DNA from: an uncultured Deferribacteres bacterium
Lineage (GTDB): Bacteria; Zhuqueibacterota; Zhuqueibacteria; Zhuqueibacterales; Geothermadaptataceae
Direction of reading: 5' to 3'
NCBI GenBank assembly: GCA_964014485.1
Contig: CAXHAT010000111.1
Location: forward strand, 1-26,152
Length of the DNA stretch: 26,152 bases
Positions within the stretch are counted from its first letter, which is position 1, and every line of letters starts with the position of its first letter. Under the pieces are notes generated by a model, which had not been told where the DNA came from, did no database searches, and saw only the letters and a program-made list of their open reading frames with translations. The position numbers and the translations under genes are program-made. Positions 1-26,152 of this stretch are shown here, one piece after another.

Positions 1-1056
1 CCGGCACGCAATCCCGGCGGCGCTGAAGTGCGGTTGATCGCATTTTCCGCCAAAAACGGTCAGGAACTCTGGAAGCAAACCCTGGATTCCGGCAACCGGC
101 TTCATCGTAAACAAAACAACGCCTCGCCTTCGCCGGTAACGGACGGCGAGCATGTCTGGGTCGTAACGGGGACGGGCGCTATTTCCGCCTTTGATATGAA
201 AGGCGACCTGAAATGGAAAAAGAATTTGCAAAAAGAATACGGCGAATTCGGCCTCGGCTGGGGCTATGCTTCGTCGCCGCTGCTTTATGACGGCAAATTG
301 ATCGTGCAAGTCCTGCACGGCCGCAGAACGGATGATCCGTCTTACGTCGTCGCTTTTGACGCTGCGAATGGTGCGGTCTCGTGGCGCGTTGAACGCCCGA
401 CCGACGCGCTAATGGAATCTCCCGACGCTTACACCACGCCTGCGATTTCCGAACACGACGGCAAAACGCACATTGTCATTTCCGGCGGCGATTATGTCAC
501 GGGTCATGACCCGAAAACCGGCAAAGAAGTGTGGCGCGCCGCTGGTTTAAATCCTGAAAAACATCGCAATTATCGCGTTGTCGCTTCGCCGGTGACGGTG
601 GCTGGCATGATCTACGCGCCTTCGCGCAAAACGCCGCTGCTCGCACTCAAAGCAGGCGGCGCCGGCGATGTAACCGAGAGTCATCTCGCCTGGAAATGGG
701 AAGGCGGCTCCGCTCCGGACGTACCCACGCCGATCACGGACGGCCAGTATTTTTACATGGTCGATGATCGCGGATTGGCTTCCTGTCTCGATGCAAAAAC
801 GGGCGAGCTGGTCTGGGGCCCGGTGCGCACGGCTCAGGGCAATGTCAGCGCTTCACCTGTACTCGCGGACGGCAAAATTTATATCACAAACGAAAATTCG
901 ATCACAACAGTTTTGAGCGCGGGCGGCAAAGAACCGGAAGTTTTAGCGACGAACGATCTGGATGGAAATTACACCCTGGCTTCGCTTGCGATTGCCAATT
1001 CTCGGATTTACCTGCGGACGAATACGCATCTCTATTGTATTGGAAAAACGGATTGA
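1..1056 (+). CDS. PQQ-binding-like beta-propeller repeat protein (BamB-like family), 5'-partial
   Basis: Repeated propeller motifs ([66 protein letters not shown]). The frame is open from base 1, so the true start probably lies left of the window. Confidence 0.85.
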
Positions 1057-1175
1057 TGGAGAAATGGAGTGCTGGAATAGTGGAGTAATGGAATGTTGGA
1101 GTGTTGGCGAACTGGAGTAGAATTCCATTAATCCAGCAATCCACAATTCCATCAATCCAATATTCCAACATGCCA
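1057..1175. repeat. Inverted pair of 8-bp-period arrays (TGGA-N4)x8 / (N4-TCCA)x7; empty hairpin site 1
   Basis: TGGA at 1057,1065,1073,1081,1089,1097, TGGC at 1105, TGGA at 1113; TCCA at 1124,1132,1140,1148,1156,1164, GCCA at 1172. Begins immediately after the TGA stop at 1054-1056. Confidence 0.9.
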
Positions 1176-1188
1176 GGAAAACAGGACT

Positions 1189-1590
1189 ATGACCTCAATT
1201 TGCCCGAAATGCGGTTACGAGTACGAGCCGCACATTTATAAATGCAGCGATTGTGACGTGGATTTGGTTCACGCCGCAAATGTTGGACAGCAGCCTCGGA
1301 AATCAGAAAAGCGCAAAGAAGAATTTAAGGAATGGGTGCATTTGCAGACGTTCCCCGGCGTTGTTTTCGCAGAAATGGCGAAGGGGCTTTTGGAACAACA
1401 GGAAATTCCAAGCATGATTAAACGTCCTTTCCTCAGCAGCGCCTACGGCAGTTTTGGCACTGGCGGCGCAGGCGTGGATCAAGCAGATTTGCATGTTCCG
1501 CGCATTCATTTTGAGAGAGCTGAGATGATTTTGCACGATTATCTTGAAGAACCGGGAGCGGGAGAGCGAAGTGACGGCATGTTGGAGTGA
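1189..1590 (+). CDS. Hypothetical protein: N-terminal Zn ribbon plus DUF2007-like (putative signal-transducing) domain
   Basis: CPKCGYEY...CSDC, then AEMAKGLLEQQEIPS and DLHVPRIHFERAEMIL, a pattern typical of DUF2007; AGGA upstream of the ATG. Confidence 0.7.
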   Translation: MTSICPKCGYEYEPHIYKCSDCDVDLVHAANVGQQPRKSEKRKEEFKEWVHLQTFPGVVFAEMAKGLLEQQEIPSMIKRPFLSSAYGSFGTGGAGVDQADLHVPRIHFERAEMILHDYLEEPGAGERSDGMLE

Positions 1591-1731
1591 TGGAATGATG
1601 GATGGGTGGAATTTTGGAGTCGTGGAATAATGGATAATTGGAGCAATGACGGAGATCGTAAAAATCCAATAATCCATCAATCCATGATTCCATTTTCCAA
1701 CACTCCAATAATCCAGCATTCCATCACTCCA
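1583..1731. repeat. Inverted pair of 8-bp-period arrays (TGGA-N4)x8 / (N4-TCCA)x9; empty hairpin site 2
   Basis: TGGA every 8 nt from 1583 to 1639; TCCA from 1665 to 1728 (one 7-nt step). The outer 15 nt TGGAGTGATGGAATG / CATTCCATCACTCCA are perfectly complementary. The upstream stop codon (TGA 1588-1590) lies inside the first unit. Confidence 0.9.
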
Positions 1732-1792
1732 CGAGCGCAGCGAGACAGAACCTTCAACTTGAAAACTTTGAACAAATGAGCGAAGGCGAAAA

Positions 1793-4700
1793 ATGAGCTT
1801 ACCAGAATTTTCCGTAAAGCGTCCGGTAACGACGTTGATGATTATTTTGAGCGTGATTGTGCTTGGCGTCATTGGCTTGCAACGCTTGCCGCTGACCTTT
1901 ATGCCCGAGATCGAATCGGATCGCTTGCGCATCAGCATTCCGTATCCGTCGTCTTCGCCGCAGGAAGTGGATCGCAATATTGCGCGTCCGATTGAAGACA
2001 TCATGGGCACGCTTTCCGGCCTGGAAGAACTCAATTCAACTTCGAGCGCGAGCAGCTGTAACATTTCCGTCGAGTTCAAGGACGGCACGGACATGGATTT
2101 GGCGGCGGTGGAAGTCCGCGACAGACTCGACCGCGTGCGTGCGCAACTGCCTGACGATGTGGAACGCATCAACATTTTCCGCTGGCAAAGCACCGACATG
2201 CCGGTTTTCGAGTTCAGCCTCGCCTGGCCGGGACGCTCAAATGACGAATTGTACGAAGCGGCGGAAAAAACGCTCGTCCCGCAACTCCAGCGGATGGACG
2301 GCGTGGCGAACGTCGAGATTCGCGGCATGGACGAGCGGCAAGTGATGGTTGAGCTTGATCAGGAGCGAATGAAAGCGCACAATCTCGATTTTTTCAATCT
2401 CTCTCAAAGTCTGCGCACCAACAACATCAACGTCTCCGGCGGCACGGTCATCGACGCTTCGAAGAAATATTCCGTCCGTGTGATCGGCGAGTTTCAGACC
2501 GTCGACGAAATCGCGCAAACGCCGATTATGGGCACAAATCTCGTGCTGAGCGACGTGGCGCGCGTCGCCTTCGATTTCCCCGAAAAGAAAGAATTTCAGC
2601 GCCTCAACAATCAGGAATCGCTGGTGCTGCGCGTCTACAAAGCGTCGACGGCAAATGTGATCGACGTCACTACGCAAGTCGGGAAATATATTCGTAATGT
2701 TGACGAAAACCCCGCGCTTGCCGGGATGGACGTGCAAATTTTCCGCGATCAATCGCAGGAAATCACCAGCAGTCTCGACAACCTGACCTACGCCGGTATT
2801 TTCGGCGGTTTTCTTGCCATACTCGTGCTCTACGTTTTTCTGCGCAAATTCAGAACGACCGTCATCATCGCGATGGCCATTCCGATTTCGATCATCGCCA
2901 CGTTTCTGGTCATGTACCTGATTCGCATGGAGCCAATCAATTCAGGATTGACGCTGAATATTGTTTCCCTCTCCGGGCTGATGTTCGCGATTGGAATGCT
3001 AGTCGATCCGGCAGTCGTGGTTTTGGAAAACATTTTCCGCCACAAGCAGGAAGAAGGGCTGGACGGACGCAAAGCCGCAATTATTGGCGCGCGTGAAGTT
3101 GCCGTCGCGGTGACTTCCGCATCGTTAACGACGATCATCGTTTTCGTACCGCTGCCCTTCGTTCTTGGCTCTGGCTTTGGACGCTGGTTCGGCGATTTCG
3201 GTGTGACAATTGTGTCGGCAACGGCGGCAAGTTTAGTGATCGCGCTGACCGTCATTCCGCTGGCCGCCTCGCGCATGTTTACCGGCAAGGAAAAGCCGCC
3301 GTCCAAATTGCTGACCCGCATGAGCGAAGCCTACGGCACGGCGATCAAGGGCATCACGCGCTTTCCGTATTCGTTGATCGCGGTCGGCGTTTTCGGGCTC
3401 GTGCTTTACGGCGCGTTTGAACTGCAATCCAAAATAGATCGTTCCTGGATGCCGCGCACGCCGTCGCGCCAAATGAATTTGAACGCGGAGATGGATCGTA
3501 ATTTTTCGCTCGCACAAATCAACACGATCATCGATTCAACGGAACGCAAGCTCATCGGCCAAAAGGATGATCTCGAAATCGCGACGGTTTCGACCAATTT
3601 CAGCAAACGCCGGGCACGAATTGCGATCTATTTCATACCGGAAGAAGAAGCTGAGAGATCAACGACCGAACTCTACGCCGCCGTTCGTGCGCAATTGCCG
3701 GAATTTGCCGGGGTTGAGTTTAAAGCCGGACGTATGCGTGGACGCGGCGGTAATGAAGACGGGGTGAGTATTGAACTGAAAGGTAAAAACACCGACGTGC
3801 TCATCACTTACGCCGAAGAAATTCGCACACTGATGGAGGGCATTGAAGATGTGAAGGATGTCGACACTTCCATGGAGCGCGGCGACGAGGAAGTGGCGGT
3901 CAGCGTGGATCGTACGCGCGCGCAAAAATATGGCTTGACGTCGCAGCGGGTGGCGCAAACCATCTCATCGGCATTGACCAGCCGGTCGAATTCCAAATTC
4001 AAAACATCGGAACGCGAGGTCGATATTCTTGTGCAATTGGCTGAAGAAGACCGCGTCAATATCCAGCAATTACAGAATATGACCATCGAAAACAGCCAGG
4101 ATGAGAAGGTGCAGTTGGGTTCCGTCGCTGAGTTAACGGTCAGGAAAGGCCCGCAGTCGATTCGTCGGGAAGACCGCGCGACAACGATCAGGATTTTTGC
4201 CAACACCGAGCAATCCGGCCTGTGGAAAGTCAACATGGAAATCGACAAAATGATGGCCGGAATTCAATTGCCGCCGGGCTATGAGTGGAGCAAGGGACGG
4301 AACTGGCGCATGATGCGTCAGGCTGAGACCGACTCGTCGTTCGCGCTGATTCTGGCGCTCATTTTCGTGTACATCGTGATGGCGTCATTGTTCGAGTCAT
4401 TCATCCATCCGTTCACCGTTCTGTTCTCAGTGCCGTTCGCGCTCATCGGCGTTTTCGTGATGTTTTATTGGACGAGCACAACGCTCTCAACTTCAGGCTG
4501 GCTGGGCATTATCGTCGTCTGCGGGCTTGTGGTGAACAACGGCATCATACTCGTGGACGCGATTAACAAATTTCGACAACAGGGCTTGTCGCGCGCCGAA
4601 GCGATTCGCAGGGGCGGACGCAATCGCTTGCGCCCGATTTTAATGACGACGCTGACTACGCTCATCGGTCTTTTACCAATGGTCGTGCCGACGCTGTTCC

Positions 4701-4906
4701 CGGAAATCTTTGGCCAACAAGAAGGCCGCGCCGGAATGTACGCGCCCATCGGCATCGCCATCGTCGGTGGCTTCCTGACCAGCACCCCGGCGACGCTGTT
4801 CATCATGCCGATTCTCTACGTCATTTTCGACGATCTCAAAAATCTCATGACGCGCTTCGTCGCATTCATTTACACTTCGAAACCCAAACCGGCGGTGGCG
4901 GAATAG
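1793..4906 (+). CDS. Efflux RND transporter permease subunit (AcrB/AcrD/AcrF family)
   Basis: 1037 aa; FSVKRPVTT N-terminus, TM4 GMLVDPAVVVLENI, MASLFES..HPFT, RLRPILMTTLTT. Confidence 0.95.
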   Translation: MSLPEFSVKRPVTTLMIILSVIVLGVIGLQRLPLTFMPEIESDRLRISIPYPSSSPQEVDRNIARPIEDIMGTLSGLEELNSTSSASSCNISVEFKDGTDMDLAAVEVRDRLDRVRAQLPDDVERINIFRWQSTDMPVFEFSLAWPGRSNDELYEAAEKTLVPQLQRMDGVANVEIRGMDERQVMVELDQERMKAHNLDFFNLSQSLRTNNINVSGGTVIDASKKYSVRVIGEFQTVDEIAQTPIMGTNLVLSDVARVAFDFPEKKEFQRLNNQESLVLRVYKASTANVIDVTTQVGKYIRNVDENPALAGMDVQIFRDQSQEITSSLDNLTYAGIFGGFLAILVLYVFLRKFRTTVIIAMAIPISIIATFLVMYLIRMEPINSGLTLNIVSLSGLMFAIGMLVDPAVVVLENIFRHKQEEGLDGRKAAIIGAREVAVAVTSASLTTIIVFVPLPFVLGSGFGRWFGDFGVTIVSATAASLVIALTVIPLAASRMFTGKEKPPSKLLTRMSEAYGTAIKGITRFPYSLIAVGVFGLVLYGAFELQSKIDRSWMPRTPSRQMNLNAEMDRNFSLAQINTIIDSTERKLIGQKDDLEIATVSTNFSKRRARIAIYFIPEEEAERSTTELYAAVRAQLPEFAGVEFKAGRMRGRGGNEDGVSIELKGKNTDVLITYAEEIRTLMEGIEDVKDVDTSMERGDEEVAVSVDRTRAQKYGLTSQRVAQTISSALTSRSNSKFKTSEREVDILVQLAEEDRVNIQQLQNMTIENSQDEKVQLGSVAELTVRKGPQSIRREDRATTIRIFANTEQSGLWKVNMEIDKMMAGIQLPPGYEWSKGRNWRMMRQAETDSSFALILALIFVYIVMASLFESFIHPFTVLFSVPFALIGVFVMFYWTSTTLSTSGWLGIIVVCGLVVNNGIILVDAINKFRQQGLSRAEAIRRGGRNRLRPILMTTLTTLIGLLPMVVPTLFPEIFGQQEGRAGMYAPIGIAIVGGFLTSTPATLFIMPILYVIFDDLKNLMTRFVAFIYTSKPKPAVAE

Positions 4907-5071
4907 TGGAGTGATGGAGAATTGGATTGTTGGAATGCTGGATTAGTGGATTGGTAGAGTTTTGGAATGATGGAATACTGGATCATTGGAGTAGTGGCAG
5001 GGATTGCAAAAATCCACTTCTTCATCTCTCAAATATCCAATAATCCAACATTCCACTATTCCAACACTCCA
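4907..5071. repeat. Site 3: left (TGGA-N4)x12 array and proximal (N4-TCCA) array upstream of the four-helix-bundle gene
   Basis: TGGA-type units every 8 nt from 4907 to 4995, starting directly after the TAG stop (4904-4906); TCCA-type units at 5013-5071. Confidence 0.9.
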
Positions 5072-5090
5072 TTTAACAAAGGATGGTGAA

Positions 5091-5582
5091 ATGGCGGAAT
5101 ACACGCGACGGCGGAATCTGAATCGCGGTTACATGACGCTTGGCGTATGGCATCGAAGTATAGATTTGTATAAGCTGATCCATCGAATCGTTTACGTCGA
5201 TAACAGAATCGATTTCAAAGTTCGGTCGCAGATTGCCGATGCGTCCCAATCGGTTTCAGCGAATATCGCGGAAGGCTACGGGCGGAGGTCGATTAACGAA
5301 TATTTGCAATTTTTGTATATCGCGCTCGGCTCATTAGCCGAAACATTTTCCAGAGCCATTGCACTCAATGCTGCCGACCAAATCTCGTCAAAAGAACTTG
5401 AAGGGATTGACATCCTACATTATGAAGTCGAAAACAAGCTTCTCAAATTGGTTCGCTCGCTTGAAGCCAAACGCACCGACGGCACATGGCAAGCCAGAAT
5501 ATCTGATGATTTCGAAAAATACATCGCGCAACAACCAGATCAAAAAGCAGAACCCAAACCCTACAAATCCCCAAAACCATAA
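5091..5582 (+). CDS. Four helix bundle protein (23S rRNA intervening-sequence protein / bAvd-like family)
   Basis: Family motifs LGVWHRSIDL, VRSQIADASQSVSANIAEGYGR, EYLQFLYIALGSLAE. The ATG at 5091 has AAAGGA/GGTG upstream; the longer ORF from 5004 merely translates the repeat array. Confidence 0.9.
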   Translation: MAEYTRRRNLNRGYMTLGVWHRSIDLYKLIHRIVYVDNRIDFKVRSQIADASQSVSANIAEGYGRRSINEYLQFLYIALGSLAETFSRAIALNAADQISSKELEGIDILHYEVENKLLKLVRSLEAKRTDGTWQARISDDFEKYIAQQPDQKAEPKPYKSPKP

Positions 5583-5587
5583 CACAA

Positions 5588-5659
5588 ATAATCCAGTATT
5601 CCAACAATCCAAAACCCCATGATTCCAATAATCCAACATTCCACCACTCCAACAATCCA
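5588..5659. repeat. Site 3 distal (N4-TCCA)x9 array downstream of the four-helix-bundle gene
   Basis: TCCA at 5592,5600,5608, CCCA at 5616, TCCA at 5624,5632,5640,5648,5656; ends 9 nt before the ATG at 5669. Confidence 0.9.
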
Positions 5660-5668
5660 ATTTTTGAT

Positions 5669-8600
5669 ATGAAAATAGTTGATTTTTCCATTGGACGGCC
5701 GGTTACGATTGTGATGTTCATGTTCGCGGCCATCGTTTTCGGGGCGGTTGCTTTTGACCGCTTGCCGATCAATTTATTACCCGATATTACTTATCCCACG
5801 CTTACCATTCGTACCGAATACACCGGCACGGCGCCGGGCGAGATGGAGAATTTGATCTCCGAACCGGTCGAATCCGCCGTCGGCGTGGTTTCCGGCGTGG
5901 TACGCACCTCGTCGATTTCGCGCCCCGGCGCGTCCGACGTGGTGATCGAATTCGAGTGGGGCACGAACATGGATTTCGCCTCGCTTGACGTGCGTGAAAA
6001 GCTCGATCTCGTCAACCTGCCGCGCGATGCGGATCAACCAATTCTGCTGCGCTTCGATCCATCGTTAGACCCGATTATGCGCGTCGCGTTAGCTGGGGAT
6101 GAAGATTTGATCGCGCTTCGTTTGATCGCTGAGGAGCGCATTAAGCAAGAGATTGAATCCATCGAAGGCGTGGCCTCGGTGCAAGTGCTCGGCGGTTTGG
6201 AAGAAGAAATCCAAATCAATGTCGATGAGGGCAAATTGACGCAGTTGGGTCTGCCGATCACCACCGTTGCGCAGCGTTTGGCCCAGGAAAACGTCAATCT
6301 CACCGGCGGCACGCTCAAAGACGGTGAAGCGGAATTTCTCGTGCGTACGCTCAACGAATTCGAGCGCGTTGATGAAATGAACGACATTGTGGTTGGGATG
6401 CGCGGCAACGCACCGGTTCTGCTGGAAGACGTGGCCCAAGTGATCAAAAGCCACAAAGAGCGCACGGTCATCACGCACTTGAACGGGGAAGAATCCGTTG
6501 AAATCGCGATTTACAAAGAAGCCGACCAAAACACCGTTGCCGTCGCGGAAGCGGTGAAAGCCAAGCTCGACGAATTCCGCGCCGAGTACGACCGTTTCAA
6601 CGTGCCGATCAATATGACCGTCATCAGCGACCAGTCGATTTTCATCCAAAACTCCGTCGACGACGTACTTTCGACCGCGATGTATGGCGGGATTCTCGCG
6701 ATCATCGTACTGATCATTTTTCTGCGCAGCATCAAAAACACCGTCGTTATCGGGCTGGCGATTCCGATTTCGATTATCGTCACCTTTTTCTTCATGTTTA
6801 TGTCGGGCGTGTCGCTCAACATCATGTCTCTCGGCGGTTTGGCGCTGGGCGTGGGCATGTTGGTGGACAGCGCCATCGTCGTGCTCGAAGCCATCGATCG
6901 CTACAAACAGCGCGGGTTTGGCGTGGTCGAAGCGGCGAAAAAAGGCGCCAGCGAGGTCGGCCCGGCGGTGATCGCCTCGACCATGACCACGATCTGCGTG
7001 TTCGTGCCGATCATTTTTGTCGAAGGCATCGCCGGACAACTATTCAATGATCAGGCGCTGACCGTCACCTTTTCACTCGTCGCCGCTCTTTTGGCCGCGA
7101 TGACGCTGATTCCGATGCTTGCTTCGCTACAATACAAGCCGCAAAAATATCTCAAGCCCCAAAAGAGCGCCGAAACTGACACGAACGGTTCTCCCGCTGA
7201 AACGACCGCACCGCGACCGATTTTTCAGGCATTTTCCAAAATCTCCGGCGCTTTCGGACGCGCCGTTTTGTCGCCGTTTGACCGATTCATGAATTATCTC
7301 ACGAACATTTATCCGAAGGTGATCGACAGCGTGGTTGGCAAACGAGTTCGGTTCATTTTTGTCACTGTGTTGCTCTTTGTGGCCAGCGTTTTCGGCATTC
7401 GCGCCATCGGCACGGAGTTGATTCCGGAAATGAGTCAGGGCGAGTTTTTTGTTGATGCGCTTTTGCCAATCGGCACGCCGGTGGAGGAGACCAACCGCAT
7501 CGTCGACGCGATGTCGCGTCTGGCGCAAACGACGGACGAAGTTGAGCACGTCTACGCCGTTTCCGGCACCTCAACGCAAATGGGCTTCAGCGCCACCGAA
7601 GAACGCGAAAACCTCGGCCAATTACACATCAAGCTCAAACCGGGCATTGTCCGCGATGCGGAGCAGGCCGTGATGGACGAGATGCGCGATCAATTCATCG
7701 CCATTCCCGGCCTTGAGTACAAATTTTCCCGCCCGACGCTGTTCAGTTTCAAAACGCCCATCGAGGTGGAAATTCGCGGCTACAACCTGGAAGAGCTTGA
7801 GCGCTTGAGCACGGAAATGGTGGCGAGAATGCGCGAAATCCCAGGTATGCGCGACGTGAAATCGAGCACGGAAGGCGGCAATCCCGAAGTGCAAATCGTT
7901 TTCAATCGCCGCAAAGTCGCGCAAATGGGCCTGGACATCCAAACCATCGGCGCGATTGTGCGCAACAAGGTACAGGGCGAAGTGACGACGGAGATGAACC
8001 GGCAAGATCGTAAAATCGACATTCGCATTCGCAACCAGGAAGAAGACCGCAACAGTCTTGATGATCTGCGCCGCCTGGCGATCAATCCAAACAGCAGTGT
8101 GCCGATTCCGCTGGCCTCGGTCGCCGATCTCAAAATCGAGCGCGGCCCCAGCGAGATTCGTAGGGTGGATCAGGAGCGTGTGGCGTTGGTCACCGCCAAC
8201 ATCACCGACCGCGATCTCGGCTCCGTCACGGAAGACATTCAAGCGGTCATCGACGAGACTGATCTGCCGCCGGATTTTCGCATAACCATCGGCGGTCAAC
8301 AGCGGGAAATGACGACTTCGTTCGACAGCATGCAACTGGCGATTCTGCTGGCGGTTTTTCTGGTTTATCTGGTGATGGCTTCGCAGTTTGAGTCATTGGT
8401 GCAGCCGTTTATCATCATGTTCACCATCCCATTCGCCCTCGTCGGCGTGGTGCTGACGCTCATCATAACCAGCACCCCCGTGAGCGTGGTCGTACTCATC
8501 GGCGCGATCATGCTGGCTGGGATCGTGGTCAACAACGCCATCGTTCTGATCGACTACATCAATCAGTTGCGCAAGGAAGGTCTGCGCAAACTGGACGCGA

Positions 8601-8851
8601 TTAAAAAAGCCGGGCAAGTCCGCCTGCGCCCGATTCTCATGACTACAGCCACCACCGTTCTCGGCCTCCTGCCCATGGCCCTCGGCTTCGGCGACGGCGC
8701 CGAGTTGCGAACCCCGATGGCCGTCACCGTCATCGGCGGCTTGCTCGTCGGCACGCTGCTCACGCTGGTCGTGATTCCAACGGTCTATGATTTGGTGGTT
8801 CGTGAGAGAGTTATTGATGAAGAAAAAATTGCAGTTTCTGTGAATAATTGA
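5669..8851 (+). CDS. Efflux RND transporter permease subunit (AcrB/AcrD/AcrF family), second paralogue
   Basis: 1060 aa; FSIGRPVT, SLGGLALGVGMLVDSAIVVLE, MASQFES, GIVVNNAIVLID, RLRPILMTT. Confidence 0.95.
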   Translation: MKIVDFSIGRPVTIVMFMFAAIVFGAVAFDRLPINLLPDITYPTLTIRTEYTGTAPGEMENLISEPVESAVGVVSGVVRTSSISRPGASDVVIEFEWGTNMDFASLDVREKLDLVNLPRDADQPILLRFDPSLDPIMRVALAGDEDLIALRLIAEERIKQEIESIEGVASVQVLGGLEEEIQINVDEGKLTQLGLPITTVAQRLAQENVNLTGGTLKDGEAEFLVRTLNEFERVDEMNDIVVGMRGNAPVLLEDVAQVIKSHKERTVITHLNGEESVEIAIYKEADQNTVAVAEAVKAKLDEFRAEYDRFNVPINMTVISDQSIFIQNSVDDVLSTAMYGGILAIIVLIIFLRSIKNTVVIGLAIPISIIVTFFFMFMSGVSLNIMSLGGLALGVGMLVDSAIVVLEAIDRYKQRGFGVVEAAKKGASEVGPAVIASTMTTICVFVPIIFVEGIAGQLFNDQALTVTFSLVAALLAAMTLIPMLASLQYKPQKYLKPQKSAETDTNGSPAETTAPRPIFQAFSKISGAFGRAVLSPFDRFMNYLTNIYPKVIDSVVGKRVRFIFVTVLLFVASVFGIRAIGTELIPEMSQGEFFVDALLPIGTPVEETNRIVDAMSRLAQTTDEVEHVYAVSGTSTQMGFSATEERENLGQLHIKLKPGIVRDAEQAVMDEMRDQFIAIPGLEYKFSRPTLFSFKTPIEVEIRGYNLEELERLSTEMVARMREIPGMRDVKSSTEGGNPEVQIVFNRRKVAQMGLDIQTIGAIVRNKVQGEVTTEMNRQDRKIDIRIRNQEEDRNSLDDLRRLAINPNSSVPIPLASVADLKIERGPSEIRRVDQERVALVTANITDRDLGSVTEDIQAVIDETDLPPDFRITIGGQQREMTTSFDSMQLAILLAVFLVYLVMASQFESLVQPFIIMFTIPFALVGVVLTLIITSTPVSVVVLIGAIMLAGIVVNNAIVLIDYINQLRKEGLRKLDAIKKAGQVRLRPILMTTATTVLGLLPMALGFGDGAELRTPMAVTVIGGLLVGTLLTLVVIPTVYDLVVRERVIDEEKIAVSVNN

Positions 8852-8885
8852 CAGGCGGGTGAGACCGGCGCGACGACTTTACAGA

Positions 8886-9122
8886 TCAGGCCGCATATCG
8901 AATAACTTCCAACTCCGCTGCGTGGTCGACTTTTGCGAGAATCTCGTCGACGCGGGTGAGAATTGGGTCAGCCAAAAGATATTCGGAGCAATTCTCGCAT
9001 TGCTGAACCGGCATGTTTTTGAGAATGACAATCGTCGCGCCGTTAATCTTAAACGGAAGGTTTGTCACGAGCCGCTCCATTTTAGATCCGCAAACACGGC
9101 ATCGTATTTTACCCATCGCCAT
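8886..9122 (-). CDS. YgiT-type zinc finger protein (MqsA N-terminal-like antitoxin domain)
   Basis: CRVCGSKM...IVILKNMPVQQCENCSEYLL...IRYAA. Start at 9122 or 9116 is uncertain. Confidence 0.8.
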   Translation of the reverse strand: MAMGKIRCRVCGSKMERLVTNLPFKINGATIVILKNMPVQQCENCSEYLLADPILTRVDEILAKVDHAAELEVIRYAA

Positions 9123-9150
9123 TGTTTCATTTTGTTTTGAGCGGCGCTTT

Positions 9151-9612
9151 TCACTCTGAAATGTCATCTTCGCGGCTTACGCCATTTTCTCCGTTCGTAT
9201 CCAGAATCGCCAGGTATTCTTCAGGCGTGCAAACCGTGATTTCGCTTCCGGCTGTATAATCTTTCTTGTTTCTGGTGATGATAAAATCAATTTGCCGGCT
9301 TCTGGAGGAATAATATTGCAGCGCGTCTTCAAAATCAGAAAAGTTTGAGTTCAAGGCCTGGTCGATATTCGCGCTGTCCATCGGTAAAACATCGACGATG
9401 ATTCTCAGCTTCCGCAGGCTCTGGAGCGCGTAGTCTTTCGATTTGAGTTTTCCGAGAATGTAATGAATATTGGCAAACACAAGAGGCGTTGTGTACCCCA
9501 GAACTTTTTTCTGTTCACACAGCGTCAAAATCCGGGCGGAATGTTCGTAAAACGGCTGTCTTTTCGCAAATACATCGAGAATGACATCGGAATCGATGAA
9601 GATTTTGTGCAT
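9151..9612 (-). CDS. PIN-domain protein (VapC-like, PIN_3 type) toxin
   Basis: KIFIDSDVILD, SDFEDALQYYS, IITRNKKDY, TPEEY acidic-residue pattern; start overlaps the upstream stop (TGATG at 9610-9614). Confidence 0.9.
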   Translation of the reverse strand: MHKIFIDSDVILDVFAKRQPFYEHSARILTLCEQKKVLGYTTPLVFANIHYILGKLKSKDYALQSLRKLRIIVDVLPMDSANIDQALNSNFSDFEDALQYYSSRSRQIDFIITRNKKDYTAGSEITVCTPEEYLAILDTNGENGVSREDDISE

Positions 9613-9854
9613 CAGTCATACTTCTCGATAAGATGTTTCGTGTATTCTTCTTTAAGGTCGAACATATCGGGCAGCTCAATTATGCCGGACAGCTCTTCTA
9701 CAATTGGGGACATTTTTGGGGGGGCGTTTTCTTTCGCAAGGACTCTGAAATAGTTTTCCACCAATGCGGACAAACTGGTCTGGTGCGTCTTGGCATAAAG
9801 CTTCGCCATGTCGATAGCGTCTTTGTTGAGTTGCAATGTCAGTTTTGTATTCAT
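9612..9854 (-). CDS. DUF6364-like antitoxin (probable RHH-type) coupled to the PIN toxin
   Basis: MNTKLTLQLNKDAIDMAKLYAKTHQTSLSALVENYF...SPIVEELSGII...HLIEKY; GGAG RBS at 9861-9864. Confidence 0.85.
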   Translation of the reverse strand: MNTKLTLQLNKDAIDMAKLYAKTHQTSLSALVENYFRVLAKENAPPKMSPIVEELSGIIELPDMFDLKEEYTKHLIEKYD

Positions 9855-9871
9855 GAAATTCTCCATGGTTT

Positions 9872-9909
9872 TACGTGTAAAATATAGATTCGATATACGT
9901 GCAACGCAA
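9872..9909 (-). promoter_or_regulatory. Sigma70-type promoter of the antitoxin-PIN operon with candidate operator repeats
   Basis: Minus strand TTGCGT (9904-9909) -17 nt- TATATT (9881-9886); direct repeats TACGTGTAA (9872-9880) and TACGTGCAA (9896-9904) flank the -10 box. Confidence 0.55.
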
Positions 9910-9968
9910 GGGCAATATACTATTTTATTGAATCTGAAAGGTGTAATGGGGAAACGCAAGAGGCGAAG

Positions 9969-10196
9969 CTAAGAAGGAGCTTTATTGACGATCTTCCGTC
10001 ACGCATCTTTTCAGGGAATGATGCTGCCCGGATTGTTGTCCAGCAATTCGAGACGACGATCCAAATCTTTCTTTTGCGCTTCGGTGAGAGGCATTTTATC
10101 CGCATCGGTCTGAAGGCTTTGCCAGATCACAGCAATTAAGTCCAGTCGATCATCGACCGATAGTTGTGCGAGATTTTCGAGCTTTAATGTGTCCAT
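9969..10196 (-). pseudogene. Addiction module component (TIGR02574-like antitoxin), truncated by in-frame TGA codons
   Basis: MDTLKLENLAQLSVDDRLDLIAVIWQSL...LTEAQKKDLDRRL...NPGSIIP*KDA*RKIVNKAPS*; TGA at 10011-10013 (where the family has W) and at 9999-10001. Confidence 0.7.
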
Positions 10197-10384
10197 GATC
10201 GAATGATAGGGAGACGATAAGATAAAAGCCAGAATTTTCTCGTTATAGCAGATCGAATCGTCAATTTTGCGCAAACGCATGTACCGTGGCGGCAAAATTT
10301 GCATTGTATTTGGTGGGATTTTATCGCTTCTTTTCAAATGCTGATAAACCGCATTTCAGACAAGAGTTCAATCTGTTAACAACA

Positions 10385-11443
10385 ATGAAAACGGCTATTT
10401 TACTATCCGGTGGGGTGGACAGTTCGGTTGCGCTGGCGCTGCTCAGGGCGCGGGGATTTACCGATGTCACCGCGTTTTATCTCAAAATCTGGCTTGAGGA
10501 CGAGCTAGCTTACCTCGGCGACTGTCCGTGGGAAACCGATCTCGAATATGCACGGGCGGTGTGCGATATGATGGACGTACCGCTCGAAATCGTGCCGCTG
10601 CAATCGGAATATTTTGCGCGTGTTGTGGAGCATACCGTCGCGGAATTACGCGCGGGGCGGACTCCGAGTCCGGACATTCTTTGCAATCAACGCATCAAGT
10701 TCGGCGAGTTTTTTAAGAAAATTGATCCAGCGTTTGAAAAAGTCGCGACGGGACACTACGCGCAGGTTGTGGAAGAAAACGGCGTTTTTCGCCTGAAACG
10801 CGCACCCGACCCAGTGAAAGATCAAACGTATTTTTTATCTCATCTCGACCAATCTCAGCTCAGCCGGGCGCTTTTCCCGATAGGCCATTTGACGAAAAAT
10901 GAAGTGCGACAAAAAGCGATTGAGTTCAATTTGCCGACGAAAGATCGCAAAGACAGTCAGGGCATTTGTTTTCTAGGCAAAATCCAATATCCTGAGTTTG
11001 TGCGGTTCCATCTTGGCGAGAAAGACGGCGCGATTGTCGAAATTGAAACGGGAAAAGAATTGGGGCGGCATTCCGGCTACTGGTTTTACACTATCGGACA
11101 AAGGCAAGGCCTCGGCTTGGGGAACGGTCCCTGGTTTGTGATCGGCAAAAACGTCGAAAAAAATATCGTTTACGTTTCACACAAGGAGAATTTTTCGGCC
11201 AAGACGAGAAATCAATTTCTTGTGACCAACATCAATTGGATTGGTGAAGCGCCGTCGCGCGAAGATTTGCGCGTCAAAATCCGCCACGGACGCGAGTTTT
11301 TCGATTGCCGCGCTGAAAGAAACGGCGTTGAAACGGATCGCCGCGTGACCATCTCGCAAAAGGACGGCGGCATTGCGCCCGGACAATACGCCATTTTTTA
11401 TGAAGATGAATTTTGTCTTGGCGGGGGCTTTATCGCTGAGTAA
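10385..11443 (+). CDS. mnmA: tRNA 2-thiouridine(34) synthase MnmA
   Basis: SGGVDS PP-loop, PSPDILCNQRIKF, ATGHYA, KDQTYFL, KDSQGICF, TIGQRQGLG, APGQYAIFY, CLGGG. Confidence 0.97.
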   Translation: MKTAILLSGGVDSSVALALLRARGFTDVTAFYLKIWLEDELAYLGDCPWETDLEYARAVCDMMDVPLEIVPLQSEYFARVVEHTVAELRAGRTPSPDILCNQRIKFGEFFKKIDPAFEKVATGHYAQVVEENGVFRLKRAPDPVKDQTYFLSHLDQSQLSRALFPIGHLTKNEVRQKAIEFNLPTKDRKDSQGICFLGKIQYPEFVRFHLGEKDGAIVEIETGKELGRHSGYWFYTIGQRQGLGLGNGPWFVIGKNVEKNIVYVSHKENFSAKTRNQFLVTNINWIGEAPSREDLRVKIRHGREFFDCRAERNGVETDRRVTISQKDGGIAPGQYAIFYEDEFCLGGGFIAE

Positions 11444-11561
11444 ACAGTCTCGTTTGATTGTTTGCAGTTGCGTGAGAACGTTGTTTTCCTACCTTCTGAT
11501 TCAACCTTTGAAATTTGCAAAGCTGCATGAGTCGTCTGACTAATATTTGTAGGAGGGAGAT

Positions 11562-12314
11562 ATGCGAGCACGCGATATAGAAAGTTACGAACGAGATTTT
11601 CGGCGCAACGGGAGAGACAGCGACGGTAAGACGCACAGTTTGCGCTCGATTGCCGTGTCAATTCCCGGCGACGCTGAGAAACTGAATGTCGTCGTTTGCC
11701 AACCGGCAAATGGAGATAGATCGTATTACTACAAAGATCAGCCGGTCAAGCAACGCGTCGTGATTCATTTTACCGCCGGATATCTTAAAGGTGACGTCGC
11801 TACTTTAACCAAAAAAGATTACCACGTTTCCGTGCCGTTTCTCGTGGCGCGCGACGGGACAATTTACAACTTATTTAGCTCAAAAAATTGGTCCTACCAC
11901 TTGGGCCCCGGCGCTAAAGGCGGCAATAAGACGATGAGCAAGTCATCAATTGGTATTGAAATTTCGAATATTGGTCCGCTTACGCGAAGCGGTAATAACC
12001 TCAACACGATTTACGGCCAAACATATTGCAGCCTTGACGAGAGGCAATTTTACGATAAAAAATCCTACCGGAACTACGACTACTACGCGACCTATACAGA
12101 CGCGCAATACAAGAGCCTTGTTCCGCTGCTTCGCTACGCCACCGGGGCGTACCATATTCCAAGACAATTCCTGAATTCGCAAAAACGCTACAACACGCTC
12201 GACGAAATCACACAGTTTTTCGGTGTAACCAGTCACGTCAATTTTCGCAGCGACAAGTATGATATTGGCCCGGCTTTTGACTGGAATCGCGTGATTTCCG
12301 GTGTGACCGCCTGA
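11562..12314 (+). CDS. N-acetylmuramoyl-L-alanine amidase (Amidase_2 family)
   Basis: VVIHFTAG, FLVARDGTIY, SYHLG, SIGIEISN, TDAQYKSL, SHVNFRSDKYDIGPAFDW; AGGAGG RBS. Confidence 0.88.
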   Translation: MRARDIESYERDFRRNGRDSDGKTHSLRSIAVSIPGDAEKLNVVVCQPANGDRSYYYKDQPVKQRVVIHFTAGYLKGDVATLTKKDYHVSVPFLVARDGTIYNLFSSKNWSYHLGPGAKGGNKTMSKSSIGIEISNIGPLTRSGNNLNTIYGQTYCSLDERQFYDKKSYRNYDYYATYTDAQYKSLVPLLRYATGAYHIPRQFLNSQKRYNTLDEITQFFGVTSHVNFRSDKYDIGPAFDWNRVISGVTA

Positions 12315-12405
12315 CGAAAAAATACAAATCAAAGCAAAATTCGGATTCGCAATTAGCGACGTAACGGGATCGAATTTTCACGTGTTGTGCTCAAGTTTCA
12401 ATTTC

Positions 12406-12434
12406 TTGACAGTGAGTGAATAGAACCGTATATT
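12406..12434 (+). promoter_or_regulatory. Sigma70-type promoter upstream of mtaB-miaB
   Basis: TTGACA (12406-12411) -17 nt- TATATT (12429-12434). Confidence 0.7.
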
Positions 12435-12507
12435 CGCAAGTTTTAAAAAAGAGTACCCGACGGGTGGCCTAAGACTTTGATTTTTTTAGACAAATTTAAT
12501 ATAGATC

Positions 12508-13824
12508 GTGGACAATTCCAGCTTACGTGCTTCTTTCCATACATTGGGCTGTCGCCTCAATCAGGCGGAGACCGCTCTCATCGCAAATCGTTTTCGGGAT
12601 AATGGCTATCGAATTGTCGATTTTGGCGAACATGCAGACGTTTGCGTGATCAATACTTGCACGGTTACCGATCAGGCGGATGCAAAATGTCGTCAGGCCG
12701 TTCGGCAGACGCTGAGAAATAATCCTGATACTTACGTTGCAGTCGTCGGCTGTTATGCGCAGACCGGTACTCAAGCATTGAGTAAAATTGACGGAGTCGA
12801 TCTCATTGTCGGCTCGCAGGATAAGCTTGATGTTTTGAATTATATCGATGCTCCCGTTAAAAACGACTCTCCAGCAATCATCAAAACCAAATTTTCCCGC
12901 CAGCCTTTCACGATTGAGCCTTCGTTAGCGAAGCTGCCCACGACGCGCGCCAATTTGAAAATTCAAGACGGCTGCGATTTTATGTGCAGCTTTTGCCTCA
13001 TTCCGTTCGCCCGCGGACGAGCACGTAGCCGTGCGTTCTGGGATATCCAGCGAGAAGCGCAGCAATTGGTCGATTCTGGGTACCAGGAATTGGTTTTGAC
13101 TGGGGTCAACATCGGCACCTACCGATTTGAAGAAAAAGGCTTCCTCGACGTTGTTAAAATGCTTTTGAAAATTCCTGCTCTGGAGCGACTCCGGATCAGC
13201 AGCATCGAGCCGACGACCATTCCTGAAGAAATTTTGCATTTAATGGCTGATTCCGACAAGCTTTGCCCGCATTTGCACATTCCGTTGCAGAGCGGCGACG
13301 ACGGCGTCTTGAATCGAATGAAGCGGCTTTACACACGCAGAGAGTTTTTGGATTTTATTGAGAAAGCCGAGAGAATCGTACCCGATGTTTTGATTGGCAC
13401 GGACGTGATCGTCGGGTTCCCAGGTGAGGACGACGCGGCTTTTGAAGAAAGTTGCCGAGTCATGCAAGATTCGCCGATGGCTTACGCGCATGTTTTTACA
13501 TATTCGCAAAGAAAGGGGACTGCTGCAACACGTCTTGATTCGCATGTGGAAGCCAGGATAAAAAAGGAGCGCCGCAAGCGTCTCCAGCGCATTTCCGATG
13601 AAGAGAAAAAGCGGTTTTATGCAAAATTTATTGGCCGCAAATTGCGTGTGCTCGTTGAAGAACGCGACCGCCATGAACGCTGGACGGGATTTTCGGACAA
13701 TTATATCAAAGTGGCGTTTGAGAATGCTGAGCTTACGTCAAACGAATTTGTCTCGGCGACTCTTGGCGCGGTTGAAGACGGAGCGGCGATTGGGGACATA
13801 TCAAAAGAAGAATTTGTGCAATGA
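12508..13824 (+). CDS. mtaB: tRNA t6A37 methylthiotransferase MtaB (radical SAM)
   Basis: TLGCRLNQAET, INTCTVT, KIQDGCDFMCSFC (CxxxCxxC), LTGVNIG, RLRISSIEP, HVFTYS. Confidence 0.93.
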   Translation: MDNSSLRASFHTLGCRLNQAETALIANRFRDNGYRIVDFGEHADVCVINTCTVTDQADAKCRQAVRQTLRNNPDTYVAVVGCYAQTGTQALSKIDGVDLIVGSQDKLDVLNYIDAPVKNDSPAIIKTKFSRQPFTIEPSLAKLPTTRANLKIQDGCDFMCSFCLIPFARGRARSRAFWDIQREAQQLVDSGYQELVLTGVNIGTYRFEEKGFLDVVKMLLKIPALERLRISSIEPTTIPEEILHLMADSDKLCPHLHIPLQSGDDGVLNRMKRLYTRREFLDFIEKAERIVPDVLIGTDVIVGFPGEDDAAFEESCRVMQDSPMAYAHVFTYSQRKGTAATRLDSHVEARIKKERRKRLQRISDEEKKRFYAKFIGRKLRVLVEERDRHERWTGFSDNYIKVAFENAELTSNEFVSATLGAVEDGAAIGDISKEEFVQ

Positions 13825-15161
13825 AAGTATATCTCGAAACTTACGGCTGCCAGATGAATGAGTATGATTCCGAGCTCATTCGTTCGATCATGACGCAGCA
13901 GAAATATCAGTTCGTCACAGCGCAAGATCAGGCCGATATTGTACTTCTAAATACATGCGCCATCCGCGAAAATGCGCATCAGAAAGTTTACAACCGTTTG
14001 GATCAGTTGAAAGGCCAGAAACGCCGCGGTGAAGTTAAGGTTGTTGGCGTCTTGGGTTGCATGGCGCAATCGCTGCGCAAGAATTTGCCGGAAAAAGCGC
14101 CGTTTGTTGATCTGGTCGCCGGGCCGGACAGTTACAAACGTCTGCCGGAGTTGATTCGCGCTTCGCGGGATTCGGAAAAAGTCGCGATGGACTTTTCGCT
14201 TTCCGAGTTTGAGACCTATTCCGAGATTGCTCCGAAACGGGTGCCGGGCGTCAATGCCTGGATCGCGATTATGCGCGGTTGTGATAATTTTTGTACGTTT
14301 TGCGTCGTGCCGTATACGCGCGGTCGGGAGCGCAGTCGTTCTCCAGAGAACATTGTTGCTGAGGCGCACCGCATCGTCTCCGAAGGCTTTAAGCAAGTCA
14401 CTTTGCTGGGACAAAATGTGAATTCCTTTGCTTACGATGATCAGGATTTTGCCGATTTGATGCTGCAAACGGCGGCGGTGCCCGGATTGGAGAGAATCCG
14501 TTTTACTTCCCCGCACCCCAAGGATTTTCCCCGAAAACTGCTTCATATAATTGCTGATCACGAGAACTTGTGCAAGCATATCCATTTGCCGCTGCAGGCT
14601 GGAAACGACGCCGTTTTGGAACGGATGAACAGAACTTACACCAAAAAGGAATTTCTCGATCTCGTCGATGAAATTCGCGAAATTTTACCGGACGTTTCTT
14701 TGACGACGGACGTAATCTGCGGCTTCAGCGGCGAATCGGACGCAGATTTCGAAGATACCGTGGAAGTGATGGAAGAGGTCGAATTTGATTCGGCGTTTAT
14801 TTTTAAATACAGCGAACGCAAAAATACCATCGCTTCACGAAGATTCGAAGATGACGTGCCTGACGAAGCCAAAACCGAGCGCGTTATGCGATTGAATGAG
14901 ATTCAGCGCAGCATCTCGAAACGCCGCAATGAAGCGGAGGTTGGCAAAGAATTCGAAGTGCTGATCGAATCGAAAAGCAAGAAGAATCCGAATGAGTGGT
15001 TGGGGAGAACCGACCACAACAAAGGCGTGGTTTTTTCTGCGCCGAGCAAACAGCCGGGCGATTTGGTTAGAGTCAAGATAAACGCGGCCGGAACTTATAC
15101 TTTGCTTGGCGAAACGATTGGGGAGCCTGTGCGGCTGAACGTTTTAAACAATTTGAATTGA
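13821..15161 (+). CDS. miaB: tRNA i6A37 methylthiotransferase MiaB (radical SAM)
   Basis: TYGCQMNEYDSE, NTCAIRENA, GCDNFCTFCVVPYTRGRERSR, LLGQNVNS, RFTSPHP, C-terminal TRAM domain; ATGA overlap with mtaB. Confidence 0.96.
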   Translation: MKVYLETYGCQMNEYDSELIRSIMTQQKYQFVTAQDQADIVLLNTCAIRENAHQKVYNRLDQLKGQKRRGEVKVVGVLGCMAQSLRKNLPEKAPFVDLVAGPDSYKRLPELIRASRDSEKVAMDFSLSEFETYSEIAPKRVPGVNAWIAIMRGCDNFCTFCVVPYTRGRERSRSPENIVAEAHRIVSEGFKQVTLLGQNVNSFAYDDQDFADLMLQTAAVPGLERIRFTSPHPKDFPRKLLHIIADHENLCKHIHLPLQAGNDAVLERMNRTYTKKEFLDLVDEIREILPDVSLTTDVICGFSGESDADFEDTVEVMEEVEFDSAFIFKYSERKNTIASRRFEDDVPDEAKTERVMRLNEIQRSISKRRNEAEVGKEFEVLIESKSKKNPNEWLGRTDHNKGVVFSAPSKQPGDLVRVKINAAGTYTLLGETIGEPVRLNVLNNLN

Positions 15162-15177
15162 GCGTAGAGGAGAAGCG

Positions 15178-16341
15178 GTGAATCCGAATCCATTTGATTT
15201 TTATGATATAAACGACTTGCTGACTGATGAACAAAGACAAGTTCAGGCAAGCGTTCGAGATTTTGCCAAAAAGGAACTTTTACCGATCATTCGCGACCAT
15301 TTTCGCGACGCGACTTTCCCAAAACACATGGCGAAGGTCTTTGGCGAACTGGGTTTTCTGGGCTCAAATCTTCAAGGCTACGGCTGTGCGGGATTGGACA
15401 ATATCGCCTACGGTTTGATCATGCGAGAGCTTGAGTACGTTGACAGCGGCGTGCGCAGCTTTGCATCGGTTCAGGGCGCTTTAGTGATGTATCCGATTTA
15501 CACCTTTGGCTCAGACGCTCAAAAAGAAAAATATCTGCCGAAATTATCCAGCGGCGAATGGATTGGCTGTTTTGGATTGACTGAGCCGGATTTTGGCTCC
15601 AATCCCGGCGGGATGATCACTCGTGCGGAGCGAACCAGCGACGGCTACAAGCTCAATGGCCGCAAAATGTGGATCACCAACGCATCGATGGCGGACGTGG
15701 CTGTTATCTGGGCCAAGCTCGATGGAAATGTTCGCGGTTTTGTCGTTGATACCGAAACACAGGGATTTACCGCAAAGCCAATGCACGGCAAATTGTCATT
15801 GCGCGCTTCGGACACTTCCGAAATTTTGCTCGATGATTGTCATGTCCCGGATGATGCGATTTTGCCGAGCTCTGACGGTCTGAAGTCGCCGCTCTCGTGC
15901 CTAACGCAGGCGCGCTACGGCATTTCCTGGGGCGTTATCGGCGCCGCGATTGCCTGCTACGAAGAGGCGCTGAACTATTCCAAGGGGCGCATTATTTTTG
16001 ATCATCCGCTGGCGACTTATCAACTGACTCAGGAAAAATTCGCGCACATGGTTTCGGAAATAACAAAAATGCAGCTTGTTTCCTTCAGGTTGGGACAGTT
16101 GAAGGAGTCCGGGAACATGCACCACGCTCAAGTGAGTCTTGCCAAGCGAAACAATTGCCTTCACGCTTTGGAAATCGCGCGCATGTGTCGTGAAATTTTA
16201 GGCGCAAATGGAATCATGGATGATTACGTTGCCATGCGTCATGCGAATAATCTCGAAACAGTAAAAACATACGAAGGCACGCACGAAATTCACACGCTCG
16301 TGCTTGGTCAGGCAACCACGGGATTGTCCGCTTTTCGTTAA
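15178..16341 (+). CDS. gcdH: Acyl-CoA dehydrogenase, glutaryl-CoA dehydrogenase-like
   Basis: YGLIMRELEYVDSGVRSFASVQGALVM, GCFGLTEPDFGSNPG, CLTQARYGISWG, TYEGTHEIHTLVLG. Confidence 0.85.
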   Translation: MNPNPFDFYDINDLLTDEQRQVQASVRDFAKKELLPIIRDHFRDATFPKHMAKVFGELGFLGSNLQGYGCAGLDNIAYGLIMRELEYVDSGVRSFASVQGALVMYPIYTFGSDAQKEKYLPKLSSGEWIGCFGLTEPDFGSNPGGMITRAERTSDGYKLNGRKMWITNASMADVAVIWAKLDGNVRGFVVDTETQGFTAKPMHGKLSLRASDTSEILLDDCHVPDDAILPSSDGLKSPLSCLTQARYGISWGVIGAAIACYEEALNYSKGRIIFDHPLATYQLTQEKFAHMVSEITKMQLVSFRLGQLKESGNMHHAQVSLAKRNNCLHALEIARMCREILGANGIMDDYVAMRHANNLETVKTYEGTHEIHTLVLGQATTGLSAFR

Positions 16342-16389
16342 GACGGCACTTTTTAAGGATGAATTTTCAAACAGGAATGTTTTTGAAAT

Positions 16390-16788
16390 ATGTCTGAGAA
16401 TACCGAAAAATTGACGTTCGGCCAAAAGCTGGAGCTTTTGGTGCGATTGATTAATAAGCAAAAAATCAGATCTTTTCTCGATACGCTTTCAACGCAACAA
16501 CTGGTGCAAGCGCATCATTTCTTGTGGGATACGATGGTCGAGTTTCACGTCCGAACGCAGGATCGCGAGTTTCGCCGAGAGGAAGTGACCGGCAAAATGA
16601 TTCCTGCCGCCAAGTATCAAAAAATGCAAGGATGTGACCTGCGGATAGACTATTGCAAAGGCGTTGAATGCATCTGGTCGAACCCGATCTGCGCTGGTAA
16701 TAAAGTCAAAATCAACATGGAAGTTATGGCGCAGCAGGTTGCGCAATACCTGAGCGGGGAGAGTGTTGAACTGAGCTCAGTAGCTTAG
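16390..16788 (+). CDS. Hypothetical protein with C-x6-C-x4-C-x6-C motif
   Basis: 132-aa ORF filling the gap between co-directional genes; no family recognised. Confidence 0.7.
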   Translation: MSENTEKLTFGQKLELLVRLINKQKIRSFLDTLSTQQLVQAHHFLWDTMVEFHVRTQDREFRREEVTGKMIPAAKYQKMQGCDLRIDYCKGVECIWSNPICAGNKVKINMEVMAQQVAQYLSGESVELSSVA

Positions 16789-16836
16789 TCGTTCTTGCGG
16801 ATTAAAGCGTCGTATTGGTTGTAAGAAATTCAAAGT

Positions 16837-18381
16837 ATGAATATAGAAGCTATCATTATTGCCGTTATCGCGTTTGCCGTTGGAGTCGTGATTGGAGGGT
16901 TTATCATTCATTCGCGATTAAAACTTGCTAAACAGACAGCCGCTGACATGCTTTCGGAAGCACAAAAAAGCATCGAGCGCGAAAAGAAACAAACGATTCT
17001 CAAGGCTAAAGAGGAATGGTTGCAGCAGCGCGACAAGCAAGAAGATCAGATCAAAAAAGAGCTGGAAAAGCTTGAAGAAGCTGAAAAGAAGATACTCGAG
17101 AATGAGCGAAAAGTAAATCGGAAGGAAGACAAGCTCAAAGAGCGAGAAAGAGCGGCGGATCAACGACACAATGAATTAGAGCAGGAGCGGGAAGCCATTA
17201 CTCACCGCCGGAAAAGCCTTCAGCAAACAATTGATCGGCAAAATACTGAGCTTGCTCGCTTGTCCAGTTTGTCGTTAGATGAAGCCAAAGCGAAATTGCT
17301 GGAGAACCTAAAGAAAAAATTCCAGGGCGACGCCGCGAATATTTACAAAACGTTGGTTGATGAGGCAAAGGCTAACGCCAACAAAGAAGCGCGGAAGCTG
17401 ATCATCTATGCCATCGAACGACAATCTTCCGAATATGCTTCGGAAAGCAGCGTCGCGGTCGTAAATCTTCCGTCTGAAGAAGTCAAAGGAAGAATCATCG
17501 GTCGGGAAGGGAGGAACATCAAATCGTTTGAGCTCGCGTCTGGCGTGAAACTCATTGTCGATGATACGCCGGAAGCGGTTGTGCTCTCTTGTTTTGATCC
17601 GGTGCAGCGTGAAATTGCCCGGGTAGCGCTGGAAAGGCTTGTTGCGAACGGGAAAATTCACCCTCAGCGAATTGAGGAAGTTTTAAAGCAAAGCGAGAAA
17701 GACGTTGACAAGCAAGTCTGGCGCGCCGGTAACGAAGCTATTGCCGAAATTGGCATCGGCAAAATTCACCCCGATCTCATTCGTGTGTTAGGACGATTAC
17801 ATTATCGTACGAGCTATGGCCAAAACGTTCTTAAGCACAGCAAGGAAGTCGCGATGTTGTGCGCATCGATGGCGGTTGAGTTAAAGCTTGATACGAAGCT
17901 GGCCAAGCGTGCGGGACTCATGCATGACATCGGTAAAGCGGTAAGTCAAAGCCAGGAAGGCACGCATACGGAACTTGGGTACAAGCTTTGCTCTAAATAC
18001 GGCGAGAATGACGTTGTGCTGAACGCGATTCTGTCGCATCACGAAGACGTGCCGGCTGACAACCTGTATTCTGTGCTTGTCGCCGCCGCGGATTCTATCA
18101 GCGGCAGCCGCCCCGGCGCACGACGTGATACGCTGGAAGGATATGTTCGGCGAATCGAAGCGCTGGAAGAAGTTGCCGAATCATTTGACGGCGTTGAAAA
18201 AAGTTATGCCATTTCCGCTGGCAGAGAAATCCGCGTCATGGTTAAGCCGGAGCAAGTTACCGACGCTGAAGCGGATTTACTTTCCAATGAAATTGCACAA
18301 AAAATACAAGAAGACCTCGACTATCCAGGGCAGGTCAAGGTGACTGTCATTCGCGAAACTCGCGCGACGGCTTACGCCTAG
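16837..18381 (+). CDS. rny: Ribonuclease Y
   Basis: N-terminal TM helix, coiled coil, KH (KGRIIGREGRNI), HD domain (RTSYGQNVLKHS, LMHDIGKA), RPGARR, YPGQVKVTVIRE. Confidence 0.97.
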   Translation: MNIEAIIIAVIAFAVGVVIGGFIIHSRLKLAKQTAADMLSEAQKSIEREKKQTILKAKEEWLQQRDKQEDQIKKELEKLEEAEKKILENERKVNRKEDKLKERERAADQRHNELEQEREAITHRRKSLQQTIDRQNTELARLSSLSLDEAKAKLLENLKKKFQGDAANIYKTLVDEAKANANKEARKLIIYAIERQSSEYASESSVAVVNLPSEEVKGRIIGREGRNIKSFELASGVKLIVDDTPEAVVLSCFDPVQREIARVALERLVANGKIHPQRIEEVLKQSEKDVDKQVWRAGNEAIAEIGIGKIHPDLIRVLGRLHYRTSYGQNVLKHSKEVAMLCASMAVELKLDTKLAKRAGLMHDIGKAVSQSQEGTHTELGYKLCSKYGENDVVLNAILSHHEDVPADNLYSVLVAAADSISGSRPGARRDTLEGYVRRIEALEEVAESFDGVEKSYAISAGREIRVMVKPEQVTDAEADLLSNEIAQKIQEDLDYPGQVKVTVIRETRATAYA

Positions 18382-18412
18382 CGAGAAGCGATTAATTCAA
18401 GGAGATTGAGCG

Positions 18413-18871
18413 GTGAAACGCAATGTAAAAGTTTATGCGGCGTCATCGATTATTATTGGCGCAATGGTATTGTTGATTGTTGTCGGATTCAACAGCGAAA
18501 CGATGATGTACGCCGTCAGCGTGAAAGAACTGGCCGCGCAGGGCGATAACGCTCATGATCGAGGCTATCGTCTGACGGGCATGGTATCGCCGGAAACGAT
18601 TCAGAAAGCGCCGGATTTGTTGAGCGTCGAGTTTGTCGTTCATGAAGATGATGAGACAATCCCCGTTTATTATCGCGGGATACTGCCGGACACGTTCAAA
18701 CCTGCTGATCTTGGCGGCGACATTGAGGTTGTGCTTGAGGGCAGGGTGGAGGCGAGCGGCAAGTTCCACGCGACAAACATCATGACCAAATGCGCAAGCA
18801 AGTATGAACCTGAGGATGGGGAGTATCAAAAGACTTATTCCAAAGATTCTTCAACGGATAACGCAATATGA
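18413..18871 (+). CDS. ccmE: Cytochrome c maturation protein CcmE, CxxxY variant
   Basis: N-terminal TM, VYYRGILPDTFK, VVLEG, FHATNIMTKCASKY. Confidence 0.9.
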   Translation: MKRNVKVYAASSIIIGAMVLLIVVGFNSETMMYAVSVKELAAQGDNAHDRGYRLTGMVSPETIQKAPDLLSVEFVVHEDDETIPVYYRGILPDTFKPADLGGDIEVVLEGRVEASGKFHATNIMTKCASKYEPEDGEYQKTYSKDSSTDNAI

Positions 18872-20877
18872 TTCTTGCTGAATACGGCCATATTATCCTG
18901 ATTCTGTCTCTCGTCAGCGCAGTCTATGCAACCGCGGCGTTTTTTGTCGGTGCGGTCAGGAAAAATTCTGATCTGGTGCATAGCGCGCGTAACGCAACCA
19001 TCGCGACGACGGCGCTTTTGACTCTCGCCATCATCGCGCTTGAAGCGGCGATTCTTAATAATGCGTTTGAGTATAAATACGTCTCCGGTTATTCGAGCAT
19101 TGAACTGCCGCTCTTTTATAAAGTGACCACACTCTGGGCGGGACAGGCGGGTTCTCTGCTTCTGTGGGTCTGGATTCTCGTGCTTTACGCGCTCCTCGTG
19201 TTATTCTTTTTCAGAAAAAGCTTTGAACGGCTCTTGCCGCACGCCATTGGCACAATGATGCTCGTGTCGGTGTTTTTTATATTCCTGCTGGTCTTCATTC
19301 CGGACGCGCAACCATTCGCGCTGAACGCACAAGCCCCGCCGGACGGGCGCGGACTTAACCCGCTCTTGCAACATCCAGCTATGGTCATCCACCCGCCGAT
19401 TCTTTACTTGGGCTACGTTGGCTTCATCGTGCCTTTCGCGATTGCAATTGGCGCGCTTTTTAGCAACTCAATCGACAATCGCTGGGTAAAGCACGTCCGT
19501 CGCTGGACGATTGTACCGTGGTTCTTTCTCGGCATCGGCATTTTGCTGGGCGGCAGATGGGCGTACATGGAGCTTGGCTGGGGCGGTTACTGGGCGTGGG
19601 ACCCGGTTGAAAACGCTGCGTTCATGCCTTGGCTGACGGGCACGGCATTCCTGCACTCAATCATGATTCAAGAAAAGAAAGACATGCTCAAGGTGTGGAA
19701 CGTCATTCTCATTTGCATGACTTTTATACTTTCCATTTTTGGAACGTTTCTGACGCGGAGCGGCGTTGTCAGTTCCGTGCATTCATTTACCCAGTCTGAC
19801 GTTGGCCCGCTCTTTCTCTGGTTTGTAGTTTTTCTGACCATCGCTTCAACGTTAATTGTTTATTTGAAAAAAGACTTATTGAAAAGTAAGGCGCGCATTG
19901 AATCAGTCGTCTCGCGCGAGTCAGCTTTTCTCATCAACAACGTCCTGTTTGTTGTTGTCTGTTTCGCCGTATTTTGGGGCACGGTCTTCCCGGTGATTAC
20001 CGAATGGATTCGCGGCGTGAAGATCAGCGTCGGGCCGCCGGTGTTTAACGCAATCAACATCCCGTTCTTCTTACTCTTGCTGTTTTTGACCGGAGTCGGG
20101 CCGCTGGTCGCGTGGCGCAAATCTTCAACCGCCTACCTCAAAAAACATTTTCTCAAACCTACGATCGCCATGCTGGCGACGGGAATTTTGCTCGCGGTTT
20201 TCGGTATGCGGCATGTCTACGCCATAATTTCTCTTTCTTTGTGCGTCTTTGTTATTGCGACAATTTTTGCGGAATTTCATCGCGGCGCCAGAGCAAGGAT
20301 GCGCAACCAAAACGAAAGTTATCTCGCCGGTATTTTAGCGCTGTTTTCCAAAAACAAGCGCCGGTACGGCGGTTATGTCGTTCACTTTTCCATTGTCCTC
20401 CTTTTCTTCGGCGTGACGGGAGCCGCTTTCGACACGGAACTTGAAGTCGCTTTGAAGGAAGGAGAAACAGTCCAAGTTGGAAGATACGAGGTCGTTTATA
20501 AAGGCTACGGCTTCAACCAGGACGCTCACCGGCAGGTTTTGCAAGCCAATCTCGAGCTCAAAATTGACGGCGAAGCAGTGAATACGATTTTTCCGCAGCG
20601 ACATTATTATAAGGTACAAGATCAACCAACAACGGAAGTTGCGACGCACGCGACATTTTTAGAAGATTTTTACGTCGTCTTTATCGGGATTGATGAAGAG
20701 ACAAAAACGGCAAGTTTTCACATTTACTTGAAACCCCTCGTCGCTTGGGTCTGGATCGGCGGAATGGTTCTGGCCGCCGGAACGATGATCGTTCTGCTGC
20801 CGACATTCAAAACCGGCAAGCCCGCGACGCGCCGTGCAAAGCCGCGTGAACGTTCCGCGACGGTGGAGCAAGAGTAG
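18868..20877 (+). CDS. ccmF: Heme lyase CcmF/NrfE family
   Basis: WAGQAGSLLLW, GLNPLLQ, IHPPILYLGYVG, WAYMELGWGGYWAWDPVEN, SVHSF. Confidence 0.96.
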   Translation: MILAEYGHIILILSLVSAVYATAAFFVGAVRKNSDLVHSARNATIATTALLTLAIIALEAAILNNAFEYKYVSGYSSIELPLFYKVTTLWAGQAGSLLLWVWILVLYALLVLFFFRKSFERLLPHAIGTMMLVSVFFIFLLVFIPDAQPFALNAQAPPDGRGLNPLLQHPAMVIHPPILYLGYVGFIVPFAIAIGALFSNSIDNRWVKHVRRWTIVPWFFLGIGILLGGRWAYMELGWGGYWAWDPVENAAFMPWLTGTAFLHSIMIQEKKDMLKVWNVILICMTFILSIFGTFLTRSGVVSSVHSFTQSDVGPLFLWFVVFLTIASTLIVYLKKDLLKSKARIESVVSRESAFLINNVLFVVVCFAVFWGTVFPVITEWIRGVKISVGPPVFNAINIPFFLLLLFLTGVGPLVAWRKSSTAYLKKHFLKPTIAMLATGILLAVFGMRHVYAIISLSLCVFVIATIFAEFHRGARARMRNQNESYLAGILALFSKNKRRYGGYVVHFSIVLLFFGVTGAAFDTELEVALKEGETVQVGRYEVVYKGYGFNQDAHRQVLQANLELKIDGEAVNTIFPQRHYYKVQDQPTTEVATHATFLEDFYVVFIGIDEETKTASFHIYLKPLVAWVWIGGMVLAAGTMIVLLPTFKTGKPATRRAKPRERSATVEQE

Positions 20878-20905
20878 TTTGACCATCAAATGATGAACTT
20901 TTAAT

Positions 20906-20938
20906 AAAGCCTCTCCAGCAATGCTGTGAGAGGCTTTT
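20906..20938 (+). terminator. Probable intrinsic terminator after ccmF
   Basis: AAAGCCTCTC-CAGC-AAT-GCTG-T-GAGAGGCTTT stem-loop ending in a short T run. Confidence 0.6.
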
Positions 20939-20958
20939 GACTATTAAGGATATGAACA

Positions 20959-21999
20959 ATGGCATTTAGCAGAGAATTTTTACACAAACTTCCCAAGACG
21001 GACTTGCACGTTCACCTGGACGGTTCCTTGCGTCCCAAGACGATCATTGAGCTGGCGAAAAAGAATGACATTTTTCTTCCCAGCTTTGAAGAAGAAGAAC
21101 TTGGGCGGACGTTAACCGTCCAGGGCAAGGTTGACGACCTGCCGAAATACCTGGAGAAGTTTGATATAACGCTTTCCGTGATGCAGGATAAGGAAGCCTT
21201 GCGCAGAACGGCCTTCGAGCTCGCGGAAGACGCCGCCAACGACAATGTGCGATACATGGAAGTCCGCTATTCCCCGATTTTGCACCAAAGCAAAGGACTC
21301 GAATTAACAGACATCGTTGACGCCGTGCTGGAAGGATTGCAAGAGGCGGAGCGGCACTTCAAAATCAGAACCGGCGTGATCATTTGCGGCATTCGCAGCA
21401 TCAACCCAAAAACTTCTGAGTTGTTGGCAAACCTGACCGTTCAATACAAAGGAAAGGGAGTCGTTGCTTTTGATTTAGCGGGAGCCGAAGCGAACAATCC
21501 GGCAAAAGATCATGTCAGGGCTTTCTACATTGCGCGAAACAAGAACATCAACACGACGCTGCACGCGGGCGAAGCTTACGGCCCGGAAAGCATCCACCAG
21601 GCGATCCACTATTGCGGCGCACATCGCATTGGCCACGGCACGCGGCTGATTGAAGACGAAGATTTGCTAAATTATGTGCGCGACCACCGCATTCCTCTGG
21701 AAATGTGTCCGCTGAGCAATGTTCAAACGCAAACCGTCCCCGATTTGGAATCTCATCCGATCAAACATTTTCTTGATCGGCAAATGCGAGTTACGCTGAA
21801 CACGGACAACTTGCTCATTAGCGGGACGAGCATGACCAATGAGTTAAAGCTGGTTTCCGACGCCTTTGACCTTTCATATAAGCAAGTCACCAAGCTGCTT
21901 CTCAACGGTTTCAAAAGCGTCTTTTTGCCTTTCGATGAAAAAGTCGAAATTTATCAGGCCGCCAAAGCCGAACTTCTGCGTTTTGAAAAAGAAGCTTGA
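20959..21999 (+). CDS. add: Adenosine deaminase
   Basis: LPKTDLHVHLDGS, YMEVRYSP, FDLAGAE, TLHAGE, RIGHG, LEMCPLSN, NTDN. Confidence 0.92.
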   Translation: MAFSREFLHKLPKTDLHVHLDGSLRPKTIIELAKKNDIFLPSFEEEELGRTLTVQGKVDDLPKYLEKFDITLSVMQDKEALRRTAFELAEDAANDNVRYMEVRYSPILHQSKGLELTDIVDAVLEGLQEAERHFKIRTGVIICGIRSINPKTSELLANLTVQYKGKGVVAFDLAGAEANNPAKDHVRAFYIARNKNINTTLHAGEAYGPESIHQAIHYCGAHRIGHGTRLIEDEDLLNYVRDHRIPLEMCPLSNVQTQTVPDLESHPIKHFLDRQMRVTLNTDNLLISGTSMTNELKLVSDAFDLSYKQVTKLLLNGFKSVFLPFDEKVEIYQAAKAELLRFEKEA

Positions 22000-22785
22000 A
22001 ACGGGATGGAAGGCTTGTCTTGATGCGCTGTTTTGGTCATCTGCTTCGCGTCATTGGGTTGTCACTTTTTTGTCATATGCTTCGCATTGTTTCTCATCGT
22101 TTTGGTCGAAAACGACGTCATGCCGAGATGATAGCTGAATTGAAAAACGCGGCAAAGTACTGTTTTCAAAGAAATTGGCTTGTTTTTTGATAAAAGGCGA
22201 AAAATGGGCGGAAATGTCAGTAGAGCGGTCGGATTTCCGATCTGTCCCCACGCATAAAATATTGAACTTAAGCCCGATAAATCCCGACAGCGCCCCCTGT
22301 TTTTTGTCACAAGCGTTTTTCGGAAATTGCGAAAGTGATCTAAAACATTGATTTTAAGATATTTGCCCTATTCTAACAAAAACCCTTGTCGTGCGGAAAA
22401 GACGACTGACAACCGATTTTCAATAGTGTCCCAGATCGTACACATTTTTTTAACCTTCTTAAGTCCTTGTTTTTATAGATGCTTAGAGTGTGAAAAATTT
22501 TTGGTGAAATTTCCGTTGCGTAACTGCATGATTTCTCTATTTTTAAGTCATGTCAATTCCGACAGCGATTTCTGCTAGTTTTTTAGCAGGCGATTTTTCG
22601 GACTTAAGTTTTTGAAAAAATGAGACTTAGGGCAAAAAGTGTTGTCTGTTCCTTGAAAATAAAGAACTTAGCCCATGAAAATCGAAAAAGTTTGTGTTAA
22701 TTTTTTAGCAGAAAGCGGAGTTGTCGAAAACGGCCATTTTGGGCCTTTAAAAAACAAGCGTTTACGCTGTACGCTCGCGTACAGA
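22000..22785 (+). promoter_or_regulatory. CRISPR leader region (long, AT-rich, several IHF-like motifs)
   Basis: No convincing ORF; A/T tracts; abuts the intact first repeat while the degenerate repeat is at the other end. Exact WATCAANNNNTTR match on the minus strand at 22341-22353. The left boundary is arbitrary. Confidence 0.7.
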
Positions 22786-25100
22786 GTGGAAGCCTACCGA
22801 AGATCACGAGGTGAATTGATACTTGGCCTCCTCAGACCCTGAGCCTGTATCGTCATGTGGAAGCCTACCGAAGATCACGAGGTGAATTGATACCGTAATT
22901 CTCCAGGTTTCCTTGCATTTATGTATTGTGGAAGCCTACCGAAGATCACGAGGTGAATTGATACGGACGTCTGAGAGGTGTTGCCTTTCGTCAGTCGTGG
23001 AAGCCTACCGAAGATCACGAGGTGAATTGATACACTACCAACCCCTTTCACTGAACCGACTTTCCCAACGTGGAAGCCTACCGAAGATCACGAGGTGAAT
23101 TGATACAAATATTCTCCCGTGGGCATGATGAAACTCAAGTGGAAGCCTACCGAAGATCACGAGGTGAATTGATACCAATACCTGCAACTCTGCAATCAGC
23201 CATGGCCCTGTGGAAGCCTACCGAAGATCACGAGGTGAATTGATACGAAACAATAGCTGGGGGGGGACGCACCGTAGTGCGTGGAAGCCTACCGAAGATC
23301 ACGAGGTGAATTGATACACTGAGCCACCGCTATGCATTCACCTTTCTCTCTGTGGAAGCCTACCGAAGATCACGAGGTGAATTGATACAAATGCTCCAAT
23401 CACGACGTACCGCTCAGCTCGCGTGGAAGCCTACCGAAGATCACGAGGTGAATTGATACACAAGTCCGAGCTCTACTTTGGTTACCATCCCGGTGGAAGC
23501 CTACCGAAGATCACGAGGTGAATTGATACAAGTGGCGTGTATTGGAGAAGAAATTGTATCCGGGTGGAAGCCTACCGAAGATCACGAGGTGAATTGATAC
23601 ACTCTCCCCATTTGCCGTACTTTTCCTTCCAGTGTGGAAGCCTACCGAAGATCACGAGGTGAATTGATACTCCGTACATATGTGGGCGAGCCCTGAGGGT
23701 ATCCTTCGTGGAAGCCTACCGAAGATCACGAGGTGAATTGATACAAAGAGAAAGCCACCATAAGACTGAGTTTTCTCAAAGTGGAAGCCTACCGAAGATC
23801 ACGAGGTGAATTGATACAAGCCCTGCATCCTGATCAATTAGGAGGGAGTCGTGGAAGCCTACCGAAGATCACGAGGTGAATTGATACGAACTCAGGAAAC
23901 GCGAAGATGGTCAGCGCGACTGTGTGGAAGCCTACCGAAGATCACGAGGTGAATTGATACGCTTCTGCGTTATTGCATCCGGCAGGGCGTCTAGGTGGAA
24001 GCCTACCGAAGATCACGAGGTGAATTGATACCTTTTCCGTACGGAGATCAATGACCATATCACCGGGTGGAAGCCTACCGAAGATCACGAGGTGAATTGA
24101 TACAAATATTCTCCCGTGGGCATGATGAAACTCAAGTGGAAGCCTACCGAAGATCACGAGGTGAATTGATACCAATACCTGCAACTCTGCAATCAGCCAT
24201 GGCCCTGTGGAAGCCTACCGAAGATCACGAGGTGAATTGATACGAAACAATAGCTGGGGGGGGACGCACCGTAGTGCGTGGAAGCCTACCGAAGATCACG
24301 AGGTGAATTGATACACTGAGCCACCGCTATGCATTCACCTTTCTCTCTGTGGAAGCCTACCGAAGATCACGAGGTGAATTGATACAAATGCTCCAATCAC
24401 GACGTACCGCTCAGCTCGCGTGGAAGCCTACCGAAGATCACGAGGTGAATTGATACACAAGTCCGAGCTCTACTTTGGTTACCATCCCGGTGGAAGCCTA
24501 CCGAAGATCACGAGGTGAATTGATACAAGTGGCGTGTATTGGAGAAGAAATTGTATCCGGGTGGAAGCCTACCGAAGATCACGAGGTGAATTGATACACT
24601 CTCCCCATTTGCCGTACTTTTCCTTCCAGTGTGGAAGCCTACCGAAGATCACGAGGTGAATTGATACTCCGTACATATGTGGGCGAGCCCTGAGGGTATC
24701 CTTCGTGGAAGCCTACCGAAGATCACGAGGTGAATTGATACAAAGAGAAAGCCACCATAAGACTGAGTTTTCTCAAAGTGGAAGCCTACCGAAGATCACG
24801 AGGTGAATTGATACAAGCCCTGCATCCTGATCAATTAGGAGGGAGTCGTGGAAGCCTACCGAAGATCACGAGGTGAATTGATACGAACTCAGGAAACGCG
24901 AAGATGGTCAGCGCGACTGTGTGGAAGCCTACCGAAGATCACGAGGTGAATTGATACGCTTCTGCGTTATTGCATCCGGCAGGGCGTCTAGGTGGAAGCC
25001 TACCGAAGATCACGAGGTGAATTGATACCTTTTCCGTACGGAGATCAATGACCATATCACCGGGTGGAAGCCTACCGAAGATCACGAGGTGAATTGAAAA
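22786..25100 (+). CRISPR. CRISPR array: 33 repeats (37 bp GTGGAAGCCTACCGAAGATCACGAGGTGAATTGATAC), 32 spacers of 32-37 bp, 18 distinct; class 1-like
   Basis: Repeats counted by hand from 22786 to 25064; terminal repeat ends ...ATTGAAAA. Hairpin TCAC-GAG-GTGA is followed by an 8-nt ATTGATAC handle. Spacers 19-32 duplicate spacers 5-18. Confidence 0.98.
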
Positions 25101-25444
25101 GCGCCAATCTACTAGCGCTGATTTTCCTTCCAAAAATTGACGCGTGTATAACGCAAGCCTGCATTTCAGCTCAATAAAAACAAGTTCTTAATCGTATGAC
25201 TGTTGTCTTCCGTAACCGACGGTCGCGGCTGGATGGTGATCCCGCGATTTCGCAACGAGCGCACCATTTTCGATGAGAGCGCTTTTGGCGATTACACAGG
25301 TTCGTTGGTCTGATTTGTTAAAGAATTGTTTTCATCAAGGAATGCGTTCGCGAGCGGGGATTCGCAGGCGTTCTTTCAGAGATCGGCGCGCGTTTTTACG
25401 TAACCGGCGCAGGGCGTGCAGCGCTTTTGGCGACGGCGAATCGA

Positions 25445-25666
25445 TCATGCCGAACCCTGCGTTTCTTCAGCGCTTGCGTCCTTGCGCGATGAATCCGCTT
25501 CCGCGTTTTGCAGCAACCAAATCGCCTTGCGCAACAATTGGTTGATCGGAATCCCGGTTTTCAGTCTGATTTTGTAGAGCGCGATCATGTCTTCAGACGT
25601 GATCTTGTCGGCGGGCCAGTAATAACGTCTGTGATCGCGGCTGTTGTCAGTCTTGCCTTGTTTCAT
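25445..25666 (-). CDS. Small hypothetical protein, ribbon-helix-helix-like DNA-binding
   Basis: RRYYWPADKITSEDMIALYKIRLKTGIPINQLLRKAIWLL resembles the RHH helix-G-helix pattern; GGAG/AGG upstream; overlaps the end of the upstream ORF. Confidence 0.55.
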   Translation of the reverse strand: MKQGKTDNSRDHRRYYWPADKITSEDMIALYKIRLKTGIPINQLLRKAIWLLQNAEADSSRKDASAEETQGSA

Positions 25667-25952
25667 CCTGTGCGCTCCGTTTTTGCATGAATTCTTGCAC
25701 GGCTTTTTGCAGCGATCCTTCAATCTCCGGGGCAAGGTCGAAAGCTTCGACCAGCGCCGCCTGCACGCGCTTCAAATCACCTACATGTCGCGATTCCAGA
25801 TTGTCCTTTGCACTTTTTTGCGCATGCGCCACAATCAACTGCGCCATCAAGGCCATCATAAGCTTGCAGGTTTTTTTGAATTCTTTGTCAAAGACGTTTT
25901 TGAGCTCATCGCCGCCGGACGCACTTTTCCCTTGTCGTTTTTCTTGCATCAT
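25647..25952 (-). CDS. Hypothetical helical protein
   Basis: 101-aa ORF with GGAG directly upstream (CGGAGTGAATG); co-directional with the recombinase. Confidence 0.6.
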   Translation of the reverse strand: MMQEKRQGKSASGGDELKNVFDKEFKKTCKLMMALMAQLIVAHAQKSAKDNLESRHVGDLKRVQAALVEAFDLAPEIEGSLQKAVQEFMQKRSAQDETRQD

Positions 25953-26081
25953 TCACTCCGTTCAACACTACATTGCGTGTACTTTGAAATTTAAATTTCC
26001 CCCGAAATCTTACCTGATCGCCGTGACGGCGACGATTCTCAGCAACCGGTTCTTCATCATTCAGAACCGCCGGTCAGCCGA

Positions 26082-26152
26082 TTATCCAAAGGCGCGCTTG
26101 ACGGCGCTTTCCAACCGTCCTTGCACCACGTGGGTGTAAATCTCCGTCGTGG
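26082..26152 (-). CDS. Tyrosine recombinase/integrase (XerC/D-like), C-terminal end only
   Basis: Hand translation of the minus strand gives TTEIYTHVVQGRLESAVKRAFG*; TTxIYTHV is the catalytic-Tyr box II motif. Not in the ORF track because the window truncates it. Confidence 0.85.
   Translation of the reverse strand, partial: TTEIYTHVVQGRLESAVKRAFG

Follow-up and report, generated by a model that had tools for sequence, protein, structure and literature searches.

The gap between two RND efflux-pump genes in this genome is occupied by a gene of family PF05635 that is enclosed by two complementary arms, built of short tandem units with the consensus TGGA-D-T-R-N, and we consider it fairly probable that the gene and its arms are a selfish cassette, similar in design to the intervening sequences (IVSs) of rRNA. 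That the gene and the arms form one cassette follows from two observations, which are presented below: the arms accompany this gene subfamily across phyla, and other PF05635 subfamilies carry arms of other 7-8-nt units.

The window, i.e. the whole stretch of 26,152 nucleotides that has been analysed, holds the cassette between two host genes of the AcrB family, all of them on the forward strand: RND1 (1793-4906; Pfam ACR_tran, E 5e-216) is located on the 5' side and RND2 (5669-8851; ACR_tran, E 1e-254) on the 3' side. The stop codon of RND1 (TAG, 4904-4906) is followed on the next base by the F arm (4907 to approximately 4998), an array of about 11 TGGAN4 units, one of which reads TAGA and the last of which reads TGGC; a spacer (4999-5035; the loop measures 45 nt when counted from 4991) separates the F arm from R1 (5036-5071), an array with five TCCA cores. 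Next to R1 there is a leader (5072-5090), where the motifs AGGA and GGTG, which we read as a putative ribosome-binding site by our own judgement, precede the ATG of the PF05635 gene (5091-5582, including the stop codon; 163 aa), which encodes a predicted four-helix bundle. The gene is followed by the longer R2 arm (5592-5659), with eight or nine N4TCCA units, divided here into R2a (5592-5623) and R2b (5624-5659), the latter being the copy of R1; the ATG of RND2 is situated at 5669, 9 nt past the end of R2. A similarity search of the genome has returned no second copy of the loop (4991-5035). The locus is present in three DNA runs of one marine-metagenome study, as contigs only, and in no RNA run; one metagenome contig of 1083 nt spans positions 4709-5791 without differences, i.e. 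in the loaded form.

Two gene-less TGGA/TCCA hairpins, to which no strand is assigned, are located further upstream in the window. The first hairpin (1041-1167; layout F8-7-R6) has the stop codon of the upstream PQQ-propeller gene (1054-1056) inside its first units, and the second hairpin (1583-1731; layout F8-22-R4-3-R5) has the stop codon of the ORF at 1189-1590 in its first unit; this ORF of 133 aa, with a weak DUF2007 match, is the one that lies between the two hairpins. At all three array sites of the window, the stop codon of the upstream gene is thus found within the first TGGA units or right before them. A preliminary description of this DNA had regarded the two gene-less sites as empty versions of the site that holds the gene: both are real hairpins, the second with the limits that it had been given, while the first, which had been put at 1057-1175, is placed here at 1041-1167. 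The same description was right in that loaded and gene-less versions of one hairpin design occur in a single operon, in its placement of the RND2 start 9 nt beyond the second repeat, and in the absence of mobility enzymes, since a Pfam scan of 20 ORFs of the window has detected no transposase, reverse transcriptase or integrase domain. In an Rfam search of the window, all matches stay below the gathering score, which speaks against an rRNA at this locus, and the sub-threshold matches are to models of miRNA precursors only, i.e. to generic hairpins; the counts of promoters and terminators are no higher than in shuffled sequences.

The arrays are not what the composition of the DNA would produce. 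Three consecutive units (TGGAN4TGGAN4TGGA) are matched 32 times in the window and not once in any of 100 dinucleotide shuffles; in the whole genome (8.4 Mb, 465 contigs) there are 231 arrays of at least three units, against 0-20 for twelve control tetramers, and the repeat pattern read backwards gives 0 hits in nearly all the genomes that have been searched. Together with the order of the arms, where F is always located 5' and R always 3' of the gene across phyla, these counts make it barely credible that the arrays are microsatellite-like products of slippage, whose place beside the gene would be coincidental or due to local composition, even if homogeneous arrays of a single unit, as slippage would leave, do occur, often at contig ends. 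The consensus TGGA-D-T-R-N has been derived from 778 units of the source genome, and it is similar in other phyla.

The search for homologues, conducted with the window protein as the query and with one genome per species, has yielded 76 loci at 34-69% identity, the records of which are labelled as Verrucomicrobiota, Bacteroidota, Ignavibacteriales, Scalindua/Thermoguttaceae, Calditrichaceae, Latescibacterota, Acidobacteriota, Gemmatimonadota and Neomarinimicrobiota. Of the 76 loci, 52 combine a TGGA array within 200 nt upstream of the gene with a TCCA array shortly downstream. The 62 close homologues (44% identity or more, over 100 aa or more), which come under at least eight phylum labels, have both arms in 50 cases, the F arm alone in four, the R arm alone in four and neither arm in four; the seven full-length loci at 34-46% identity have no arrays, and the flanks at more than 400 nt from the gene contain just 27 arrays in 331 kb. 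In the relatives, at least one TGGA/TCCA array is present at each of the 11 scanned loci (nine of them at 61-68% identity, the others at 54% and 63%; one locus each from the unpublished genomes G016 and G023) and both arms at nine, with the F arm alone at L083 and the R arm alone at L085. The arms, in other words, travel with one gene subfamily, and the proposal of the preliminary description, that they are a docking site of the host for captured genes, is not upheld.

Nine PF05635 matches are found in the genome, and six of the eight genes other than that of the cassette are also flanked by inverted arrays, with the units CAAAG, CGGAG, TTAGG, GTGAG, CTGTGAG or GAGCAAT; at several of these genes, a complete hairpin is located on each side. 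In a comparison that also includes 15 family members from relatives, proteins whose closest counterpart is 55-91% identical have arms of an identical or related unit (the labels of the arm units having been read by eye). This correspondence between protein and unit is the strongest hint that the two may recognise each other.

The gene and the arrays also tend to occur in the same genomes. Of 151 genomes sampled evenly from the phylum, 15 carry the subfamily gene (called at E <=1e-20) and 31 carry five-unit arrays. The two occur together in 14 genomes; the gene is found without arrays in one and arrays without the gene in 17, which leaves 119 genomes that lack the two, so that arrays are found in 14 of the 15 carriers of the gene and in 17 of the 136 non-carriers; since related genomes are not independent, no probability is attached to these counts. 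The gene is found in six of the seven genomes that are rich in arrays (100 hits or more); when the unpublished genomes G016 and G023 are left out, the four counts become 12, 1, 17 and 119, and the gene is found in four of five array-rich genomes. In a nearer sample of 41 genomes, it is present in seven of the nine with at least 40 array hits. The gene is not detectable in genome G014 (347 array hits, 99% complete), and likewise in sixteen genomes with few arrays.

The protein matches PF05635 with 72.9 bits (cut-off 33.8; E 2.9e-20). In its AF2 model (pLDDT 82.7), the predicted bundle covers residues 17-130, with four helices (17-37, 42-63, 68-94 and 100-130) and with both ends disordered. The Foldseek comparison of this model has retrieved 2GSC (Xcc0516; E 9.5e-6, target TM 0.88) and 2RLD (BT_0352, 'S23 ribosomal protein family'; E 5e-4), followed by Avd of the Bordetella DGR (4DWL), at about 15% identity; by sequence, 2GSC is the only one retrieved among the structures. 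The protein is probably an oligomer, judging by the five chains in the crystals of 2GSC and 2RLD, and it has no recognisable catalytic domain. The alignment of 24 homologues from many phyla has 24 invariant and 22 nearly invariant columns, from which we conclude that the gene is under constraint; the N-terminus, xEYTKRRNxNRGY, is specific to the subfamily. In some loci, a variable C-terminal tail of the protein is encoded by the R arm.

The arrays of the genome form 147 clusters, 62 of which are simple F-R hairpins, and there are 71 gene-less TGGA/TCCA hairpins with a loop of at most 80 nt, with a mean MFE of -35.7 kcal/mol at a mean length of 93 nt and without strand bias. Their placement, determined relative to crude ORFs of at least 100 aa and not to gene calls, is between co-directional genes in 39 of the 58 classified cases, between convergent genes in 16 and between divergent genes in three, and the gap on the side of the stop codon is at most 20 nt in 42 of 71 measurements. 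The hairpins are also locally clustered: 10 pairs of neighbours are no more than 5 kb apart, where 2.5 would be expected, and none of 2000 random placements gives as many as 10. The genes that are located between two TGGA hairpins are ordinary host genes (an FtsQ-type POTRA protein, a glyoxalase and a sulfotransferase), which argues against gene capture. A fourth gene between hairpins appears to encode a sigma factor, as read by eye from its translation, and on contig C93 a 163-aa ORF without Pfam match is situated in a hairpin loop of 495 nt. No remnant of the cassette interior has been found in or near the gene-less hairpins by blastn and tblastn against the genome, so that it is the shared unit and the co-occurrence that point to a derivation of these hairpins from the cassette.

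The RNA of positions 4895-5675 is predicted to fold with -236.2 kcal/mol (z -5.2), with the outer units of the F arm paired with R2 and the inner units paired with R1. The predicted duplex of F with R2 (-71.7 kcal/mol) is stronger than that of F with R1 (-39.0 kcal/mol); according to these predictions, the best partner of the entire F arm is R2, as in the usual F-gene-R layout. The Watson-Crick complementarity of the spacers is 0.595 within a locus and 0.513 across loci (59 of 83 loci being evaluable), only a modest excess, which could be due to lineage composition. Mismatches of the A.C type (52) outnumber those of the G.U type (21) on the sense strand, and the antisense strand gives the slightly stronger pairing in 34 of 52 cassettes, for which reason selection for a stem in the sense RNA is not favoured; the stem is carried mainly by the TGGA/TCCA cores.

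These results bear on a regulatory role without any mobility, in which the hairpins would be REP-like RNA structures at 3' ends or between cistrons (stabilisers, RNase III sites or attenuators), and the protein would be an RNA-binding regulator with its gene inside its own target, the alternative pairing of F with R1 or R2 acting as a switch. The positions of the hairpins right after stop codons and their rarity between divergent genes (3 of 58) are in line with such a role, and so are the predicted alternative pairing and the co-occurrence of gene and arrays; we nevertheless judge it unlikely, for the pairing has no sense-strand bias and there is no terminator-like or promoter-like excess. 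The distribution of the gene weighs against it as well: the eight copies in order-level relatives, at 61-67% identity, are located in eight different contexts, including an ABC operon and a pair of MacB permeases, and homologues at 44-65% identity are spread over many phyla, so that transfer or movement is needed in any explanation.

The RND1-RND2 junction is itself variable. The orthologous junction measures about 100-150 nt in three genomes (G004, G007 and G008) and is longer, without arrays, in three others; in G009 it contains an SGNH-like gene, and in G001 it contains an ORF for a secreted protein of 137 aa together with a different PF05635 gene, which has an in-frame TGA and GAAT/ATTC heptamer arrays on its flanks, and the protein of which has no similarity to the window protein (E 0.27). 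Fourteen RND junctions from KSB1/Calditrichota-type records, a set that probably overlaps with the former one, vary in the same manner, with gap lengths of 47-1336 nt; one of these junctions has gene-less arms of the heptamer GCTGAnn. A PF05635 gene is present in none of the 14 RND junctions on metagenome contigs, where the best relative of RND2 has 78% protein identity. From these short and varied junctions it follows that empty alleles exist, as the preliminary description had anticipated, and that the junction is variable. Even the closest relatives of the locus share only 75-78% protein identity with it, too little to define the exact boundaries of the cassette or a target-site duplication.

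The cassette of the window differs from the usual F-gene-R layout by its direct repeat. R1 (5036-5071) is identical to the last 36 nt of R2 (5624-5659) at 33 of 36 positions, with an offset of 588 nt, and both the coordinates and the identity that had first been reported for these repeats are correct. The comparison of R1 with the other in-register five-unit segments of the genome has shown that two of 209 reach 33/36, namely the R2 copy and an unrelated array on contig C15, and among segments with mixed spacers four of 2149 pairs reach at least 33/36; the identity of R1 and R2 is therefore in the top 0.2-1% of array segments in the genome, yet it is not unique. Compared across genomes, the direct-repeat score of the upstream and downstream flanks at the window gene (29.0) is above all 747 inter-locus controls (maximum 21.0). 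A clear direct repeat of the arms that brackets the gene is found in two of 63 loci, i.e. in the window and in L020, a Latescibacterota record where the repeat measures 41 nt (score 23.5), and it is marginal in L038 and L045; the direct repeat is a minority architecture.

With regard to the origin of R1, a manual count gives about 29/36 matches between R1 and the complement of the F units with which it would pair, against the 33/36 with R2b; since R1 is closer to R2b, a duplication of the arm is likelier than copying by fold-back. R1 duplicates the distal part of R2 at a place between F and the gene, and the copy of the cassette in the window is composite. The removal of one repeat together with the interior would leave a hairpin of the layout F10-45-R5, like the 71 gene-less ones, as had been foreseen; recombination or slippage between R1 and R2 would then delete the gene and leave an ordinary gene-less hairpin, which we regard as a plausible route from the loaded to the empty forms. 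The circular or excised junction that the preliminary description had suggested looking for has not been seen in the contigs of the three DNA runs, where none of the joints listed skips the 588 nt. Two joints in contigs, 4952->5591 and 1620->5044, have been read as cross-matches between arrays and not as excision, as their shorter side measures only 21-24 nt; the letters between and behind the joint 4952->5591 match a gene-less hairpin on contig C57.

The same repeat could also be read in the opposite direction, with the gene-less hairpins as docking sites, where a circle made of the gene and one R arm would integrate through recombination between R arms, giving F-R-gene-R, and excision would restore the empty hairpin. 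The 33/36 repeat that brackets the gene, the like architecture of L020 with its 41-nt repeat (and, marginally, of L038 and L045) and the hairpin that removal of one repeat and the interior would leave are all compatible with this docking. We consider it improbable, because a clear bracketing repeat is found in just two of 63 loci, F-gene-R being the usual layout, because an unrelated array of the genome matches R1 equally well, because the 20 scanned ORFs of the window include no recombinase, and because the genes enclosed by other TGGA hairpins belong to the host and have a complete hairpin on either side, which sets them apart from cargo.

Among the known systems, the selfish cassette that we propose is closest in design to the intervening sequences of 23S rRNA, inside which PF05635-type genes were first found, and of which Leptospira provides a further case. 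The IVS of Coxiella burnetii is described as a selfish 428-nt element in helix 45 of the 23S rRNA, with an S23p ORF, which has been horizontally acquired and is excised from the transcript by RNase III (PMC4990558). An ORF of the PF05635 family within complementary, stem-forming arms, the stem being a prediction in our case, is common to the ORF-bearing IVSs and to the cassette; the cassette differs in that it is located in an mRNA operon junction between RND pumps and not in an rRNA helix, in that its arms are built of repeated 8-nt units that share a conserved TGGA core, and in that about 70 gene-less copies are present in the genome. Our search of the literature has found no description of repeat-unit arms around the PF05635 family outside rRNA; one further paper (PMC8700078) lists genes of PF05635 type.

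A second likeness is with the REP/RAYT system (REPINs), in which palindromes are dispersed at the 3' ends of genes and the RAYT is a Y1 (IS200-like) transposase: palindromic repeats at 3' ends, a single-copy gene flanked by repeats and the co-occurrence of gene and repeats are seen in both. Unlike the RAYT, the gene flanked here encodes a helical bundle of about 135 aa without a nuclease fold, and the arms consist of tandem short units instead of one conserved palindrome. A RAYT as the partner of the TGGA arrays has been rejected, as none of the seven Y1_Tnp (PF01797) hits of the genome is located within the 147 array clusters. The window protein has its four-helix-bundle fold in common with the DGR accessory protein Avd (4DWL, 8UB7), whereas a DGR would have a reverse transcriptase, a domain that is absent from the 20 scanned ORFs. 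Known classes of short repeats include MITEs and other small intergenic palindromes as well as the cyanobacterial STRR heptamers, and the gene-less hairpins resemble them in being short, gene-less, hairpin-forming, dispersed and locally clustered. Inverted arms are present in the cassette; no transposase is found among the 20 scanned ORFs of the window, no target-site duplication has been identified, and the candidate partner is the PF05635 protein. The cassette also differs from an integron cassette, as the 20 scanned ORFs of the window include no integrase and the enclosed gene always belongs to the same subfamily, instead of being varied cargo.

For the selfish cassette, we picture the following course: the protein would recognise its own repeat unit, the transcribed arms would form a long, imperfect stem that may be processed like the stem of an IVS, and the gene-less hairpins would either derive from the cassette or depend on it, in the way that REP elements depend on the RAYT gene. 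The binding, the processing and the mobility are all inferences. A more general version, which we regard as possible and hold only tentatively, is that PF05635 proteins are the unit-specific partners of such arms throughout the family, that a selfish element without a transposase seeds hairpins and would thereby explain the rRNA IVSs as well as many hitherto unexplained heptamer and octamer repeats between bacterial genes, and that the copy in the window is an intermediate between loaded and empty forms, produced by recombination of the arms.

The family PF05635 is very widespread, and we know of no function that has been assigned to it outside DGRs; to our knowledge, the short tandem-unit hairpins between bacterial genes are likewise unexplained. 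Many homogeneous arrays of this genome lie at contig ends, and for that reason we take it that TGGA elements break short-read assemblies. Since the elements are found within operons, right behind stop codons, it is possible that they influence how the neighbouring genes, here a pair of RND efflux pumps, are expressed. If the gene and the repeats are partners, the function of PF05635 and the puzzle of the intergenic hairpins would both receive a testable answer, and the rRNA intervening sequences would be one special case of a general cassette.

The junction of the pump genes RND1 and RND2, which in the window holds the PF05635 cassette gene (5091-5582), is differently occupied in two relatives: in G001, the PF05635 gene at the orthologous site (L108:780-1500) is not the same one (E 3e-13); its reading frame contains a TGA, it has GAAT/ATTC heptamer arrays on both sides and it is preceded by a 137-aa ORF that appears to be secreted and has no Pfam match. 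In a KSB1-labelled record the orthologous junction (L137:1330-1601) has gene-less inverted arrays of GCTGAnn heptamers, separated by a loop roughly 150 nt long.

Among the other PF05635 genes in the genome to which the window belongs are six, located at C58:34862-35176, C39:39479-39784, C205:11167-11484, C67:2395-2700, C250:153-470 and C9:78-392, each of which is flanked by inverted arrays of its own 7-8-nt unit, the arm units being CAAAG, CGGAG, TTAGG, GTGAG, CTGTGAG and GAGCAAT. Several of the six have a complete hairpin on either side of the gene; two are located at the end of a contig, the assembly having broken at their arrays.

Only one non-PF05635 ORF was observed within a single TGGA hairpin: it encodes 163 aa, has no Pfam match, and lies within a loop of 495 nt, enclosed by five TGGA and four TCCA units, in a hairpin of the same genome (C93:16592-17158). 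In the window, a 133-aa ORF (1189-1590) is situated between two gene-less hairpins; its weak DUF2007 match (E 6.6e-5) falls short of the cut-off, and its N-terminus, with a CxxC...CxxC pattern, looks Zn-ribbon-like on inspection.

Elsewhere in the window, small minus-strand genes of toxin-antitoxin type are located at 9151-10334: a PIN_3 protein (9151-9612) with a DUF6364 protein (9612-9959), and an Unstab_antitox protein (10011-10337). A CRISPR-like array (22786-25097) consists of about 32 copies of a 37-nt repeat starting GTGGAAGCCTACCGAAG, with a period of about 71, and is immediately preceded on its 5' side by an AT-rich stretch (22300-22699, GC 0.34); no cas gene was seen among the scanned ORFs, those past 25273 being either without a Pfam match or outside the scan.

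Across the 52 homologous loci that have a TGGA array upstream and a TCCA array downstream (among L001-L076), the arm mismatches, read on the sense strand of the gene, are of the A.C type in 52 cases versus 21 of the G.U type, and this excess implies that the better hairpin would form from the antisense strand.
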